From the IMG/VR virus record IMGVR_UViG_3300028588_000016, positions 119,313-183,312 of that record: DNA of 64,000 nt. One strand, 5' to 3'. This DNA comes from a virus. The notes beneath the pieces are model-generated. The model ran no database searches. It saw only the letters and a program-made list of their open reading frames with translations, and was not told where the DNA came from. Shown here piece after piece: positions 1 through 64,000 of this stretch. Numbering within the stretch: position 1 is the first letter of the stretch; every line of letters starts with the position of its first letter. The position numbers were made by a program, and so were the translations under genes.

Positions 1-1391
1 ATATCGTTATCAGCTATTCTATAATAAGTATTAAAGTTACCTAATGTTTCTATAGCTCTCTTACATCCTGTAATTGTATTACCAGTAACAGATGTTACAC
101 TAGGTACAGCATCTGTTATTTCAAATAAGTTATTTATAAAAATACCATCACCAATACCAACTGGGTTTTCAATAGCATTACCTTCAATAGTTTGACCTGT
201 TTGGCCATTAACTTCTATACCATAAGCTACAAATCCTTTAATAGTATTGTTTCTTACAATAGATTGATAACCAACAGATGAAATACCCATTCTATTATCT
301 TCTACTACACCTAAACCTGCATTTAAAACAGTGTTATTAAATATATTACTGTTATAAGTATGTTGTTGATCTTCAATACCTGAGTTACCTGATTGTTCAA
401 TAATGTTATTAGATATTTGATTTCTATAACAAGGATTGGCTGTACCTCCATTACCTGTACCAGTGAAACCTACTTTACTAGATTTGTAACTATAATTGTT
501 GTCTATGATATTATCACTAGCACCATATTCACAATGTCTAACAGCAACTGTATAAAATTTATTATTAATGACTTTATTTCGTTTACAAGTTAAACCAGAT
601 AACCAGACTCCATGAACATCTAAACCATAGATAAAATTAAAATCAAATATGTTATTATCTATTATATTATCTTGTCCGGTTACTCTGATTACTGAATTAG
701 TCCATGCCGTTAAAGTACTGTTTGGGAAAGCTACTGTAGGTGGAATAAATCTTAAATCTTTAATAGTTGAATCAGTACCTGTCATAGTGACATATCGCAT
801 GAAATTAAGTAAATCACCAGTTGGATTAATTGCTCCGATAATTGCTTTATTTACACCTCTTACTATTTTGTTAGACGTAATACTTAAAGGTTTATTAATA
901 AAGTAAGTACCTGGTTTACCGTCAATAATTACCTCGTCATAAGTATTGATAGCTGTTTGTAACGCTGTAGATACTTCTGTGTTAGCAGGAGCTTTAAATA
1001 CAAAAGCTGTATTTGGTGCTATTGCTCCAATCGCAGAATCTACGTAAGGTTTTAAAGCTACGTTTCCACTTAATCTTGCGTCATTTAATGTTCCGGAAGT
1101 GATTTGTGCTGCATTAGTAGTAGCTTCACCTCCACCGCCACTCAGCTTAAAAAAAAAATCTGTTACAAGTGCTGTAAGTAAATCTTGCTTATTAGACGGA
1201 GGATTTACATCTGAACCGTCAATGTTTAGTTTACTAATATCTGACATACTTAGAATAACCCCTGTGTCTCCAAATTTAAGGGAGTTACCTGCAACAACAG
1301 ATAAAGGAGAGTCTGTTGGAATTTGAGCTACAAATTCATTTGTATCACTTAAGAGTAATACGTTACCGTTACTTAGTTTTTTAAGTTTCAT
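1..1391 (-). CDS. Tailspike/tail fibre with parallel beta-helix (pectate-lyase-like) repeats; partial, runs off the window start
   Basis: Absent from the ORF track because it has no stop in the window. Hand translation from ATG at 1391 stays open for 463 codons (MKLKKLSNGNVLLLSD...DFFFKLSGGGGEA...IDNNIF...IIDNNY...ISNNII...IFNNTV...VRNNTI...IEGNAI...VTGNTI). The repeated xxNNxI/GNxI ladders are typical of right-handed beta-helices. Confidence 0.8.
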   Translation of the reverse strand, partial: MKLKKLSNGNVLLLSDTNEFVAQIPTDSPLSVVAGNSLKFGDTGVILSMSDISKLNIDGSDVNPPSNKQDLLTALVTDFFFKLSGGGGEATTNAAQITSGTLNDARLSGNVALKPYVDSAIGAIAPNTAFVFKAPANTEVSTALQTAINTYDEVIIDGKPGTYFINKPLSITSNKIVRGVNKAIIGAINPTGDLLNFMRYVTMTGTDSTIKDLRFIPPTVAFPNSTLTAWTNSVIRVTGQDNIIDNNIFDFNFIYGLDVHGVWLSGLTCKRNKVINNKFYTVAVRHCEYGASDNIIDNNYSYKSSKVGFTGTGNGGTANPCYRNQISNNIIEQSGNSGIEDQQHTYNSNIFNNTVLNAGLGVVEDNRMGISSVGYQSIVRNNTIKGFVAYGIEVNGQTGQTIEGNAIENPVGIGDGIFINNLFEITDAVPSVTSVTGNTITGCKRAIETLGNFNTYYRIADND

Positions 1392-1403
1392 TATTAATTT
1401 ATG

Positions 1404-2339
1404 TTATGCTGGTATTGATGTCCATGCTATTGTAGTGTTACCTACTTTATCGGGTGTCAGGCTCTTTATTGTGAGACCTGTTATGAAATCACCACCTGTT
1501 GTAATCCTGTTATAATCTATTACAGTTATATATGAGACTTCTTCGCCCATTGTAAATACACAATCATATAGGAAAGATCCGCTATTTGTAAAGACTATTT
1601 CAAATTGATAATTAATTGTGAAAGGTGCTATTCTATTTAATGAGTAAATATCCACTAACGCCGCAAATAGTTGTATCGCTGTTATTTGGTCGTTTTCGTC
1701 TGTAATTGGAATTGAGCCTACACTTAATGTAAGAATCTCTTTTCTCTCTGCACAACAATCACTATATTCAAAACTAGATTCAAAACTCTCACCACTACCT
1801 CCTGCGTAATTTAAATCAGCTATGAAACAAGGTTCAATCAAATCTCCATCCTCATTCTTTAAGTAGTTTCTGATACCTATACTACCTTGATTCCCGTTTT
1901 CATTATTTTGAGTATTAACCATTTTAATTACATTAGATGATTGTACTAATGCTGGATCAAAGTAATGAGCTATCATGTTTTCAGGAGGACATATAAAGTC
2001 TCCATCTATTAATGCGGGAGTATCTAAAGAAGCTATGAATACTGAACCTATTTGTGTATCGTAATTTAAGTCTACGTTTCCGATTAAACCGTCGTTTAAG
2101 TAAACATTAAAGTTATCATCTTTTGCTGCGTTTGAGTTACATATTTGAAATACTAATACTCTACTAGGACAAACAGGAGGTAACTCTATTGGGATCTCTA
2201 TTATATTAGGTTTAGGTGTTAAACACGAGCTATCCCAAGTTGAATCTTCTTCGTAGATTATCACATCATCCAACTTAGTAATACAACTAAGATCGGATGA
2301 CGTAACATCTGTAACATCTTGAATATAACTTTTAGCCAT
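1404..2339 (-). CDS. Hypothetical virion/tail-associated protein
   Basis: Long ORF in the structural block. Likely start is ATG 2339 (MAKSYIQD), which overlaps the upstream stop. Confidence 0.6.
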   Translation of the reverse strand: MAKSYIQDVTDVTSSDLSCITKLDDVIIYEEDSTWDSSCLTPKPNIIEIPIELPPVCPSRVLVFQICNSNAAKDDNFNVYLNDGLIGNVDLNYDTQIGSVFIASLDTPALIDGDFICPPENMIAHYFDPALVQSSNVIKMVNTQNNENGNQGSIGIRNYLKNEDGDLIEPCFIADLNYAGGSGESFESSFEYSDCCAERKEILTLSVGSIPITDENDQITAIQLFAALVDIYSLNRIAPFTINYQFEIVFTNSGSFLYDCVFTMGEEVSYITVIDYNRITTGGDFITGLTIKSLTPDKVGNTTIAWTSIPA

Positions 2340-2568
2340 TTGATAACTTAACAATAGCGTTATCAAATAGTTGTATCTGTCTGAAAGCATCTATCTCAAA
2401 ATCTTTTATAAAATCGATTACAGTTATTGCTTCCATAATCGGTTCATATCCGTCTAGAGGATGTCCTCTTTGAGCTTTTATAACAAAAGAAGAATAGGCT
2501 TTAATTATTTTTGCTTTGAGCGATTCACGAAGTTTATCCGCAACCGCAGTCTGATCCGTTGTTGCCAT
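2332..2568 (-). CDS. Hypothetical protein (78 aa)
   Basis: Overlaps both neighbours within the structural operon. Confidence 0.6.
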   Translation of the reverse strand: MATTDQTAVADKLRESLKAKIIKAYSSFVIKAQRGHPLDGYEPIMEAITVIDFIKDFEIDAFRQIQLFDNAIVKLSNG

Positions 2569-3289
2569 TGATTTGTTTACAAATTAGACCACATGAATTA
2601 CTAGATTCTATTACTTTTTGAACCTCATTCAAATGACCGTCTTCTTTTAAATAGTTAATAACGTTTAAAGTCATTACTATATAATCTCTTTGTTTTTTAT
2701 AGATATCTCCTTTACCGTTACAAGCTTCTAAACCTTTTGATAAGATTTCTGTTTGTAATTTAAACAAACATTTGTTAAGATAACAAGTACTTATAAATTT
2801 ATAACTGGTTATAGAACCTGTAGTATCATTACCCATCAGTAAAACTAAATCTTTTAATTCAACTACTTCGTTAGCTGAATTATAATAGAAACCTGTTTCT
2901 GGATCGTAGTAATAAGCAGTCTTAGTTATATTTCCAATATTTGCTAAGTAATAAGCTTTGGTAATTACGAAGGCTCTTTTAAAAGTATAGACTCCGTCTT
3001 TAGCTAAAGTATAATATTTAGTTTCAAAGTTATCTGCATAAACTGGTTTAACTTCTGAGGTTGTTAAACTAATTACTTCTTCTAATGGGTTAAGGATTTG
3101 CGTATCTCTATTGTAAGGATTATAGATTACAGTATCAATAAAAACACCGTTTGATAATTTATAATCACCTTCTAAGGTAGGAGTACCGGATTCAATTACG
3201 AATCCGTTAGCTCCACCGAAACCTGTAGTATCTTGTATACTTAATATACAATTACTATTAAAGTTGATATTTATTTTTAATTTAGTCAT
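2534..3289 (-). CDS. Conserved crAss-like structural protein downstream of portal (Cys-rich C-terminus ...SDCGCG)
   Basis: 251 aa, 2 nt downstream of the portal stop. Resemblance to crAss-like post-portal proteins is from recall only. Confidence 0.6.
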   Translation of the reverse strand: MTKLKININFNSNCILSIQDTTGFGGANGFVIESGTPTLEGDYKLSNGVFIDTVIYNPYNRDTQILNPLEEVISLTTSEVKPVYADNFETKYYTLAKDGVYTFKRAFVITKAYYLANIGNITKTAYYYDPETGFYYNSANEVVELKDLVLLMGNDTTGSITSYKFISTCYLNKCLFKLQTEILSKGLEACNGKGDIYKKQRDYIVMTLNVINYLKEDGHLNEVQKVIESSNSCGLICKQINGNNGSDCGCG

Positions 3290-3291
3290 CT

Positions 3292-5544
3292 TTAGTCCAT
3301 TTTAACCTCATTGTTATTTGGGTTATTGTCAAACATTTGCAGTTTCTCTAGTTCAACTTTCTCTTCATCAAGCTTAAGTTTACCATCGTTAAATACTCTA
3401 ACATTATCGTTAGCTTCACTACGTATAGCAAAATCGTTTTTAACTTTAGCTTCTTCAAGATCCAAGTTACGTTTCTTAAATGCTTCAAGTTCTCTAGCAA
3501 TCTTTTGCATTTCTTGTTGCATTTGTTGCTGTTGTTGTTGAGCTTGTTCAAGTTGTTGCTGCAAGTTACCAACAATGTCGTTTTCTTCTTTCTTCTTAGC
3601 TAAACCGTTAAGAATAGATTCTTGCATTTCAGTCATACTTTCGGTAGTAATAGCTTGGAAAACTACTTCTGGATCTACTAGTCCACCTTTAATAAGTTCC
3701 ATACTTAATCCTTCAATCTTTTGCATATCTTTGATAATGTCTCCACTATCTGCAATATGTACATCGTGATCAGTAAAACTAAAGTTCTTAGGATCTACTG
3801 TAAAGATTTTACGTTGTTTATCTCCTAATATAATAGAACCTACGAATCCTTTTCTGTATGAATACTTACATTGATTGATAGCGTCAACTAATAATTCAGC
3901 TGTAATGTTATCCATTAAATGGAAGTAGGATTTAGTAATAATAGCAGATTGTTTTACTCCAACTTCTACGTTAGTTACCGCATCTCTTTGTTCTATTCCA
4001 CCAAGTCTTTCTCTGAAGACACCTGTTATATTTGAACAAGCAGCTTCAGTTTGTTGAATAGCTAAACCTATTGCTTGTATTGCATCACCTTTAACAGTAT
4101 CGTCAAATCCACCGAATATAGTATTAAGGTTAGCTGCACGGCCTTCTTGTGAAGAGTCTAACAAAGCAACACCGTTCTTTTTATAACCTATCCATTTCAT
4201 CAAACGTTCTGCAGGTTCAGTACCTAAGAAAGCTGGTAATTGCGATACGTCCATAAAGTCACCTTGTACACCAGAGTTAGCCATTAAAGTGTCTCTCCAG
4301 AAGTGTAGTAAATCATACTTATCTTGAATAGAAGCCGCAGCTAAAACTAAAGAATAAGTAGTACCTCTAGCACCAGGACAGAATCCATTAACTGATAAGT
4401 AAGCAGCGTTAGGTTTTTCGATAGAACGTATAACGTTTTCTTTCTTACCCATATCACAATAAATATCAGCACCTATACGTACACCCTCATAGATATCAGT
4501 ACGATAACCTTTTCCATTAATACCGTCTTTCATTTCGATTTCAGTATTAGTAGTCCATTCAACTTCGTAAACAGGATATAAATTCTGAGTACTAAAGTCC
4601 CTATCGTATTCAGCAGAATAAGGTATAGTTATATCAACATTTGAAATAAGTCCACCACTTGCACTCCTGATGTAGTAAACTTGTGCGGTATGATCGTAAG
4701 CTACCTCGCTATCTAAAGCATCGATATCTTCTTTCTCCATCTTATGACCATACTTAGAAATTATTTCAGTCTTAGTATACCAATAACGTACAACACTCCT
4801 TGCTCTCTTCTTAACGTAGGGAGAAGAATAGTTATTACTATTTTCTATAAATGTATCAAAAGGATTAAGTATTTCAATCTCTGGAGTTTCTCCTTCATGC
4901 TGTAGAGATACTTTGTAATAACATTGACCTGCCACCAAGATATCTAAGAATAGAATCTTTAGTTTAGTGTATAAATCAACTTCTCTACTTTGTATTAAGT
5001 GAGTAACGATATCTTGAGCAGCTACTTCAAAATCCGATTTAAAGTTTCTACTTAAATCATCCTTTAGTTTACTAATCTCTCTTTCATTTGCTTTATCGAC
5101 AGGAGGTTGTTTAGCTTTCTTCTCTTCTTCTGTTTGTAAAGCGTACCAAAGATTATTCATCATTTGGCTTTTTAATCTTTCTAATTCACCTGCATAGATT
5201 GCTTCCTTACGTTGCTTTTCTATTAAGTTGATAGTCTTTCTATCTTTACAAGTGATTTTCGGTTTAAGTTTGTTCTGTAAATGTTCACCGATTAAAACGT
5301 CAATATGACTCTTAATCAGAGGAATGAATTCTACAGAAGTAGGTGTACCTATACCGAAGTTATCTTCTAAGTGTTTGTATTGATCTTTGTCACGTTTACC
5401 TTCATAGTAGTTATAAGCTTTTCTTAAAGAATCTTTCTCATACACTAATTCAGAAATAGCGGCATCAATACAATCCATAAGGTATTCTGGATCTTCCTTT
5501 TGTTTCTCTGTCAGTAATACTGATCTGTAATTAACAGTGCCCAT
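3292..5544 (-). CDS. Portal protein (crAss-like)
   Basis: 750 aa. N-terminal AYNYYEG...G.GTPTSVEFIPLIKSHIDVL.GE, central ITGVFRERLGGIEQRDAVTNV, C-terminal Q-rich coiled coil. Located one small ORF downstream of TerL. Confidence 0.88.
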   Translation of the reverse strand: MGTVNYRSVLLTEKQKEDPEYLMDCIDAAISELVYEKDSLRKAYNYYEGKRDKDQYKHLEDNFGIGTPTSVEFIPLIKSHIDVLIGEHLQNKLKPKITCKDRKTINLIEKQRKEAIYAGELERLKSQMMNNLWYALQTEEEKKAKQPPVDKANEREISKLKDDLSRNFKSDFEVAAQDIVTHLIQSREVDLYTKLKILFLDILVAGQCYYKVSLQHEGETPEIEILNPFDTFIENSNNYSSPYVKKRARSVVRYWYTKTEIISKYGHKMEKEDIDALDSEVAYDHTAQVYYIRSASGGLISNVDITIPYSAEYDRDFSTQNLYPVYEVEWTTNTEIEMKDGINGKGYRTDIYEGVRIGADIYCDMGKKENVIRSIEKPNAAYLSVNGFCPGARGTTYSLVLAAASIQDKYDLLHFWRDTLMANSGVQGDFMDVSQLPAFLGTEPAERLMKWIGYKKNGVALLDSSQEGRAANLNTIFGGFDDTVKGDAIQAIGLAIQQTEAACSNITGVFRERLGGIEQRDAVTNVEVGVKQSAIITKSYFHLMDNITAELLVDAINQCKYSYRKGFVGSIILGDKQRKIFTVDPKNFSFTDHDVHIADSGDIIKDMQKIEGLSMELIKGGLVDPEVVFQAITTESMTEMQESILNGLAKKKEENDIVGNLQQQLEQAQQQQQQMQQEMQKIARELEAFKKRNLDLEEAKVKNDFAIRSEANDNVRVFNDGKLKLDEEKVELEKLQMFDNNPNNNEVKMD

Positions 5545-5854
5545 CTTTGAAATTCTTTACGTTGCTTTCTGGAACGCTATCTGGCATAACTTTAAAAGCG
5601 CTGAAATATTTTGTATTATAGAGAGATCTATTACGAAACTCTCTTTTAAAGTAATTTATAAAATCTGCATCAGTCGAGAAATCACCGGCCAATATGATCG
5701 GTCTTTCATCGTTATTTAAATTGAAATGTAATACATATACATTACCTTCACGAAATAACTTTGATCTGCCTGTATACAATAGTTTATATTGTGTACAAAT
5801 ATATTCTTTTATTGCATCTAATACTGGATGCTCTGTTACATAGTCTTCTGTCAT
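5531..5854 (-). CDS. Hypothetical protein between TerL and portal
   Basis: 107 aa, overlaps both neighbours. Confidence 0.65.
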   Translation of the reverse strand: MTEDYVTEHPVLDAIKEYICTQYKLLYTGRSKLFREGNVYVLHFNLNNDERPIILAGDFSTDADFINYFKREFRNRSLYNTKYFSAFKVMPDSVPESNVKNFKDGHC

Positions 5855-7974
5855 TGTATCATGTATGGATGGTTAGGGAATAAAGCTTGAGCTAGTTTAT
5901 TAGATTCATCTCTTACCCCGAATTGTTTTTTACCGTTGGCATCAGTGAAATATCCAACATCTTTCCACTTGCTAGCTAAATCATCTGTCTTTCTAATAAC
6001 TAAATCGTACATATCTTCGTCAGCTATTTCACAATAAACCATAGACATCACTATATCGAACAGACCTTTAGCTTCGTAAGAGAATTTCTGTAACTGCTCT
6101 ATCATTTCTATAAAGAAAATACTTTGAGCACCATCTTCAACGAAATCCGTTACCAAACTCAATCCATGCATAATCATCTTTTCAGAACCAGGAGTACCCC
6201 ATAAAGTAGCTGCAGGACGTTTATCTCCTAAAGCAAACGAAGGTCTTTCCATTAGATACTTTCTATCTAATTTCTTTAAACGTAACCATGTTCTAAAACC
6301 GATCTTCGTATCCTCTAAGTTAGTCTTACAGCTATAATACATAAGTAGCTTTGCACCATTAGTATATGCTTCACGCACGTCCATAGGTCTATCCATATAA
6401 TAGGCTACATATTTATTACCTGTATTACCAAATCTTCGTTTCTTAATAGTCATACAGAACTTTGAACCTTTAGCTCCAACAACTGAATCGCCTTCACCGT
6501 GGTCAATACTATCAGTTCCAGAACAGTATAAGTTTCTTACTGGTACAATACTACCATTTTCATTCTGTTGATGTACAGGATGTTCTGATATCATAATCAT
6601 CCCTTTAGGATTAGGTTCCCATCTAACACCGGTAACTTCATCTGTTCCTTCTTTATATGTCCAAAACAAGTGACCTCTTTCAGGTACAGGAGTAGACTTT
6701 AAGATTTTAATCTCTGTATACTGTTGAGCAAGTAAAGCTTGGTTGAAATCGTTTTGACCTTGTTTAGATAAGGCTTCTTCTGGATAAAAACAATACTCTG
6801 CACAATAGTTCATTAGCTCGACAGGATCGTGTGCTAGTTTTCTACGTTTAGCATTGTAATAATCTTTAGCCATTTGAGAATTAGTAACACCTCTATGATC
6901 CATACAACTAACCATTTCACCTGTCTCTTCATCTTTGTATCCGATGAAACAACTGTAAGCTGGTAAGAAGAATCCTGTAAGAGCATATTGACCGTCTGTA
7001 GTATGATTATGTCTATATGGTAATCCTTCGAACATTGCTGGATTAATAAACATTTTCTCTAAACCTGCTAATGCCGGTCCGCTATCACCACCTGTACCAA
7101 ACACAATACGTGTACCAATCTTTCTACCCAATAGATCTACTAGTGCTTGACCTTTTACATACGTTTCTGTAAGAATTGGATTAGATCCAGACTCTTCATA
7201 TATTAAACGATCCACACGACTACCCCTAAGTTTACGTGAGTTATCGGCAACAACTCCCATAATTTCAGATAAGAATCCTTTCTCATTCTTTTGAGAATCG
7301 AGATAAGATGCTTTCTTCCACATAGTGGTATCTTTAACTTGTCTTAATCTAGAAAAGGCTGTTTCTGTTTCTTGATTCAAGTATTCTAACTGATCCCAAC
7401 ATTTAGATAATGTAGGAGTTAAAAGACCATCTGAGAAAGCTACATAAAATACTTTATATTTCTTGTTTGTAATGTAAGGTCTAACGCCTAAACATACCGC
7501 CATCTCTGAGAAACCAACACCCCTCGCTTTAAACGCGATAACATCTTTACCCAAATGTTCACATATGTCTATGTAATGAAAGTATTCATAGTGTTTTGAC
7601 CAAAAGTCTGGATGACCAACGTCACGACCAGAACCTGCTTTAGTCACATTACCTAGTTTCTGCAATACGTAAAAGTTAAGAAAGAAATAATGGTCACCAG
7701 TAATACGGTAACCATTATGTTCAAATCCTTCTTTACACCTACGCATTTGTTCTACCCACCAATCACGATGAGACTTTGTTCCTATAGGGTAATTAGTATA
7801 TTTACCGGTGGCGTCTTTTTTAACACCTGCTTCAATAAATGGAGTTTTGTCAAAATCAAGGCCTTTAGTTTCAGTAATAGGACGATACTTACTAAGTTCA
7901 TAAGTTAACTCTGGATCAAAGAATTCAATCTTCCTTCCAATAGGTACGTCCCATTTAAATTGTTCTTTCGCCAT
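5851..7974 (-). CDS. terL: Terminase large subunit
   Basis: 707 aa. Walker-A-like KARGVGFS, Walker-B LIYEESG, coupling motif GTGG, and nuclease-domain acidic motifs (SGTDSID, FDIVMS). Confidence 0.92.
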   Translation of the reverse strand: MAKEQFKWDVPIGRKIEFFDPELTYELSKYRPITETKGLDFDKTPFIEAGVKKDATGKYTNYPIGTKSHRDWWVEQMRRCKEGFEHNGYRITGDHYFFLNFYVLQKLGNVTKAGSGRDVGHPDFWSKHYEYFHYIDICEHLGKDVIAFKARGVGFSEMAVCLGVRPYITNKKYKVFYVAFSDGLLTPTLSKCWDQLEYLNQETETAFSRLRQVKDTTMWKKASYLDSQKNEKGFLSEIMGVVADNSRKLRGSRVDRLIYEESGSNPILTETYVKGQALVDLLGRKIGTRIVFGTGGDSGPALAGLEKMFINPAMFEGLPYRHNHTTDGQYALTGFFLPAYSCFIGYKDEETGEMVSCMDHRGVTNSQMAKDYYNAKRRKLAHDPVELMNYCAEYCFYPEEALSKQGQNDFNQALLAQQYTEIKILKSTPVPERGHLFWTYKEGTDEVTGVRWEPNPKGMIMISEHPVHQQNENGSIVPVRNLYCSGTDSIDHGEGDSVVGAKGSKFCMTIKKRRFGNTGNKYVAYYMDRPMDVREAYTNGAKLLMYYSCKTNLEDTKIGFRTWLRLKKLDRKYLMERPSFALGDKRPAATLWGTPGSEKMIMHGLSLVTDFVEDGAQSIFFIEMIEQLQKFSYEAKGLFDIVMSMVYCEIADEDMYDLVIRKTDDLASKWKDVGYFTDANGKKQFGVRDESNKLAQALFPNHPYMIQ

Positions 7975-7976
7975 AA

Positions 7977-8549
7977 TTAATCTTCAAACATTCCTTTAGA
8001 AGCACCTGCACGTACACCTTTTTCTTTTTCTTGTTCTTTCTTAACCATGAACTCCAGTTGTTGTAAACCTTCTACAGTTTTACCTAGAGCAGCTAAGTTA
8101 GCCATTGCTTCTTTTGCAGAGTGAATTGGTTTACCAGTTTCCATGTCTCTTTCTTGAAGAGAAGTAGTTCTAAAATATAACCTTAACTCATCAATCATAC
8201 AGTAAGCATCAGCTAATAGTTTCAGACTTCTTGTCTCTAGCAAAGAACGATATTTAATGATAGCAGCTGTTAGTAATTCGTCATCTAAATCCTTTTGAGT
8301 TAGTTTAGAATCTTCCATTGCTGCATCAATCTTTTCTTTATCAGAGTATTCCGAGTAAGGAGATTTCCAATCGTATACCAAATAGATATAAGTAAATGCT
8401 CTAAATGCTTTAAGTCGTTTACGTCCGTCTTTGTCTCCCTCTACTCCAGAGTTATATTTAAGTGTGAATAATTCAGCAAACTCTTTAATTAAAAGTAGTT
8501 CCGGTTTATTCAGTTCTAAGCGATAGTCTTCGTATATAAATAAATTCAT
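7977..8549 (-). CDS. Conserved protein upstream of TerL; terminase small subunit candidate
   Basis: 190 aa, helical, immediately upstream of terL. Function inferred from position only. Confidence 0.5.
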   Translation of the reverse strand: MNLFIYEDYRLELNKPELLLIKEFAELFTLKYNSGVEGDKDGRKRLKAFRAFTYIYLVYDWKSPYSEYSDKEKIDAAMEDSKLTQKDLDDELLTAAIIKYRSLLETRSLKLLADAYCMIDELRLYFRTTSLQERDMETGKPIHSAKEAMANLAALGKTVEGLQQLEFMVKKEQEKEKGVRAGASKGMFED

Positions 8550-8597
8550 TGTCTTATTATTTTATTATTTCCTATTAATTATTATTGTTGTGTTAAA

Positions 8598-9569
8598 CTA
8601 TTTCTTGTTTAACGCTGTATGTTCTGACATACCAGAATCGTGTCTACGACCTAATCCTGTTTTACCATCTTTACCTTTAGGGTTGTTACCTAATAAAGCT
8701 GTTTTGTGATCCTTACCTTTACTTTTAAGTTTCTTCAAAGCACTTAATTTAGGATTACCATGATCTTTACGACCACCGTGTGCATCAGCTGAATCCATGC
8801 CTTTAGGATTATTTCCTAAAACTGCAGTCTTACCGTCTTGTCCTTTATCTTTAATTGATCCGCCCTTAGCGAATGCTCTAGCTAATTGACCTTGTGGTAA
8901 AGCTTGTCCCATTTGAGGAAGAGCTTGATTTTGTTTAGCACGATAATCTGTAAGTAATTTATCTACAAGTGGCCATTGACTTTCACTAGTCAAACCAGAT
9001 GTAGTACCTTGCATTTTGTATACGTCTTTCATACCTGATTGAGTTCTAACATGATCCCATTCAGACTGTGTCATTTGACGCTGAGCACCTCCAACACCTG
9101 CAGTGTTACGTCCTTGATTATATGGACCGTAGCCATATGTTTGAGGAGCTGCTCCACCAATTAGAGGTGAACCGCCTGTTTCTGTAGTTGCTTGCGCTGA
9201 TCCACTAGATTGAGCTGGTTCGTTAACATATTCGTAACCAGAAGTAGTATTAGCTACACCACGATTACGTTGTGCAACTTGTGATTCCTGACCACCTTTC
9301 TTATAACCCCAACCATCGTAGACTTTAGACCAGTCTTCTTTCGGTGCTGACTTCTTAACTGCACCACCTTGTTGTAGTTTTTGTAAGTAACTTAACTTAC
9401 CACCTTTTTGATTCATTGGAGTTTGTTTTTCTTTTTGAAACACCTCATACGCTTGTCTGACACCATCGTCACCCATCTCATTTAATTGTTGTTGCAATTC
9501 ATCTTCAGATTCAACCTCTAGCTTTTGAGTTAACCATTCTATGAATTCTGCTTGTGTTTGTTCGTCCAT
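8598..9569 (-). CDS. Low-complexity putative virion/cargo protein with repeated (Q/K)GG motifs
   Basis: 323 aa. Contains NQKGGKL, LQQGGAV, YKKGGQE and FAKGGSI, and a duplicated LLGNNPKG-type motif at the C-terminus. Confidence 0.6.
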   Translation of the reverse strand: MDEQTQAEFIEWLTQKLEVESEDELQQQLNEMGDDGVRQAYEVFQKEKQTPMNQKGGKLSYLQKLQQGGAVKKSAPKEDWSKVYDGWGYKKGGQESQVAQRNRGVANTTSGYEYVNEPAQSSGSAQATTETGGSPLIGGAAPQTYGYGPYNQGRNTAGVGGAQRQMTQSEWDHVRTQSGMKDVYKMQGTTSGLTSESQWPLVDKLLTDYRAKQNQALPQMGQALPQGQLARAFAKGGSIKDKGQDGKTAVLGNNPKGMDSADAHGGRKDHGNPKLSALKKLKSKGKDHKTALLGNNPKGKDGKTGLGRRHDSGMSEHTALNKK

Positions 9570-10054
9570 TATTGTTTCTTATCGTTTAATTTTTCGAGTA
9601 TGACTTTTCTAAGATTTAATGAAGCCCTATTATTATAAAGCATATCCTTGCCTATTATACCGTCTATTGAGTAACCAGTATGCCATTTTACATTAGCTTT
9701 AGTTTGTTTAAAGTTGTGTACATAAAATGTGTTATCCATGATACTAACTGCACGTGTTCTATTATTCGTATCTCCAGTTACAAGTACCAATTCCTCAGAT
9801 GTTACGTTTTTAACTCGTAGTCTTTTCTTGATAACAACTAAGGAGTCTATGAAAGAAACCGGTGATTGTGAGTCTAATAGAAATATATAATCTTCGCCTT
9901 GGATAGAAACTTTAATAATAGGTACCTTAGTTTCTGCCGTAAATTGTACTATCTGTATACTGTCTTTCGCGCCAACATAATCTGTACATGTGATTGATGT
10001 TGTGCTTATGAACAATATAGCTAACAGTATTTGAATGCTCTTAATGATATTCAT
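9569..10054 (-). CDS. Retropepsin-like aspartyl protease homolog with N-terminal signal/TM
   Basis: FLLDSQSPVSFID aligns to the FLLDTG.S.S.I catalytic motif and IDGIIGKDML to the DGILG.D.L flap motif. Confidence 0.65.
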   Translation of the reverse strand: MNIIKSIQILLAILFISTTSITCTDYVGAKDSIQIVQFTAETKVPIIKVSIQGEDYIFLLDSQSPVSFIDSLVVIKKRLRVKNVTSEELVLVTGDTNNRTRAVSIMDNTFYVHNFKQTKANVKWHTGYSIDGIIGKDMLYNNRASLNLRKVILEKLNDKKQ

Positions 10055-10108
10055 TCTCTGTAATTATTTGTATAATTCGTTTAATTGATTTGTTGTTATT
10101 AGCAAATG

Positions 10109-10116
10109 CAAATATA
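10109..10116 (-). promoter_or_regulatory. Bacteroidota sigma-A -7 box (TATATTTG)
   Basis: TAnnTTTG on the minus strand, just after a terminator and upstream of the packaging/structural operon. Confidence 0.65.
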
Positions 10117-10119
10117 TAC

Positions 10120-10150
10120 AAAAAAAGCGAGTATATTGCTATACTCGCTT
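10120..10150 (-). terminator. Rho-independent terminator
   Basis: 10-bp stem AAGCGAGTAT/ATACTCGCTT, 6-nt loop, followed by a T-run on the minus strand. Confidence 0.75.
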
Positions 10151-10191
10151 CATTCATTATAGATAAATTGTAGGTAATGAGATAAGACTCA

Positions 10192-10476
10192 TTACAATTT
10201 CTGTAGATCTTTGGTGTTAAAAATAGCTTCTTGAAGCTTATTGTCTGTTGAAAACCATAAACACTTCATTCCTTCAAAGCTAGTCTTACCTTCTTTAACG
10301 TGTAAAGTTTGAACCTTTTCTTTGATTAGCATGATTGGTTTATTGGGAATATCGTGTTTAATTGTAACACGATCTCCGGGGATAAAGAAAACTTTATCTT
10401 TGTTAGTTGTGAAGCTCTGGATCATCGAATATTCTTGATTGAAGGTTTTGCTCGTTAATTTGTTTATAACCTCCAT
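10192..10476 (-). CDS. DUF2158/YodC-like small protein
   Basis: F.PGDRV.+K......M...; C.WF.....LQEA.F....L pattern. Confidence 0.6.
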   Translation of the reverse strand: MEVINKLTSKTFNQEYSMIQSFTTNKDKVFFIPGDRVTIKHDIPNKPIMLIKEKVQTLHVKEGKTSFEGMKCLWFSTDNKLQEAIFNTKDLQKL

Positions 10477-10762
10477 CTAGAATAGGCAATACCCTACCTA
10501 ACGTTCTTGGAAAATAAACCTCATCTCCTATTTGTACTGACTGTACTGTGTTACCTATAGCAACAACAGTAGCCATAACGATCTCTAAAGGATCTTGCTC
10601 AGCTTCACCACTCTCTTGCGAATGTGTCATGCTCTGACCACTCAATAGAATGCCGCCTTCGCTTTTGCTCTCTAGATATTTGTTTTCTTGTATTTCGTGA
10701 ACCTTCACGATAATATAGTTCATTAAAGGTGCTAATACCTTTCCTCCGCCTAGTTTGATCAT
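10403..10762 (-). CDS. groES: Co-chaperonin GroES-like
   Basis: PL.NYIIVK, mobile loop SEGGILL, ATVVAIG..V..VQIGDEVYF, YKQINEQNL. Confidence 0.8.
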   Translation of the reverse strand: MIKLGGGKVLAPLMNYIIVKVHEIQENKYLESKSEGGILLSGQSMTHSQESGEAEQDPLEIVMATVVAIGNTVQSVQIGDEVYFPRTLGRVLPILDGGYKQINEQNLQSRIFDDPELHN

Positions 10763-10791
10763 TGTCTTATTATTTATTTAGTTTTTATTGT

Positions 10792-11061
10792 TTAATCGCA
10801 ATTTTCAGCAACTTCTAAATCGATATCTTCTTTATCGTCTTCATTCAAGTCAATCATTAAATCATCTAGTGTAACAGGGCAACCCACGTTTCTAGTGTCT
10901 AATGAATTCTTTATTAAGTTACTTACTTGTGTTAATACTACAGCAATGTTTAATGCTGAAACGTTTGGTTTATTTCGTAAGCCGTCTAAAACGTCTACTA
11001 CTGATTGAACCTCTTGTAAGGTTGTGTGAGTGTTCCCACTAATTGTAATCTTGATTTTCAT
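10792..11061 (-). CDS. Hypothetical protein
   Basis: 89 aa ORF in the minus-strand operon. Confidence 0.6.
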   Translation of the reverse strand: MKIKITISGNTHTTLQEVQSVVDVLDGLRNKPNVSALNIAVVLTQVSNLIKNSLDTRNVGCPVTLDDLMIDLNEDDKEDIDLEVAENCD

Positions 11062-11085
11062 ATTATTTCTTATTAGTTTGTTATG

Positions 11086-11352
11086 TTACCATTTCCCTGA
11101 AGGACAGTGAGCTTCTGGTTTACGAGTCTTAGCGTGTAATCTACAATTACAGCCTTTAAAGTAACCAGGTTTTTCTGTATAAGAAGTGTCACCTGTCTGA
11201 GGATTGAGCCATAGGTCTGGGTTACAAACCCAGCCTAAGAAGCTCTTATGATAAAGGGGACACACTTTGCATATTGCCAGCCTTTCGTTTGAGAGTTGCT
11301 CTTCGCGATTAAAAAGCTCGTTGAAGTGTCCACCGATTATGTCTTTTATCAT
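11086..11352 (-). CDS. Cys-rich putative Zn-binding small protein
   Basis: RLAICKVCP...C...GCNCRL.AKTR....HCPSGKW. Confidence 0.65.
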   Translation of the reverse strand: MIKDIIGGHFNELFNREEQLSNERLAICKVCPLYHKSFLGWVCNPDLWLNPQTGDTSYTEKPGYFKGCNCRLHAKTRKPEAHCPSGKW

Positions 11353-11378
11353 TGTGCAAATTTATGTTTAATTATTGA

Positions 11379-12344
11379 TTATAACAACTTTTTATGATCT
11401 TCTTTAAATTGTTCCTGCACTAATTGACGTTTGTAATGAATTAATAGTCTGCCTACTTCTTCCTTTAAATAAGGTACTTCGTAATCAGTTTCTTTACCTT
11501 CACCGTCAATGTGTAATAATCTTAAAACCTTTATATTAAATTCTGGATTAATTCTTTGTAACATGAAAGCATATATAGATAACTGTAACGCATAGTGATT
11601 AAGCATATGGTTATCTAAGTTGTTAATAGGGAAGAACATTTTCTCTGCTTTCTTCTTCTTAAAATCAAAGAAGGCTTTGTCTTTCATACCTTTAGCATTA
11701 GTCTTGTAGTCAAGAATATAAATATCATTACCGTCTTTTATAAGTAAATCAATTTGTCCTGCTAAATGTAGTATGTTATCTTTATCAGAGAAGTAAACTA
11801 AATACTCCGGTAAGATAGCTTTCTGACGATTTAAGTCAAAGTTGTTTTTCTCACATACGAAATCCTCATCTCCTTCTACAGGTAGAATCTCAGATAAGTT
11901 AGGACGTTGTTTGGTGTACCATTTATTCTCTTTTTGTAAGTGATGACTAGTGCCACGCTCACAAGCATCGTCTGCTGCTTTCTTATAAGAAGCTTTAATA
12001 TTCTGTACTTCAGTTTCAAATGCAGGAATTTCTATTCCGTTATCTGTAACATAACGATAATCAAATCTCTTCTTATCTAATAGTATTCTTTTTAAATCAG
12101 AAGCAGGACCTCGCTTAACTGTACCATCTTTAGCTGTTGACTTAATCGGTCCACTAAAGATATCTTCTCCGATTAACTTTTCTAAAGCTTTATATCTAGC
12201 CCAAAACTCTTCATCAAAGTGAGGATAGTATTTACCAATTAAGGTTGTTACTGATGTGTAGCTTCTGTCATTGTAACGAGTATTCCAATATTTATGGAAC
12301 TCTTCGTTAAAGGCCATTTCGCCATTTACTTTGTCTATATGCAT
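11379..12344 (-). CDS. PD-(D/E)XK (Cas4/RecB-like) exonuclease
   Basis: SVTTLI, GTSHH, LAGQIDLL...ILDYKT and YALQLSIY motifs. Confidence 0.8.
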   Translation of the reverse strand: MHIDKVNGEMAFNEEFHKYWNTRYNDRSYTSVTTLIGKYYPHFDEEFWARYKALEKLIGEDIFSGPIKSTAKDGTVKRGPASDLKRILLDKKRFDYRYVTDNGIEIPAFETEVQNIKASYKKAADDACERGTSHHLQKENKWYTKQRPNLSEILPVEGDEDFVCEKNNFDLNRQKAILPEYLVYFSDKDNILHLAGQIDLLIKDGNDIYILDYKTNAKGMKDKAFFDFKKKKAEKMFFPINNLDNHMLNHYALQLSIYAFMLQRINPEFNIKVLRLLHIDGEGKETDYEVPYLKEEVGRLLIHYKRQLVQEQFKEDHKKLL

Positions 12345-12371
12345 TGTGGTATTATTTCAAGTGTTAAAATA

Positions 12372-12379
12372 CAAATATA
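12372..12379 (-). promoter_or_regulatory. Bacteroidota sigma-A -7 box (TATATTTG)
   Basis: TTTCGTATATTTGTA context, right after the GroEL terminator. Confidence 0.65.
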
Positions 12380-12381
12380 CG

Positions 12382-12431
12382 AAAAAAGGAGAACAAATCC
12401 CAACTATACAGTCAGCACTTGTTCTCCTTTT
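12382..12431 (-). terminator. Terminator after groEL
   Basis: 13-bp stem AAAAGGAGAACAA/TTGTTCTCCTTTT with a T-run on the minus strand. Confidence 0.7.
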
Positions 12432-12437
12432 GTAATA

Positions 12438-14000
12438 TTATGAATCAGCTAAAACACATTCTGTAGTAAGAAGCATAGACGCTACGGATGCAGCGTTTTC
12501 TAATGCAACTCTAGTTACTTTAGCCGGATCAATGATACCGTCTTTAACTAGGTCTGTGATTTCTTCATCAAGTACATTATATCCATAATTGACACTTGTG
12601 TATTGTTCTAGATTATGTAGTTCTGTTTTGGCATCAATACCTGCGTTATTTAGTATAGCAGTCATAGGTACTCTTAAAGATTCTTTAACAATTCTGTAAC
12701 CGATACTAAAATCGTTATCTTGATGATCTGAACTTAGTTCATCGTAAGCGTGATAAAGCGTAGCACCACCACCTGCAACAATACCTTCTTCGATTGCAGC
12801 CTTAGTAGCAGCTAGAGCGTCATCTATTCTGTCAGTCTTTTCGCGTAATTCAATTTCTGAACCTGCACCGATATAGATAATTCCTATTCCACCATCTAAC
12901 TTAGCAATACGATCTCTAAGTTTTTCTTTATCCCAATCTTCTTTAGTTGTAGATAATTGTTGTTGTAAGATATTTACTCTTTCAGTAATAGCTTCTTTAT
13001 CGGTAGCGTGCTTAATGAATGTAGTTTTCTCTTTACCAACGATTACTTTATTAGCGAAACCTAAATCGGCCATTGTGGCTTTGTCTAACTTCATGCCATC
13101 TGCTTCACTAATTAAAGTAGCGCCAGTTATAATAGCTAAATCTTCTAAGTATGCACGTCTTGTTTCGTTAAAACCAGGTGCTTTAATAGCGGCAAATTTA
13201 ATTATACCTTGATTAGCGTTTAATATTAAGCTACTTAAAGCTTCTCCTTCTAAGTCTTCGCACACAAGTAACATTGGCTTATCTAGCTTAGCTACTTGTT
13301 CTAAGATTGGAAGAATTTGTTTTATGTTAGTTACTTTTCTATCAAATAATAAAATAGCAACATCTTCTAATTCTGCTTGCATCTTACCCATATCAGTTAC
13401 GAAATGAGCAGATATGTAACCTCTGTCAATCTCAACGCCATTAACAATTTCTACATAAGTAGAAGTGTTTTGACTTTGAGCAGTTTTAACTACACCGTTT
13501 TTACCTACAGCTTCAATAGCTGTTGAGATAAGTTCACCGATATATTCATCGTTATTGGCAGATACTGTAGCTACTTGTTGAATTACTTCTTTAGTGTGTA
13601 CACTTTGACGCACATTCTTTATAAAGCTAGTAACTTGTTTAACAGCAGCATCCATACCTTTTTTAATTCCCATAGGATTAACACCGTTCTTAACGTGAGG
13701 TAATCCTAATTCGATCATACTTTGTGCTAATACTGTAGCAGTAGTAGTTCCATCTCCCGCTTGATCTGCTTGTCTTGAAGCAACATCTTTTACCATTTCC
13801 ACACCCATATTTTGTAATGAGTCATTTAGTGTTACAGCTTTAGCAACTGTTACACCATCTTTAGTCATTACAGGTGATCCATTTCTGTCGATAACTACCG
13901 TTCGTCCTTTTGGACCTAGAGTTACCTTTACTGCATTCGCTAAAATATCAACGCCTTCTTTCAGACCTTGTCTAGCTTCATTCCCATATATTGCTTTCAC
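12438..14000 (-). CDS. groEL: Chaperonin GroEL
   Basis: 520 aa, GTG start. AVKVTLGPKGR, TKDGVTVAK, GDGTTTATV, KAPGF and GIVAGGG motifs; no GGM tail. Confidence 0.96.
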   Translation of the reverse strand: MKAIYGNEARQGLKEGVDILANAVKVTLGPKGRTVVIDRNGSPVMTKDGVTVAKAVTLNDSLQNMGVEMVKDVASRQADQAGDGTTTATVLAQSMIELGLPHVKNGVNPMGIKKGMDAAVKQVTSFIKNVRQSVHTKEVIQQVATVSANNDEYIGELISTAIEAVGKNGVVKTAQSQNTSTYVEIVNGVEIDRGYISAHFVTDMGKMQAELEDVAILLFDRKVTNIKQILPILEQVAKLDKPMLLVCEDLEGEALSSLILNANQGIIKFAAIKAPGFNETRRAYLEDLAIITGATLISEADGMKLDKATMADLGFANKVIVGKEKTTFIKHATDKEAITERVNILQQQLSTTKEDWDKEKLRDRIAKLDGGIGIIYIGAGSEIELREKTDRIDDALAATKAAIEEGIVAGGGATLYHAYDELSSDHQDNDFSIGYRIVKESLRVPMTAILNNAGIDAKTELHNLEQYTSVNYGYNVLDEEITDLVKDGIIDPAKVTRVALENAASVASMLLTTECVLADS

Positions 14001-14003
14001 GAA

Positions 14004-14246
14004 TTAAATTAGTCTTAAAAGTTCAATAGCTTTATCTTCTAAGTGATCGGTTAATCTACTATGTTTAGGTATTGCATGTAGTAAAGCCACTACAGCGTTA
14101 ACCTTGTCATTAAAAGTAATAGTTGTGCTGTCATAGTAACCGTAATTAAAACTTGTAGTACCTAAGTTTAGACTAGCGTTCTGCGTGTGTACGTAATTAA
14201 CTGATTCTTGATAACCGTTGTTTAAATCATTTTCTGTCATTGTCAT
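14004..14246 (-). CDS. Hypothetical protein
   Basis: 80 aa ORF between tRNA-Thr and groEL. Confidence 0.55.
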   Translation of the reverse strand: MTMTENDLNNGYQESVNYVHTQNASLNLGTTSFNYGYYDSTTITFNDKVNAVVALLHAIPKHSRLTDHLEDKAIELLRLI

Positions 14247-14258
14247 ATTTTTAATTTG

Positions 14259-14332
14259 AGCATCCGAACGGCCTCGAACCGATAACCTCCGCGTTACAAA
14301 GGCGGTGCTCTACCTACTTGAGCTACAGATGC
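14259..14332 (-). tRNA. tRNA-Thr(TGT)
   Basis: Cloverleaf; anticodon loop TT-TGT-AA; T-loop TTCGAGG. Confidence 0.88.
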
Positions 14333-14407
14333 AGGAGCAGACGAATTTATATACCGGCAGTTAATTGTCCACAGCTCCGGTGTGTACTTTAAATTGTTAG
14401 AAGGGTG

Positions 14408-14480
14408 TAGCCCGCCAGGGAATCGAACCCTGATCTGCTGAGGGAAAGTCAACCGTCCTAAACCGTTAGACGAACGGGCC
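14408..14480 (-). tRNA. tRNA-Glu(TTC)
   Basis: Cloverleaf; GTTGA-CTTTCCC-TCAGC (C at position 37). Confidence 0.88.
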
Positions 14481-14605
14481 ATTTTACTTTTTATAATAAC
14501 CTGAGAAGTATAACTCCGCCAACCTACGATTTGGAGGGAGAAGTGTGCATAGAAGAGGCACTCCCTATCTTCGATCCTTACTCGTGCACAAGCAGAGGGC
14601 TAATG

Positions 14606-14679
14606 TTGCGGGAGGTCGGATTCGAACCGACGATTTCAGGCTTATGAGACCTACGAGATAACCACTTCTCTACTCCGCA
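14606..14679 (-). tRNA. tRNA-Met(CAT), initiator-like
   Basis: TGCGGAG...TAGGT-CTCATAA-GCCTG...GTCGG-TTCGAAT-CCGAC-CTCCCGCA-A; one extra nt in the 3' acceptor strand. Confidence 0.82.
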
Positions 14680-14689
14680 ATCTATTTGT

Positions 14690-14947
14690 TTATTTTGTTT
14701 GTAGTTCTTCTTGTTTCAGATCATGAACTATTTTATCAATTAAAGCACGTTCAGCAGCTTCTGCTTCATAAGCTTTAGCCATAGCACCCATAGTTTCAGC
14801 TTCAATTTCATAAACTTCACCTGTTTCGTAATCTAATAAAGCTGTAGTCAATAGATCGGCTTTAAACCTAGGATTCTCACAGATTGAATCTGGACAAACC
14901 TCATCCTCTGATACGTAATCAAAGTCTTCAATACTTGTTATTTCCAT
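14690..14947 (-). CDS. Hypothetical protein within tRNA cluster
   Basis: 85 aa ORF filling the gap between tRNAs. Confidence 0.6.
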   Translation of the reverse strand: MEITSIEDFDYVSEDEVCPDSICENPRFKADLLTTALLDYETGEVYEIEAETMGAMAKAYEAEAAERALIDKIVHDLKQEELQTK

Positions 14948-14948
14948 G

Positions 14949-15024
14949 TAGCCTTGGAGAGACTCGAACTCTCAAAATCTCTTGATCCTAAGTCAAGCGG
15001 CTTTACCAATTTACCCACAAAGCT
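14949..15024 (-). tRNA. tRNA-Leu(TAG)
   Basis: CTTGA-CTTAGGA-TCAAG; unusually short (7 nt) variable region for Leu. Confidence 0.85.
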
Positions 15025-15027
15025 ATG

Positions 15028-15099
15028 TTATCCTATATAGATTCGAACTACAATCTTCTGAACCAAAATCAGACGTGCTAACCGTTGCACCATAGGATA
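15028..15099 (-). tRNA. tRNA-Gln(TTG)
   Basis: TCTGA-TTTTGGT-TCAGA; acceptor TATCCTA/TAGGATA. Confidence 0.88.
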
Positions 15100-15157
15100 G
15101 TATGCAGGAGCGTCACTTCCTGCGATTTAACGACGCCCTGTAACAATTGGGAGAAGG

Positions 15158-15460
15158 TTACGCTTTTCGGATTCTTAATCCATTAATATAGTCAGTAATT
15201 GAATCTCTATAATTAGGAGACAATTTAGATAGTTCTTCTATAACAGCTTCATAGACATCTTTAACAGGACGAATCACGTAGTGACTGTCAGATTCTCCTA
15301 CACCTTCATTATGAATAGTACAAAGGTTACTATCGTATCCTAAGTTTTCTATAAATGTACGTGCTAGTTTATCTCTAACGTCGTCTGTTCCGTATGCTAC
15401 TGTAGCACGTATTACTGGTTTCATTAAACCATCAAAATCATAAGTTACTTTACTTTTCAT
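15158..15460 (-). CDS. Hypothetical protein within tRNA cluster
   Basis: 100 aa ORF. Confidence 0.6.
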   Translation of the reverse strand: MKSKVTYDFDGLMKPVIRATVAYGTDDVRDKLARTFIENLGYDSNLCTIHNEGVGESDSHYVIRPVKDVYEAVIEELSKLSPNYRDSITDYINGLRIRKA

Positions 15461-15496
15461 TGTGTTATTTATAACCTGCCTAAATTGGTCAAGGTG

Positions 15497-15569
15497 TTCA
15501 CAACAGAAGAGTCGAACTTCTGACGCCTAGCTCTTCAGGCTAGCGCTCTACCACCTGAGCTAGTTGTGA
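15497..15569 (-). tRNA. tRNA-Phe(GAA)
   Basis: CTAGC-CTGAAGA-GCTAG. Confidence 0.9.
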
Positions 15570-15575
15570 ATATAG

Positions 15576-15649
15576 TTGGCAATACAGGATTCGAACCTGT
15601 CACCTATTGATTAGAAGTCAATCGCTCTATCCGAATGAGCTAATCGCCA
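15576..15649 (-). tRNA. tRNA-Arg(TCT)
   Basis: ATTGA-CTTCTAA-TCAAT. Confidence 0.9.
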
Positions 15650-15652
15650 ATG

Positions 15653-15727
15653 TAGACAATGCAGGATTTGAACCTGCGACATCGAAAGTATCAGTTTCGC
15701 GCTCTAACCAGGCTGAGCTAATTGTCT
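15653..15727 (-). tRNA. tRNA-Ile(GAT)
   Basis: CGAAA-CTGATAC-TTTCG. Confidence 0.9.
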
Positions 15728-16029
15728 ATTCTGTATGCTTTACGTCTTTCAGCCGAAGTAAGATCGTCGTTAAGCAATAAATTCTTACATCTTTTAATCT
15801 CTTCCTTAGTAGGCTTCCTGAAGCAGTCTATGTTTCTATAGAAGTCTACAAATGGAATATGACGTCCCAAAGTATAGAAATCATCCATAACGTTATTTAA
15901 GAAGTAATAGTAATAAAGTATTTGTCCAACTCTAACATGCAAAGGATTATCTTTAATACATACCCAAATAGGAACTCCATACTCAGTTTCATGTGCCTCT
16001 TGTAACCAAGAATCTAATATTTGTTTCAT
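15718..16029 (-). CDS. Hypothetical protein within tRNA cluster
   Basis: Likely start ATG 16029 (MKQILDSW); the longer track ORF overlaps tRNA-Val. Confidence 0.55.
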   Translation of the reverse strand: MKQILDSWLQEAHETEYGVPIWVCIKDNPLHVRVGQILYYYYFLNNVMDDFYTLGRHIPFVDFYRNIDCFRKPTKEEIKRCKNLLLNDDLTSAERRKAYRIDN

Positions 16030-16030
16030 G

Positions 16031-16104
16031 TAGAGAATATAGGGTTCGAACCTATGATCCTTCGGATGTAAACCGAATGCTTTCAACCGCTAAGCTAATT
16101 CTCT
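16031..16104 (-). tRNA. tRNA-Val(TAC)
   Basis: TTCGG-TTTACAT-CCGAA. Confidence 0.9.
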
Positions 16105-16112
16105 ATTTATTG

Positions 16113-16185
16113 CAGTCCCGATGGGAGTCGAACCCACTAAACCCCGATAGACAGTCGGGTACAACAGCCGTTATGCGCCGAGACC
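16113..16185 (-). tRNA. tRNA-Asp(GTC)
   Basis: CCCGA-CTGTCTA-TCGGG (T at position 37); G73. Confidence 0.85.
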
Positions 16186-16193
16186 AAGTTATG

Positions 16194-16278
16194 TGAGATA
16201 GGTAGGATTCGAACCTACTGCGTATCTTAGTGACGGATTTACAGTCCGTTGCTACTCCACCGTCGTAGCCGCTATCCC
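16194..16278 (-). tRNA. tRNA-Tyr(GTA)
   Basis: ACGGA-CTGTAAA-TCCGT, long variable arm. Confidence 0.9.
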
Positions 16279-16533
16279 AATTATCTTTTTGTTTAAATCA
16301 TCTTGGTTAAATGTAACCATCCAGCAACTGCATGACCTGCTTGAAACTAATTAACATATAATTCATGTAAGCTACGTATCGCTTATAAGAATTAGCATTC
16401 GCGGTTCATCGAACTCTTATGTTAGTTTTGTTTAAGAGTTAGTATTCTAATAAGCCTTTGCACAAGGTACGTCTTATTAAATTACCAACAGTTTTTATGG
16501 TTGTGATCTATTTACAGTTTGTGCTAACTGTTG

Positions 16534-16623
16534 AAGTAGATGTGAGATTCGAACTCACGATGCTCTTGCGAGACATGACGGTTTTCAAGACCGTTGCAAT
16601 AAGCCGGACTCTTCCAATCTACT
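16534..16623 (-). tRNA. tRNA-Ser(TGA)
   Basis: ACGGT-CTTGAAA-ACCGT, long variable arm. Confidence 0.88.
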
Positions 16624-16624
16624 A

Positions 16625-16700
16625 TGGTGGACACGCACAGATTTGAACTGTATCTTCCGAGGTGCAAGCTCGGCGCATTTGCCATTTATGCTAACGGCCC
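16625..16700 (-). tRNA. tRNA-Ala(TGC)
   Basis: CCGAG-CTTGCAC-CTCGG; G3:U70; encoded CCA; imperfect inner acceptor stem. Confidence 0.85.
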
Positions 16701-16706
16701 ATTTAG

Positions 16707-16794
16707 AAGTGAATACAGGATTCGAACCTGTGGAGGTGATTAACCCCGCTCGGATAGCAACCGAGTACGATAAGCCAGGCTCTGTCAATTCACT
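16707..16794 (-). tRNA. tRNA-Ser(GCT)
   Basis: CTCGG-TTGCTAT-CCGAG, long variable arm. Confidence 0.88.
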
Positions 16795-16798
16795 ATTG

Positions 16799-16870
16799 AG
16801 GGAAAGCTAGGGATCGAACCTAGGACCCAGACTTTAACAAAGTCTCGCTCTACCGCTGAGCTACTTACCC
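16799..16870 (-). tRNA. tRNA-Asn(GTT)
   Basis: AGACT-TTGTTAA-AGTCT. Confidence 0.9.
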
Positions 16871-16873
16871 TTA

Positions 16874-17945
16874 TTATCTTTGCCAAGCACTAAACTTTCT
16901 AAGTCTATCAGCTTCGCTTTTAAATTCTTCTGTAGTTCCATTAAAGAACGGATTACGAGATTTAACGTAAAACCAGTTGTCGTATGTTTCCCATTCTTTC
17001 ATGTTAACCACATACTCTTGACCAAGTACGTTAAATTTTATTATTTCTTGTTCCATCTTCATTACGATGTTTAAGTTCTTCTAACAACTCTTTAGGAGCG
17101 TTATGTTCAGTACAGTAACCACGTTTATTACTAGAACGCATTTTACTTTCTAATTGACACTTAGTGTCAGCAATATAAATGTAAACATTATTAACGATGT
17201 ATTTACATTTAGCCCAATTGGGTTTTGTTAAGTCGATCATTTCAATAGTACAAATGTACGAATAATAATCTAATTGTTAGTCACTGAACTGTCATTACCA
17301 GAAGTTCCGTAAATAATATTTGTAAATGTAGTATCATTAAGAAACATCTTATGTAGTTCTTCTAACTCGTTTAGGATTTTTAAAGCATTAGCTTCTCCAC
17401 CACAAGCAGCAGTTACTTCATCTATCTGTACCAGACTTCTAGGTCTTTTGCCGTTATTTCTGTCCATGGATTCCATATGCGTTCGTCTAAAGGTTCTCGT
17501 TTCCATGCTTTATACAATGGATTATTTATGTAGTCTAAAGTCTCTTTCGTAAGAGGATCAGCTGACATAGCTTTAACAAGTGAATCCCATTCAGTCTGGA
17601 GTTCACCTGTAGCTTGTACGCTTATTAATTGTACCATTCTGTAGCGGTTAACATATCCAATGTAGCATTACCGGTAGAATATCCCATTATTTGATCACTG
17701 ATCTCTTTATCAATTCTTTTAATCTCGTCAGCATAATGCTGTGCTAATTCTTCTTTATGTTGCTCTTGACTTAAAGTAGGCTTTTGTGCTTCGAACTTCT
17801 CTTGTAATTCAATTACGAAGTTAACAGGAATAACTACTTCTCCACTTTCCATGTGTTGAACGAAGTCTTCGTATGTAGAGTAAAACTGACCGTAGTTCAA
17901 CTGTAACTGTGCGTGTAAGTAATTCTTAAAGGTTTTGTATTTCAT
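16874..17945 (-). other. Run of five small hypothetical ORFs (16874-17062, 17031-17240, 17270-17506, 17422-17637, 17625-17945)
   Basis: Contiguous or overlapping ORFs between tRNA-Asn and tRNA-His; a TACATTTG -7 box lies at 17251-17258. Confidence 0.55.
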
Positions 17946-17948
17946 ATG

Positions 17949-18021
17949 GGTGTAATAAGGGGATCGAACCCTTGTGCGACGAACCACAACCGTCTGCTTT
18001 ACCTACTAAGCTAAGAACACC
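17949..18021 (-). tRNA. tRNA-His(GTG)
   Basis: GACGG-TTGTGGT-TCGTC; G-1:C73. Confidence 0.87.
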
Positions 18022-18032
18022 ATTTATAATTG

Positions 18033-18105
18033 TCAGGAAGGCAAGGCTCGAACTTGCGGCCAAATCGTCCCAAACGATTCAATCTACCAACTGATATACT
18101 TCCTG
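18033..18105 (-). tRNA. tRNA-Pro(TGG)
   Basis: AATCG-TTTGGGA-CGATT; acceptor CAGGAAG/CTTCCTG. Confidence 0.9.
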
Positions 18106-18121
18106 ATTGTTTATTGTAAGA

Positions 18122-18129
18122 CAAAGATA
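18122..18129 (-). promoter_or_regulatory. sigma-A -7 box (TATCTTTG) heading the tRNA operon
   Basis: TAnnTTTG 16 nt upstream of the tRNA-Pro 5' end. Confidence 0.65.
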
Positions 18130-18182
18130 GTCAAATAATCTTAGATTGCAAACTTACTAAGATTATTTGACACTTATGATAT

Positions 18183-18767
18183 TTATATGATATAAATGTG
18201 AACCAGTGGTGATAGAGTTTTCACCAAGTGGCTAAGCTCTCCTTGAGTGGGAGAATGTGTGAGGTTTAAATGTATTTCTCCTATTACAGTTTTATATTGT
18301 AACTTGTATACGAGTAAATGGTCTATGCCTAATTCGGTCATAAATTGAGTATCTGTTCCTTCAATCGTGTTATCAATTAGTAAATAATTCTTCGTGAGAA
18401 AAGCTTCATTAATAGTTGCTTGATCTTCTAAGTAAGATCCTTGTAAGGAAGTGGTTGATTTTACAATATCGTCATTAGTTAAAATAACTTTCTTGTAATA
18501 AGATCTTTCTTTTGGTTGATAGATGTATACACTAAAACTTTTAATTAAGGTATCCGTTTTCTGTATTTGCTGTAAAGCAACTTCCAATCCCTTCAAGTCT
18601 CTGCATTCTCTAAATTCTACTCTTGAAAAACTCACGTCTTTCACGGCTACACTGATAGTATCTTTATACATATTACCTACTATAAGTAAGAATATGAGAG
18701 TTACTATGAAATAAAACCTTGCTCCTGCAAGATCTTTGAGAGCCTTAACTAATTCAGGCCAATTCAT
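18183..18767 (-). CDS. T4 gpt-like holin candidate (one N-terminal TM plus periplasmic domain)
   Basis: 194 aa. TM RFYFIVTLIFLLIVG; FSVYIYQPKERSYY recalls T4 T SAVYSFRPKNLNYF. Confidence 0.5.
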   Translation of the reverse strand: MNWPELVKALKDLAGARFYFIVTLIFLLIVGNMYKDTISVAVKDVSFSRVEFRECRDLKGLEVALQQIQKTDTLIKSFSVYIYQPKERSYYKKVILTNDDIVKSTTSLQGSYLEDQATINEAFLTKNYLLIDNTIEGTDTQFMTELGIDHLLVYKLQYKTVIGEIHLNLTHSPTQGELSHLVKTLSPLVHIYII

Positions 18768-18820
18768 TTAACTGTTCAATTTTAATAGATGTTATATAAT
18801 TTAAAAGCTATTAATCCATA

Positions 18821-18857
18821 TTATTCGTATATTTGTATGATGCAAATATACAAAATA
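18821..18857. promoter_or_regulatory. Back-to-back palindromic sigma-A -7 boxes (divergent promoter)
   Basis: TATATTTG on + (18828-18835) and on - (18843-18850), within an imperfect inverted repeat. Confidence 0.65.
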
Positions 18858-18873
18858 AATCACAATATATGAC

Positions 18874-20583
18874 ATGTCAGAAAGACAAATAATTAAAGCG
18901 CAACAGGGAGGATCCTTACGAGACTTTATAGGTCGGTATAAGTTTCAACGTCCTACTGCACAAGCATCTTCTACTGCTGTAGCTCCCAAAGTATCGTTGA
19001 CTAAAAAGCAAGCAGAAGAAAATAGAGATAAAGTTGCGTACAATAATTACGTTGCACAACAGAAAGAAAGAGATAGAGTGCAAGCACTAAAGCAGAAAGG
19101 TCAAACAGACGGAGGTAATTTAGCAAGCGATATAGGTACTAGTTTACTTAAACAAGTAACTGAATTTAGATTTGCTAACGATCAAGACTTTGAAAAAGGT
19201 AGAGGGAGTTGGAAAGGTAGACAAGAACTTTTAGTAGACGGAGCAATTAATGGTATGGCTAATGAAATGACAGGTGGTGCTATGAATTACGTAGGTAGTA
19301 AAATAGCATCGGGAGCAGCTAAGCAAGTAATAGGTAAAACTGTAGACTTAGCAAAGAAGGCTGTAAATAATGCTCACGTATTAAACCCTAATGCTTTCAA
19401 ACCTAATCCTAATAGTTACTATAGAATTGTAGGAACTGATGCTACCGAAGACGCTCTTGCTAATGGAGTAATTAGAAGTAAAGCAGGTGCAGGAGTCGTA
19501 TCTGAAAAAGTAGGAGGTATTAATTTAGGTAGTAGACCTACAGCTTACCCTTCATTTAGTAAAGGTAAAGTTAGTACTGAATATGCCAAAGGTTTACCAG
19601 AACATTCTTTAATAGAAACCCAAAGACCTATGGCAGCTAGTACAGTAGGAAGGCACGGTAAAGGTACTACTCAATTTCCTGTAGATGAAGCTGGTAACTA
19701 TATGAAAGAGTTTCCTTTAAGTGAAGCTAAGATTATGCAACCACATTGGTGGAAAGGTTATAAAGAAGTACCTCAAATAGCTGCTATGGCAGACGAAGTT
19801 GTTGCTCCTAAGATAGGTATGGGTGAGAGGATAAAGAATTCTTTATACGATAACGTAGTTTATCCTGTTAAACATGCTAGAAGTATTTACGGACTCAAAG
19901 GTAAGATTAATAGTCGTATAGCCGAAATGAATACTCCAGAAGGTATAGCTAGACTTGAAGCACAACATATTAACAGTAAAGAGTTCTTTGATAAACCAGT
20001 TAAAGTAACCAGTAAACCTACTGAGAAAGGTTCATCTTATAATTTTGATAACGATACAATTAATATAGACTTCGATCAAATGAACAGATTTAAAACAACT
20101 GAGCCTACTCTTAATTTAAGCGCAACAATAGATCATGAACTAGCACACAGAACTCAAGGATTCGGTAAGACTAATTCAGTAACGAATTACGTAAAAGGTG
20201 AATATGGTAAAGAGGCTCCTACAGAAGTTCAACGTATACTAACTCCATTGGATCTAAATTCACGTAGGATGTTACGTCACGATATTAAAACCAGTAGAGG
20301 TCATGATAATGCTGATTACTTTTATAGCAATAAACCAGAACCTATGCCTCACTTAGCAGAGTCTAGAAGGAACATGATAGATCAGAAAATCTTAAACAAT
20401 AGATATGATGAGATTACAGTAGATAAGTTGTATGAATATCAAAAAGCTAATCCTACAGATCGTATAGGTAGTTTTATGACTAAAGACTTTTCTAACTATG
20501 ATGTTTTACAAAGTTTAATGAATAAGCTTCCGGCTGTTGCACCTATAGTAGGAGCTGCAGTTATTGCAAATAAAAACAAATAA
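18874..20583 (+). CDS. Multidomain putative virion-cargo/effector protein (QQGG N-terminus, possible ART-like domain, HExxH zincin motif)
   Basis: 569 aa, opposite strand to its neighbours. Motifs KAQQGG; YYR...PSFS...LIE; IDHELAH. Confidence 0.6.
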   Translation: MSERQIIKAQQGGSLRDFIGRYKFQRPTAQASSTAVAPKVSLTKKQAEENRDKVAYNNYVAQQKERDRVQALKQKGQTDGGNLASDIGTSLLKQVTEFRFANDQDFEKGRGSWKGRQELLVDGAINGMANEMTGGAMNYVGSKIASGAAKQVIGKTVDLAKKAVNNAHVLNPNAFKPNPNSYYRIVGTDATEDALANGVIRSKAGAGVVSEKVGGINLGSRPTAYPSFSKGKVSTEYAKGLPEHSLIETQRPMAASTVGRHGKGTTQFPVDEAGNYMKEFPLSEAKIMQPHWWKGYKEVPQIAAMADEVVAPKIGMGERIKNSLYDNVVYPVKHARSIYGLKGKINSRIAEMNTPEGIARLEAQHINSKEFFDKPVKVTSKPTEKGSSYNFDNDTINIDFDQMNRFKTTEPTLNLSATIDHELAHRTQGFGKTNSVTNYVKGEYGKEAPTEVQRILTPLDLNSRRMLRHDIKTSRGHDNADYFYSNKPEPMPHLAESRRNMIDQKILNNRYDEITVDKLYEYQKANPTDRIGSFMTKDFSNYDVLQSLMNKLPAVAPIVGAAVIANKNK

Positions 20584-20584
20584 G

Positions 20585-20626
20585 AAAAGCCCAGCTACTT
20601 GATTGTAGACTGGGCTTTAATTTTTT
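20585..20626. terminator. Bidirectional terminator between convergent genes
   Basis: AAAGCCCAG-CTAC...GTAG-A-CTGGGCTTT flanked by A- and T-runs. Confidence 0.75.
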
Positions 20627-21287
20627 AATCGTCTTCTTTCTTTCCTATGATATGAATAAACTTTTGTTTGTTTACTTTCATTAATGGATTACTATTTATA
20701 ACTTCTGCTTTAACAACAGTCGTTTTTTCCTTTTGTTGGAACCAACGTTTTAAGAAGAAGTCGTATCTTCTAGGTATAAAGGTCTTTATAGTAGAATCAC
20801 TGAATAATAGATATTGTGTATTATAAAATTCTATATCAGATGATATACGATAAGGTGATAAAGTGATAACGTTCTTAATATCCTTGTTAGATAAATCAAC
20901 TACTGTATCAGGTAGCTTAGTTTGTATTTCTTTAGTAAGTTGTGTAGTAACAGCAGTAGTAACGTAACTAGCTTGTCTTAACTTACGAATGTCATAGTTC
21001 TGTTCTTTTATAATCTTAATCAATTCAAGAGTTTGAGAATCAGCTTCTAATTTAAAATCAGTTAAGTTCTGATTAAACATTATAGTCTTAGCGTGTTCCT
21101 GTCCGTAACGATCTTCCCATTTCTTCATTTCTGTTTTAGCAGCAACCTCGTTATTTTTAGTAATGGCGTAAGCTATCTTTGTATTAGCAAGTTCGGTTCT
21201 TGTAATCCATAACATTGCTAGTAATGCACCTATGATAATTATAACGTAAGTCCATGAACTCTTTAATAAACTAGCAATCAAATTCAT
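20625..21287 (-). CDS. Membrane-anchored coiled-coil protein; spanin-like lysis candidate
   Basis: N-terminal TM (WTYVIIIIGALLAMLWI) followed by a coiled coil. Confidence 0.5.
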   Translation of the reverse strand: MNLIASLLKSSWTYVIIIIGALLAMLWITRTELANTKIAYAITKNNEVAAKTEMKKWEDRYGQEHAKTIMFNQNLTDFKLEADSQTLELIKIIKEQNYDIRKLRQASYVTTAVTTQLTKEIQTKLPDTVVDLSNKDIKNVITLSPYRISSDIEFYNTQYLLFSDSTIKTFIPRRYDFFLKRWFQQKEKTTVVKAEVINSNPLMKVNKQKFIHIIGKKEDD

Positions 21288-21415
21288 CTAACCAAGCGTT
21301 ATCAATTACCATCCTACCATCTGCTTTAAATGTAAACGAACCTACCTTTGTGGGATAAGGAATCGTAGCTGTAACCTTACTCTTATTGTAATTAGGTGCA
21401 CGCTTTGTTTTTGTT

Positions 21416-21928
21416 TTACTCTCCTTCTTCATTATTTACTTTGTTAATATTAATTCCATATACCCCATTAGCTACTACAAACATTACCTCACTCTTAACT
21501 AACTTGTTAATCATAGGTTGTATATTTTTAGCAGCTGTCTTTATTGCCTTTGCCCATTTACTAATAAAATACTTAGTAATAGGAAAGCTTCTAGGTTCCT
21601 TTACGGTTTCAAGTAAATGCTCAATTAAAGCATCCTCTTTACCTTTCTGTTTTGCTCTTACCGAGACTTCATCCTCCACCCAATGTTTATACTTCTCTCT
21701 AATGTATTCTATTTGATACCTAACATAATCATCAATATAAAACCATTCGAGTCTGTAATGATAATCTTTTAATTCCCTATGTATCTCTTTCTCTAACTTC
21801 TCATCTCCCTCAATAACATATAAAAGATGGAAGTCTGGGTTATGTGTAGCATACTGTTTCATACGATTAGTAATGTTACTTGTATAACCTACTTTTAAAT
21901 AGTTATTGCTTTCTATGAAGTATATCAT
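21416..21928 (-). CDS. GIY-YIG (T5orf172/MUG113-like) endonuclease with C-terminal HTH-like region
   Basis: MIYFI...LKVGYTSN...RMKQY...LEKEIH...EWF. Confidence 0.75.
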   Translation of the reverse strand: MIYFIESNNYLKVGYTSNITNRMKQYATHNPDFHLLYVIEGDEKLEKEIHRELKDYHYRLEWFYIDDYVRYQIEYIREKYKHWVEDEVSVRAKQKGKEDALIEHLLETVKEPRSFPITKYFISKWAKAIKTAAKNIQPMINKLVKSEVMFVVANGVYGININKVNNEEGE

Positions 21929-23498
21929 TATTGATTAATTTTATCTTTAAATACTTCCAAGGCATACCGCATTAAGTCAAACGGTATTCTAGATAAAAAT
22001 CTTTGCCTACGTGCTTCACAGTTATCGCAACCATCTATTTTAATTTTATCAAATGTAGATACTGTAATATTATCATTGAAGCCGTTCCAACCTATATAAT
22101 AACGCTTGTCTTTATAAATTACGGTGTGAGTCTGATAAGGATGCTCACTTGTAGATCTGGAACTATTTATTTCTACTAGTTCTATATCATTCTTCGAAGC
22201 TTCCATATTCTACTTTAGTATTAGGATTCTCATTTAGTATTGGTTTATTATCTTCAATCTTTAGCCAGCCTTGTGATATAAAGAATTCATAGATAGACTT
22301 TTGTTTTTCAAAGTAGTCTATATCTTCTTGTGTTAAAGCAAACATTATTTTTCTAAGTCTTTATTAAGTGCTACTATTAACTCAATAGGCACACTCTCTA
22401 GTACCATTCTATACTGTGGATCTATAAACGTAAATGAATTATTATGTTCATTATGTCTTACAACAATAGCTCTATTGTGATCTGGCCAACATACATAGTA
22501 ATAACATTTAACAAACTCATCATCTTGGAATTCAGTTAACTTTCTGTATTCTATTTTACGATCAAATAACTTATCAGATATACTTTCTATAGGTTCTGGA
22601 AATGAATCCTCTTCCACTTCTCTAAATAGATCGGCAATAGTATTAGGCTTTTCTAAACGTCTAGATTGTCTCTCTCTTAATTCTCTATGCATATCTGCTA
22701 TTCCTTTACCTATATCTGTTTGTTCTTGAAGTGGGTTCTTAATAAACTGTATACCCTGCTTGATATAATGATCCTTTTGGGATTCTGTGAAGTTCATTCT
22801 TTAATTGTTGTTTAAGTGACGGTGTCATTAGTATATGATTATCTGTTTCTATTTCTGATTCCATGAAAGCGATACCTTTATTGTATGCAGCTAACTCTTC
22901 TTCTATTTGCTTTTTACTTTTTCGTGGCATGTTTTATCTCCTTCAAATAAAGCGAGAGGTCTTCTGTGTACTAGTTCCTCTAATAATATAACAGGTATCT
23001 TAGATGTACGTTTATAATATAATACAGTATTAGTATCAAAATCATAATCTTGTATAAAGAATATATACTCTCCACGCATATCGTGATTAAACATAGCATA
23101 TCTGCTATGACCATATGTAGTTGTATTCTCATACACTGTATAGACAGGAGCGTAGAATTCTATTCGATCTCCTGTAGGTTTAAAGAATTCGTTAGTCTGT
23201 ACATGGCATATTCCGTTGTTTGCTATTTTCATTAGTACTTATCTATATTAGCTAAACAAGTATCTAGATCTTCTGTAATTTGTTTCAATAGTTCATGAGG
23301 AATTTCAAATAAAGAACATGGTGTCATATGTAAATGTAGAGAATTGGTGATTGTGTAGAATATAGTAACCATTCCTCTTTCATTTCTATATGTACTATAA
23401 GTTATTCCCTTGTGTTCATCTTGTCCTATGTGTGCCATCCTTACGAACTTACCATATTCGTTTTGTCCGCTTCCTTGATTTAATAGTTTGAATTTCAT
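21928..23498 (-). other. Run of small hypothetical ORFs (21928-22206, 22345-22797, 22739-22930, 22903-23232, 23232-23498)
   Basis: Co-oriented, tightly packed ORFs at the start of the left arm. Confidence 0.55.
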
Positions 23499-23531
23499 TT
23501 ATCGTTTGTCTTATTAGTTCATTTAATAATA

Positions 23532-23539
23532 CAAAGATA
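23532..23539 (-). promoter_or_regulatory. sigma-A -7 box (TATCTTTG) heading the left arm
   Basis: TAnnTTTG about 33 nt upstream of the first minus-strand ORF. Confidence 0.6.
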
Positions 23540-23733
23540 CTAATTAAATGTTAAAGGAAAGTCATAGATAGGTTAAAGTCGAAAATAGCCCCTACCCCTT
23601 TCTGAAACCCACCCCCCGGCCTTTTCTATATGGGTTTCCCTAATATAAAATAGTTGGCTGTGTGTTGAGCGTGAAGGTTATATCATTTCATACCCCCGCC
23701 TTTTTCTAGTGTAAAACATAAAATAAATTCATT

Positions 23734-24336
23734 ATGAAAAACTTTCAAGAATTATTAGCCGCTGGAACTATCAGCGAAGAATCTGCAGCTACTCTAGGAG
23801 CAGGCATCAAGATTAACAAAAATGCTAAACTTAAAGACTTCAATGCCGTTAACACTGGTAATGTGACTTCTACTTTCAAAGTTGGCGACACTTTCAAAAT
23901 TGTTGGCATTGGTATTGCTGACGGTAAAGTTGCTGGCGCGACTCGTACTAACATGCCAGTGTTTGAGATTGAAGACTTAGCAGGTGCTAAACGTACCGTA
24001 TTTGCTTCAAGCCTTATCCGTTCTACTCCTACGTCTAACAACGAGGCTAACGGAAACGTATACGACGGCGATGATGCTCCTACCTCAGAGAAAGGTACAG
24101 CTTTATTGCAATTCGATCGTGGTATTTTGCAAGATGCCGTTGGCGCATTCCCTGCATTGGTTGACAAATTAATGGAGGCCGGCGAATATATCCGTATTGA
24201 GGATATCATCCGTTATACTTCTAACATTAAATTGCAATCGGATCAACCTAACGGTAAAGCAGGAGACACGGTGCAAGCGCGCAATGTTGCTTATCGCTTA
24301 GTTGGTCTTAAAGACAAGGCAGAGGCAAAAGCATAA
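23734..24336 (+). CDS. Hypothetical protein, first gene of the right arm, with strong codon bias
   Basis: 200 aa, RNY-like codon usage that also creates an antisense ORF; has its own terminator. Confidence 0.75.
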   Translation: MKNFQELLAAGTISEESAATLGAGIKINKNAKLKDFNAVNTGNVTSTFKVGDTFKIVGIGIADGKVAGATRTNMPVFEIEDLAGAKRTVFASSLIRSTPTSNNEANGNVYDGDDAPTSEKGTALLQFDRGILQDAVGAFPALVDKLMEAGEYIRIEDIIRYTSNIKLQSDQPNGKAGDTVQARNVAYRLVGLKDKAEAKA

Positions 24337-24340
24337 ACAT

Positions 24341-24373
24341 AAATAAGGGGCACTAACGTGTCCCTTATTTTTT
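24341..24373 (+). terminator. Rho-independent terminator
   Basis: ATAAGGGGCAC-TAAC-GTGTCCCTTAT followed by a T-run. Confidence 0.8.
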
Positions 24374-24800
24374 GTGTTTTAAGCGTAGCTTTCAGCTATC
24401 AGCTCACGTAACACATTCAAGATTGCGTAGCTTAAGAAATTAAATACTTTAATTAGTATTAAACAAATACCAACATCTCATTGGAGATTTAAACAACTTA
24501 CACTGTCGCTCTGTGGGGTGTTGTTATTTGTTATCCTTCGGGAAATGGCTCAAAGTGCAGCCATTGTAAGTACATGCTCACTTTATATGAGAATGTATAA
24601 GTTAGTGTATTAGTATATTATTGTATTAAGTATATAATAAAGTATTAATAAGAATAAAAAATACACTTAATTAGTTAGAGTAAGAAATTCCTAGCTGATT
24701 AAATGAAAATAAATTTAGAGTTTGTATGATAATGTAGAAGAGTTGGAAAGTTTTTAATGTGTTATGTGATAACAAGGCTGCGCCTACAACACAACCCAAC

Positions 24801-24820
24801 AATCTCACCAAATCTCACCA
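24801..24820 (+). repeat. Tandem 10-bp direct repeat AATCTCACCA x2
   Basis: Read directly from the sequence, within a C/A-skewed non-coding stretch. Confidence 0.9.
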
Positions 24821-24989
24821 CTTTCTCAAAACCCAACATACAACTCACTCATATAGACCAATTCGACAAATCTTCTCACAATTTTCAAGATTTCTCATAT
24901 TTGGTATATAAGATCATCCACAACGCAATAAGTAATAGTAGCAATATTCTACTATCAAAACATATAAAAACCCATTAAACCCTACAACA

Positions 24990-25469
24990 ATGAAGAAAAT
25001 AGCAACCATTTCTAACAACCCATTAGAAGCTAACAACGCCATTAAAGTCCTATCTGTAAAACAATACAGTAAAACTTACAGTAAACAACGTAAAAGTGAA
25101 GTTAAATCACTTAATCGTGCCAATCTCACTGTGTCAAGCACACTTAATCAGAAAGAACGTAAATTTGCAATTATGTATCCATCAGCTTCGTCTGGTATAT
25201 CTGTAAATCCTATTTACAATCTATCTATTAAAGAGATAAGAAAACAAGGTTTAACATACACCAATGTCACAACAATCACTGCTAAACATTTAATGCAGAT
25301 AGTAAATGAAGAATACGTATTCAAACAATTAGGTCTAAGACGTATTTACAATGGTGATGTTATTATAGACCTTAAAGAAGAAATTATCTACAAAGTCACC
25401 CCAAATGGTTTTGATAAGATTGCATTCAACGATTTCTGGCCATTAGTGGCAGTTAAAGCTGAAGCATAA
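24990..25469 (+). CDS. Hypothetical protein
   Basis: 159 aa ORF. Confidence 0.65.
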   Translation: MKKIATISNNPLEANNAIKVLSVKQYSKTYSKQRKSEVKSLNRANLTVSSTLNQKERKFAIMYPSASSGISVNPIYNLSIKEIRKQGLTYTNVTTITAKHLMQIVNEEYVFKQLGLRRIYNGDVIIDLKEEIIYKVTPNGFDKIAFNDFWPLVAVKAEA

Positions 25470-26035
25470 GAGTCTGCACTTGATAGGTCAGGTTTATTAA
25501 TTACAGTAATTTTGGGACAGTTAACCAAGCCACATCGCGTGACTTGGTTTTCTTTATTAAACAAACTCAACCAGGAGAGTATAAAATAGTTTGTGATCAG
25601 ACTGGACGAAACATATATTTATGTCAAACTGTAAAACAATATTTAAAATGGTAATGATTCAAGGAGTTCTTATGTCTTTAGAAGACGCGAGAGAGTACGA
25701 TTTCAATTAAACATTTATTAACCCACACAGTTAGAGTAACAGGTTATGCTGACTCTAACTTTAAAATTATTTTAACATGACATACCAAGAAAGAATTGAT
25801 CTAGCTATATCAAAAGTAATAATGTATCAAGCAGATTCAAACTGCATTAGAGTGTTACACAGAACTGAAAGAGGTTTTAATGTAATCACCTTTAGTTATT
25901 CTTGGTGTAACATGGAACTACTAAGAGATGCAAGAAAAGTAAACATAGATGTAAACTTATATACATTCAAACAATATTTAAACAATCTGTTAACACCTGT
26001 ACTATTGTTGGCAGCTTAATCTAAAACCCAACCCA

Positions 26036-26341
26036 ATGAAAAGATTTATCTTATTACTAGTTGTAGCTATGGTAGCTACACTAGCTTCGTGTTCTAAAGA
26101 GTCTGAACCAACAACAGACGATGTTCAAATCGATCAGTCTCAATTAAAGACTCAGATCATCATGAAAGTGAGAGACGCAGGAACAAACTTCAAAAATTAC
26201 ATCTTAGTAGACAGCGTAACTAATATCTATGAATCAGGTGATTCAGTGATGTTTGACGTTAGAACACATAAGACGATATACGGAACTGAATTAGCAGACG
26301 TAAATCCAGATGATGTTGCTGTAGGTGTAATAGAGTATTAA
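26036..26341 (+). CDS. Predicted lipoprotein
   Basis: MKRFILLLVVAMVATLASC lipobox. Confidence 0.65.
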   Translation: MKRFILLLVVAMVATLASCSKESEPTTDDVQIDQSQLKTQIIMKVRDAGTNFKNYILVDSVTNIYESGDSVMFDVRTHKTIYGTELADVNPDDVAVGVIEY

Positions 26342-26548
26342 CCATTAAACAATGTAAGTGGATCCAACTACTTGCATTGTTTAATAAATTCATTCACAAT
26401 GAGAAGAGCAAGACGTATTGGTGATGCACCAATTGACCATAAGAGAGAATTATCTAAGATAGAGATGCAATTAGACGCATTGAGCTTAGTTCGTACACAA
26501 CTTAGAGCTAACTTCCAACGTCAGATGCGTGAGCAAGACAAGATTTAA

Positions 26549-26911
26549 ATGGAGATCTTTAAGACTGCAATGAAGAGTTATACACCTGATACGTGGATAT
26601 CTGATATTGTAGGATTAACAGGTATTGCCAAGACTACGATCTCTAAATTAGTTAAAGGTCACAAGATCTCTGACTTACATTTACTAGAACGTGATGAACT
26701 TGCAAACTATCGTAATCTATCTGATAGAAACGTAGAGATTCTTCTAGCTTTAGAAGCTAAAGGTCTATGTAAATACATGGAAAGTAAACTAAAAGAAAAC
26801 CCTGTTCCAATTATTCACAACGAAGTTAAAGGTTATTTCGATACTCCTGAATGGCAACAAGTATTTGCTAATCAAAGGGAAAGAGAAAGACTAAGAGCAG
26901 AAAATAAATAG
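26549..26911 (+). CDS. Putative HTH DNA-binding protein
   Basis: ISDIVGLTGIAKTTISKLVKG has an XRE-like helix-turn-helix pattern. Confidence 0.5.
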   Translation: MEIFKTAMKSYTPDTWISDIVGLTGIAKTTISKLVKGHKISDLHLLERDELANYRNLSDRNVEILLALEAKGLCKYMESKLKENPVPIIHNEVKGYFDTPEWQQVFANQRERERLRAENK

Positions 26912-26914
26912 CGC

Positions 26915-27690
26915 ATAATCTATCACGATTAGGTCTATTAATAACCGGTTGCGTTGCTGCCATGCCTTTCGTCGCTGTACGTCTGTTAGCGACCGGTTAT
27001 TAATAGGTTTAGGCCCTCAGAGGCGCTCAAGCTAGGCATAGCCCCAAAATCCATTACATGATGTGATCCCATAAAGACACATCGGCTGTCAAACAATCCT
27101 TAGTACTGCAAATATATGCCAGAGGATATGTAATGAGTATGATCGCAAATCATACAGAACCCACAAAGGCCTATCGAAGTCGAACAGATAGGATTGCACC
27201 GACACAAAACTCTATGACAAGAGTTGACGACCAACATATGACGTTGAAAATAACCGGATCACACGTAGTCTATTACGTGCCACAACCACACTCAAACGAA
27301 CAGCCCGTAAAAAGCCGAAAGGCATGTGGGGCTGTCACGGTAGAAGTCCGGTATTAATAACTAGGAGTAGTCGCCAATTAAGGTTGAGCTTATCTAGCCG
27401 TGGAAGTCGGTTTATCATGGAAAGGTAACGTGGCCGCCTTTAATGTGCCCAATTCGAATACAACTTGCGTGGTTAATGCACAGCAAGACGCAGGCGTATT
27501 CGGATACATTTAACCACACCGAAGAACCCTGAGCAAGTTCTGTATTTCAGCCGTCTGAAGTATTAAGTCTCAATTACAACACTAACAGTGCAAACCATTA
27601 CGAATTAACTTCGTTAGGTTGGTCTATTTAAACAGGAAGTATAGAGTCGTTGACCGGCTTCCTGTTTACTTAGGTTTAGGTCTATAAGAT
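26915..27690 (+). ncRNA. Candidate large structured ncRNA (~750 nt), family unassigned
   Basis: Interval is visibly more GC-rich than its flanks and has many hairpins (18-bp 26935-26952/26989-27006; 27052-59/27128-35; 27137-55; 27170-92; GCC-GAAA-GGC 27314-23; 27629-39/27658-68). Confidence 0.55.
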
Positions 27691-27715
27691 GCTCAAACTG
27701 TAAAACCCATTAAAG

Positions 27716-30700
27716 ATGAGAATAGAAATTCATTTAGGATATGCTCTCTATTTAGAGTGTATTCGCAAAGATCTTCAAGATCAAGCATTAGATGTATTAA
27801 TAGCTGGTCCAGATTCAGCATTAAGATGTCTGTTAGCAGATTTCAGAGAGAATAACAATCAAGCATCATTCAGCGAGTTTCATAAGTTCGCAATAGATGC
27901 CGCGATTATTGTCCAAGAATTCTTTTTACCAGAAATGTAATGCAATTGATCAAAATTCAAGGAACATATGTAGATATATTGTCTATAGATGTACCAGAGT
28001 AAGAACCTACAGTTAGCCGGCGATAACATCAATGGCTACTGTTTAAAATTAAAACAATGGCACAAGAAACTGTAACAATAGAAGATAAAGACTACTTCAT
28101 TGAGTGTAGAGATACAAAGATTGGTGATGTAGTGTATGATAAAAATAGTAAAACTACTTACGTAGCTAGTATATCAGATGCTGATGATCTAAATTGGATC
28201 GTAGTAGAACAAATCAATCACTCAACTATTTAGTCAATGAAATACTTAATACTTATACTCATCTTATCTACTTTAAGTTGTGGAGATGTAACAATAGCAA
28301 AACAAGTAACTAAAATAGAAAGATACAACAAAAAGCTTTCTTATTATTGGTATAATTACAGTAATGATCGTGTACTAGACACAAACAATCGTTATAAGAT
28401 AGGTGATACTGTAAACTTAGTAGAATACTAACACAATGGAGATAGAAATCAACGAAGAAAACCTAAACTTACTACTCAATCAAATAAGAAAACATCTGAA
28501 TGATAACTCTATGGAGTTTATACTTCTTGGAAAAGATGTAACGTTCTTATCGGTAATGGACAAGATAAAGAAAGATGATCCTGGTCATCCTATCGAAGTC
28601 TATCTATTAGCGAGTCGGTATATTAGTGATATCGTAGATGACTTCTTTAAACCGTAAACAATTTAAAAACCCATAAAACCCAAAACAATGAATTCAACTC
28701 AAATCACACTAGGATCATTCAGAATGAAATCAGTGGCAAACAAAACAGTTACAAGAGTAGTAAATGCTGAACTAAATGAGTCAGGCATGTTCTCTTTCAG
28801 TAAAGAAATGTTAAAGCACATTGGTCAAGGTATTCACCTTGTTAACCTAAAGAGTAAAGTATCTGATCCACAAGTATTATTGTCTTTATTAGGCTTAATA
28901 ACTGAAGCTTTATACGCAGAAGACGCTGATCTTGAGTTCGCTCAGAGAGAATTTACTCGTGAAGAAATTCACTTCATCCGCAAAGCTATCTTAGCTAAGC
29001 TTGAACATTGCGAGAAACAAAAACAAGTTGAAGATGCTGATGAGAATACCACAGCGAAAACATTCAACGAAAACTCATACATCAATATGAAGTTACTTCT
29101 TATTGACTTAGGTGAGTGGTTATCTGTTTCTATTTAAACTTAATCATTAACTAAACCTAGATTGGGCGGACGTCGCTGTTTCGCCCTTTCTTAAACTTAA
29201 CACAATGAAGAAGATAATAGCAATAGAAACTTGGGGAGGGACCGCAGGTGGATATAAGGTAGAGTTAAACCTAGAATTAACTAAAGACAGAGAATTAACG
29301 CAAGATGAAGTGTATTTTGCTCATACCAAAGTGCAAGAAATCATGGCGCACATAGACACCAACACGATTAAAACATCTGTTGAGTTTATTAAAAATACAG
29401 CATCTGAACGTGAGCAACTGCTCAACTGTTTCGGTGATCATAAGATCTATGCCAAAGAAATACCATCAGAATATGGTAATCTTGAACCATGGTTCTTAGT
29501 CACAACGCCTAAAGGTGTTATTAAGATTGGATGGCGTAAGCGTGTGATTAATATTGATTGGTCAGACTCTGATATTAAGTTCAAAACCGATGCAGAAGCT
29601 GCTATAGCCATAGAGATAGAAGATCTTCACCATACACACGGTAGAGATTACGTTCACGCTTATGGTTACGCAAAAGCAACTAAATACATTCAACGCTTAC
29701 TAAACGAAGAATAAATGCATTACGTACAGATAACAGACGAACAAGATATCAACTTCACTACTAATCTACCTATCATGCCTGAAATAGGACATCATGTAGT
29801 AATAGACAATGAGTCACGTGAAGTATTAGAAGTTAGACATTTTATTAAACTTGATGGAGTGAGGACAACCTTCTTGAATACACAAATATTAATTAATAGT
29901 ACTTTCCACACATTACACAATGGACGCTAAAGAACCTTTATACTTAAATTCTTAGTTATACACGGTGGTGCTTGGATAAGACTATCGTGTACTTTTAAAC
30001 TAAAACAAATGAACAAGATACAAATCATCATCGCTTTTTATAGAAGTATGAAAACGTTTAGTAAACCTTTCAGTAAAGTAAACAATAATCATTCGGGTAT
30101 GTGTAATTTCTTTTATACCATGTATGCCAAGAGACAACTAAACGACGATAAAGCGCTAGAAAATCTTAGAATACTTAGAGGGATACTTGAACCAATGTAT
30201 TTGAGTGAGTTCGAAGAAGGTAGATTACCTAGTTCAAATCAAGTGTATTGGTACTCTGTAAGTGAGTTAGGTAATAAACAAAGAGTTAAGCTTTTAAAGA
30301 AAGCCATCTACAAGACAATTAAATCCATATTCGTATGAAAAGATTAACAACAATTCTATTACTAATAGGTGCATTTATTTGGTCTGTTGTGATAATTACA
30401 AACCCTCTTACAAGCTTAGCAATTTGTTTGTTTTGCTTAATAGCAGTAGCAATATTAGGAGGTTCTTTCTCCCTTTTCGGTAGTAGAAAAGCCTTATCAA
30501 GAGACATATACGTAAGAAGATGAGAGCAGAATTAAAATTTACTGTATTAACAGCTAAATCAAACATACAACAATTTATGCAAGCTGCAGATGTATTCTCA
30601 CCTCATAAAGTTTTGGTAGCAATACAAACAATGACTTTAACTGTTGAGTGGCCTCTCATAGATGCCGAATACATAGCTAAATGTCAAGATAGTCTTAAAC

Positions 30701-30912
30701 AAGCGTTAGAGAAATCTGGTTCTGTAATAACTTTTATGGGTTATCAAGGAGAAACTGAAGTTCCTGTGTATTTTAGACCAGAAGTACAACAAATATCTAA
30801 TGGTAAATCATGGGGTATGTTTCACAAATTCTTAAAGAGCATTGGCTACGAAGTAGAAACAAACGAATATGTGATGGTAACATCATGCAAAAGAATGCCG
30901 AAAGGTATTTAA
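27716..30912 (+). other. Run of small hypothetical ORFs (27716-27940, 28057-28233, 28237-28431, 28436-28657, 28688-29137, 29205-29714, 29715-29930, 30009-30338, 30335-30523, 30520-30912)
   Basis: Co-oriented, tightly packed. 29205-29714 has a PWF.V.T..G.IKIGWRKRVINIDW motif I recall from other phage proteins. Confidence 0.6.
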
Positions 30913-30916
30913 AGAA

Positions 30917-31083
30917 TTAACCATTAACCGGATATCATAGGTAAGTCGGAATCATGACCCGGAACATAAATCTTCACATAAATAAAACAAGAGCCTAGTG
31001 GAGTACGTGACAATATGTTCTAATAGCACTCGAGAAAGCTCTAGAAGGTAGCTGCGGGAGGCATAACGAAAGTTAATGGTTAA
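30917..31083 (+). ncRNA. Candidate structured RNA closed by a 12-bp stem
   Basis: TTAACCATTAAC (30917-28) pairs with GTTAATGGTTAA (31072-83); internal AGAGC/GCTCT and a possible pseudoknot GAACATA/TATGTTC. Confidence 0.45.
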
Positions 31084-31086
31084 AAT

Positions 31087-31170
31087 TACGTCTTAGCTCA
31101 GTCTGGTCAGAGTGCCCGCATCCGCATTAACATAAGCGGGAGGTCCGAGGTTCGAATCCTTGAGACGTAA
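31087..31170 (+). tRNA. tRNA-like gene with a 16-nt anticodon loop (possibly elongator Met-derived)
   Basis: Perfect acceptor TACGTCT/AGACGTA, canonical D and T arms; anticodon stem CCCGC/GCGGG encloses ATCCGCATTAACATAA. Confidence 0.75.
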
Positions 31171-31249
31171 CGACGTTACTAGCTAAACGTCATTTGAGTA
31201 CCGTTTTCGTTTAAATGGTGTGCAGGTTCTAGACGCCCTGCACACAACT

Positions 31250-31322
31250 TACACCGTAGCTCAGTTGGTAGAGCTTCCCGCTCTTAACGGGAAAGTCCTT
31301 GGTTCGAGTCCAAGCGGTGTAA
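31250..31322 (+). tRNA. tRNA-Lys(CTT)
   Basis: TCCCG-CTCTTAA-CGGGA. Confidence 0.9.
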
Positions 31323-31327
31323 CAATA

Positions 31328-31400
31328 GACAATGTGGCTCGAGTGGCTAGGCGGCAGACTGCAACTCTGTCCTACAGCGGTTCGAATCCGTTCATTGTCT
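31328..31400 (+). tRNA. tRNA-Cys(GCA)
   Basis: GCAGA-CTGCAAC-TCTGT; U73. Confidence 0.9.
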
Positions 31401-31577
31401 CATTAATTGAATAACAGTATGAAACAAGCAAATAGCGGCTTTATGCACAGCACGCGAAAAATAAATCACTTCGAAACCGACTATCGGGAAAGCTTGGAAG
31501 GTCTGAATGCAAGCTTGTTATATCTGACTGCAGAGAAGATATAATATGTGAGGACGTAGAGGAACACTATTAAACAA

Positions 31578-31779
31578 TAATTGCTAAACCCTGAAAGAAA
31601 CTACGAGGTAACTCGTAGAATGGATGCTGTCATATGACTTACACAGCTATATACCATTGGGAGTGTCAAGCTAGATCCTTATTATCGAGTGCTGAAGATA
31701 ATGAGGATGCTAAAGCAAGGGGTGAGAGCCCTGCAGTCACAATCATAAAGATTGAGAGCGTTAATTTAGATAGCAATTA
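31578..31779 (+). ncRNA. Candidate multibranch structured RNA
   Basis: Closing stem TAATTGCTA/TAGCAATTA; inner CTACGAG-GTAA-CTCGTAG, ATCCTTATTATC/GATAATGAGGAT and GCAAGGG/CCCTGC. Confidence 0.45.
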
Positions 31780-31806
31780 GAGGGCGCGATGCCCTCTATT
31801 GTTTTT
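31778..31806 (+). terminator. Terminator-like hairpin
   Basis: TAGAGGGC-GCGAT-GCCCTCTA followed by TTGTTTTT. Confidence 0.65.
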
Positions 31807-31923
31807 AATTGTCCACTATTCACATCCTAATCACTAAAGCTATGGAACCACTAGAAGCTTTATTAATCATTACAGGTATAGGAGCAGTATTGCTCGTTTC
31901 TTATTTGTACAGCAAACACTTTA

Positions 31924-33430
31924 TTGAAAATGACAAAACAAGAAGTACTTAAAGAACTAAGGATAGCTAGATTCTGGTATTGGATCGGAATCTATCTTCC
32001 TTTTGCTGAAATGTTTATAAATATATTCAGCTACAAACCTAACACATCTTCTGGATTGTGTAATTATTTTAGAATAAGACACAGTAGATCTAGATTTGTT
32101 AAGATGTATCTAGTTGATTTTGCTCCTAAAGCACTTAGAGAATGTAGATCAACAGCTTTTCTAGGCATAACAGGTATAGCTTGGTTTCCTATGACCCGTA
32201 AAGGCGATAAACAACGCTTAGAAATACTAAGAGAAGCTTATGAATATTATAAATACTTTGGAATAGAATAGAGGAGGAACATTAAATGGCAGAAGGATGC
32301 AGTGATGGAAACAGAGTCTTTCCTAACACAACAAATCGATTTGATATACCTTTCAATCCACGGGTTGAGAGGTTTTCTAATACAAATCCTATAATAATTA
32401 GGAACTGGGAAGGAGATCCAGTTAAATGTGGCATATTGAGAAGTAAACTCATGAGAACAGGTAAACCGTGCTTTATTGGCGAAGGTTTCCTATTTGGTTA
32501 CGGAGAAGGAATAGTAGAGTACAATCCTATGGATAATACTTGTGCTCCACCTCCTGTTGAGAATGCTGACTTAGATACACTAACTCCAGCTCTATTAACG
32601 GTCATGACGGCACTTGTGTTGTTGAGACCTAAACGTTTACTTAGATGGTTTAACAAATAATGCAAATACCTATACAAGAGGTACTAAACCACAAAAAGTG
32701 GTTAGGTGCAGAAATAATCTCATCAGTCAGTAACATGACTAATGAAGAAGTTCATCAAATAGCTGAAAAAGCAAAAGAGCAAGGTTACTACGAACTTAAA
32801 ATCATAGTAAACGGTGTAACAACTGAACCTTATTGGTTAAAAGAAATGCTTGATAATACTGAAAAGTATATTGATGCAGAAGCTAAATCGTTACAACGTA
32901 ATCTATACGGTGACACCAATGATGAATTTAGAGAAGTTGTTAACAAGTTCACTCGTGAATTAGATGCAGCTAGATTAGCTTTATTTGAAAAGCATTTCAC
33001 TCCTGAACAAATTCAAGAATTTGCTTATCATGACGGAAGCTATTAAGAGAATACTCACACCTTGGAGTATTCACAAAACAAATTGGGAACGTAATATGTT
33101 ACATCTTATAGTAAAATGGGAAGTTCATTACGACATCCCTCAATACGGTGCTAGGCACATTACTTTCACGTTGAGTGATGGTAGTAAACAAAATTTTAGC
33201 GAAACATTCTAATGGCAATTAACTTAACTACATTAAGAGAACAACATAACATCGAAGTTATGATTAAGTCTTGGAAAGAAGGTGGCGATATTGTCTATGT
33301 ATATAGCGTAAACGAATTAGGAAAACCCTCTAAATACAGTTTAGAAAACAAGTCTCTAACTTATCGTGAAGCACTAGCTAAAGCGTTTAACAAAGCTAAC
33401 GAACAAATTCAAAATGAAAAGAGAATTTAA
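31924..33430 (+). other. Run of small hypothetical ORFs (31924-32271, 32286-32660, 32660-33046, 32985-33212, 33212-33430)
   Basis: Co-oriented, overlapping start/stop codons. Confidence 0.6.
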
Positions 33431-34595
33431 ATTAATAAAAGAGTATCCAGGTTCTCCTAAGAAAGGTGCTGTAATTACAGAATCATTACGCGTTACTATA
33501 AACAATAGTAGAACAGCGAACAAGGAAGAGAATCAATACACTATCAAAGTGGACAGTCAACACTGTGACGGTTGTAGATTCAATATAAAGAACCCACAAG
33601 ACTTCCCAGAATTCTGGCAAGAGGTTACTAAGGATTACGAAATATTATCCTTTACAAACGAAGCTGGTAGTATCTTTACTAGAACTGAAGATAGAAGATA
33701 TTGGTTAAATCATCATCCTTTTACTGAACGTTGGTTAATTGATAACAAAGATATGTTCATACATTCAGTCAAACGTCTAAAAGACGGACAAATCTTTACA
33801 GTAGGCGATCTAATTGAACGTAGCCGTGAGTATAAAGTATACAATACTATTAAGAAGATAGAGTTCGGTAGTGACTTGGGTTCTGATCTTAAAATTCGTA
33901 TAGACTTTGAAAAGGCTTCTAACAAAACTGAAGAGCATGGTTACAATCGTTTCGCATGGTTAAACGAGTTGAGAAAACCAGAAGAAGAGAAGTATCTTAT
34001 TGAATCTTTTATCATTAAGTTACCAAGTGGTAAAGAAGAAGTTGCTTACATACGCGATCAAGGTGGTTATTCAACTATAGACGACGGTATTACTTATCCT
34101 GCATTAGCTTATCTAAATGAGACCTCTAAAGCTAACGGATGGAGAATACGTTCAGTTATGCGTATCGAAGACAAAGAAGTATTTAAACTAGGCGACTTTT
34201 GTGCTCCAGATAGTGTAATAACTAACAGAGCACCTATAGATAAGATAGAATTCTGTAAAGCAGGTTATCTTAGATTTCAAGCTAAAGATAAGTATTACGT
34301 TGGTATTGACAATCTTGTTAAGCTTGAAGTAATACTTAACACAAGAGACGGTGTCAACAAGTACAAAGGTGACAAAGTCTATTGGACTAAGGAAGACATC
34401 TTTTCTACTACTAACATACCTATTAGGCTCAGTGCAGGTTATCGACCTAAACCTGATATGATTTACTTCGATTCAAAAGATTTATTACAAGACTATATCA
34501 CTACAAATAAACCGTTACTGTCTCATCGTGAAGCAACTACGCTAAGTCATTTAGAAATGTATCAGTTAGTTAAATCACGCTTAAATTTTAAATAA
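33414..34595 (+). CDS. Hypothetical protein with two internal repeats
   Basis: YEILSF...IHSVKRLKDGQIFTVGD vs YLIESF...IRSVMRIEDKEVFKLGD. Confidence 0.75.
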   Translation: MKREFKLIKEYPGSPKKGAVITESLRVTINNSRTANKEENQYTIKVDSQHCDGCRFNIKNPQDFPEFWQEVTKDYEILSFTNEAGSIFTRTEDRRYWLNHHPFTERWLIDNKDMFIHSVKRLKDGQIFTVGDLIERSREYKVYNTIKKIEFGSDLGSDLKIRIDFEKASNKTEEHGYNRFAWLNELRKPEEEKYLIESFIIKLPSGKEEVAYIRDQGGYSTIDDGITYPALAYLNETSKANGWRIRSVMRIEDKEVFKLGDFCAPDSVITNRAPIDKIEFCKAGYLRFQAKDKYYVGIDNLVKLEVILNTRDGVNKYKGDKVYWTKEDIFSTTNIPIRLSAGYRPKPDMIYFDSKDLLQDYITTNKPLLSHREATTLSHLEMYQLVKSRLNFK

Positions 34596-34719
34596 TGGAT
34601 AAATTCCTTATATTAACACCCGCTGTTCAAATAACAGCTATAATAGCATTCATGGTATGTTTTGCTGTATTCTGGATCTCATTTACTGATTCATGGGGAA
34701 GTATCTTTAGAAAGAAAAG

Positions 34720-35220
34720 ATGAACTATATAGAGAAATTAGATTTGACTCTGAAGAACCTTCAGAAGGTTTATGACGAGTTACCTGCATTAGCAGAAAAG
34801 ATACCGGCAATACGTACTGATTTCGACATATGTCACTTCGGTGTATATTGGGCACAAACTAAACAATTTGTACTCACTAACGATTGTGGTACAACAGGTT
34901 GTCTATTAGGTAATGCTGCTAGACTATTTGATTTACAAAATAATGCTTATTATCATCATGTAGGTGCTAGATTAGAGTTTTCTTACATGCATTTCGGATC
35001 AACTATTTTTCCTGCTCTTTATCGTGCTTATAAAGACGGTACACCTAATATGTGGCAACCTAACGATATGTGGGATTATCTATTCAGTGAACATTGGGCA
35101 CACACTCAGCCAACCTTTGATCAAGCTATTGCACGTCTCAAATACTTCTTAGAAGTTAAAGGTGATGTAGGTGAAGAAGGTGTTGATTGGTTTTTCAGAC
35201 CAGAAGTAGAAGACTATTAA
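34720..35220 (+). CDS. Hypothetical protein (CGTTGCLLG motif)
   Basis: 166 aa ORF. Confidence 0.65.
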   Translation: MNYIEKLDLTLKNLQKVYDELPALAEKIPAIRTDFDICHFGVYWAQTKQFVLTNDCGTTGCLLGNAARLFDLQNNAYYHHVGARLEFSYMHFGSTIFPALYRAYKDGTPNMWQPNDMWDYLFSEHWAHTQPTFDQAIARLKYFLEVKGDVGEEGVDWFFRPEVEDY

Positions 35221-36100
35221 TTATAAATAACTATGAAACTACCTAGAAAATTAAAGAAGCTGTTTAATAAGCTATACATTGGTGAAAAAACTCAACAGAA
35301 CTTTAACTGGGTATTTCATAAACGTATGGTTATTATTCACAACTACGTACTAGGAGAGATACCTATCAAACTAACAAAACAAGACGAGACGTTCATAAGG
35401 AACGGCTTATTAGTTAACCCTAAATTTAAAGTTCCTTATGGCGAAGTACGGAATACAAAAAGGCGATAAAATACGCGCACGTTACAATCACACACGTGAA
35501 GAGAACGGTCCTACTATTGTTCACGAAGGTGGAGATATAGGTAAAGAGTTAACTGTAACCAAAGTTTGGAGTCACGGTGTGAGAACAAGAGAACATGGTT
35601 ACATTCACAATAACAGAATACTAAGTAAAGCTGAATAATGGAAGACTTTATAAAAGAAAACATTGAGAAGCTAGGCTTCAAATTAATTAAATACGAAGAA
35701 AGCACTTGGGATAAAGGTGTTTTCTACGGAGTTGCTCACGATATTAAAGCTAACGGCATGACTCAACTACAATGGTGTAGCGGAGGTCACAGTTGTACTT
35801 ATTTCGGTGACAAATTAGAAAAGAACATCTCTATCGGTGTTAAAAAAGATGGTGGAACTCGTCACGCATTTAATGGTTATGTGTTCACACTTGAAGACTT
35901 CGAACGCGTACTTAAACTTACTTGGTAATGAACGGAGAACAATACAATCAAGCACTTATCGCTTTCAGTGATGCAGAAAGAATCATCATCACTTTAAATA
36001 AAATACGTGCTGATAAGAGAGATCCTTTCCTTAACGATCAAGAGAAAGCCGAAGTTCTATCAGAACAATTAAGTAAGTTTGGATTAACAATTTACGAGCC

Positions 36101-36478
36101 ATGACATTAGAAGCACTAAACATAACACTAATCATCTTATTTTGGCATTTCATAGCTGACTTCTTATGTCAAACTGATTGGATGGCTAACAATAAGAGTA
36201 AGGGTTGGGATGCGTTGCTATGGCATACGGCTATTTACAGCGTATTGTGGTTTTTTCCTGTAATAACTTACGGAATAATATACGATGCTCCACAAAGAAT
36301 AATACTATTTGTACCTATTACATTCGTAGCACATACTGTTACTGATTATATTACAAGTAGAGAAACTACTAAATTGTGGACAGATGGTAAAATTAGACCT
36401 TTCTTTCATGTTATAGGATTAGATCAATACTTGCACTACATACAATTATTTGTAACCTTTTACGCACTAACACGATGA
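36101..36478 (+). CDS. DUF3307-like membrane protein
   Basis: HFIADF..QT.WMA..K, H..TD and G.DQ.LH motifs with TM segments. Confidence 0.75.
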   Translation: MTLEALNITLIILFWHFIADFLCQTDWMANNKSKGWDALLWHTAIYSVLWFFPVITYGIIYDAPQRIILFVPITFVAHTVTDYITSRETTKLWTDGKIRPFFHVIGLDQYLHYIQLFVTFYALTR

Positions 36479-37620
36479 AAGACGGAGACTTAAAATACTA
36501 TCCATTTCTTAATAGTTGGATTAATCATGTTTTACTGAATCCTCAAGTTCAGCCAGAAAAGTTTGGTATAACTATAGACGTGTATCGTTATCATAGTAAA
36601 ACTAATTATCCATTTTATTTAGATCGCCCTAATTACTACGAAGCTTTTAAATCTATCTTCATTAGAGAAGACTCTATAGAGGTTCGCAAGAATCTAGATA
36701 GTATAGTTAAAATGGGTTGGGCTGATCCTCGTATTCTATCTCCAAGTATTGAAGAAACTATTCAATTAGTGCGTTCACGCTTCGGATGGAAACCTTTTGA
36801 TCTTACTGAATTCAGTCGAGATTTTGATGAAGAAGTAACCAGAGATACACAATGCTACAAGAACAATTCGTAACAAAAGAGATAGCTTATACTTTAAAGA
36901 GAATGGGTTTCTCTGAAAAGTGTTTTGGTTATTACAGTGCAATGGCTGATCGCGTTTCGTTACAAGTAGGTTGTTCCAATCCAGGATTTGTTAAACAGTC
37001 TGAAGGAATAGCACACGGTAAGAGTATTCGTATGAGAGCTAGAATAGCTGCGCCTTTATGGCAACAAGCTCAAGATTTCTTAAACTGTAAACTATATTCT
37101 AACGAAATAACGGATCATTTAGTAGACACTAGAGAAATCATCATCTTACAATTAATTGATTACGTAACAGAACATGAACGCAATAGAAATACTGAAGATA
37201 CAACAAGAAATTATTAAACGTGAGTGGTTTAAAGCTTACGGTAGTGTACCCAATCTATCAGGAATGTGTCTAGTAGGTTACGAATGTAACTCTATGGCTA
37301 ATTGGTTTGGAGACAACGGATTAGATATCGATTTGTTTAATGTTGAACATGATGCAGACGGTATATTCTCTATTCATCCTAAATCACTTGAAGGTTTATG
37401 GGATAATAACGGTTGGACTATTTACGAAGGTTATGATAAACTACCTAAAGAAGAAGCTTATTACGAAATGGTAGACAGAGCTGCAAACATAAGTGTAGTA
37501 TCTGTATGTGATCTCATGAGAGCAGCTTCAAATGCCACATTAACTCACTACAGGAAGTACGAACCCAAACTTCCTTTTTATTAAAATATTCTAACTTTCA
37601 TTGTTAGGACTATTGGGTTG

Positions 37621-37650
37621 CCGGCGGGATGGGGATCCTGCCGGTTTTTT
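37621..37650 (+). terminator. Rho-independent terminator
   Basis: CCGGCGGGAT-GGGG-ATCCTGCCGG-TTTTTT. Confidence 0.85.
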
Positions 37651-38606
37651 ACTTATCTAAATTAACTCTAATGATTAAAACAGATCCACTCAAAGACTTA
37701 GAAGCCACAAAGGCTATCGCTCTTAAATATGCTAGAGCAAACAACAAGAATTATCATATAATTCTATTTAATCCAGTTAAAGGTCAATTCGATCCAGAAA
37801 CTTCAACCTACTCATTTGTAGAAGATGATTACTTCAAAATTGAAAGACCTAATTCATTAAAATTAACGACAACCGATGAACTTCGTGGAAAAGAGAAAGC
37901 CGCTGCTACAATTAGATAAGGATGCTAAGTTTGGTTGGGGAATTATAATCTTCATTGTAGCGTTAGCAGCTCATTCTATTTACCGATTAATGCACACATT
38001 CTAATGTACGATATCCCAATTAAGCAACAAGCAAGGTTTTACAGCTTATGCTGTAATCGTATGGTAAGTACTATGCCTAGAACTCTTAGTGAATTCTTAG
38101 CAGGAGTAGAAGAAGTACACATCTGTAAAGGTTGTACTGAAATTTGTAATGTAGAATTAAAACCAGTTTATGAAGAAGTCAACAAAGGAATCTATCGTAA
38201 AATCGAGTACTGACATTCCTATACCTCAAACTATTGTTTGTCTAAATAAAACATGGTTATACGATAGCACTAACGGAGCAAAGATTAAAGCAAGAAACAT
38301 ACAAGCCTATCTAAGAACTAAGTTAGGGTTACCTACTTTAACTCCACCTGTTATTCCACAAAAGCATCGTGCAATTAAACGTAAAGGAGCAATTACTCCT
38401 AGATGGATTGATAACTATTACGGAAACTAACTATGCGACTAAAGAAAAAAGAAAAACAGGGACTAGGTTGCTTAACTATTTTGATTTTAGCAACAGGCAT
38501 ACCTATAGCTACATGGTTGTATTACGAATTTAAAGAGCCAGAACGTTATTACTTTATTGATATGTATCAAGAACAAGCTAATGAAGCTGCTGAGAAGAAT
38601 AAGTAA

Positions 38607-38822
38607 ATGTATTATCGAAACTATCCACTAAGTCTACACAATAAAATACCATTTGGCAAATTCCGCGGAACTCCTGTGCGTATGATGTTTAGTAAACGTT
38701 ATTGGTATTTGGTTTGGTTGCATGAAGTAACAAATTGTAAACTTGAACAATGGATATATGAGTTAGCTCTTAAGATTCGTTCTAACAGTAAAAGATACAA
38801 AAAGCGCTACACCATTAGCTAA
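38607..38822 (+). CDS. DUF3820/ExoX C-terminal-like small protein
   Basis: KIPFGKFRG...P...YLVWL motif. Confidence 0.6.
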   Translation: MYYRNYPLSLHNKIPFGKFRGTPVRMMFSKRYWYLVWLHEVTNCKLEQWIYELALKIRSNSKRYKKRYTIS

Positions 38823-38831
38823 AAAGTTATG

Positions 38832-39017
38832 GCTTATGAGGAGTGATGTCCGATGAGCTGAACCAAACCTTGTGTGATTGTAATGATCACATTAGCAAGG
38901 ACAGTGGTATTATGATTAATTACTAATCACGTGAGAATTTGAGAACTAACTGGCTGTAAAGACACAGGTAAATCCTCAATAAGCTGTATTCTGACATCAA
39001 TCGGACAATGCAGGTTC
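38832..39017 (+). ncRNA. Candidate pseudoknotted structured RNA
   Basis: Complementary blocks 38832-42/38973-84, 38847-54/39000-07 and 38860-64/39013-17, plus an inner hairpin 38868-38900. Confidence 0.45.
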
Positions 39018-39067
39018 TATTTAACAAGTACGATAAACTTGTTTATTTTAACTTAAACTAAACTATC

Positions 39068-39463
39068 ATGATTATAAATAAAGACGTCGACTCATACAGT
39101 AATGTTACATATCACTTCTATATTCATAATGGATGTGTAGTGTATGTTCATAATTACAAAACCCTTTACGTATTCAAAGACGTATCTCCTAAGAGAGTAA
39201 CCAGATCTAATCGTTGGAACAGTGTTAAAATGCCTGGCTTTAAGAAGATGAAGACTGTATACGTATCTAATGAACAACTTAAAGATCCTACGTTTTTACC
39301 TAATCTTTGGGCTGCTGAAACTATACGTAATATAGTATTCGGTGGTAAATTAGGTACTAAATATACTATGGACTGTATCGGATGGGGTGCTTCTAACGTT
39401 AGTTATTTTGGCGCAATGAGTTCTTCAAATAAACCTGGGTTTAAGATGCGAATTAATAAATAA
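39068..39463 (+). CDS. Hypothetical protein
   Basis: 131 aa ORF ending 2 nt before the tmRNA. Confidence 0.6.
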   Translation: MIINKDVDSYSNVTYHFYIHNGCVVYVHNYKTLYVFKDVSPKRVTRSNRWNSVKMPGFKKMKTVYVSNEQLKDPTFLPNLWAAETIRNIVFGGKLGTKYTMDCIGWGASNVSYFGAMSSSNKPGFKMRINK

Positions 39464-39465
39464 AA

Positions 39466-39821
39466 GGGCGCGTTCTTGGTACTTGAGCGGGTAAGAACTA
39501 AAAGAGAAGCATGTAGTGCGTTGTTTGTGTGCACTTAAAAGAAGCATTCACATTTTTAACTGGCACTCCGGTGTACAGAATGGCTGCCTAGTCTCTAGGA
39601 GACGTAGTCATTCGCCCAGAAATGGGTTCGCGATCCATGACACTTGGGATCACATACTCGTGTTTAGACTTTGGCTGCAGTTGTGAGACATCTGAACTGC
39701 AGATAGTTGTCTGTTTACAACAGAATAGGCCGTTCCTTATAGCCAATAAATGTAGGATAAACATGTAATGAAGGCTTTTACTATTTACAACGTGACGAGG
39801 GTTCGACTCCCTCCGCGTCCA
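39466..39821 (+). ncRNA. ssrA: tmRNA (transfer-messenger RNA), tag (A)GTPVYRMAA* at 39562-39591
   Basis: Acceptor GGGCGCG/CGCGTCC-A with G3:U70; T-arm GAGGG-TTCGACT-CCCTC; AAGCATGTAG segment; TTTTAACT before the resume codon GGC; tag ends ...MAA-TAG; 356 nt. Confidence 0.92.
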
Positions 39822-39858
39822 CTATGCACATGGTGTGCATCAATTAAATTAAATTACG

Positions 39859-40242
39859 ATGTTAAACGACAACAAACAACAACAATCGGTAATCCTTAAA
39901 GGCATTGCACAACAATTATTAACTATGCAAATGCCTACTTTTGACGAAGCAAACAAATTATTAGCTAGCTTCAGTGTCCGTTTAGTAACAGAAGAAGAAG
40001 AACATAGACAATCTATTATTGCCGCATTAGCCGCAAATGAGAAGACTGTGTATTTTTGTTACGAATGTGAAGGCCCTAACAAAGAAACTTTACGTTATAA
40101 AGTAGCTTTATCTTGGGAAAAGAGAAATCCAGAAACAATGGATCGCTTAGTCGCTTTAGAAAGTGTTAAAAGGTCTGCTTTTACAACAACTAGTAAATCT
40201 GACGCTGAACATTTCATCAATAATCACATTATGCCTAGATAG
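39859..40242 (+). CDS. Hypothetical protein
   Basis: 127 aa ORF. Confidence 0.6.
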   Translation: MLNDNKQQQSVILKGIAQQLLTMQMPTFDEANKLLASFSVRLVTEEEEHRQSIIAALAANEKTVYFCYECEGPNKETLRYKVALSWEKRNPETMDRLVALESVKRSAFTTTSKSDAEHFINNHIMPR

Positions 40243-40688
40243 TATGTCAAAGAACTCAATGGAAAGACACAACAAAGGTAGAGTGAACGGTGCTGATAGT
40301 TTCTTAGCAGACATCAGTAAAGCCGAAGCACTTACCTTAGCTGAGAAACACGGTTATGACGTAATGTTAAAATGTGTACCTAGAAGAATCAAACGAGAAG
40401 TAGCTAGGAATAAAGCAAAGAAACAAAGAAACGAGCCTCTGTAGTTAACTGGCTAGTGTATCCTGCACGATAGAGAAATGATGTGACAATCATAAGGAGC
40501 ATGTAAGTTAGTTCAACTTACTCAGTCGGACAACAGTCTGTGAGTGTACTGAAGGCAGTGGTCTAAACACCTTAAATCCCTAACTTTCGAGGACAGCGTT
40601 AATCCATTATTCTAGTCAACGACGCCTTTAACGAGGTTTATAGTCAGGCAATACGGTAAATGGTAGTTGGGATTTTAAATAACAAAAC

Positions 40689-40771
40689 GCGTCTGTGGCC
40701 GAGCGGTCGAAGGCAAAGGCTTCCAAACCCTTTAACGAAAGTTCACCAAGGTTCGAATCCTTGCGGGCGTG
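40689..40771 (+). tRNA. tRNA-Trp(CCA) with atypical long variable arm
   Basis: AAGGC-TTCCAAA-CCCTT; 14-nt variable region TAACGAAAGTTCAC; class-II-like D arm GCC/GGC; G73. Confidence 0.8.
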
Positions 40772-40791
40772 CAAAATTAAAAACAAATACC

Positions 40792-41169
40792 ATGAAAAGA
40801 TCATTATTATTAATCGCAGTAGCAATTCTCCTATTCGGATCGAGTTGTAAGAAGACAGAAAACAACTACTATGGTGATAAAGCCAAAGAAGAGATTCCCG
40901 CATCAGTTAAACCACAAGTTGGTGAAAAACTATTGACAACTAAAGCTGAAATAGAAGCACTTAACGGTTGGTATGTTGTTGATGCATATGTTTACGACGT
41001 TAATAACACGAGAGTGTGGAAACTAAAAAGTGGTGACAATGTTGTAATGGTTTTAAAAGCTCCATTAGAATTATTTTGGAATCCACGTTATGCTAAAGAC
41101 TATAAAGGTGCTGATAAAGGTACGTTTACTGGTAAAGAAGCTTACGATTTCGCAACAAGAACAAACTAA
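40792..41169 (+). CDS. Predicted lipoprotein
   Basis: True start likely ATG 40792: MKRSLLLIAVAILLFGSSC lipobox. Confidence 0.65.
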   Translation: MKRSLLLIAVAILLFGSSCKKTENNYYGDKAKEEIPASVKPQVGEKLLTTKAEIEALNGWYVVDAYVYDVNNTRVWKLKSGDNVVMVLKAPLELFWNPRYAKDYKGADKGTFTGKEAYDFATRTN

Positions 41170-41170
41170 A

Positions 41171-41215
41171 CTCAAGTAGTGGCTAGTTGGCAGGTTCGAT
41201 TCCTGCCACTTGGGC
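41171..41215 (+). ncRNA. Minimal tRNA mimic (acceptor stem + T-arm only)
   Basis: CTCAAGT / 11-nt linker AGTGGCTAGTT / GGCAGG-TTCGATT-CCTGCC / ACTTGGG-C. Confidence 0.6.
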
Positions 41216-41544
41216 AAAATTAAACCAATTATGACAACTCTAGATTTACTAAAAAGGCTTTACAAAGCAAAAAGAGCTTATGAAATAAGCTTATGGTGGT
41301 GTAACTACACTCCTATTGGATTTATAGTTAGAATGATAATGAGAACCGATAGAGGTTTATGTATGCATTTCGAAAGACTAGGTAAGCGTCATGAAGTAAT
41401 GCCTTATCTTGGTAGATTCTGTCCTTTTGGTAGATTTGCTGGTTTTTGGTTTACTACTACTGGAAAGAAAGCTGTAACAGACAGACTCAATCTAATAGAA
41501 GAAGCGATCACTTATTACGAAAGTCAGAGATTAAACAACGAAAT

Positions 41545-42660
41545 ATGATCTTTAAACAATTAGCAAAGCGTTATGCTGACAAGAAGGAACATAAGCAACT
41601 TCTTAAGTTAGTAATTGAAATGACTCAGCATTTAGAAGCTGATGAACTATCTGCCGATATTATCGGTAAACTTAATGGAATGGCTGAACGTGAGAAGATC
41701 ATGGATGAGCATAAAATTAAGTATGAGTTGAAAGTAAGAGAAATGATTTTCATATGGAACTCACAAAGAATCGATGAAGTGAATCTTGAGAGTATTATAA
41801 TAGATTATCCTACTTTAGAGGATGATGTATTTAAGATATGCTTTCTCATCAAACTCAGAAACGGTTCTCAAACTGTTTATCGTACTGAAAATGCAGGTAC
41901 TTTAGAAGGTTGTTACAAACTATTATACTATAGTTTAGTACATAGAGGTATAGGTGAACTAATATTCATTTACAAAGAAGCTGAAATTAGGAGATACCGG
42001 GAAGAACAAAAGTTTAAAGAGTTAGAAGAAGAACGAGCTAAGAAAGCTGAAAGACTTGCTAAAACTCTAATACGTGAGGAGAAATTCAAAGAGGAAGAGA
42101 AAGTTAGATTAAAGATGTTAAGCTATGCTGGTTTAGCTGTGTATAACCCACAAGCTTTTGCCACTGTTCAACAACCTGTACCTGTTAGTAAAGATTTATA
42201 CGTTATGAGTCAAAATCTATTCGTTAAATACTTCTTCAACAAGAATAAGAATCAAATCTATCATTACTTCTTATCTAATGAAAGAGACTTTGATGAAGTT
42301 CTCTATTACAACAAACGTGATCCTAGAATAACATTAGAAGAGTATATAAGACATCGTAATTATTTTCTTAAAACGCAAGCTAAAGATTACGATATCTATT
42401 ACCACAAAGACGGTACCTTCGATGAAGAAGCCATTAAGCGACAAAAAGAACTTAATAAAGCTAAAAAGAGGAAAGCGAGTCAAGAGCATTTTGAAAAACT
42501 TAAGTCTGGTGTGAGAGGACTTTCTTTTGATCATTATGTTCATCGGGGCCAAAGAACTCCTCCTGGTGAATTAGCCAGTCAGTTAACTAGCACTAGAGCA
42601 GATGATCCTTTGTTCGGTGGATATACTGATCTGGCTTCTGACATATACGACGATTTATAA
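41545..42660 (+). CDS. Hypothetical protein with central coiled coil
   Basis: Likely start ATG 41545 (MIFKQLAK), overlapping the stop of the upstream ORF 41229-41548. Confidence 0.65.
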   Translation: MIFKQLAKRYADKKEHKQLLKLVIEMTQHLEADELSADIIGKLNGMAEREKIMDEHKIKYELKVREMIFIWNSQRIDEVNLESIIIDYPTLEDDVFKICFLIKLRNGSQTVYRTENAGTLEGCYKLLYYSLVHRGIGELIFIYKEAEIRRYREEQKFKELEEERAKKAERLAKTLIREEKFKEEEKVRLKMLSYAGLAVYNPQAFATVQQPVPVSKDLYVMSQNLFVKYFFNKNKNQIYHYFLSNERDFDEVLYYNKRDPRITLEEYIRHRNYFLKTQAKDYDIYYHKDGTFDEEAIKRQKELNKAKKRKASQEHFEKLKSGVRGLSFDHYVHRGQRTPPGELASQLTSTRADDPLFGGYTDLASDIYDDL

Positions 42661-42679
42661 ACCATTAACAACTTAAACA

Positions 42680-43285
42680 ATGAATATCCCATTTCAATCC
42701 GTCCTAACTAACATCAAGGACATAAAAGAAAGAAATAAAGCGTTTGATGAGCTATCAGACGAAGACAAGCGTAAGGAAATCGCATTTGATTCACTAGGAT
42801 TGATTCTAGTTGAAGAGAGTATGCAAGCTAAAGGAGGTGACTATTGGGGAACTTTAGAAGGAGCAGTCAAACAAACTGAAACTAGTGAAGAATTACAAAA
42901 CTTTTTATTAACGGCTCCAAAGTGTGAAGTATGCGCTAGAGGTGCAATAATGATGAGTCAAATTAGACTTGGAAACAGCATAGGTCTAAAAAATAACTAT
43001 TATTACGATATTGAAAAAGGTGCGAATCAAAGACTTCTTAAAGGTTTTACTGTCGACACCATGGATAACATGGAACAAGAGTTTGAAGGTTGGGTTAAGG
43101 CAGAGCCTGGAAACCCTTGGGGAGACAGAGTTCAAATAAAAGACTACGAAAGTGGTTGTAGACAGCCTTATGCTTCTGGTAGCAACGAAAAGCTTGTAAA
43201 CATTCTTTGCAACATAATAACTAATGGTGACTTTGTTCCAGAAGACGACACCGATTATTTAACTAAATACTCAATTGAACTGTAA
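42680..43285 (+). CDS. Hypothetical protein, paralog 1 (CEVCARGA family)
   Basis: Shares DIKERNKAF..LSDEDKRKEI.FDSL, CEVCARGA and LVNILCN..TNGDF with the next ORF. Confidence 0.75.
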   Translation: MNIPFQSVLTNIKDIKERNKAFDELSDEDKRKEIAFDSLGLILVEESMQAKGGDYWGTLEGAVKQTETSEELQNFLLTAPKCEVCARGAIMMSQIRLGNSIGLKNNYYYDIEKGANQRLLKGFTVDTMDNMEQEFEGWVKAEPGNPWGDRVQIKDYESGCRQPYASGSNEKLVNILCNIITNGDFVPEDDTDYLTKYSIEL

Positions 43286-44004
43286 TGCAGAACATTTTAT
43301 ACAAATCAAAACTCGATATCAAAGATATCAAAGAACGTAACAAAGCTTTCGAGGCTTTATCTGATGAAGATAAGAGAAAAGAAATAGTTTTTGATTCTCT
43401 TAAGCTTATCTTAGAAGAACGTAAGCTAAGGGCTACGGAAAGTGCTACAGGGTACTGGAATTTCGGTGCGAGTAGTCTAGTAGAGAATTATAACTCATCT
43501 GAACAATTACAAAACGCCCTATTGAACTTAAATATTCCTAATTGCGAGGTATGTGCGAGAGGAGCTGTTATGTTATCTCAGATTAGATTAGGTAATAGTC
43601 TCTGTGCTAACGACAATGGAATCACTGACGGTGAAAGTGGTGCAGTGAGAGGTTTTAATATGCTTTCTATGCGCCTTATGGAACTCGTATATGAAGTTTA
43701 TGACGACAGTTTAGCTGATGTTTTACTTTGGGACAATGATTTTGATGAATCAGAAATTAAACCATTAGTGATGCGTATCCTTAACTTAACAGAAGACGAA
43801 TATGCAGAAAAAGATTTTGAAGATATGGCAGGTGACTTACAGGATTTTGTTGATGAAAATTACGACGAACTGTTTCGTTATGCAGGTGATGAAACTCCTA
43901 GTCTAGTAAACATTCTTTGTAATGTTCTAACCAATGGTGATTTCGATATCCTCGACTTCACAGATTACGTTAAAAAATACGAACTTCAAATAGATCCAGA
44001 GTAA
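43285..44004 (+). CDS. Hypothetical protein, paralog 2 (CEVCARGA family)
   Basis: Tandem duplicate of the upstream ORF. Confidence 0.75.
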   Translation: MQNILYKSKLDIKDIKERNKAFEALSDEDKRKEIVFDSLKLILEERKLRATESATGYWNFGASSLVENYNSSEQLQNALLNLNIPNCEVCARGAVMLSQIRLGNSLCANDNGITDGESGAVRGFNMLSMRLMELVYEVYDDSLADVLLWDNDFDESEIKPLVMRILNLTEDEYAEKDFEDMAGDLQDFVDENYDELFRYAGDETPSLVNILCNVLTNGDFDILDFTDYVKKYELQIDPE

Positions 44005-44193
44005 TTATGATATTTATCTTCTTTATGTTATTTATTACCGCAGTCTTTTGGGGAACCATGATATTCGGTAAAAAGAACTTCGAGAAGGTACTTCTCGTGA
44101 TGTTCATAATCTTTGCAGTAATAACTGCTATACAATATATTTAGTCTTAGTTGCACATAAAGACTTAAACCTATATCACGGTGGTGTGCAACC

Positions 44194-46221
44194 GTGTCAG
44201 ATAAACAAATGTTTAATAAAGTAAAGAAAGCTTTAGAAGCACAGTTCGACAAAATGGTTGCCTTAGGTACGCCATTATTGTACAAAAATCTCGATAGAGA
44301 TCAGGTGTTTAACACCTATTTATTGAGCTTCCCTACTGAAGAACAACAACCACATAACTGTAACTGTTGTAAATCATTCTTAAGACAATGGGCAGGTTTA
44401 GTAACAATAGATCGTAACTTAAAAGTTCATTCTATTTGGGATTTTGACGTAATGGAAGTTAGCGAGGAATATCGTAATTCAATCACAGCATTGAAGAACT
44501 ATATTGCTAGTTTAGCCATTACAGACAAGTTCTTTAACTCTTTCAAAGGTTTAGGAACTAACAAAAACTTTGATACAATTAAGAATGTTGAGTGGACTCA
44601 CTTTCATTTACAATTGCCTTCATCTTTTCAGTTAACTCCTAACGATAGAATTGACACATTGAAATCTGATTTCAGATCTACACGTCAAGTCACTCGTCGT
44701 TCATTAGAAGAGTTAACTCTTGAGAGTGCTGAAACGATTCTTGATTTAATCAATCAGGGTTCTCTTTACAAAGGCCCAGAATATAAAGCACAAGTAAGTG
44801 CATTTGTTACTGCTAAACGTAAGTTTGATACATTGAATGATGTTGATAAACAAGCTTATGTTTGGTCATTAGAAGGTAACGCTTGTGCAATTCGTAATAC
44901 AGCTGTTGGTACAATCCTTGAAGATTTATCTTTAGGTATTGATTTAGATGACGCTGTACGCAAATACGAGGTTAAAGTAGCCGGTGCTAACTATAAGCGT
45001 ACTACTGCATTAGCCGGTCCTAAACAAATAGCAGCGTCTAAAAAGTTGTTAGAAGATTTAGGTTTAACGTCTGCTCTTGAGCGTAGATTCGCTAACGAAG
45101 CTGATCTTAACATTAACGACATACTGTATACAGATAAAACTGTTGCGGTTAACGATGTGTTTGGTCAGTTAAGCAAAGAAGCTTCTGACAAAGTTGATCT
45201 TAAAAGCTTCAGTAAATTAGAAGAAGTAACTGCTGAAGACTTTATCAATAAAATCCTTCCTACTGCTAAGCAATTAGAAGTATTTGTTGAGAACAGCCAC
45301 ATGGGTAACTTCGCTAGTTTAGTAACAGCAGTGCATGAAGACGCTAAGCCTTTATTCAAATGGGCTAATCCTTTCTCGTGGGCATATGCCGGTGGTATTG
45401 CTGATTCAATGAAAGAACGGGTTAAAGATGCTGGTGGTAACGTTGATGGTATTCTTCGTTTCTCTATCATGTGGAATGATGAAGAGACTAAATATCCTAG
45501 AGATATGGATGCTCACGCTATTGAACCGAATCATACTCATATTTCTTATATGTCTTACAGAGGTAAAGGTTACGACAACAAACGTAGTCAGACTACAATG
45601 ACCGGTAACCTAGATGTAGATATGACAGGTGGTCCTAATCCAATGGTTGAGAACATTACTTGGTTAGATAAATCTAAGATGCAAGACGGTGTATATGAAC
45701 TGTTTGTTAACAATTATAGCGGTGCTCCTTGTAACGGTATTAAAGCACAAGTAGAGATGGAAGGTGAACTTCATGAGTTCCACTATAAGAAATCTTTTAC
45801 TGGTAATTTAGCTGTTGCAAAAGTAACTCTTAAACAAGGGGTATTCACAATTAACTCTGCATTGCCATCTGAAACTAAATTAATGGTTAAAGAACAATGG
45901 GGAATTAAAACCAATGGCTTCACCAAAGTTAAATCTGTTATGCTATCTCCTAACTTCTGGAGAGAGAATACAGGTAACAAACATTATATGTTCTTCTTAG
46001 AAGACTGTATTAACCCAGAACCAACGAGACCGTTCTTTAACGAGTTCTTACGTCCTGAGTTATACGAACAACGTAAAGCGTTTGAAATGATTGCAGGTAA
46101 GTTACTTATTCCGCATTCGGATAACCAATTGAGTGGCGTAAGCTTCTCAGAAACACAAAGAAATCATTTAATCATCAGAGTTACTTCGACTTTCGCAAGA
46201 ACTCTTAAAATCAAATTTTAA
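44194..46221 (+). CDS. Large conserved phage protein with a YfaP/DUF2135- or TerD-like beta domain
   Basis: 675 aa. HNCNCCKSF near the N-terminus; LRFSIMWN...DMDAH..EP...LDVD...VENITW...DGVYELFVNNY. Start may be downstream of the GTG/ATG called. Confidence 0.6.
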   Translation: MSDKQMFNKVKKALEAQFDKMVALGTPLLYKNLDRDQVFNTYLLSFPTEEQQPHNCNCCKSFLRQWAGLVTIDRNLKVHSIWDFDVMEVSEEYRNSITALKNYIASLAITDKFFNSFKGLGTNKNFDTIKNVEWTHFHLQLPSSFQLTPNDRIDTLKSDFRSTRQVTRRSLEELTLESAETILDLINQGSLYKGPEYKAQVSAFVTAKRKFDTLNDVDKQAYVWSLEGNACAIRNTAVGTILEDLSLGIDLDDAVRKYEVKVAGANYKRTTALAGPKQIAASKKLLEDLGLTSALERRFANEADLNINDILYTDKTVAVNDVFGQLSKEASDKVDLKSFSKLEEVTAEDFINKILPTAKQLEVFVENSHMGNFASLVTAVHEDAKPLFKWANPFSWAYAGGIADSMKERVKDAGGNVDGILRFSIMWNDEETKYPRDMDAHAIEPNHTHISYMSYRGKGYDNKRSQTTMTGNLDVDMTGGPNPMVENITWLDKSKMQDGVYELFVNNYSGAPCNGIKAQVEMEGELHEFHYKKSFTGNLAVAKVTLKQGVFTINSALPSETKLMVKEQWGIKTNGFTKVKSVMLSPNFWRENTGNKHYMFFLEDCINPEPTRPFFNEFLRPELYEQRKAFEMIAGKLLIPHSDNQLSGVSFSETQRNHLIIRVTSTFARTLKIKF

Positions 46222-46616
46222 TGGAAAATCAATTCATTGCCGCATCACGTTTAAAACTACGTTTCGAAGCAGGTAAAGGTTTAGTAACAGCAGAAGAACT
46301 TTGGGCATTGCCGTTAACTAAAATTAACGAAATGGCTGTTGCTGTAAATAAAGTAGTAACTAGTAGCACTGAAAGCTTCTTAGATGAAGATACAGTTAAA
46401 AATAGTAAAGAAGCTAAAGAAGCTAACTTAAAGTTAGACATCTTAAAGTATATCATTACTACTCGCCAAGCTGAAACTAAAGCCAAAACACAAGCCGCTG
46501 AACGTAGTCAAGAAGCTGCTACTCTTAAGAACTTATTAGCAACTAAGAAATTAGAAGCTTTAGGTAATCTTTCGGAAGCAGAGCTTGAGAAACGTATTGC
46601 TGACTTAGGCGTTTAA
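46221..46616 (+). CDS. Conserved coiled-coil partner of the 675-aa protein
   Basis: F..ASRLKLRF...KG.VTAEELWALPL; translationally coupled (TAATG). Confidence 0.7.
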   Translation: MENQFIAASRLKLRFEAGKGLVTAEELWALPLTKINEMAVAVNKVVTSSTESFLDEDTVKNSKEAKEANLKLDILKYIITTRQAETKAKTQAAERSQEAATLKNLLATKKLEALGNLSEAELEKRIADLGV

Positions 46617-46637
46617 AAATACAACTAACTAAAATGT

Positions 46638-46665
46638 AGGACTATCTGTAATGGATAGTCCTTTT
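46638..46665 (+). terminator. Terminator-like hairpin
   Basis: AGGACTATC-TGTAATG-GATAGTCCT-TTT. Confidence 0.7.
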
Positions 46666-46678
46666 AAACTTACACAAA

Positions 46679-46993
46679 TTGATAAAAGAAATATTTGAAG
46701 TTGCGGCAAGAGTAAAACGTCGTTCAACCGTTAACGTAGGTCTTAAGTTGATGGAAGAAGCAGGTGAACTTGCTAAAGAAATCAATATTCTAGATGGTTA
46801 TATTAATAAACCAGAAGGAGTAGACGGCGTATTGGGAGAAGCGATTGATTTAATAATCACAGCAGGCGACGTAATTTGGAATACTTATGGTAAGTCTATT
46901 TCAGAAGAGACAATCATGGCTAAGTTAGCTGAGAAACTTAAGAAATGGGAAGATATCAACAGTAAACTACCAGAACACGTAACGTTCAATTAA
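46679..46993 (+). CDS. MazG-like nucleotide pyrophosphohydrolase
   Basis: KLMEEAGELAKEI...LGEAIDLII (EExxE...ExxD). Confidence 0.8.
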   Translation: MIKEIFEVAARVKRRSTVNVGLKLMEEAGELAKEINILDGYINKPEGVDGVLGEAIDLIITAGDVIWNTYGKSISEETIMAKLAEKLKKWEDINSKLPEHVTFN

Positions 46994-47003
46994 AGATACA
47001 ATC

Positions 47004-47702
47004 ATGAAGAAAATTGATGAACAGTACGAAAACTACATGCTATTTGCAAAGAAAGTTTTCGAGACAGCCCGGGGTGGAGTAGAAGTACTCATTCCAAGAC
47101 CTTTAGTACTCGATTTTAAGCTTGATAAAATCACACCTCAAGCTATGGTGAAAGCCGGTGTTGTTAAAGACACAGGTAGAAGAGATGGAATTAAAGGTAA
47201 ACTTTATACTTGGGATAAAAGAGAGGGTGAACCCGATCTTGATACAGGTAGAAGAATTTACAAAACAATTCAATCTCTTAAAGGTATTACTCCTAAGAAG
47301 GAGCAGAAAGGTACAACTGAACATGATGTTGTTAAAGAATCTAAGAAAGTGAAAAATATAATAATAGACTCACCTCCTACTCTTAAAGCAATAGAACAGA
47401 TTCGCAATGGACAGTTTGATTATGAGAATGAAGGTACCTTAGCTTTCAAGAAAGCCTCTAAATTCTGGACACCTAAACATCTTAGTATAATCGGTGGATT
47501 ACCGTTAACAATGCCCGTTACAGTTAAAGACATAAAGATTCACGGGGGTGATAATATGCGATTCGTATGTAAAGAGGGTGTTGATGACGTAATTATACGG
47601 ATTAGACAAGAAGATACTCTTATTGCCGAGTTCAATATGCCTGGTGGTATAGATATCGAACACGTCGATGATGGTGTTGATGTGTATCTCAAAATAAGTT
47701 AA
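47004..47702 (+). CDS. Hypothetical protein
   Basis: 232 aa ORF. Confidence 0.65.
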   Translation: MKKIDEQYENYMLFAKKVFETARGGVEVLIPRPLVLDFKLDKITPQAMVKAGVVKDTGRRDGIKGKLYTWDKREGEPDLDTGRRIYKTIQSLKGITPKKEQKGTTEHDVVKESKKVKNIIIDSPPTLKAIEQIRNGQFDYENEGTLAFKKASKFWTPKHLSIIGGLPLTMPVTVKDIKIHGGDNMRFVCKEGVDDVIIRIRQEDTLIAEFNMPGGIDIEHVDDGVDVYLKIS

Positions 47703-47704
47703 CA

Positions 47705-48088
47705 ATGAACAAAGGAATTGCAATAGTAATTAGAAATCTACAAGGTAGAATTCTGTTAGTGAAAGATATTGATGGTAAATGGACAATCCCTTATCAAACC
47801 AACATCACAACTAATGTTCACTCTAGACTTTACGATTTAGTTAAATTTATGGCTGATATTAAATTGAAGTCTTTTTCTAAATGTAATGACTACCTGTGTG
47901 ACGAGGAAACTGTCTATACAGTTTATTCTACTATTGTTGATGAATCTGTAGGTAGTTTTATAGAACACGTCTGGATAGACGAGTTTAATATTCCTGACAA
48001 TGTCGGTGAATTAACTAAATATCAACTTCGTAAGGAGTTAGTATTTAACGCAATGAACATTGAAGAACGTGATAAAGTATGGAGTTAG
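47705..48088 (+). CDS. Degenerate NUDIX-fold protein
   Basis: IAIVIRN.QGRILLVK...GKWTIP N-terminus typical of NUDIX, but no intact GX5EX7REUXEEXGU box. Confidence 0.45.
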   Translation: MNKGIAIVIRNLQGRILLVKDIDGKWTIPYQTNITTNVHSRLYDLVKFMADIKLKSFSKCNDYLCDEETVYTVYSTIVDESVGSFIEHVWIDEFNIPDNVGELTKYQLRKELVFNAMNIEERDKVWS

Positions 48089-48215
48089 TTCTTAATACAA
48101 CCATCATAACTTTAATAACGATAGCTATAGTCGTAAGGATTATAGTTATCGTTAAAATAATGAAGGACGAGTATCCTTTAGAAGATTAAATAGAAACAAA
48201 CTAAAACAAACATAA

Positions 48216-48605
48216 ATGAGTACTGTAGACAATACAACTACTGATGTAGCAATCGTAGGCCTATTTGATGAGAGCTTACAACGTAACAATAAAAGCATAA
48301 AAGCAGCTCGTATGAGCGCTATTGGTACGCAAGCTGAAACTTCTTATCGTCGTTTAATCGAAGATAAGATAACCGAGTATGATAACTTAGTTTTCGCAAG
48401 AAATGAAGCTTTGGATTTAAGTCCAGACGACACAACTTCGTTGAAGAAACCAGAGAACTTCGATGCAAATAGTTTTGCGCTTGAAGATTCTAAAACTAGT
48501 AAAGCTTTACACAATTTAAGCATTGCTATCAAGTTAGATATCGCAAGATATAACAGTTTATTCGGTTCACGTGCTAAAGCGTTAGAATTTAATGGGTTAC
48601 AGTAG
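48216..48605 (+). CDS. Helical hypothetical protein coupled to the vWA gene
   Basis: 129 aa, overlaps the vWA start. Confidence 0.65.
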   Translation: MSTVDNTTTDVAIVGLFDESLQRNNKSIKAARMSAIGTQAETSYRRLIEDKITEYDNLVFARNEALDLSPDDTTSLKKPENFDANSFALEDSKTSKALHNLSIAIKLDIARYNSLFGSRAKALEFNGLQ

Positions 48606-49488
48606 TTACGACAATTCGTCAAGAACGAGCAGAGCTACTTCTATGAATTTCTCTGCTGTTGTTAATGATCCAACCGTGTTTGCCAAAACGTTTAAGCAAC
48701 AAGCTGAAGGTAAAGTACACGATTCTATGGGATCTATTGGTCTAAGAATCAGAGAGTCTCACGACTCAGAAGCACACCCTAATGTAGTACCAATTATCAT
48801 CGCTTTAGATGTAACTGGTAGTATGGATAAAGTACCTAAACAATTAGTCGCTGAAGGTTTACCTAAGCTTATTACTGGTTTACTAGCAGCCGGTGTAGAT
48901 CCTGCTGTATGTTTTATTGCTATTGGTGATCATAAATCTGATTATTTCCCTTTACAAGTTGCTCAATTTGAGTCTGGTGATGAAGAGTTGGATATGTGGT
49001 TAACAAGAACTTTCCTTGAAGGTAAAGGTGGAGGTAACGGTGGTGAAAGTTATTCTTTAGCGTGGTTATTCGCTGCTAGATATACCGAAATTCATTCGTT
49101 AACTAAACGCGGTCAGAAAGGTTTCTTGTTTACTATAGGTGATGAGCCTAATCACTCTAGTCTGGATAAGCTTAACTTAAACAGGATCTTTGGTGGTGGT
49201 TTTGAGACTGATTTACAATCTAAGGACTTGTTAAAAGAAGCTCAAGAGAAATATCATGTATATCACTTAAATGTGTTACATGGTTATGCTTATAATACCA
49301 AAACCAAGAATGGTTGGGGACACATGGGCGAACACGCTATTGATGTTTATGATGCGGAAGATGTTGCACCTTGCATCATTAAAACTGTATCAGAACATGC
49401 AGAAGCTTGTTGTCCTGATGTAGCGGCTAAACATACTGAATATGCACCTAAGTCTGATAATGTATCAGATGATGAAGACATGATGTAG
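48592..49488 (+). CDS. von Willebrand factor A (vWA) domain protein
   Basis: MIDAS IALDVTGSM; IAIGD; EGKGGGNGGESY; TIGDE. Confidence 0.82.
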   Translation: MGYSSYDNSSRTSRATSMNFSAVVNDPTVFAKTFKQQAEGKVHDSMGSIGLRIRESHDSEAHPNVVPIIIALDVTGSMDKVPKQLVAEGLPKLITGLLAAGVDPAVCFIAIGDHKSDYFPLQVAQFESGDEELDMWLTRTFLEGKGGGNGGESYSLAWLFAARYTEIHSLTKRGQKGFLFTIGDEPNHSSLDKLNLNRIFGGGFETDLQSKDLLKEAQEKYHVYHLNVLHGYAYNTKTKNGWGHMGEHAIDVYDAEDVAPCIIKTVSEHAEACCPDVAAKHTEYAPKSDNVSDDEDMM

Positions 49489-49491
49489 ACT

Positions 49492-50631
49492 ATGACTAGA
49501 GCGCAAATTGTGATTGATCTTATGTTCGGAGATTGTGGAAAAGGTGTAACAACCGATTCGTTAGCAATCAGAGCGCCTAAGAATTCAGTCAACGTGAGAT
49601 TTTCAGGTGGTCAACAGTGTGGTCACACAGTATACATTGATGAGAAAACAAATCATGTATTCTCTAATTTCGGTTCAGCTTCATTCAGAGGATTACCTAC
49701 ATATTTTACTGAACATTGTTTAGTATATCCTAAAACGATGTACGAAGAATATCTTACTCTATTACAATTAGATGTAAACCCTAAAGTTGTAATTCATCCA
49801 TTAGCTAAGTTAACAACTAATATAGATGTTGCTTGGAATAGAGCATTAGGATCTTTTAAAACAAACGGTACAGTAGGATTAGGTATCGGTGCAACGATGA
49901 CTAGACATAACACTAGTGGTCACAAATTGTATGCTTTTGATTTGCTTAACATGGAAATGTTAGCACATAAATTGCATAACATTCGTAATTATTATGTTCA
50001 GATGGCTATAAGAACTCTTCGTCAGGAAGATTACATAGCATTTCTTCATGAATGTGATAACACTACTTCTGTGTTCCTAGAGACTTGTTTCAAGATGGGT
50101 AAATACCTACAGATACAAGGATATGACTATTTGAATCAATTCGATTTAGGCATTTTCGAAGGATCTCAAGGGGTTTTGCTCGATATGGATCATGGTATCT
50201 TTCCAAACGTTACGTACGCAAATACCACTGCGAAAAACGCTGAGGAGGTGTTAAATCTCTTGGGTGTTGGTAAACATCATAGACAATATTTCTTATTAAC
50301 TAGGGCTTATACTCATCGTCACGGTGCAGGATGGATGCCTCATGAACAATCAGAAGTAACACTTGTTAATGATGAAATGGAAATAAACCAATGTTGTCCA
50401 TGGCAAGGTGAGCCTAGATCTTCTCCTTTCTGTCTTAATACTGTTAAAACAGCTATTGAGATAGTTAAGCTTTATTCTAATATCAGTATCTTTAATACTA
50501 ACATCATCTTAGGTTTTCTTGACCGAGTGACGTTAGAGGAACAGAACAGAGTGATAAAAGAATGTGAAGATCTTGAATACAGAGTTCAGCATCGTTGGAC
50601 ACACATATCCGAATTGTTATACCTTAAATAA
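49492..50631 (+). CDS. Adenylosuccinate-synthetase-like (PurA-fold) protein, divergent
   Basis: FGDCGKG, RFSGGQQCGHT, HVFSNFGS, GTVGLGIG, FEGSQGVLLD, TRAYTHRHGAG. Confidence 0.8.
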   Translation: MTRAQIVIDLMFGDCGKGVTTDSLAIRAPKNSVNVRFSGGQQCGHTVYIDEKTNHVFSNFGSASFRGLPTYFTEHCLVYPKTMYEEYLTLLQLDVNPKVVIHPLAKLTTNIDVAWNRALGSFKTNGTVGLGIGATMTRHNTSGHKLYAFDLLNMEMLAHKLHNIRNYYVQMAIRTLRQEDYIAFLHECDNTTSVFLETCFKMGKYLQIQGYDYLNQFDLGIFEGSQGVLLDMDHGIFPNVTYANTTAKNAEEVLNLLGVGKHHRQYFLLTRAYTHRHGAGWMPHEQSEVTLVNDEMEINQCCPWQGEPRSSPFCLNTVKTAIEIVKLYSNISIFNTNIILGFLDRVTLEEQNRVIKECEDLEYRVQHRWTHISELLYLK

Positions 50632-50752
50632 AACATTTGTAGGCTAAATAAGCGTTAGTAAGTCGCACGAGGAATTGTTGGTTTTAGTAGGTTAACTTTT
50701 GACTCAAAGACTTAGGAGTATAGTCTTCCTTGCCTACATTTAAACAAACACA

Positions 50753-51259
50753 ATGAATAAATCAGAACAAAATATCGGTGCTTTTCAGAAGTACCTAGAG
50801 AAATCAATCTTTGCAACTAAATGGTTATTGATACCTTTCTATTTAGGATTAGTTGCAGTATTGATCAAATACATGCTCTTCTTTATAGGAGATGTATATC
50901 ACTTCATGTTATCTGATATACACGGTGCGAATGAATTTATGCTATTAGTAGTAGAATTCATTGATATCGTGATGATCGGTAATTTAGTCAAATTCATGAT
51001 AACAGGTAGTTACAATTCATTTGTTAACAAATCTCGTTATGAGGACAGTGAGAAAGTTTCATCAGGAACTTTAAAAGTGAAAATGGGTACCGCTATTATT
51101 GGTATTTCATCTATTCACCTATTACAAACATTCATGGCTGTTGACCATTTATCATGGGATACAGTTTACAAACAATTATTAATTCACCTTGCATTCATCG
51201 TTGGTGGTTGGGCATTAGCTCATATCGACTTGTTGCATTCTAAAACCGATTCTCATTAA
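50753..51259 (+). CDS. YqhA/UPF0114 (TIGR00645-like) membrane protein
   Basis: IFATKWLLIPFYLGL...IDIVMIGNL...GSYNSFV...LKVK....IIGISSIHLLQTF. Confidence 0.8.
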   Translation: MNKSEQNIGAFQKYLEKSIFATKWLLIPFYLGLVAVLIKYMLFFIGDVYHFMLSDIHGANEFMLLVVEFIDIVMIGNLVKFMITGSYNSFVNKSRYEDSEKVSSGTLKVKMGTAIIGISSIHLLQTFMAVDHLSWDTVYKQLLIHLAFIVGGWALAHIDLLHSKTDSH

Positions 51260-51260
51260 A

Positions 51261-51755
51261 ATGAAGAAAATTCTATTAGTGCTACTCATGGTAGCTTATA
51301 TGTTCGCTGGTTGTGTTGAGCAAAAGCATTCAAAAGCTGAAATACACAAATACAAAACCGAAGGCGCTGTTGATGGTCAAAATGAAATCTTGTACTGGTA
51401 CTTGATGTTCTACAACAACACTTATTACTATTACAGCTCACCTGTTCCAATTACTGACTACAGTACGATTAACTGGTCAACTAGTGCAACATCGCCTAGT
51501 GAACTATTTGGTGCAACTGATTTAGGAGTTGATATGGTTTCTAGTGAATCTTTATCTGCTGATGTAGCCGATGCAGTCGATGCAGGAACAGATGCTAATG
51601 CAGACTCTGGAACAGACTCTAATGCCGATACAGGTGCCGATAGTAATAGTGATGCAGGAACAGACGCTGGTGCAGATGCCGGTGGTGATACAGGTGGCGA
51701 TGCTGGCGGTGGAGGAGACTCTGGCGGCGGTGACAGTGGAGGTGGTGGTGAATAA
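51261..51755 (+). CDS. Lipoprotein with D/A/G/S low-complexity repeat tail
   Basis: Lipobox FAGC; tail (DAGT/DANA/DSGT/DSNA...)GGGD. Confidence 0.7.
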   Translation: MKKILLVLLMVAYMFAGCVEQKHSKAEIHKYKTEGAVDGQNEILYWYLMFYNNTYYYYSSPVPITDYSTINWSTSATSPSELFGATDLGVDMVSSESLSADVADAVDAGTDANADSGTDSNADTGADSNSDAGTDAGADAGGDTGGDAGGGGDSGGGDSGGGGE

Positions 51756-51847
51756 CTACTACGGTCCTACTGAAGATTACGACGAAGACTATGATGAACT
51801 AGAGGTCTTCGACGGAGTATTCAACGGCTATTGGATATGAAATATTA

Positions 51848-52200
51848 AACTACTCTGCTTGAATACAGATAGCAATGTAAATCTGCATGTAGACAGGCTT
51901 TATGTGCAGTATTTGTGATGGATCCAACATCGTTCTGGGTAGAGTACGAGCAACTTTGAGTATTCTTATTCGACAAACCTTTATGGATCGGGTAAGTAAC
52001 GCCATTGCGTATCCTTTGGAAATGGGACAGAGTAGTTTATAAAAAATATTAAAACAACCTAATGTTGGCAAGCGGTGGGGAGTGTACATTACGCCATCGC
52101 TATAGTCTTTAATTTAATGTGTCGGGGTGAAACCTCATCATTTATAAATCTAATTAGCTATTAGAGGAGCTAAATACGCATTAGATACTGGGTTGTTTTA
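51848..52200 (+). ncRNA. Two adjacent stem-closed structured RNA domains
   Basis: AACTACTCTG/CAGAGTAGTT (51848-57/52028-37) and TAAAACAACC/GGTTGTTTTA (52050-59/52191-200). Confidence 0.45.
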
Positions 52201-52206
52201 TAAAAT

Positions 52207-52299
52207 ACGCATGTAGTTTAGATAGGACGAGAACACGCCAAATCCCAGGCACCAGAAGCATTGGCTGAAGAGACATGGGTTCGAATCCCGTCGTGTGTA
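52207..52299 (+). tRNA. tRNA-like gene with a 19-nt anticodon loop (possibly Gly-derived)
   Basis: Acceptor ACGCATG/CGTGTGT; D-stem GTTT/GAAC; stem GCCAA/TTGGC encloses ATCCCAGGCACCAGAAGCA; T-arm ATGGG-TTCGAAT-CCCGT. Confidence 0.7.
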
Positions 52300-52302
52300 C
52301 GT

Positions 52303-52549
52303 TAACTACTCAGCGGTTACTCAATACCGATCTTCTCGACTCTTCTAGGCTTGTATAGACGGTGAGTATTAAATGTAGTTCTAGAAGCCTCGGCCAAGTA
52401 GTAGTTAGAGCTCATGTCTATTTGTAGGTGTTAAGATTGGAGTTTAACTATAGTAAACGAAACCTTCAACATGCGGCATATCTTGATCAACCCATGCGTT
52501 ATGGTAATACAGAATGCTCTTAAGTGGAGGAAGATCATGTATATGCTGC
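52303..52549 (+). ncRNA. Two further stem-closed structured RNA domains
   Basis: TAACTACT/AGTAGTTA (52303-10/52400-07) and GCGGCATAT/ATATGCTGC (52473-81/52541-49). Confidence 0.4.
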
Positions 52550-52552
52550 TAC

Positions 52553-52626
52553 GGGTCCGTAGCAAAATGGTGAATGCACCAGACTCATAATCTGGCGATA
52601 TCCCGGTTCGAGCCCGGGCGGGCCCA
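52553..52626 (+). tRNA. tRNA(CAT), probably Ile2 (lysidine) type
   Basis: GGGTCCG/CGGGCCC-A; CCAGA-CTCATAA-TCTGG. Ile2 versus Met is inferred from the GGG acceptor. Confidence 0.82.
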
Positions 52627-52649
52627 CATTTAAATTAAATAGATAAGAA

Positions 52650-52964
52650 ATGACAGAAGAAGAGTACAAAGCGTTTCATGGAAACAATAGCGGTCCTTAT
52701 GAAACAAGACTTAATGACTTTACATTTGAGGAAGTGGTTGCATTCTTACAGAAAAAGAATTACACACTTGTTAATGTAAAATATACTTATACTTCATATC
52801 GTAATGATCAGAAGTGTGATGAAATAGGTAGAAAGACAATAGCTACTATGTTCTTTCGTGATTACCCTCTCGATATTCTGATAAGTGAAGAAGAAGCAAG
52901 GGAACTAGATTACGTTAATGTATTTAGAACAACAATTAAACAAGCGATCTTAAGTCTCTGGTAA
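52650..52964 (+). CDS. Hypothetical protein
   Basis: 104 aa ORF. Confidence 0.6.
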   Translation: MTEEEYKAFHGNNSGPYETRLNDFTFEEVVAFLQKKNYTLVNVKYTYTSYRNDQKCDEIGRKTIATMFFRDYPLDILISEEEARELDYVNVFRTTIKQAILSLW

Positions 52965-53548
52965 TGATACATATACAGTATTTAAAACAAAAGTACGATA
53001 AACTTAAAGCTAAAGCTACTGATGTACATTCTAAATATTCTATTACCAAAGTTAAAGGTAAAGATGATAAAGTTAATCTTAATGAAAGATTAAGACTGAG
53101 TAGTATAAGAGCAAGGTATAATCGTGAAGCTAATCATGTTAAAATGTTGTTAGCTAAAGTTAATTACATTATTGATACTCCAAATCATGAACCTTTATCT
53201 GATCCTGTTAAAGCAGTAGCTAGACATTTAGGACCCGTTCGTAAGTTTCTAAAAGAGTTACCACTAGTTGACGTATTTAAGTATGGACATAAGACCCGAA
53301 TGAAGACTTTCATCTTAAAAGGTTTTAAGTGTGCCAATCCTGAATGCGATAAAGTAGGAACTCGATTTATAGTAACACTAGATGAATACGGTGACGAGAG
53401 ATACGATATCTTTACAGAAGACTTCGTATTAATGACTAATGATCACATTATTCCTAAATCTAAAGGAGGGAGTAATCATATCAGTAATCTTCAACCTTTG
53501 TGTAAGAAACATAATCAAAAGAAATCTAACAAATTAATACCTTATTAA
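52964..53548 (+). CDS. HNH endonuclease
   Basis: CANPEC...DHIIPKSKGGSNHISNLQPLCKKHN. Confidence 0.85.
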   Translation: MIHIQYLKQKYDKLKAKATDVHSKYSITKVKGKDDKVNLNERLRLSSIRARYNREANHVKMLLAKVNYIIDTPNHEPLSDPVKAVARHLGPVRKFLKELPLVDVFKYGHKTRMKTFILKGFKCANPECDKVGTRFIVTLDEYGDERYDIFTEDFVLMTNDHIIPKSKGGSNHISNLQPLCKKHNQKKSNKLIPY

Positions 53549-53680
53549 TGCATATAGCAGAAGAAATACTTAAAGAAATCTCTGAACTTTTCAAGGAGAA
53601 GCTACAGGATAAGAACAGTTGGGGTAAGAATGATGTGTTCAATCTGTACCAACAGTGTGAGATTGAAGTCTTAAGAAAAT

Positions 53681-55329
53681 ATGTCTAACATTAACTGGGG
53701 AGAGATTGCCAATGTTAACATAGAAGACCGTAAACAACGCGACTACAGAGAATGGTTTCACGTAGCTCAAGATATGGTAGATTTCGTAGATTTCATACGA
53801 GAACACTTACCTAGCGGTCTAATGGAAGAAATTGACGAACTTTGGGAAAAACACAATGAATAATGGAAGAGAAAATTCTATACAACGTATTGAGAGCCAT
53901 TTCCAATAAAGGAACTGGCTCTTCACAAGCTCCTGATCAGGAGTATCTTATGGCATTAAAGAACATAGGACTAATTAACTTGCAATGGGATACTGAACTT
54001 ACATCGTTCGGTAGAGACATGCTTAGCATATTAGAAAATAGAATCCCTTATTAATCATGAACATAGAAGGGCTTAGAATAACAAACTTTGCAAGTTTTGC
54101 AGTATGTGTACAAGGAACTAGTTCAGGTCCTGGTCTCTCGAGAGTGGTTGACACAATTGCTATTGAATTTAATAATGATGACACTACGTGGTCACAAGAA
54201 AAGGTAGCCGGATGGTTACACATTGAAAGATCAGAAGCCTTAAGGCTTAGAGACATTTTAAATGAACAATTTGAATTTTAATGAAAACCATATTAATGGA
54301 AAATGGTGGCTTGCTTATGCCTGCCACAGAAGAATGGGTTAAATCAATTGATCCACACTTCATAGAAGTAAATCCAGAGATCATGAGACACTATATGCGT
54401 CATCATGATCTATATACGTTTGCTATGTTAATCGATCCTACATTAACCGATATAGTAGTATCTTCTGCTTTTGAAATGCCTGCAGGATTTGATTGTCATG
54501 TATCTATGAAAGGTGCACGTGTAGTCGATATAAACAGTGAGTACTTACAAATAGAATACTATGCGTGGTTATTCTATGAAGCCGTAGGTTATCGTAAACG
54601 ACACGATTTAGCTCCTCTAATCTTTCATATCAATTATCTTTATGAGGAAGCATTCTGCGAAGATCTAAAGAATGAAGAGATGGGACCAGATACTACTACA
54701 TACGTTAAGCTAATGATGCGTCAAAGTGAAGGTTATGTAGCTTTAAAATTATACAGCAATTATGAGTTGTATCAAGAGATCTTAAGTGAAGACGATTTAA
54801 ATCTTAATTAGAATGGCATATCAGCTGCCTAGACTGAGATGGTATCAATTTCAACGTACCGTGAAGGTAAAAGACCAATGGCAAGATGAAATCTACTATA
54901 AAGCACTTAAAACTCAATTTGACTGGCAAAGTTGCGATGTAGAAGGTAAGCGTAAAGACACTTTTTACATTGAAACGTGTTATAAATGGAATTGGTTCTT
55001 TAGAGATCTAGTTAGAGATTACAGACGATGGACACAGATGCGAATATTAAAACGTATGAATAAAATTAATGAAGTATTTTGAATTAGAAGTAGGTTCCGC
55101 CAACTTCTGTGGATTTAATTCCACATTTATGTTAAAAGGTGAAACAGAATCAGAAGTTGAGAGTAGTAAAGAGTATGAGGACATTATGGACTACATGCAA
55201 GACTACGTAACTGGCTGGATCGATGAAGGAGATTGGGAAGAACACGGTGAAGAAGCAGATATGTTGTCTATCAATATATCTGAAACAACTGAAGAAGCGT
55301 TTTTAGCACACGGAGAAAATCAATACTAA
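53681..55329 (+). other. Run of small hypothetical ORFs (53681-53863, 53863-54054, 54057-54281, 54281-54811, 54813-55082, 55069-55329)
   Basis: Co-oriented, translationally coupled. Confidence 0.6.
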
Positions 55330-55449
55330 TGATTACTAAAGAAGAATACGAGGATTTATTAAATCACTTAGACGTATGGACTCATTGTAAATTAGAAGAT
55401 GAAGACTTAAATCGAAATCAAGTAACTTTTTTATTTGATCTTATAGAAA

Positions 55450-56019
55450 ATGCAGACATTAGTAGTTAACCTCTACGGAGGTCCAGGATCTGGTAAATCT
55501 ACCATGGCAGCGAGAATCTTCGCATGCTTAAAAGAAAAAGGCATAAACGCGGAGTTAGCAACCGAATATGCAAAAGATATGACTTGGCAACAATCAAATC
55601 ATGTGCTAACAAATCAAATATATGTATTTGGTAAACAACAACATAGACTTTGGAGACTAAAAGGTAAAGTGGAAGTAATCGTAACAGACGCTCCCTTACT
55701 AAACTCTATAGTTTATACAAATCATATTAGTGAGTTTGAAGACTTAGTGTTACAACAATTCCATTCGTTTCAGAATTATGATATCTTTCTTAATCGTGTA
55801 AAGAGATACAATCCTAGTGGTAGATCTCAAAACGAAGAAGAAGCTAAAATGATTGATGCTGTGACTATCGAAACACTACAAGAAGCTTACACTTCTAAAA
55901 CTAATTGGTGTGATCTTCGTGTAGATGGTTGTGAATCTTCTACTAAAACAATCATTAATTCTATTATGAATTACCTCGAACGATCCAAAGATGCTACCTT
56001 AGAACTTAAGAATTTATGA
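55450..56019 (+). CDS. NadR/AAA_28-like P-loop ATPase or nucleotide kinase
   Basis: VVNLYGGPGSGKST; TEYAK; VIVTDAPLL; R.Q.EEEA. Confidence 0.78.
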   Translation: MQTLVVNLYGGPGSGKSTMAARIFACLKEKGINAELATEYAKDMTWQQSNHVLTNQIYVFGKQQHRLWRLKGKVEVIVTDAPLLNSIVYTNHISEFEDLVLQQFHSFQNYDIFLNRVKRYNPSGRSQNEEEAKMIDAVTIETLQEAYTSKTNWCDLRVDGCESSTKTIINSIMNYLERSKDATLELKNL

Positions 56020-56748
56020 TTTGGAGAAGAATAGACGAAATAAAACCACCTCCAGGTAGGTACGTCGTTAAAACACAATCACCTAGTCCTCAAGATCCTT
56101 CTAAGATGGTTCACAGAAATGTAATTGAATCAGAAGTATCTTATGACAATAAAGGTAAAGCACATTGGACTTGTAGAAATCAAACACCTTACGAATGGTT
56201 AGATCAAGAAGCAAGAGCATGAGACGTAAATGGTATCTTCGTATGATGAGACCTAAATATATGTTCATATTTGATGTAGGTAACGACATTTGGATGAGAG
56301 ATAAACTTAGAGAAATCGAATGTTGTCGTATTGAATCAAAAACTAATTTTACACTAGAAAGGAGACCTCGTGTCACAATATAGAATCAAAGTAGAAACAT
56401 GGGAGACAGGTGTTTTACACACACCTCAATATCGTATGTTATGGATGTGGTGGAATTTTACTGATACAGAAGAAATTGATGTGTATTACACTCATTCTGA
56501 AACTATTACTACAACACATACTTTCTATACGTATGAAGACGCCGTAAGGTTTCTTAAGCTTACACTTGAAGGTAAGAAAGTAACAAAAGACAAGAAACCG
56601 GTAACAACTTATATACCTTTCCCATGAAAGAACCACAAAGAGCAATAGTAACAATATTACCATATGGTGAACTACAGCGTTTAAGTAATCTAGTATTAGC
56701 TCCTAAACAAGCTGACGCACCGTTTGGCCTATATCTAAAAATATTAAA

Positions 56749-57120
56749 ATGGCAGAAGAACTAAAATTTACCAAAGAGCTTAAAGAAGCTTGGTTAACCG
56801 CTTTAAAGAGTGGTGAATATACACAAGGATCAGGTGCCTTACTTCTAGAAACACAAGAAGGAAAGTGCCATTGTTGTTTAGGTGTATTAGCTGAAATACA
56901 TCCAAATTTAGCTATAGGAAAACGTGTTGACATAGACGAAACGTTCGGTACTTATTACAATACTGTAATCTGTAACGGTGAAGAAGAAGAAAGTTACGAA
57001 CCTTTTAGAAAGCTAATAGGTCATGTAATGTCTGACTTAGCGGATCAAAATGATGCAAATTCTGACGGTAAATATACCTCTGTAATTCCTATGATTGAAG
57101 AACTACCAACTGTTGACTAA
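56749..57120 (+). CDS. Hypothetical protein (W..ALxSGEY.Q...CCLGV family, copy 1)
   Basis: Paralog of 61996-62382. Confidence 0.7.
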   Translation: MAEELKFTKELKEAWLTALKSGEYTQGSGALLLETQEGKCHCCLGVLAEIHPNLAIGKRVDIDETFGTYYNTVICNGEEEESYEPFRKLIGHVMSDLADQNDANSDGKYTSVIPMIEELPTVD

Positions 57121-57650
57121 TGGTAGACGCTAAAACACTTCAGAAAGCAATAGAATTCGCTGCGGTAGCACATCGTGGTCAAGTTCGCAAAGGAGATGGA
57201 CGTCCTTACATTATGCATCCTCTATCAGTAATGAATAGGGTGCAGACAATGAAAAAGTCTATAAATGCTTATTTACTAGCAACTGCAGCTATCTTACACG
57301 ATGTAGTAGAAGATTGCGGTGTAACTCTAGAAACAATAGCAAAAGAGTTCGGTTACTATGTAGCTGGATTAGTCGAAGAACTTACTTTGGATAAAGATAA
57401 GTACGAGACGATAGGTAAAACTAAATACTTATGTCAAGAACTTACTAAAATGTCTAGTTATGCTTTAGCAATCAAACTATGTGATCGTTTAGATAACGTA
57501 GAGGATATGTCAAGTATGAGTGAAGCTTTTAGAATGAAATACGCTCATGAAACAATAGAAATATTGAATTATGTAGAGTTGAATCGTAAGAAGTTGACAG
57601 GCACACACAATAAATTAATCGGTTTAATTAGAAACGTATTACTCTCATAA
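57120..57650 (+). CDS. Small alarmone hydrolase (RelA/SpoT/Mesh1-type HD domain)
   Basis: AH.GQ.RK.DG.PYI.HP; AAILHDVVED; V.ELT; IKLCDRLDN. Confidence 0.87.
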   Translation: MVDAKTLQKAIEFAAVAHRGQVRKGDGRPYIMHPLSVMNRVQTMKKSINAYLLATAAILHDVVEDCGVTLETIAKEFGYYVAGLVEELTLDKDKYETIGKTKYLCQELTKMSSYALAIKLCDRLDNVEDMSSMSEAFRMKYAHETIEILNYVELNRKKLTGTHNKLIGLIRNVLLS

Positions 57651-57804
57651 TGACCTTAATAGAACTAATAATCATACTGGTTAGGATAGCTTTAATATTA
57701 AATTGTGTGACTGCTTTACTAGCGTTACTACAAGGAAAGTTAGGTAAGTTATCTAAAACATTAGTATTGATTGTACTGAATATAATAATCTTAAATTATT
57801 TATC

Positions 57805-58257
57805 ATGAACATTGGAAGTGGAAGCGGTTATCCTGCAGGGGCCTTAAGTAACTTCTCTCCACATAGATTTACTTTAGATGGAGTAGTATGTCACTCAATG
57901 GAAGGATTCCTTCAGGGGCTTAAGTACAAGAATCCTGACATGCAAGCACACGTCTGTACCTTAGTTGGTATGGGTGCTAAGATGAAAGGTAAGAATAAAA
58001 AGTGGTGGAAATTACAAATGCTATATTGGCAAGGAGTAGAGTATCCACGTAAGTCAGCTGCTTATCAAAGTCTTTTAGACAGAGCATACACGGCAATGTA
58101 TGAACAATCAGAGAGTTTTAGAAAAGCATTAGCCGCAGCAGGTAAAGGAGCTGTGTTTACACATAGCATCGGCAAAAGTGATCAAACAAGAACTGTTTTA
58201 ACAATTAACGAATTTTGTAGTCGTTTAATGAAATTGAAGAATGATGGAACAATATAG
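57805..58257 (+). CDS. NADAR-fold / T4 gp30.3-like protein
   Basis: LSNFSPHRF.LDGV.C.SMEGFLQGLK...LYWQG...AY.AMY.Q...F+.AL. Confidence 0.72.
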   Translation: MNIGSGSGYPAGALSNFSPHRFTLDGVVCHSMEGFLQGLKYKNPDMQAHVCTLVGMGAKMKGKNKKWWKLQMLYWQGVEYPRKSAAYQSLLDRAYTAMYEQSESFRKALAAAGKGAVFTHSIGKSDQTRTVLTINEFCSRLMKLKNDGTI

Positions 58258-60408
58258 AATCAAAGAAGAAATTAAAGAGAGTAAAACGGTATATACCTCT
58301 CAAATGCGTAAGAAAATCTTAGGATTATTCTTCTTGCCTTTCGGTTTAGGGTTTACAAACCTTACTAGCGATGGCTACCTCAAAGGTGACACAGGAAACA
58401 ATATGTTCTATTGTCAGTGTACCTTTAACGAAAGGAAATATGCACAACAAGTAATTGATGAACATCGTCAAAAATTAGCTGATGAAAGATCTCTCCGCGT
58501 TAGATACACGTCCGCCTAAGATAGCACGATTTGCTATAATTGATGACGAACGAGGTTTGTTATTAGGACAAGATTTAGGTAACGTATTTGAAAAAGGCAT
58601 TGTATATGAAGTTACTGAAATGATGGGTGAGTTTATTATCCGCAAAAAAGGTGAGTACGCATTACCTAAATCTGGAAGTGTTCCTTGTGAAGGTTCAGAA
58701 GCAAATGTACAAATTGGTTATGCATTGCACTTAATTACAAAGGATGAAGCTGAAAAACATATGGCTGGCTCTTAAGCAACAAGGACCTTTTAAGAGGTTC
58801 TTTCGTAACTTCTTTATTACTAGGAATGCTTGGGGAATGTTTTCTTATAAATCACATATTAGATTTAAAGATGGCTTTTGGTCAACAACGAAAGTGACTT
58901 ACAATACACTAGAATCAGCACAAAAAGCAGCTACCTCAATGGGAAAGAAGCATAATAAGCATTTCTCATCCTATAAATGTGTATTTTGTGATGGTTATCA
59001 TATCGGTAGAAATAAAGACAACAAATGACAACTCAAATAATAACAAGTTTTGTTGAACGTCTGGCTAAAATTGGTGTTAAGATAACACTGATAGGTAACT
59101 ATCCGTGGATTTACTTAGAAACAATTAACGGTGAACGTGTAAAGGAAAGGCTCGATGGTAATCATGGCTTTACTGTATTTTGGTCACCTATTAGACACGG
59201 ACAAGGCTATAGAGTTAACAACATTACAGAAACATTCAAATTAATAAGAAAATATGTTAAACATAGTTGACGGAACGCTCTTAACTAGAGTAACTGTCCA
59301 TAAAAGAACGGAATATAGCTGGTATAAACATGTAGTTTATCCAGAAGGTGTCACTTGGGGTAAACATGTTTTAGAACCTGGTTACTACAGACTTGACACT
59401 ATGGGTTGGTTGTTTGGTTTAATTAAGGAAAAGTATTACAATGGTGAAACTATTAAACAACTATTGGCGCAAGATAAAATAGTCGAAGATGGTAAAGTTT
59501 ATCATCAAGCTAGAGTTGTATATACTTTGAAAGACTCTACTAATTGTATTGTTGAGTACTTCAACAGTGATGCAGAAGCTATAATTAGAGCTTACGAAGT
59601 AGCTGATCGTTTTATTAAATCACAATTAATCATTAACGGGTAATGTGGAATCCAGAAGAACAAATCAATAAAGTTTTACCGGCATTCGAAAGAATGATGC
59701 TTAGACTTAATAAATTAGGTATTAAACACAGTCACACAGGTCTATCTTATATAGTAGCTATGAAAGTTGGAGCAAAGTCAAACGTTACTTTTTGGAAAGA
59801 TGAGAAACATATTTACGTATCTTGTCATTCTGTATTCCGCTTCTCTGGTATTGCTTCTATAACAAGAGACGTGAAAGGAGAGAAGAATCAAAGTGAAACT
59901 GTACCTATTACAGATGATGACTACATGAGTAAATTCATGGAGCCGATTATTAAAACTTTATTAGACAAAGCATGAAACCTGCAGAAATAAGAGCTGAGTT
60001 GAAGAAACACATTGTTTGGGGTAAACCCTCAACTTTAGCAGGTGGTCAACAAGTTGCCAAAGTCCAATCAGATGTTACTTTATCTAACAGTGAATTGGGA
60101 TTCTCAGTAACAGTGAGTATAAACCGTTCACAACTTAAGAACAAAGAACTTGCTTTGGAGTTATATAATGTAGCTGTAGAGAAGTTTATTAAAGGAGAAA
60201 TCTAATGAAAATCTATACAGTAAATACTGAATGGGATTTAGGTCTTAATGGTAGTGAAATTGGTGAAAACTACTTAGGTATTTATCTTAACGAAGAAGAT
60301 CGTGAAGCAGCTGTAAAGGACGCTTATATCGGTTTAATGGGAGATGAGGCTGAATACCATGAGATGGTGGCTGAGGGTTTGATTAACTATAACGAAATGG
60401 AAATATGA
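58241..60408 (+). other. Run of small hypothetical ORFs (58241-58519, 58482-58775, 58744-59028, 59025-59270, 59254-59643, 59643-59975, 59972-60205, 60205-60408)
   Basis: Co-oriented, overlapping. Confidence 0.6.
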
Positions 60409-60654
60409 TCTGGCATATGTTAATGGGCATTCTAATAGGTGCTATAATAGTAGTAGGTCTATTCCTATATTCGTTTAGAAACTTCAAATTGTTCTAATGA
60501 TCTTAATGATCTGTTGGATATTGTTAGCCTTAGTAATAGGGGCCTTTCTTGGTTTCATAGGATTAGCTCTAGCAATCGGTAAACCTTATTAATTAGATAA
60601 ACAGAAACCGACTGTAAACGGTGAACTAACAGAAGTTTAACTTAAAAACAATTA

Positions 60655-61047
60655 ATGAAGAAAACCTTGGTACTAACGTTGCTATTAATCTATGGATTAC
60701 TTAGCTTCGGACAAAACAAAGTCGTAAGTCAAAAAGAAGTTTATGATAAACTACTGCAGGCTGGTGTGCACAAACCATTGATTGTCTTAAAGCAAGGCAT
60801 TCACGAAAGTGCAAACTTCAAGAACAAGAGAGCTGTTCAACAGAACAACTATTTCGGTCTCTTAAAGAATGGTAGATTAAGATATTTCGACAGTATTGAA
60901 TCGTGTATAGAATTTTATAAGCGAGTTATACAGTGGAACTATCAAGGTGGCGACTACTACCAATTCCTGAAAAGGAAGAAATACGCAACAGATCCTAGGT
61001 ATAAGAAAAAGGTGATGAATACACCTATAGATTTTATAATAGAGTAG
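60655..61047 (+). CDS. Secreted glucosaminidase/FlgJ-like (GH73) peptidoglycan hydrolase
   Basis: Signal peptide; LKQGIHESANF...NNYFGL...YATDPRYKKK. Confidence 0.75.
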   Translation: MKKTLVLTLLLIYGLLSFGQNKVVSQKEVYDKLLQAGVHKPLIVLKQGIHESANFKNKRAVQQNNYFGLLKNGRLRYFDSIESCIEFYKRVIQWNYQGGDYYQFLKRKKYATDPRYKKKVMNTPIDFIIE

Positions 61048-61063
61048 CTTCGGCTACTCTATT
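61038..61063. terminator. Hairpin with TTCG tetraloop
   Basis: AATAGAGTAGC-TTCG-GCTACTCTATT. Confidence 0.7.
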
Positions 61064-61089
61064 GATTTATTAATCTATAACAATTAATA

Positions 61090-61596
61090 TTGGATCAATT
61101 AGACATCGACGAGCTCATTTATGAGTTCAAAAACAAACAAAGTTTAGTAAACGATTTAACCATAGCTCTAAAAGAAGAGCTTAGAGAAATTGTAACTAAT
61201 AAGGAGATTCCTTTAAAACAACGAAGTGTGTTATTCTTTCAGAGTGATTTAGGCGAAGAAGAAACGTATCTTAGACGTTCTAGTCTGTTAACTAGTTTCG
61301 TTAGAAATCAAGATAAAAGAACTTATGCTGATACAATTCAAGATGTTCTCTTTGATTGTAACCGTAGACACGAGGTAATTTATTTAAGTGATGAAATAGA
61401 CAGAATAGAGGAGGAATTAGAATCTTACGAAGAGTATTTAGATGCTCATGGAGAAGATGAAGGCTACGATCCTATTTATTTCGACATTGAAGCTTTTACA
61501 GACGAAAACGGTAAAACATTCGATAGAGAATCGTTCGATGCTTATGTAGAGGAAACTCTAACAGACTTCGTTAAATCTTATACATTTGACTGGTAA
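61090..61596 (+). CDS. Acidic hypothetical protein
   Basis: 168 aa ORF. Confidence 0.6.
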   Translation: MDQLDIDELIYEFKNKQSLVNDLTIALKEELREIVTNKEIPLKQRSVLFFQSDLGEEETYLRRSSLLTSFVRNQDKRTYADTIQDVLFDCNRRHEVIYLSDEIDRIEEELESYEEYLDAHGEDEGYDPIYFDIEAFTDENGKTFDRESFDAYVEETLTDFVKSYTFDW

Positions 61597-62012
61597 TGGC
61601 AAAAGCAAAAACAAAAGCGATTGATAAGTACAATCTGTTCTTGGACGATGTGAGACTACCTAACAGCTGTGTTAATTATTGTGAGAAAATAGGAATTGAT
61701 CCTGTTATCTTTATCAGTAACAGATGGTTAATATGTAGAGATTATCACGCTTTCGTAAACATGATCAACGATAAAGGTTTACCTAACATAGTTGCTTTTG
61801 ATCACGATTTAGCTGATATTAGTTACGATCCTAAAACAGGTAAAGAGTCTTTTACTTATCAAGAAAAGACAGGTATGGATTGCGCTAAATGGTTAGTCGA
61901 ATATTGTATCGAACGTAAATTAAAACTACCTACATATTATGTACACAGTGCTAATCCTGTAGGTAGAGAAAACATTAAATCTTATTTAGACAACTATGTC
62001 AAAAGTTTATAA
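61596..62012 (+). CDS. Cyclic-phosphate-processing receiver-domain protein
   Basis: LFLDDVRLP...ICRDY..F...I...GLP.IVAFDHDL...TGMDCAKWLV...YVHSANPVG. Confidence 0.78.
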   Translation: MAKAKTKAIDKYNLFLDDVRLPNSCVNYCEKIGIDPVIFISNRWLICRDYHAFVNMINDKGLPNIVAFDHDLADISYDPKTGKESFTYQEKTGMDCAKWLVEYCIERKLKLPTYYVHSANPVGRENIKSYLDNYVKSL

Positions 62013-62382
62013 ACTGCCGAGAGAGTTCGGTGAAAATTGGATCAAAGCTCTTCGTAGTGGCGAATATGGTCAAACTAGAACACAAATGCGTTCTACAGAA
62101 ACACCGGTAGCGTGTTATTGTTGTTTGGGTGTAGCTGCTAAAATCTTAGGTTTAGAGAATGAAGAAATGGATGAAGCTGTATGTTTGACTGACAATCCTA
62201 TATTCCTTACACGTTATCCAAACTTAGTAGCTGATCTTTTAATTAAGAGCGTTTCAGAAGAAGAAGGTGTTAAGCAGCTTGAAAGCAAGTTAATGAATTT
62301 AAACGATAACCGAAAGTTATCTTTCAGTCAAATAGCTGATTGGATTGAAGAAAACGTAGAGTTTTATGAACCGGCTAATTAG
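61996..62382 (+). CDS. Hypothetical protein (W..ALxSGEY.Q...CCLGV family, copy 2)
   Basis: Paralog of 56749-57120. Confidence 0.7.
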   Translation: MSKVYKLPREFGENWIKALRSGEYGQTRTQMRSTETPVACYCCLGVAAKILGLENEEMDEAVCLTDNPIFLTRYPNLVADLLIKSVSEEEGVKQLESKLMNLNDNRKLSFSQIADWIEENVEFYEPAN

Positions 62383-62893
62383 TCACGAAACAGCTAAACT
62401 AGCTAAAGAAGCTGGGTTTAACTATTTCTGTAGATTTGTCTGGAATAAGGATGGAACTACAGAAGAACTATCTTTCTATGGAGGTGACGGAAGTGGTGGT
62501 AAAGTATGCAACGGTATGTTACCTATTGTAAACAATACTGCTGATTGCGTTAGGCCTACGCAGACTGCTTTACATTCTTGGATACTTAAAAAACATATTG
62601 TAATAAGTGTATATAACAATGCATCTGGTTTTCTTTGGAACATGGCTTATCATCCAGGTGGTAGTGAGCTAATGGATTCAGATTATGCAGGACCTAACGA
62701 TAGCGGTTGTTGGGATACTTGGGAAGGTGCGTTAGAAAATGCTTTACAAGTAGCTCTAAAAGCTATAACTCTTAGAATATGCATTGCATTTAGAGATACT
62801 CTAGAAGTGATGGTAAAATCACAAACATTAATTGAACAAGATGAACTTAGAAGAACAAATACAAGCCGATCTGAAGACGGCAATGAAGGCTAA
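62366..62893 (+). CDS. Hypothetical protein
   Basis: 175 aa; ISHETAKLAKEAGF...RPTQTALHSW. Confidence 0.6.
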   Translation: MNRLISHETAKLAKEAGFNYFCRFVWNKDGTTEELSFYGGDGSGGKVCNGMLPIVNNTADCVRPTQTALHSWILKKHIVISVYNNASGFLWNMAYHPGGSELMDSDYAGPNDSGCWDTWEGALENALQVALKAITLRICIAFRDTLEVMVKSQTLIEQDELRRTNTSRSEDGNEG

Positions 62894-63284
62894 AGCTGCA
62901 TTAACTGTAGAAGCACTTCGTGAAATTAACTCAAGTTTTCAACTAGCTAAAACACAAAAGAATGCTAAAGAGTTTGATAATCAACGCGCTATCGACTGTA
63001 TTTCGAAGGTTGCTAAGACTTATTTGGAAATAAGCGAAACTGCTGATAAAGCAGGGAGAAGTGATGCTTCTGTAATAGCTAAAGCCCAACATTTATTAGT
63101 AACTACGTACTTACCTGCTGAAATAAGTGAAGAACACCTTACTGAAGTTGTTGATGCTATCATGGATTTACATGACACTAACAAGATGAGCGATGTTATT
63201 AAGTTAACCAAAGAAGCTGTAGCCGTTAAAGGTTTAACAGTTGATGGTAAACTATTAGCCGGTATTGTTAAAAGCAAAATCTAA
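62832..63284 (+). CDS. YqeY (GatB/YqeY-like) protein
   Basis: L.EQI..DLKTAMKAK....VEALR...YLPAEISEE.L...V...M..VIK......VDGKLL..IVK. Confidence 0.8.
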   Translation: MNKMNLEEQIQADLKTAMKAKAALTVEALREINSSFQLAKTQKNAKEFDNQRAIDCISKVAKTYLEISETADKAGRSDASVIAKAQHLLVTTYLPAEISEEHLTEVVDAIMDLHDTNKMSDVIKLTKEAVAVKGLTVDGKLLAGIVKSKI

Positions 63285-63286
63285 AC

Positions 63287-63670
63287 GTGTTGGAATTCGT
63301 TAAAATTAGAAAGACAGACACTCTTCCTTTTAAAGTATTAGAAGAAGAAATGACTGTCTATAAAATCGGTGAGTGGATTCACGATGGTGATATCTTCGAA
63401 AGTCGTTATATGAAGTTTCCTTATCTTGACGGAGGTGGTTACGCTACTGAAATTAAGACAAAGTTAATTAACGGTCGTACTATTAGTATTACAGAAGGTT
63501 TTCATGCTTACGTAGACAAAGAGCTTGCAGAGATGTTTGCTAATAAAGTTTATAAAGGTACTCATAAAACATTAGTAGAATTTCAGATACCTGCGGGTGC
63601 TCAAGTTCTATTTGATAGTATGGGTAAAACAGTAGTCACAAACAAAATAGAATTAAATAACAAACAATAA
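63287..63670 (+). CDS. Hypothetical phage protein (GFHAY motif)
   Basis: 127 aa ORF. Confidence 0.6.
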   Translation: MLEFVKIRKTDTLPFKVLEEEMTVYKIGEWIHDGDIFESRYMKFPYLDGGGYATEIKTKLINGRTISITEGFHAYVDKELAEMFANKVYKGTHKTLVEFQIPAGAQVLFDSMGKTVVTNKIELNNKQ

Positions 63671-64000
63671 ACAGATATGAGCTTAATTGCGTTAACTACA
63701 AACCTACACGTTGGTCTACTATACGGTAGAGACATTGGCGTAGTAACCACTCCTCTGACACGTGAACAGTTTATCAAAGAAGTTAACGTAAAAGAGTTGA
63801 GAGGTTTTTATCCTAAACCTGGATTCCATTTGGATATTGAAATGGGATATGTCACAGACTTCCTACATGAGTGGGGAGTAGATGCCAAAATCATTAGAGA
63901 TCTTAGATTAGTAAAAGAAGGGTTTCTTTGGACTGAAATTTACAGTGTGCTTTATTACATGGAGCCAGTGCCAAATGGAGTTTCAATGGAACACGCGTGT

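Follow-up and report, generated by a model that had tools for sequence, protein, structure and literature searches.

The gene-free stretch at 26912-27715 is a composite of three parts, in which two copies of a three-hairpin RNA element, module A (26910-27035) and module B (27587-27701), bracket a core of 551 nt (27036-27586). This architecture is secure, and it replaces the single structured unit of ~750 nt proposed in the original prediction, as the two ends of the interval are separate copies of a conserved element. The element is the solid result of our analysis: it constitutes an RNA motif that is widespread among crAss-like phages of the environment and the gut, covaries strongly and has no entry in Rfam 15. 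The core, which we found in this phage only, appears from its sequence to be a lineage-specific candidate RNA represented by a single sequence. Our best explanation, which we hold tentatively and at somewhat less than an even chance, is that the core is a structured non-coding cargo RNA, specific to this lineage, within an early-gene expression cassette. If the core is expressed as a discrete RNA, this would be a rare phage cassette that carries a large non-coding RNA as its cargo and not a protein.

Genome context of the interval

The window, by which we mean the whole analysed stretch of 64 kb, comprises bases 119313-183312 of a 183,312-bp virus record that is rated complete and has a GC content of 35%. 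Judged by sequence comparison, the interval belongs to the genome of a large phage of the crAss-like type. The portal protein of this phage (window 3292-5544, - strand) shows ~40% identity to the portals of MT835470 and MT835539 and ~22% identity to annotated crAss-family portals. MT835470 and MT835539, two human-gut phage records without annotation, are the nearest genomes; what they have in common with the window phage is the structural arm only. None of the early-arm proteins of the window phage match either record and few match relatives in IMG/VR; the early arm of this phage group appears to turn over quickly. A second assembly of the same phage (ENA contig, 183,315 nt) is identical across the interval. 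The locus lies at 11-19 kb of this contig and at ~146 kb of the IMG/VR record; the two assemblies are circularly permuted relative to each other, which fits a complete genome with either circular permutation or terminal redundancy.

Several known structured RNAs are encoded in the window, where Rfam models identify 23 tRNAs, a tmRNA (39466-39824) and a RAGATH-1 hammerhead ribozyme (25564-25630, + strand). The ribozyme scores 60.7 bits, above the gathering score, and sits 1.3 kb upstream of the interval in the same early arm; early transcripts of the window phage are therefore probably processed by ribozymes. A tmRNA is also found in a distant relative (L155 4510-4886, contig G003), ~2 kb downstream of an element copy, and phage-borne tmRNA seems to be recurrent in this phage group.

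The interval is located between two ORFs of the + strand (26549-26911 and 27716-27940). As originally predicted, it is long, GC-enriched and devoid of genes: its GC content is 41-48% in comparison with ~33% in both flanks, and 43.9% overall in comparison with ~35% for the genome, and no ORF inside is longer than 74 aa. Since stop codons are commonly reassigned in crAss-like phages, the interval was retranslated with altered codes (TAG=Q, TGA=W and TAA=Q, each tried in turn), none of which opened a frame. The other GC-rich intergenic stretches of the 183-kb genome are tRNA loci only, according to a crude gene map in which a spurious ORF masked the tmRNA locus.

The gene directly upstream (26399-26911, + strand) is an orphan. 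It had been predicted to encode a helix-turn-helix protein; its product has no helix-turn-helix match and no other family match in Pfam or PHROG, and no relatives were found in IMG/VR or among 5.8 billion proteins. The gene reads as 120 aa from 26549 in the window record and as a single ORF of 170 aa in the second assembly. Position 26546 is a T in the window record (TAA stop) versus a G in the otherwise identical ENA assembly (GAA); this difference could be a true nonsense variant, a suppressed stop or a sequencing error. The early gene downstream (27716-27940, + strand, 74 aa) is served by module B and displays phage-typical codon usage; its protein has no relatives in IMG/VR.

The three-hairpin element and its distribution

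The modules were identified with a covariance model, R1, which was built from 33 foreign copies with the window's own copies left out. R1 returns two matches only in the 64-kb window, namely module A with 33.7 bits (E 5e-5) and module B with 53.1 bits (E 4e-9), both on the + strand. Both matches span model positions 1-71, and P1, P2 and P3 all pair in both modules in the R1 alignment. A search of the whole genome, in which 150 of 194 candidates were scored at the first-look stage and the 119 kb outside the window were covered less thoroughly, returned only module B. In module A, P1 is formed by 26916-26920 and 26927-26931, while P2 is a long hairpin (~26931-26952 with 26989-27012) with G.U pairs at its base. 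P3 of this module (27007-27015 with 27022-27032) is preserved via a double change from U-A to C-G; part of the invariant P3 sequence is lost and the module scores lower than B, and it might be a decaying copy. Module B is canonical, with a mini-hairpin inserted in P1 (~27593-27596 with 27617-27620), followed by P2 (27621-27639 with 27658-27676) and P3 (27674-27682 with 27688-27698); the ATG of the next gene is found 17 nt past P3.

Both ends of the interval display a long hairpin, which at A corresponds to inverted repeat I1, together with two common decamers. A role of the decamers as a genome-wide promoter or as a target-site duplication was rejected, since in the intergenic DNA of this genome they occur at A and B only. 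The similarity between A and B extends past the modules through an A-rich leader up to the ATG. At A, this leader ends in the mini-frame ATG ATG TGA (27058-27066, + strand), which has only two sense codons, begins 25 nt past P3 and is followed by the non-coding core.

A 15-nt word from the 3' end of the interval, when searched against IMG/VR, yielded mostly chance matches and four contigs alike over ~30-36 nt; further copies were recovered with longer degenerate words. More than 50 further copies of the element are present in related big crAss-like phage contigs. There are 10 matches in IMG/VR viral contigs and 61 in metagenome contigs, ~53 of which are true, and 185,579 bacterial and archaeal species genomes contain two matches, both on AT-rich contigs. 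The element appears to be essentially absent from bacterial genomes. It belongs to no family of Rfam 15, and in the literature we found no description of it, nor of the non-coding regions of crAss-like phages.

The element is ~65-140 nt long, is present in 1-3 copies per genome and consists of a short invariant 5' motif followed by P1, P2 and P3. P1 and P2 covary across copies; P2 has a conserved base with three G.U pairs and a distal part that ranges from 4 to >60 nt. P3 is almost invariant, and its rare variable sites fall in the loop, the bulge or a G.U/G-C pair. In an alignment of 52 copies, which leans toward the structure because it was fitted to the model, 98.6% of the cells are paired versus 80.1% in shuffles, and 160 double-sided changes are observed versus 47.7 in shuffles. 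Sliding the partners by 1-3 columns as a control leaves 29-48% paired, and the same compensatory changes are already visible in an alignment made with MAFFT only. Covariation is strong for the element that forms the two ends, as judged from its copies in other phages, whereas no homologues of the core were found in which it could be seen.

Because G.U pairs are conserved at the base of P2, the structure can be assigned to the + (gene-sense) strand. These pairs also bear on the question of whether the palindromes of the interval act as protein sites in double-stranded DNA, for instance in a replication origin, in a packaging site or as a cluster of operators. Palindromes with perfect Watson-Crick pairing do not distinguish between the strands, and a conserved element in one or few copies per genome would suit such a site; the G.U pairs of the flanking element and a P2 of such variable length, however, fit RNA and not a fixed spacing in DNA. 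The five palindromes of the core have no common sequence, and hence no common operator, and the region is GC-rich instead of AT-rich. No strand switch occurs at the interval, as the switch lies at ~18.1-18.9 kb of the window. We consider such an element acting at the DNA level to be highly unlikely.

In ~50 related phage contigs the element is intergenic, and a start codon usually follows 11-20 nt past P3, which is closer than the 25 nt seen at module A. The proteins encoded downstream are small and mutually unrelated, with no homology to one another, and many foreign copies are found directly after a hairpin with a T-run. In one relative, two copies separated by 2.6 kb each precede protein genes, and together they flank four genes. 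Cargo other than a protein gene is also seen: in three near-identical contigs (L192, L223 and L230) a tRNA-like sequence with a canonical T-arm motif takes the place of the protein gene ~60-140 nt after the element, and in two contigs the element is followed by an ORF-poor stretch of 650-840 nt that contains a hatchet ribozyme.

Several carriers of the element are related to the window phage. One of them, a 73-kb IMG/VR contig (G006), encodes a probable large terminase that is 45% identical to the 707-aa protein of the window, and its element copy is syntenic in the early arm. This terminase homologue (G006 2529-4550, - strand) is interrupted by six in-frame TGA codons, which suggests that TGA is recoded in late genes. 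A group I intron (L151 15981-16276, 84 bits) is located in the early arm of the same phage.

Structure, coding potential and origin of the core

The core (27036-27586, 43.9% GC) contains no convincing ORF, and we assign it to the + strand on the basis of the flanking modules, the orientation of the genes and its lower folding-energy z-score on that strand. It includes an array of five perfect local hairpins (27060-27279, + strand), located at 27060-27083, 27137-27155, 27170-27192, 27208-27225 and 27262-27279, with A/C-rich linkers between them and pair probabilities of at least 0.9. Counting as perfect any hairpin with a stem of at least 6 and a loop of 3-12, 500 dinucleotide shuffles of the core contain 0.93 +/- 0.91 and none of the 500 reaches five, while coding windows contain 0-3 each. 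Nowhere else in the 183-kb genome do five perfect hairpins fall within 250 nt as they do in the region 26964-27289. The second-densest cluster of the genome, with four per 250 nt, is found in windows at 20589-20990; on the + strand, which was the strand examined, 20584-22686 of the window forms a stretch of 2.1 kb without a long ORF. Two further structures of the core lie downstream of the array, namely a hairpin around a GAAA-tetraloop mini-hairpin (27301-27334, + strand) and a nine-bp helix in which a 4-bp helix is nested (27453-27504, + strand); one U.G pair of the latter would be a mismatch on the other strand.

The hairpins listed in the original prediction do exist, and its claim of dense RNA structure stands as far as the covarying element at both ends and the hairpin excess of the core are concerned. 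It does not extend to folding energy, which is unexceptional. The z-score of the core is -1.84 on the + strand and -0.91 on the - strand, compared to -1.74 for the tmRNA of the phage and a mean of -0.98 (sd 1.0, minimum -2.98) for twelve coding windows; local windows of 150 nt are likewise ordinary. A lower value (z = -2.97, from 20 shuffles) is obtained for the whole 784 nt, a value to which the long P2 stems of the modules contribute much.

This value is one of the arguments for regarding the whole ~790 nt, twin hairpins included, as one giant ornate RNA and a new class comparable to GOLLD (RF01998) and ROOL (RF03087), as had been suggested originally. The likeness comprises a length of 550-800 nt, non-coding character, GC enrichment and a tRNA-rich phage genome, to which the high hairpin density may be added. 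The families GOLLD and ROOL, however, have many covarying members, whereas the proposed new class rests on a single sequence whose core has no homologue in the collections searched, and no second example was found. The end hairpins are autonomous in other phages, where they stand alone before ordinary genes as parts of a separate element, and without their P2 stems most of the extra stability disappears. A search of 26700-27900 with Rfam 15, at the gathering score and at E up to 10, gave no match to GOLLD, ROOL, OLE, RNase P or group I/II introns; at E up to 10 this search, together with a sub-search of 211 nt, returned noise only (AniS, rliB, mcrA and a miRNA). We judge one giant RNA to be very improbable, and this negative result removes a tempting, unsupported assignment to the GOLLD/ROOL type. 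Two RNase P-like strings noticed by eye were dropped, as they are in the wrong order and match no model.

The longest ORF within the core (27133-27357, + strand, 74 aa) had been named as the product that could take the place of an RNA, in which case the remainder of the interval would serve as untranslated leader and trailer. It begins with an ATG that has a purine-rich stretch 6 nt upstream, and it matches Pfam DUF2470 with an E of 0.01, which is below the cut-off. Its codon score of -0.14 per codon, however, contrasts with +0.19 to +0.58 in all 13 neighbouring genes, and its GC3 of 0.42 with 0.21-0.36. A word-indexed search of 5.8 billion proteins returned the self-match only, and the matches of an exhaustive HMMER search with the 96-aa open frame are tandem-repeat proteins, in which weak matches to differing parts of the query are summed; these were discarded as artefacts. 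The ORF is absent from the genes recorded on the second assembly, and its start lies 100 nt past P3 of module A and not at the 11-20 nt seen elsewhere. Due to its codon usage and lack of true homologues we judge the ORF to be non-coding, and a functional small protein gene is accordingly a most doubtful explanation of the interval.

No homologue of the core was found in the phage collection. Searches with blastn and nhmmer against eight related records and 70 metagenome or viral loci produced matches to the modules only, and three exact words of the core gave no match in IMG/VR, as did a search of the plasmid collection. A 12-nt identity and two shorter common strings link the core to the hatchets of relatives; the 12-nt string lies in the hairpin at 27301-27334 and a second, degenerate copy at 27376-27412. 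The Rfam hatchet model RF02678, which detects the hatchets of relatives at 51-83 bits, found no match in a sub-search of 211 nt (27230-27440) at E up to 10, nor did a model of six related hatchets (R2) find one in the core with filters off. A hatchet in the core was rejected on these grounds, and we take the common strings to reflect chance or at most a relic.

The restriction of the core to one phage is also the first argument for the main rival to our reading, a decayed or junk cassette, which we regard as unlikely though to be taken seriously. Recombination between copies of the element would have captured or duplicated DNA with a dead gene, or DNA that was never functional; the core would then be passively transcribed, its GC content foreign and its hairpins leftovers. 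The mini-frame ATG ATG TGA 25 nt past P3 of module A resembles the start of a dead gene, A is the more diverged of the two modules, the folding energy of the core is ordinary and early arms in this phage group show rapid turnover. A dead gene in a phage of 35% GC should, however, drift to AT, while the core is the most GC-rich intergenic stretch outside tRNA loci. The excess of perfect hairpins is significant and the maximum of the genome, and no residual protein similarity is found in any frame. Moreover, the compensatory change that keeps P3 of module A argues for continued selection.

The reading of the core as a cargo RNA draws on the same observations. No code opens the core, and tRNA loci are the only other intergenic stretches to show such a GC enrichment (with the tmRNA locus masked). 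The hairpin cluster is the maximum of the genome, the + strand folds better than the - strand and the 74-aa ORF looks non-coding. In addition, module A has retained its structure and the core occupies a position within an expression cassette. This reading is weakened by the lack of a homologue, the two assemblies being identical across the core, by a z-score that remains within the range of coding windows and by the fast turnover of the early arm in relatives. In relatives, neither of the two long ORF-poor stretches downstream of the element is rich in GC or dense in hairpins, and no class of such cargos is therefore evident.

We propose that a duplication of the element, which included the leader up to the start codon, created an extra cassette with a non-protein cargo. 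This cargo would be a GC-enriched, hairpin-dense RNA transcribed from the + strand, with the long P2 of module B as its downstream boundary. It might act as a decoy or sponge for a protein, or simply persist as a stable early RNA.

Possible roles of the element and comparison with known systems

From the scans of the collections and the positions of start codons after P3, we infer that the element is a generic early-gene leader or a cassette boundary. Its role may be that of a processing site, a message stabiliser, an antiterminator, a translation platform or a ribozyme. A host-type promoter spanning P2 was rejected, as the length of P2 varies from 4 to >60 nt. A more specific proposal, which we consider improbable, is that the element is a new RNA-processing element, e.g., a new class of self-cleaving ribozyme or a defined nuclease site. 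Its two copies would then excise the 551-nt core as a discrete, stable and possibly circularisable early RNA that could serve as a decoy for an RNA-binding or defence protein of the host. To our knowledge, Bacteroidota and their phages do not use initiation led by a Shine-Dalgarno sequence, and early gene expression in them is poorly understood. A conserved leader would thus offer a handle on transcript processing, stability or the start of translation in a very abundant phage group.

By type, the three-hairpin element ranks among the intergenic regulatory cassettes or structured leaders of phages, and several known systems can be set beside it. The put RNAs of phage HK022 are small, multi-hairpin RNAs that act in cis in antitermination. 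The element resembles them in its small multi-hairpin build, its presence once or twice per genome in early units and the covariation of its stems around fixed nucleotides. There is, however, no homology to them in sequence or structure, and many copies of the element are preceded directly by a terminator-like hairpin and followed closely by a start codon.

Among described systems, the nearest analogue is the PeSL (promoter-early stem-loop), a promoter-terminator cassette that flanks shuffled genes in T4-type phages (PMC2839356, PMC4122927). Both are short, conserved and composite intergenic motifs with a stem-loop, which occur as direct copies around small, fast-changing early genes. Both also lie in a hyperplastic region of the genome and are plausibly points of recombination for the gain and loss of cassettes; in the window phage, the direct copies A and B bracket a core that is absent from all relatives compared. 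The two motifs are nevertheless unrelated in sequence. Unlike the PeSL, the element has three hairpins, the third of them invariant and set off from the start codon by a fixed distance, it is limited to 1-3 copies per genome and no sigma-70-type promoter is evident inside it. The setting differs as well, as it consists here of Bacteroidota and crAss-like phages, and the cargo of the cassette is non-coding.

A further likeness concerns self-cleaving ribozymes, i.e., RAGATH, hatchet and hammerhead RNAs. The element matches no Rfam model and is distinct from them in this respect; it does combine, as they do, covarying stems with invariant nucleotides in junctions and hairpins, and it neighbours such ribozymes, with RAGATH-1 upstream in the window phage and hatchets downstream in several relatives. 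Hatchets recognised by RF02678 at the scores given above are located in related contigs at L189 1329-1402, L222 10773-10847 (- strand) and L194 8298-8462, as well as in L178, L204, L210 and L233. In L178, L189, L204, L210, L222 and L233 the hatchet precedes a conserved gene of ~375 aa by ~90 nt and follows the element at a distance of 0.75-1.5 kb.

Follow-up and report, generated by a model that had tools for sequence, protein, structure and literature searches.

The tRNA-shaped gene at position 31087 of the window raises the question of what becomes of a transcript that has a complete cloverleaf body and an anticodon loop of 16 nt. It might be spliced into a working tRNA, be the fresh remnant of one, decode with its enlarged loop, or serve the phage in some way other than translation. 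The window is the whole 64,000-nucleotide stretch of DNA analysed, comprising the final 64 kb of an IMG/VR virus record of 183,312 bp, and all coordinates refer to it unless stated otherwise.

The phage and the tRNA-shaped gene at 31087

A separately assembled ENA contig (ERZ27250822, 183,315 bp) is identical to the record over 6,393 bases around the 31087 gene, and a Logan contig from run SRR8466244 contains the same flanking genes in the same order, so that an assembly slip within 31087-31170 is unlikely. A first-pass annotation, made from the sequence alone, had considered that the insertion might prove to be an assembly artefact; across the gene the independent assembly is identical and the enlarged loop is retained. 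With a second gene bearing the same kind of loop 21 kb away, an artefact of assembly or sequencing is scarcely credible.

The phage encodes TerL, portal and GroEL proteins, and its nearest TerL relatives are those of crAss-like phages, at no more than 46% identity in GenBank and 55% in IMG/VR. It is therefore a divergent, large crAss-like phage, and its host is presumed to belong to the Bacteroidota. It uses the standard code and has 35% G+C; its long ORFs are intact under code 11 and gain nothing from stop readthrough. ARAGORN detects 19 normal tRNAs and Rfam alone adds two, at 16113-16185 and 16628-16700 on the minus strand, one of which is Asp(GTC)-like (35.5 bits) and the other, whose T stem has 4 bp and whose T loop is shorter than normal, Ala(TGC)-like (39.6 bits). 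An 84-nt tRNA at 40689-40772 (plus strand) combines the anticodon CCA (Trp) with a class II body, in which the D stem has 3 bp, the variable arm is a stem-loop and the discriminator is G. Such a body is unusual in a tRNA-Trp, and this tRNA might carry another amino acid. The phage also possesses a tmRNA (39466-39822, plus strand; tag peptide GTPVYRMAA by ARAGORN; Rfam 59.7 bits) and a hammerhead ribozyme, which matches RAGATH-1 at 25564-25630 on the plus strand with 60.7 bits against a gathering score of 56.3. The GroEL chaperonin gene (12438-14003, minus strand; PHROG 5725, E = 2e-152) adjoins a 15-gene tRNA array, and the protein encoded at 49489-50631 (plus strand) resembles PHROG 1211, which carries an adenylosuccinate-synthetase-like annotation (E = 1.8e-44); the match may hint at DNA chemistry with modified bases. 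None of the tRNA genes examined encodes its own CCA end, and a gene for a CCA-adding enzyme lies elsewhere in the genome (Table 1).

All 21 stem pairs of the 31087 gene form, two of them as G-U. The acceptor stem (31087-31093/31163-31169) is Watson-Crick in 7/7 pairs, the D stem (31096-31099/31110-31113) has four pairs and the T stem (31146-31150/31158-31162) five, each including one G-U, and U8, A9, G18G19, the variable loop AGGTC (31141-31145), the T loop TTCGAAT and a discriminator A at 31170 are all present. The match to the Rfam tRNA model RF00005 coincides exactly with the extent of the gene; it covers model positions 1-71 and scores 51.0 bits against a gathering threshold of 29 bits (E = 2e-9, or 5e-8 when the whole window is scanned), and its alignment has a 14-nt insertion in place of five loop positions of the model. 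Despite the penalty for that insertion, the score exceeds those of several normal tRNAs of the same phage. Decay of stems or conserved positions, the sign of a pseudogene, is therefore absent, and the first-pass description of canonical arms on an undecayed body, with a 16-nt anticodon loop that is 9 nt too long, agrees with both the sequence and the Rfam alignment. ARAGORN makes no call here by default; with introns allowed (-i) it returns a cloverleaf for tRNA-Met(CAT) with a 9-nt intron. The BLAST neighbours of the gene among phage tRNAs are a mixture of Pro, Ile, Thr and Arg isotypes. A genome scan for its anticodon stem returned mostly Actinobacteria tRNA-Pro and was uninformative, and isotype assignment by nearest neighbour, confounded by a reference set with the same bias, was discarded.

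The anticodon stem, G+C-rich and fully paired (31115-31119 CCCGC/31136-31140 GCGGG), encloses the loop ATCCGCATTAACATAA (31120-31135), which is wholly unpaired in the minimum free energy (MFE) and centroid folds. A functional decoder has a 7-nt loop with U33, a 3-nt anticodon and a purine at position 37; the 31087 gene lacks this arrangement, and it is close to certain that its RNA, as transcribed, is unable to decode. The five 3' bases of the loop, CATAA, resemble the 3' side of a CAU anticodon loop, and the loop of both normal CAT tRNAs of the phage is CTCATAA. The 5' side is different: the loop starts with CT or TT, with a pyrimidine at position 32, in 19/19 normal tRNAs, whereas the 31087 loop and that of a second odd gene at 52207 both start A-T-C-C, with A at position 32. 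Within the 31087 arm, CAT occurs three times at a period of six (CATCCG CATTAA CATAAG) and CCGCAT twice in tandem; the periodic CAT, noticed post hoc, is seen in 1.1% of shuffles. The arm of the 52207 gene has CCA three times at a period of seven, also noticed post hoc and seen in 2.4% of shuffles. In both genes the repeats extend from the 5' strand of the anticodon stem into the loop, suggesting from the sequence that the enlarged loops arose by slippage-type duplication at the hairpin. A target-site duplication was rejected, the 9-nt insert not being a tandem copy of either flank, as was an antisense role, the longest complement of the loop in the phage genome being 11 nt, which is at chance level (10-13 nt for shuffled loops).

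Table 1. Locations of the tRNA-shaped genes and associated features (window coordinates unless stated otherwise).
Feature	Position	Strand	Basis
tRNA-shaped gene, complete cloverleaf body with oversized anticodon loop	31087..31170	+	Rfam RF00005, ARAGORN -i, sequence
Anticodon arm, stem CCCGC/GCGGG (5/5) around 16-nt loop	31115..31140	+	sequence
Structured leader, 12-bp closing stem TTAACCATTAAC / GTTAATGGTTAA	30917..31084	+	fold
tRNA-Lys(CTT), normal	31250..31323	+	ARAGORN; Rfam 68.5 bits
tRNA-Cys(GCA), normal, last of small tRNA cluster	31328..31401	+	ARAGORN; Rfam 44.7 bits
tRNA-shaped gene, 19-nt anticodon loop	52207..52299	+	Rfam 34.7 bits; ARAGORN -i
CCA-adding enzyme, PF01743	genome 51024-52262, outside window	+	profile match, 78.8 bits
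tRNA-shaped gene, 13-nt loop GCCAAATTAACTT	L137:12703-12784 (IMGVR_UViG_3300012984_000013)	+	sequence

The sister gene and the question of splicing

The gene at 52207 has a stem GCCAA/TTGGC (52237-52241/52261-52265) around the 19-nt loop ATCCCAGGCACCAGAAGCA (52242-52260), and its defect, as at 31087, is confined to the anticodon loop. ARAGORN -i reads it as Gly(CCC) with a 12-nt insert at 37/38. Its body has A1:U72, a discriminator A73, two bases between the D and anticodon stems, a 9-nt variable region and G3:U70, which is the alanine identity pair and not glycine-like.

For both genes, every contiguous excision that leaves 7 nt was enumerated, and a product was counted as canonical if it had U33 and a purine at 37. 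The 31087 loop is canonical for registers 2-5, with the anticodons CAT, CCT or CCG, and at the 37/38 register it yields AT-CCG-CA, which has C at position 37 and is not canonical. The 52207 loop is canonical only for registers 6-7, with the anticodon CCC, and so no single register is canonical for both genes. Deletion of CCGCATTAA or, equally, of CGCATTAAC from the 31087 loop leaves AT-CAT-AA. The proposal that splicing supplies an elongator tRNA-Met therefore holds to the extent that this excision works, in ARAGORN as well as on paper, and that a CAT loop is one of the outcomes, but CCT and CCG loops are equally canonical and evidence of splicing was not found. About one in three random loops of the same lengths also yields a loop that looks canonical.

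No bulge-helix-bulge (BHB) or bulge-helix-loop is present at the junctions of the 31087 gene in either predicted fold, and its insert has no complement to the anticodon region. The first-pass annotation had suggested looking elsewhere in the genome for splicing and repair genes, and these were not found: the phage genome has no match to the EndA splicing endonuclease, RtcB, Rnl2-type ligase, AAA_33 kinase (Pnk) or 2',5'-RNA ligase families (profiles PF01974, PF01139, PF09414, PF13671 and PF13563), for all five of which positive controls matched in reference genomes; the search for the T4 Rnl1 family (PF09511) was run without a positive control. Among the positive-control genomes, Bacteroides thetaiotaomicron has RtcB. 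As the host may supply splicing enzymes, the spliced tRNA-Met reading is possible but unsupported. The insert is, as had been noted, too short for a group I intron: it is 9 nt long, and an Rfam cmscan at E values up to 1 over the gene found no intron match. A deleted remnant of such an intron was also rejected, the insert having neither a terminal G nor recognisable intron ends.

The codons ATG and ATA are heavily used by the phage (23.4 and 21.5 per 1000), and the 52207 gene, if resolved, would be its only Gly tRNA. A CCC anticodon reads only GGG well. GGG is the rarest Gly codon of the phage (1.7 per 1000, about 2.5% of its Gly codons) and, given this and the ease with which random loops are resolved, the argument that the odd genes complete the tRNA set is weak. 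The A-T-C-C starts would also leave the "spliced" products unlike the phage's own tRNAs. As to the existing CAT tRNAs, the gene near 14606 that had been called fMet-like starts at 14605 and has acceptor mismatches and only two of the three G-C pairs that mark initiator tRNAs, so that its initiator identity is not clear; TilS was not found in the phage genome.

Flanking RNA and oversized loops in other viral sequences

The leader upstream of the 31087 gene, about 170 nt long, has a perfect closing stem of 12 bp, which stops 3 nt short of the tRNA. Its fold has a z score of -2.44, with 4/200 shuffles as good, and an Rfam scan found no family match; it is probably released by 5' processing. The closing stem contains CATTAAC, which also occurs in the oversized loop. 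A duplex between loop and leader is no better than that formed by shuffled loops (p about 0.2), nor does pairing with the downstream spacer beat shuffled loops, and a link between the leader and the odd loop is not supported. The tRNA-Lys lies 79 nt downstream on the same strand and is likely to be on the same transcript, and a terminator-like hairpin is present at 31778-31798. The 1-kb stretch 30913-31923 holds no convincing ORF. The 130-aa protein encoded upstream has no homologue among 5.8 billion proteins, and the 393-aa protein encoded downstream has homologues only at 43% identity or less, in unrelated contexts.

Relatives of the 31087 gene were sought in viral and metagenome contigs with exact DNA patterns for its body and loop, which matched nothing, and with gapped patterns that left the loop length free, which found no copy of the body. 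A blastn search of GenBank phages gave only generic tRNA similarity to mixed isotypes. The TerL relatives of the phage, all at 55% identity or less, lie mostly on short contigs, and tRNAs are wholly absent from the nearest GenBank record. The suggestion that other phages might share the architecture is thus borne out in part: no orthologue of the 31087 gene was found, but other viral genes with oversized loops exist.

One of these is on L137, a distant relative of the phage reached via a conserved 686-aa protein. No excision from its 13-nt loop yields a canonical loop, and its tertiary pair 19:56 has A:U in place of G:C; this compensated exchange shows selection on the fold of that gene. The loop contains ATTAAC, as does that of the 31087 gene, and the bodies are similar. 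Orthology was rejected: the acceptor stems are unrelated, and the genes are not syntenic, the gene upstream of the L137 tRNA resembling window 46227-46589, 3' of which this phage has only a hairpin. ATTAAC occurs in 1/39 oversized loops among the matches listed in the unbiased census described below, and the resemblance is regarded as coincidental.

The census searched viral contigs for genes of the same common body type as that at 31087, with the pattern TAGCTCAG ... AGGTC NNN GGTTC and an over-long anticodon arm, and gave at least 120 matches. Among the matches listed, clean cloverleaves could be drawn for 39 distinct genes, whose loops span 12-42 nt. The oversized loop resolves to a canonical one in 16/39 of these, mostly tRNA-Tyr or tRNA-Asn with inserts at 37/38, many on giant-virus contigs; in the other 23/39 no single excision resolves it. 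Tidy tRNA bodies with non-decoding anticodon regions are therefore common in viral sequence. Two contigs (L143:362-449, plus strand, and the same sequence in L144, minus strand) carry a tRNA-shaped gene whose 29-nt loop contains ATTAAC twice along with its complement GTTAAT and could form a hairpin of its own. The related 18-nt loops CCCTTAGCTAAAAGACAC and CCCGTAGCTAAACGACTT, on two different phage contigs of the census (L168 and L229), look like a conserved oversized-loop family.

Possible roles of the gene and its place among known tRNA insertions

The reading that we tentatively prefer, at a little under an even chance, is that the 31087 gene specifies a non-decoding, tRNA-derived RNA kept by the phage. 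It would be transcribed together with the adjacent tRNA-Lys and tRNA-Cys and, because its acceptor, D and T arms are canonical, host RNase P and RNase Z would be expected to cut it out, after which the phage's own CCA-adding enzyme may add CCA. The RNA is predicted to fold into an L-shape in which a floppy 16-nt single strand replaces the 7-nt anticodon loop. Its ancestor was most probably an ordinary tRNA whose loop grew when a 6-nt unit, beginning in the 5' strand of its anticodon stem, underwent slippage-type duplication, and selection would then have retained this product and the likewise-built 52207 sister as non-decoding look-alikes. Their most plausible job would be to tie up or divert a factor that recognises either tRNA bodies or anticodon loops; possible targets of such a decoy would be a host nuclease that acts on anticodon loops and proteins that modify or bind tRNA. 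A retained look-alike is favoured on account of the flawless body, the frequency of look-alikes in phages and the sister gene, whose defect is likewise confined to the loop and whose loop also starts A-U-C-C; it is also in keeping with the lack of a common excision register, of a BHB and of splicing enzymes, the presence of a CCA-adding enzyme, the little use of a Gly(CCC) tRNA, the compensated pair of the L137 gene and the repeats in both arms. Against it stand the absence of an orthologue from the collections searched, complementarity to the genome and flanks at the level of chance, and the 3' CATAA, which fits a recent insertion, be it in a pseudogene or an intron, as well. A bolder version, that both odd tRNAs are either purpose-built mimics baiting or jamming a host anticodon-loop factor, such as the anticodon nuclease of a Bacteroidota defence system, or substrates of a new bacterial or phage cut-and-rejoin pathway that removes 9-12-nt inserts, is unlikely even when its two halves are taken together.

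The 3' CATAA is accommodated equally by a fresh pseudogene, in which a working tRNA, probably Met or Ile2 with the anticodon CAU, would have received a 9-nt insertion by slippage that is neutral and has yet to be followed by decay: a 9-nt deletion restores a canonical CAU loop, and the tandem CCGCAT and period-6 CAT resemble slippage. A phage can do without its own tRNAs if the host provides them, the sister's codon is used so rarely that its loss would be cheap, and conservation was not found in searches of viral and metagenome contigs. This account is nevertheless rather unlikely, as it calls for two independent insertions confined to loops with all stems intact (about (7/75) squared if insertions fall evenly) in a gene whose body outscores several working tRNAs of the phage, and as A32 and A-T-C-C, present in both odd loops and in 0/19 normal tRNAs, indicate that the loop flanks are not simply those of an ancestral loop. 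The same A32 would persist in the product of a protein-spliced mini-intron, in which an endonuclease removes the 9 nt and a ligase, for example host RtcB, joins the halves into a third CAU tRNA (elongator Met or Ile2). The clean tRNA-Met(CAT) of ARAGORN -i, the heavy use of ATG and ATA, the sister's resolution to the sole Gly tRNA by excision at the classical 37/38 site, the RtcB of B. thetaiotaomicron and the unexplained "introns" published for Lak megaphage tRNAs (PMC6784885) all speak for splicing. We consider it improbable all the same, given that there is no BHB or other loop pairing, that the phage has none of the five enzyme families, that the excision registers of the two genes differ, that Gly(CCC) would be almost useless and that about a third of random loops are "resolvable"; we know of no mechanism that removes 9-12-nt inserts from bacterial tRNAs. 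Finally, the enlarged loop might itself decode, as a frameshifting, multi-base-codon or ribosome-stalling tRNA. A 3' stack of CATAA could in principle present CAU, and frameshift suppressors with 8-9-nt anticodon loops exist, but 16 nt is, to our knowledge, 7 nt beyond the largest loops that decode, and the long ORFs of the phage are intact in the standard code without sign of recoding; the frameshifting tRNA put forward in the first-pass annotation is thus very improbable for a loop of this size.

The tRNA genes of Lak megaphages contain "enigmatic introns" (Devoto et al. 2019; PMC6784885): they are too long for bacterial gene finders and become canonical only once an insert in the anticodon loop is removed in eukaryote mode. 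The Lak inserts are long, the one in the tRNA-Tyr example measuring about 93 nt, and conserved, being identical from cohort to cohort, with no group I structure and no known splicing mechanism (PMC6784885). The 31087 gene likewise becomes a canonical tRNA when 9 nt are removed from its anticodon loop by ARAGORN -i; unlike the long, conserved Lak inserts, its own is short and lacks structure, and the gene itself stood alone in our searches. Introns are dense in large crAss-like phages (PMC7886860), and the main crAss-like genomics papers make no mention of tRNA inserts.

A short anticodon-loop insert in an otherwise normal tRNA, at 37/38 in the case of the sister, also recalls the protein-spliced introns of archaea and eukaryotes. 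Those introns have a BHB motif and are processed by the EndA/Sen endonuclease and the RtcB or Trl1 ligase, whereas the 31087 gene has no BHB and no pairing between anticodon and insert, belongs to a phage without EndA in a bacterial host group, and has its insert elsewhere than 37/38, the register that would leave C37. Bacterial group I introns interrupt the anticodon loops of tRNA-Leu(UAA), fMet, Ile(CAU) and Arg(CCU), and run to hundreds of bases, including a P1-P9 core that takes roughly 200 nt or more. The 31087 insert likewise interrupts the anticodon loop of a bacterial-type tRNA gene, but 9 nt without a terminal G or an Rfam intron match cannot self-splice. Frameshift-suppressor tRNAs, such as sufD, sufA6 and sufJ, and engineered quadruplet decoders share the enlarged anticodon loop on a normal tRNA body; they decode despite one or two extra bases, in contrast to the gene at 31087, which has nine and belongs to a phage whose long ORFs show no recoding. 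A further likeness is to the viral tRNA-shaped genes of the census, in which canonical acceptor, D and T arms accompany an anticodon region unable to decode. Most of those genes have longer and often structured or conserved inserts, whereas the 31087 loop is short, unstructured and resolvable to CAU. With only nine extra bases, it lies at the short, unstructured end of the range and is a short-insert variant of the known but unexplained phage look-alikes.

As a singleton, the 31087 gene is a lead and not a discovery. It has a companion in the same genome with a common loop start, and the repeats in the arms of both genes hint at how the loops originated. Phage tRNA genes serve counter-defence as well as codon supply, and the combination of an intact tRNA body with a loop that is useless for decoding points to a job outside translation. 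Either a mimic or a cut-and-rejoin substrate would, if true, bring a new kind of tRNA biology to the conflict between phage and host, and if such genes are decoys or novel splicing substrates they would add a new layer both to that conflict and to bacterial tRNA processing.

What the first reader, a model, noticed from the sequence alone, without database searches (positions are those of the whole stretch)
52207..52299. Second expanded-anticodon tRNA (19-nt loop), sharing a 5'-ATCC loop start with the first
It has a canonical acceptor, a Gly-like GTTT/GAAC D-stem and a T arm. The anticodon stem GCCAA/TTGGC encloses ATCCCAGGCACCAGAAGCA. Excising 12 nt after position 37, the canonical archaeal/eukaryal intron site, gives AT-CCC-AA, a Gly tRNA, which is the one amino acid missing from the set. 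Both abnormal loops begin ATCC, which argues for a shared class or mechanism rather than two accidents.
Basis: partly seen in the sequence, partly recalled or inferred. Interest (0 to 1): 0.74.

Follow-up and report, generated by a model that had tools for sequence, protein, structure and literature searches.

The report
Phage tRNA look-alike with oversized loop
An uncultured 183-kb leaf-litter phage carries a well-formed tRNA-shaped gene whose anticodon loop is 19 bases instead of 7, so it cannot read codons as made. Calling it the phage's missing glycine tRNA rests on three letters only, and no test here supports removal of the extra 12 bases.

Summary
Window 52207-52299 (+) matches Rfam tRNA at 34.7 bits (cut-off 29). 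All 21 stem pairs and the elbow nucleotides are intact. The 5-bp anticodon stem GCCAA/TTGGC encloses a 19-nt loop. ARAGORN in intron mode reproduces "tRNA-Gly(CCC), 12-nt intron after position 37", and Gly is the only amino acid without a tRNA in this phage.

The spliced-Gly reading is not supported:
- There is no bulge-helix-bulge or anticodon-intron helix.
- The phage has no splicing endonuclease, RtcB, Rnl1 or Rnl2.
- GGG is 2% of Gly codons.
- The acceptor end is not Gly-like (A1-U72, G3·U70, A73). It carries the alanine determinant G3·U70/A73 and the arginine determinant A20.
- The GTTT/GAAC D-stem is not Gly-specific.

No homologue exists in any collection searched, so conservation cannot be tested. 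The shared "ATCC" start is not what is conserved in relatives of the other odd tRNA; those keep AT(T)TAAC.

Best reading (about 0.45): a non-decoding tRNA look-alike, processed like the phage's real tRNAs and perhaps aminoacylated. Rivals are a decayed tRNA gene (0.27) and an unknown splicing route (0.12).

This scan has already noted many oversized-loop phage tRNA look-alikes on other DNA. The closest published case is the Lak megaphage "enigmatic introns".

The parts
52207..52299 (+). tRNA-like gene, 93 nt, positions 1-73
   Evidence: Rfam RF00005 at 34.7 bits. ARAGORN -i gives a cloverleaf.
52207..52213 (+). Acceptor 5' strand ACGCATG. It pairs with 52292-52298 (CGTGTGT): A1-U72, C2-G71, G3·U70, C4-G69, A5-U68, U6·G67, G7-C66.
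   Evidence: Sequence. G3·U70 occurs elsewhere in this genome only in tRNA-Ala.
52216..52234 (+). D-arm GTTT-AGATAGGACGA-GAAC, with A14, G18G19, A20 and A21
   Evidence: Among the 23 tRNA(-like) genes, A directly after the D-loop GG is found only here and in tRNA-Arg(UCU); Tyr is ambiguous.
52235..52236 (+). 2-nt junction AC where tRNAs have one nucleotide (position 26)
   Evidence: ARAGORN bracket string 'ss'
52237..52265 (+). Anticodon arm: stem GCCAA/TTGGC (52237-52241 and 52261-52265) around the 19-nt loop 52242-52260
   Evidence: Stem plus 19-nt loop is -4.2 kcal/mol against -6.1 for two mini-hairpins.
52248..52259 (+). 12-nt insert GGCACCAGAAGC, formally between positions 37 and 38
   Evidence: ARAGORN -i. 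No pairing with the CCC triplet is possible. No complement of 12 nt or more elsewhere in the genome.
52266..52274 (+). 9-nt variable region TGAAGAGAC (class I tRNAs have 4-5 nt)
52275..52291 (+). T-arm ATGGG-TTCGAAT-CCCGT
52299..52300 (+). Discriminator A73 followed by an encoded C74 with no CCA, the same 3' rule as all other tRNA genes of the phage
   Evidence: C at position 74 in 23 of 23 tRNA(-like) genes. CCA-adding-type nucleotidyltransferase at G000:51099-51494.
31087..31170 (+). The other oversized-loop tRNA look-alike of this phage (16-nt loop ATCCGCATTAACATAA); a different body, not a paralogue
   Evidence: Rfam 51 bits

Best explanation
It is a maintained gene for a tRNA-shaped RNA that does not decode.

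Inferred pathway: it is transcribed on the + strand within the 0.9-kb gene-free stretch 51756-52649. RNase P cuts at its 5' end (U at -1). The 3' end is trimmed to A73-C74 and completed to CCA by the phage or host CCA-adding enzyme, as for the phage's 21 ordinary tRNAs.

The acceptor, D and T arms and the elbow are canonical, so enzymes that read the tRNA body should accept it. The 19-nt loop, the 2-nt junction and the 9-nt variable region keep it from presenting an anticodon in the ribosome. Its identity marks are mixed: G3·U70 with A73 (alanine), A20 with C35 and A73 (arginine), and C35 with C36 (glycine). If it is charged at all, alanine is the likeliest amino acid, because AlaRS ignores the anticodon.

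The most likely role is as a stand-in substrate or decoy for proteins that bind or cut tRNAs, such as host tRNA-cleaving defence nucleases. A role as an RNase P/Z processing signal in the transcript is also possible.

Shown: the fold, intact stems, flank rules and identity nucleotides. Inferred: expression, processing, charging and role.
For: - The tRNA model matches above threshold.
- All 21 of 21 stem pairs are standard, and U8, A14, G18G19, A21 and TTCGAAT are present. All three departures are length changes confined to loops and junctions. That fits selection on the fold better than random decay.
- The gene shares the genome-specific flank rule of the real tRNAs: T at -1 and C at position 74 in 23 of 23 genes of a 35% GC genome, and no encoded CCA. 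The phage has a CCA-adding-type enzyme.
- G3·U70 with A73 occurs only here and in tRNA-Ala. A20 occurs only here and in tRNA-Arg (identity sets from PMC9976931).
- A second oversized-loop look-alike in the same genome has homologues with oversized loops in two distant relatives. At least that sister gene is maintained.
- Further abnormal loops of 6, 9, 10 and 14 nt occur in tRNA-like genes of other phages in this group.
- Phage tRNAs that counter tRNA-cleaving defences are documented (PMC11464382, PMC11555353).
Against: - There is no homologue of this gene anywhere, so there is no covariation or conservation evidence.
- Expression is not shown.
- No decoy target is known, and no neighbouring gene gives a hint.
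- The mixed identity marks could be chance.
- Gly being the only amino acid without a tRNA, while the triplet after U33 is a Gly anticodon, is a coincidence of roughly 1 in 16 that this reading leaves unexplained.
Confidence: 0.45

Rival explanations
1. Decayed tRNA gene. A former tRNA picked up a 12-nt insertion in the anticodon loop plus small insertions at position 26 and in the variable region. It is now a neutral remnant, perhaps still transcribed and processed.
For: - It has three independent indel-type lesions and the lowest tRNA score in the genome: 34.7 bits against 35.5-68.9.
- The insert loosely repeats neighbouring motifs: GGC...GAAG, as in TTGGC-T-GAAG, and CCAG twice (by eye). 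That would fit slippage.
- The anticodon arm is thermodynamically marginal.
- No homologue shows that it is kept.
Against: - There is not one mismatch in 21 stem pairs, and no change in the invariant elbow nucleotides.
- It keeps the T(-1) and C74 flank rule of working tRNAs.
- Lytic phage genomes purge dead DNA quickly (general knowledge).
- The sister look-alike with an oversized loop is conserved across phages with about 50% protein identity.
Confidence: 0.27
2. The 12 nt after position 37 are cut out by an unknown endonuclease and the halves rejoined, for example by a host RtcB. This yields an 81-nt tRNA with anticodon CCC that supplies the phage's missing Gly tRNA.
For: - The only U in the loop sits where U33 should be, followed by CCC and A. 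The 5' half of the loop is therefore anticodon-loop-like, and the insert lies at the canonical 37/38 site.
- Gly is the only amino acid without a tRNA.
- C2-G71, C35, C36 and G10-C25 with G45 fit tRNA-Gly.
- Lak megaphage tRNAs have inserts at 37/38 that were read as introns (PMC6784885).
Against: - No BHB or anticodon-intron pairing is possible: the only GG follows A37 directly.
- Bacteria lack the splicing endonuclease, and the phage has none. It also lacks RtcB, Rnl1 and Rnl2 (with positive controls for three of the four).
- 12 nt cannot be a group I intron. The genuine tRNA intron found in a relative is a group I intron of about 200 nt.
- GGG is 2% of Gly codons, and every other phage tRNA serves a common codon.
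- A1-U72, G3·U70 and A73 contradict bacterial Gly identity (PMC9976931).
- A32 is atypical.
Confidence: 0.12
3. Recoding tRNA. After loop processing it is charged with Ala (via G3·U70/A73) or Arg (via A20/C35) and inserts that residue at GGG or CGG codons.
For: G3·U70 with A73, and A20, are each otherwise unique to the cognate tRNA in this genome. Removing CAGGCACCAGAA instead would leave AUCCGCA (anticodon CCG), which is the first 7 nt of the other odd loop.
Against: - This needs the same unsupported splicing step.
- The one GGG codon of the PurA-like gene sits at a column that is Gly in 79 of 79 homologues. The GGG codon of the 675-aa gene aligns with Gly or Ser.
- CGG is used 16 times in 161 ORFs.
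- C37 would be abnormal.
Confidence: 0.04

Closest known systems
'Enigmatic introns' in tRNA genes of Lak megaphages (Devoto et al. 2019, PMC6784885, Table S6)
   Same: These are phage tRNA genes with intact bodies and extra sequence placed right after position 37. They were found only with eukaryote or intron settings, and the removal mechanism is unknown.
   Different: The one Lak insert read here, in tRNA-Tyr, is 93 nt, and the inserts are identical across cohorts. This insert is 12 nt, has no relatives, and comes with two further length anomalies and non-cognate acceptor marks.
Archaeal/eukaryal protein-spliced tRNA introns at 37/38 (BHB motif, EndA/Sen endonuclease, RtcB or Trl1 ligase; PMC4090602)
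   Same: Insert position and size range (the shortest archaeal introns are of similar length; from memory).
   Different: There is no BHB or anticodon-intron helix. No endonuclease or ligase gene is present in the phage. The tmRNA gene implies a bacterial host (tmRNA is a bacterial system; from memory), and bacteria lack the endonuclease.
Group I introns in bacterial and phage tRNA anticodon loops
   Same: They interrupt the anticodon loop of a tRNA gene. One is present in a distant relative of this phage (L003:3089-3286, Intron_gpI at 44.8 bits).
   Different: They need a catalytic core of about 200 nt or more. 12 nt cannot self-splice.
tRNA-like domain of tmRNA
   Same: It has a tRNA-shaped top half with G3·U70, is charged by AlaRS, and does not read a codon. 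The phage also encodes a tmRNA at 39466-39824.
   Different: tmRNA has no D-stem or anticodon stem and carries a message. This RNA keeps all four arms and has no ORF.
Phage tRNAs that neutralise tRNA-cleaving defences (T5 tRNA-Lys against PARIS, PMC11464382; T5 tRNA-Tyr against Retron-Eco7, PMC11555353)
   Same: These are phage tRNA genes whose anticodon-arm differences matter for an arms race over tRNA cleavage.
   Different: Those tRNAs have 7-nt loops and work by decoding in place of the cut host tRNA. A non-decoding decoy is only my inference.
Stable tRNA-like RNAs of T-even and T5 phages (T4 species 1/2, T5 RNA1). A lead from earlier scan notes, not checked here.
   Same: tRNA-framed phage RNAs of unknown function, encoded among tRNA genes.
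   Different: They are much larger and have structured domains in place of the anticodon arm. I ran no sequence or fold comparison.

Membership tests
tRNA (Rfam RF00005) | Score at or above the gathering cut-off over the full model | tested here: met
   34.7 bits against 29, model positions 1-71
tRNA (Rfam RF00005) | 7-nt anticodon loop with U33 and a purine at 37 | tested here: not met
   The loop is 19 nt. U33 and A37 can be assigned only formally.
tRNA (Rfam RF00005) | Four arms with standard pairs and the elbow nucleotides U8, A14, G18G19, T54-C56 | tested here: met
   21 of 21 pairs are standard; D-loop AGATAGGACGA; T-loop TTCGAAT
Bacterial tRNA-Gly | Identity set U73, G1-C72, C2-G71, G3-C70, C35, C36 (PMC9976931, Table 1) | tested here: not met
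   It has A73, A1-U72, C2-G71 and G3·U70. CCC is present in the loop, so three of six elements are met.
   11 cellular tRNAs with TAGTTTA...GAAC and TGGGTTCGAATCCC are Arg x5, Val x2, His, Ala, Asp and one untyped. None is Gly. No cellular tRNA has this anticodon arm with or without the insert.
Protein-spliced (archaeal/eukaryal-type) intron-bearing tRNA | Bulge-helix-bulge or anticodon-intron helix exposing both splice sites | tested here: not met
   No such pairing appears in the MFE or suboptimal folds of the arm.
Protein-spliced (archaeal/eukaryal-type) intron-bearing tRNA | Splicing endonuclease and RNA ligase available | tested here: not met
   PF01974, PF01139 and PF09414 are absent from the complete phage genome, and positive controls rang. 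PF09511 is absent, but its control was silent. The host genome is unknown.
Protein-spliced (archaeal/eukaryal-type) intron-bearing tRNA | Spliced product observed | tested here: inconclusive
   The one metatranscriptome holding the phage has no contig over 52207-52299.
Group I intron-bearing tRNA | Catalytic core of about 200 nt or more in the anticodon loop | tested here: not met
   The insert is 12 nt. No Intron_gpI hit in 51700-52700.
tRNA-Ala acceptor identity (bacterial) | G3·U70 (major), A73, G2-C71, G4-C69, G20 (PMC9976931) | tested here: inconclusive
   G3·U70 and A73 are present. C2-G71, C4-G69 and A20 are not the Ala forms. Charging was not tested.
tRNA-Arg identity (bacterial) | A20 (main), C35, U/G36, A/G73 (PMC9976931) | tested here: inconclusive
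   A20, C35 and A73 are present, but position 36 is C. Charging was not tested.
Phage oversized-loop tRNA look-alikes (Lak-type 'introns' and earlier scan notes) | Intact tRNA body plus an anticodon loop far above 7 nt in a phage genome | tested here: met
Phage oversized-loop tRNA look-alikes (Lak-type 'introns' and earlier scan notes) | Conservation of the odd loop in related phages | tested here: not met
   No homologue in 5 related genomes, 75 further related loci, 50,697 phage records, IMG/VR or JGI metagenomes. The nearest relative of a neighbouring gene is only 48% identical, so the test had little power.

The most novel reading that the evidence does not exclude
A bacterial virus makes a working tRNA by removing a 12-nt, BHB-less insert at the canonical 37/38 site, using an endonuclease/ligase route not yet known in bacteria. 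Because the acceptor end carries G3·U70 and A73, the product might even carry alanine to GGG codons.
Probability: 0.08. Interest if true: 0.85.

Novelty: new member of a known kind. Interest (0 to 1): 0.38.

Why it matters
Oversized-loop tRNA look-alikes keep turning up in large phages, and nobody knows whether they are spliced, act as decoys or are dead. This example is small (93 nt) and has a short insert at the classical intron site. It also carries clear, testable identity marks for Ala, Arg and Gly. That makes it a convenient substrate for in vitro processing and charging assays. On its own it adds one unconserved example and no mechanism.

Tried and rejected
- RNA evidence: one leaf-litter metatranscriptome (X2) holds parts of the phage. 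Its contigs cover 52335-52547, the spacer up to 6 nt before tRNA-Met, but not the tRNA-like gene. No joint or deletion was seen. This says nothing about splicing or expression of the gene itself.
- Homologue searches, all empty:
  - megablast and blastn against phage records; blastn found only T-arm matches;
  - three exact or gapped patterns in IMG/VR;
  - two patterns in JGI metagenomes;
  - one pattern in 185,579 species genomes;
  - BLAST in 5 related phage genomes;
  - ARAGORN -i on those genomes;
  - a single-sequence covariance model over 2.2 Mb of related phage DNA. The best non-self hit was 34.3 bits, no better than generic tRNAs at 28-34 bits.
- Paralogue search within the genome: the best body identity is 0.69, to tRNA-Arg and tRNA-Lys, which is the generic tRNA level.
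- Target search: the longest complement to the 19-nt loop elsewhere in the genome is 11 nt, about what chance gives.
- Promoter and terminator scan of 51500-53000: nothing above the shuffled controls for promoters.
- 'RNA island' idea: the 253-nt spacer 52300-52552 folds no better than shuffles (z = -0.43). No other Rfam family occurs in 51700-52700.
- Neighbouring proteins: no tRNA-related function appears in the 10 proteins scanned against PHROGs or the 10 scanned against Pfam around the gene.
- Whole-molecule folding: the MFE is not a cloverleaf and z = +0.52. This is uninformative, because tRNAs often behave so.

Full report
**What is there**

The window is the last 64 kb of a 183,312-bp IMG/VR virus record that CheckV rates as complete. 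The record was assembled from a leaf-litter metagenome. Its phrog_1735-type 675-aa protein is about 42% identical to Ackermannviridae proteins. The nearest relative of the neighbouring PurA-like gene, among 5.8 billion proteins, is 48% identical. The phage therefore has no close relative in any collection available here.

At 52207-52299 (+) the sequence reads as follows:

| Element | Sequence |
|---|---|
| Acceptor 5' strand | ACGCATG |
| Positions 8-9 | TA |
| D-arm | GTTT-AGATAGGACGA-GAAC |
| Junction | AC |
| Anticodon arm | GCCAA-[ATCCCAGGCACCAGAAGCA]-TTGGC |
| Variable region | TGAAGAGAC |
| T-arm | ATGGG-TTCGAAT-CCCGT |
| Acceptor 3' strand | CGTGTGT |
| Discriminator | A |

Rfam's tRNA model matches exactly these coordinates at 34.7 bits, above the cut-off of 29. 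ARAGORN finds it only in intron mode, as tRNA-Gly(CCC) with a 12-nt insert after position 37.

There are two nucleotides instead of one between the D and anticodon stems, and the variable region is 9 nt.

**The tRNA set**

The genome holds 21 ordinary tRNA genes, two oversized-loop look-alikes and a tmRNA. All lie in this window.

This count includes tRNA-Asp(GUC) at 16113-16185(-) and tRNA-Ala(UGC) at 16628-16700(-). Rfam detects both. Default ARAGORN misses both, and only a lowered ARAGORN threshold recovers Asp.

The set covers 19 amino acids, and Gly is indeed the one missing.

**Tests of the spliced-Gly reading**

1. **Splice-site structure.** The insert cannot pair with the anticodon region, because its only GG directly follows A37. 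No bulge-helix-bulge can be drawn. The isolated arm prefers two mini-hairpins (-6.1 kcal/mol) over the 5-bp stem with a 19-nt loop (-4.2).
2. **Enzymes.** The complete phage genome has no tRNA splicing endonuclease, RtcB or Rnl2-type ligase, and the positive controls for these searches rang. It also has no Rnl1-type ligase, although that search had no positive control. Twelve nucleotides cannot be a group I intron. The one genuine tRNA intron found in a distant relative is a group I intron of about 200 nt.
3. **Codon demand.** In 161 long ORFs, GGG is 81 of 3298 Gly codons (2%). The other phage tRNAs read well-used codons such as AGA, GAA, CAA, GTA and ACA.
4. **Identity.** The bacterial Gly set is U73, G1-C72, C2-G71, G3-C70, C35 and C36 (PMC9976931). 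This gene has A73, A1-U72, C2-G71 and G3·U70. G3·U70 with A73, the alanine determinant, occurs in this genome only here and in tRNA-Ala. A20, the main bacterial arginine determinant, occurs only here and in tRNA-Arg(UCU), with Tyr ambiguous. The identity marks are therefore mixed, and Gly is the least supported outside the triplet itself.
5. **The 'Gly-like' D-stem.** Eleven cellular tRNAs share this D-stem and T-arm half. They are Arg, Val, His, Ala and Asp, and none is Gly. No cellular genome has this anticodon arm with or without an insert.
6. **Meaning of GGG.** The GGG codon in the PurA-like gene lies at a column that is Gly in 79 of 79 homologues. GGG therefore keeps its standard meaning.

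**RNA data**

One metatranscriptome holds parts of the phage. Its contigs cover the spacer 52335-52547 but not the gene, and no joint was seen. This is uninformative for splicing.

**Signs that the gene is handled as a tRNA**

- All 21 stem pairs are standard and all elbow nucleotides are present. The three anomalies are length changes in loops or junctions.
- Every one of the 23 tRNA(-like) genes, this one included, has C at position 74 and, apart from tRNA-Ala, no encoded CCA. Most, including this one, have T at -1.
- The phage encodes a CCA-adding-type nucleotidyltransferase.
- Both odd genes have G at position 75, where the canonical ones have A, T or C. Both have A at loop position 1, where all 21 canonical tRNAs have C or T. 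These are post-hoc observations.

**The 'ATCC' argument**

The other odd gene (31087-31170, loop ATCCGCATTAACATAA) has real homologues:
- L002:12703-12784 in the closest relative, at 46.9 bits, with loop GCCAAATTAACTT;
- L091:8771-8850, with loop ACCATTTAACTA.

What these share is AT(T)TAAC, not ATCC. The gene at 52207 has no such motif and a different body. So oversized loops are a maintained trait in this phage group. Further tRNA-like genes with 6-, 9-, 10- and 14-nt loops turned up in the related loci. The two genes of this phage are not shown to share a mechanism.

**Homologues of 52207**

None was found. The searches covered five related genomes, 75 further related loci, 50,697 phage records, IMG/VR, JGI metagenomes and 185,579 species genomes. 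The test has little power, however, because the phage stands alone.

**Verdict**

This is a real tRNA-shaped gene with an oversized anticodon loop.

| Reading | Confidence |
|---|---|
| Non-decoding look-alike, processed like the phage's tRNAs and possibly charged, most plausibly by the anticodon-blind AlaRS; role as decoy or stand-in for tRNA-binding or tRNA-cutting proteins, or as a processing signal | about 0.45 |
| Decayed tRNA gene | about 0.27 |
| Spliced Gly tRNA | about 0.12 |

The closest published precedent is the unexplained set of tRNA 'introns' in Lak megaphages (PMC6784885). Earlier notes of this scan list many similar look-alikes on other phage DNA. This is one more member of a known but unexplained kind. 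It has no conservation support, so interest is moderate to low.

Noticed in passing
window 16628-16700 (-) and 16113-16185 (-): tRNA-Ala(UGC) at 39.6 bits has G3·U70, A73, an encoded CCA and a bulged U in the acceptor 3' strand. tRNA-Asp(GUC) scores 35.5 bits. Default ARAGORN misses both, so tRNA counts for this phage depend on the tool.
   Followed up: partly
all 23 tRNA(-like) genes of the window, e.g. 52300: Position 74 is C in 23 of 23 genes, yet CCA is encoded only in tRNA-Ala. Position 75 is A in 18 genes, T in 2, C in tRNA-Ala, and G only in the two oversized-loop genes. A CCA-adding-type enzyme lies at G000:51099-51494, outside the window.
   Followed up: partly
L002:12703-12784 and L091:8771-8850: These are homologues of the window's other odd tRNA (31087-31170). 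They have 13- and 12-nt loops that share AT(T)TAAC, so this is a conserved oversized-loop tRNA-like family in phages with about 40-50% protein identity.
   Followed up: partly
L003:3064-3371 (G002, 306-kb phage): A tRNA-Ser(UGA)-like gene is interrupted after position 37 by about 218 nt. The insert matches the Rfam group I intron over the full model at 44.8 bits (E = 3e-10), just under the gathering score of 50.
   Followed up: partly
L108:9187-9262, L135:12038-12111, L141 and L145:9584-9657: These tRNA genes have an encoded CCA and 6-nt anticodon loops (TTAGCG, CTCAGG or CTTAGG). The L141/L145 pair differs only by TCA versus TTA at the centre, which is reminiscent of stop-codon suppressors.
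   Followed up: no
L135:12158-12241; L141 and L145:17611-17685; L118:12577-12649: More tRNA-like genes with abnormal loops: 14 nt, 9 nt (TTCCATCAT), and 10 nt on a 3-bp stem. The L118 gene shares the unusual 2-nt 'AC' junction and the CATGGGTTCGAATCCC T-arm with 52207, but scores only at the generic tRNA level.
   Followed up: partly
window 40689-40772 (+) and L005:12481-12564: tRNA-Trp(CCA) here and tRNA-Arg(CCU) in a relative each carry a small extra GAAA-capped hairpin in the variable region, although both belong to class I families.
   Followed up: no
window 49492-50631 (+): An adenylosuccinate-synthetase-family gene (PF00709) whose best PHROG carries a PurZ-type label. The best homologue is 48% identical. 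I did not examine whether it is PurA or PurZ (2-aminoadenine DNA).
   Followed up: no
window 25564-25630 (+): RAGATH-1 hammerhead ribozyme match at 60.7 bits, above the gathering score of 56.3.
   Followed up: no
window 52335-52547 (+): A leaf-litter metatranscriptome contig covers the spacer between the tRNA-like gene and tRNA-Met and stops 6 nt before the tRNA. The region may be transcribed, but DNA carry-over is not excluded. The spacer is not unusually structured (z = -0.43).
   Followed up: partly
window 52964-53548 (+): An HNH endonuclease gene lies about 340 nt downstream of tRNA-Met (52553-52627). This resembles the homing endonucleases found in the tRNA regions of T4- and T5-like phages (recalled from memory, not tested).
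   Followed up: no
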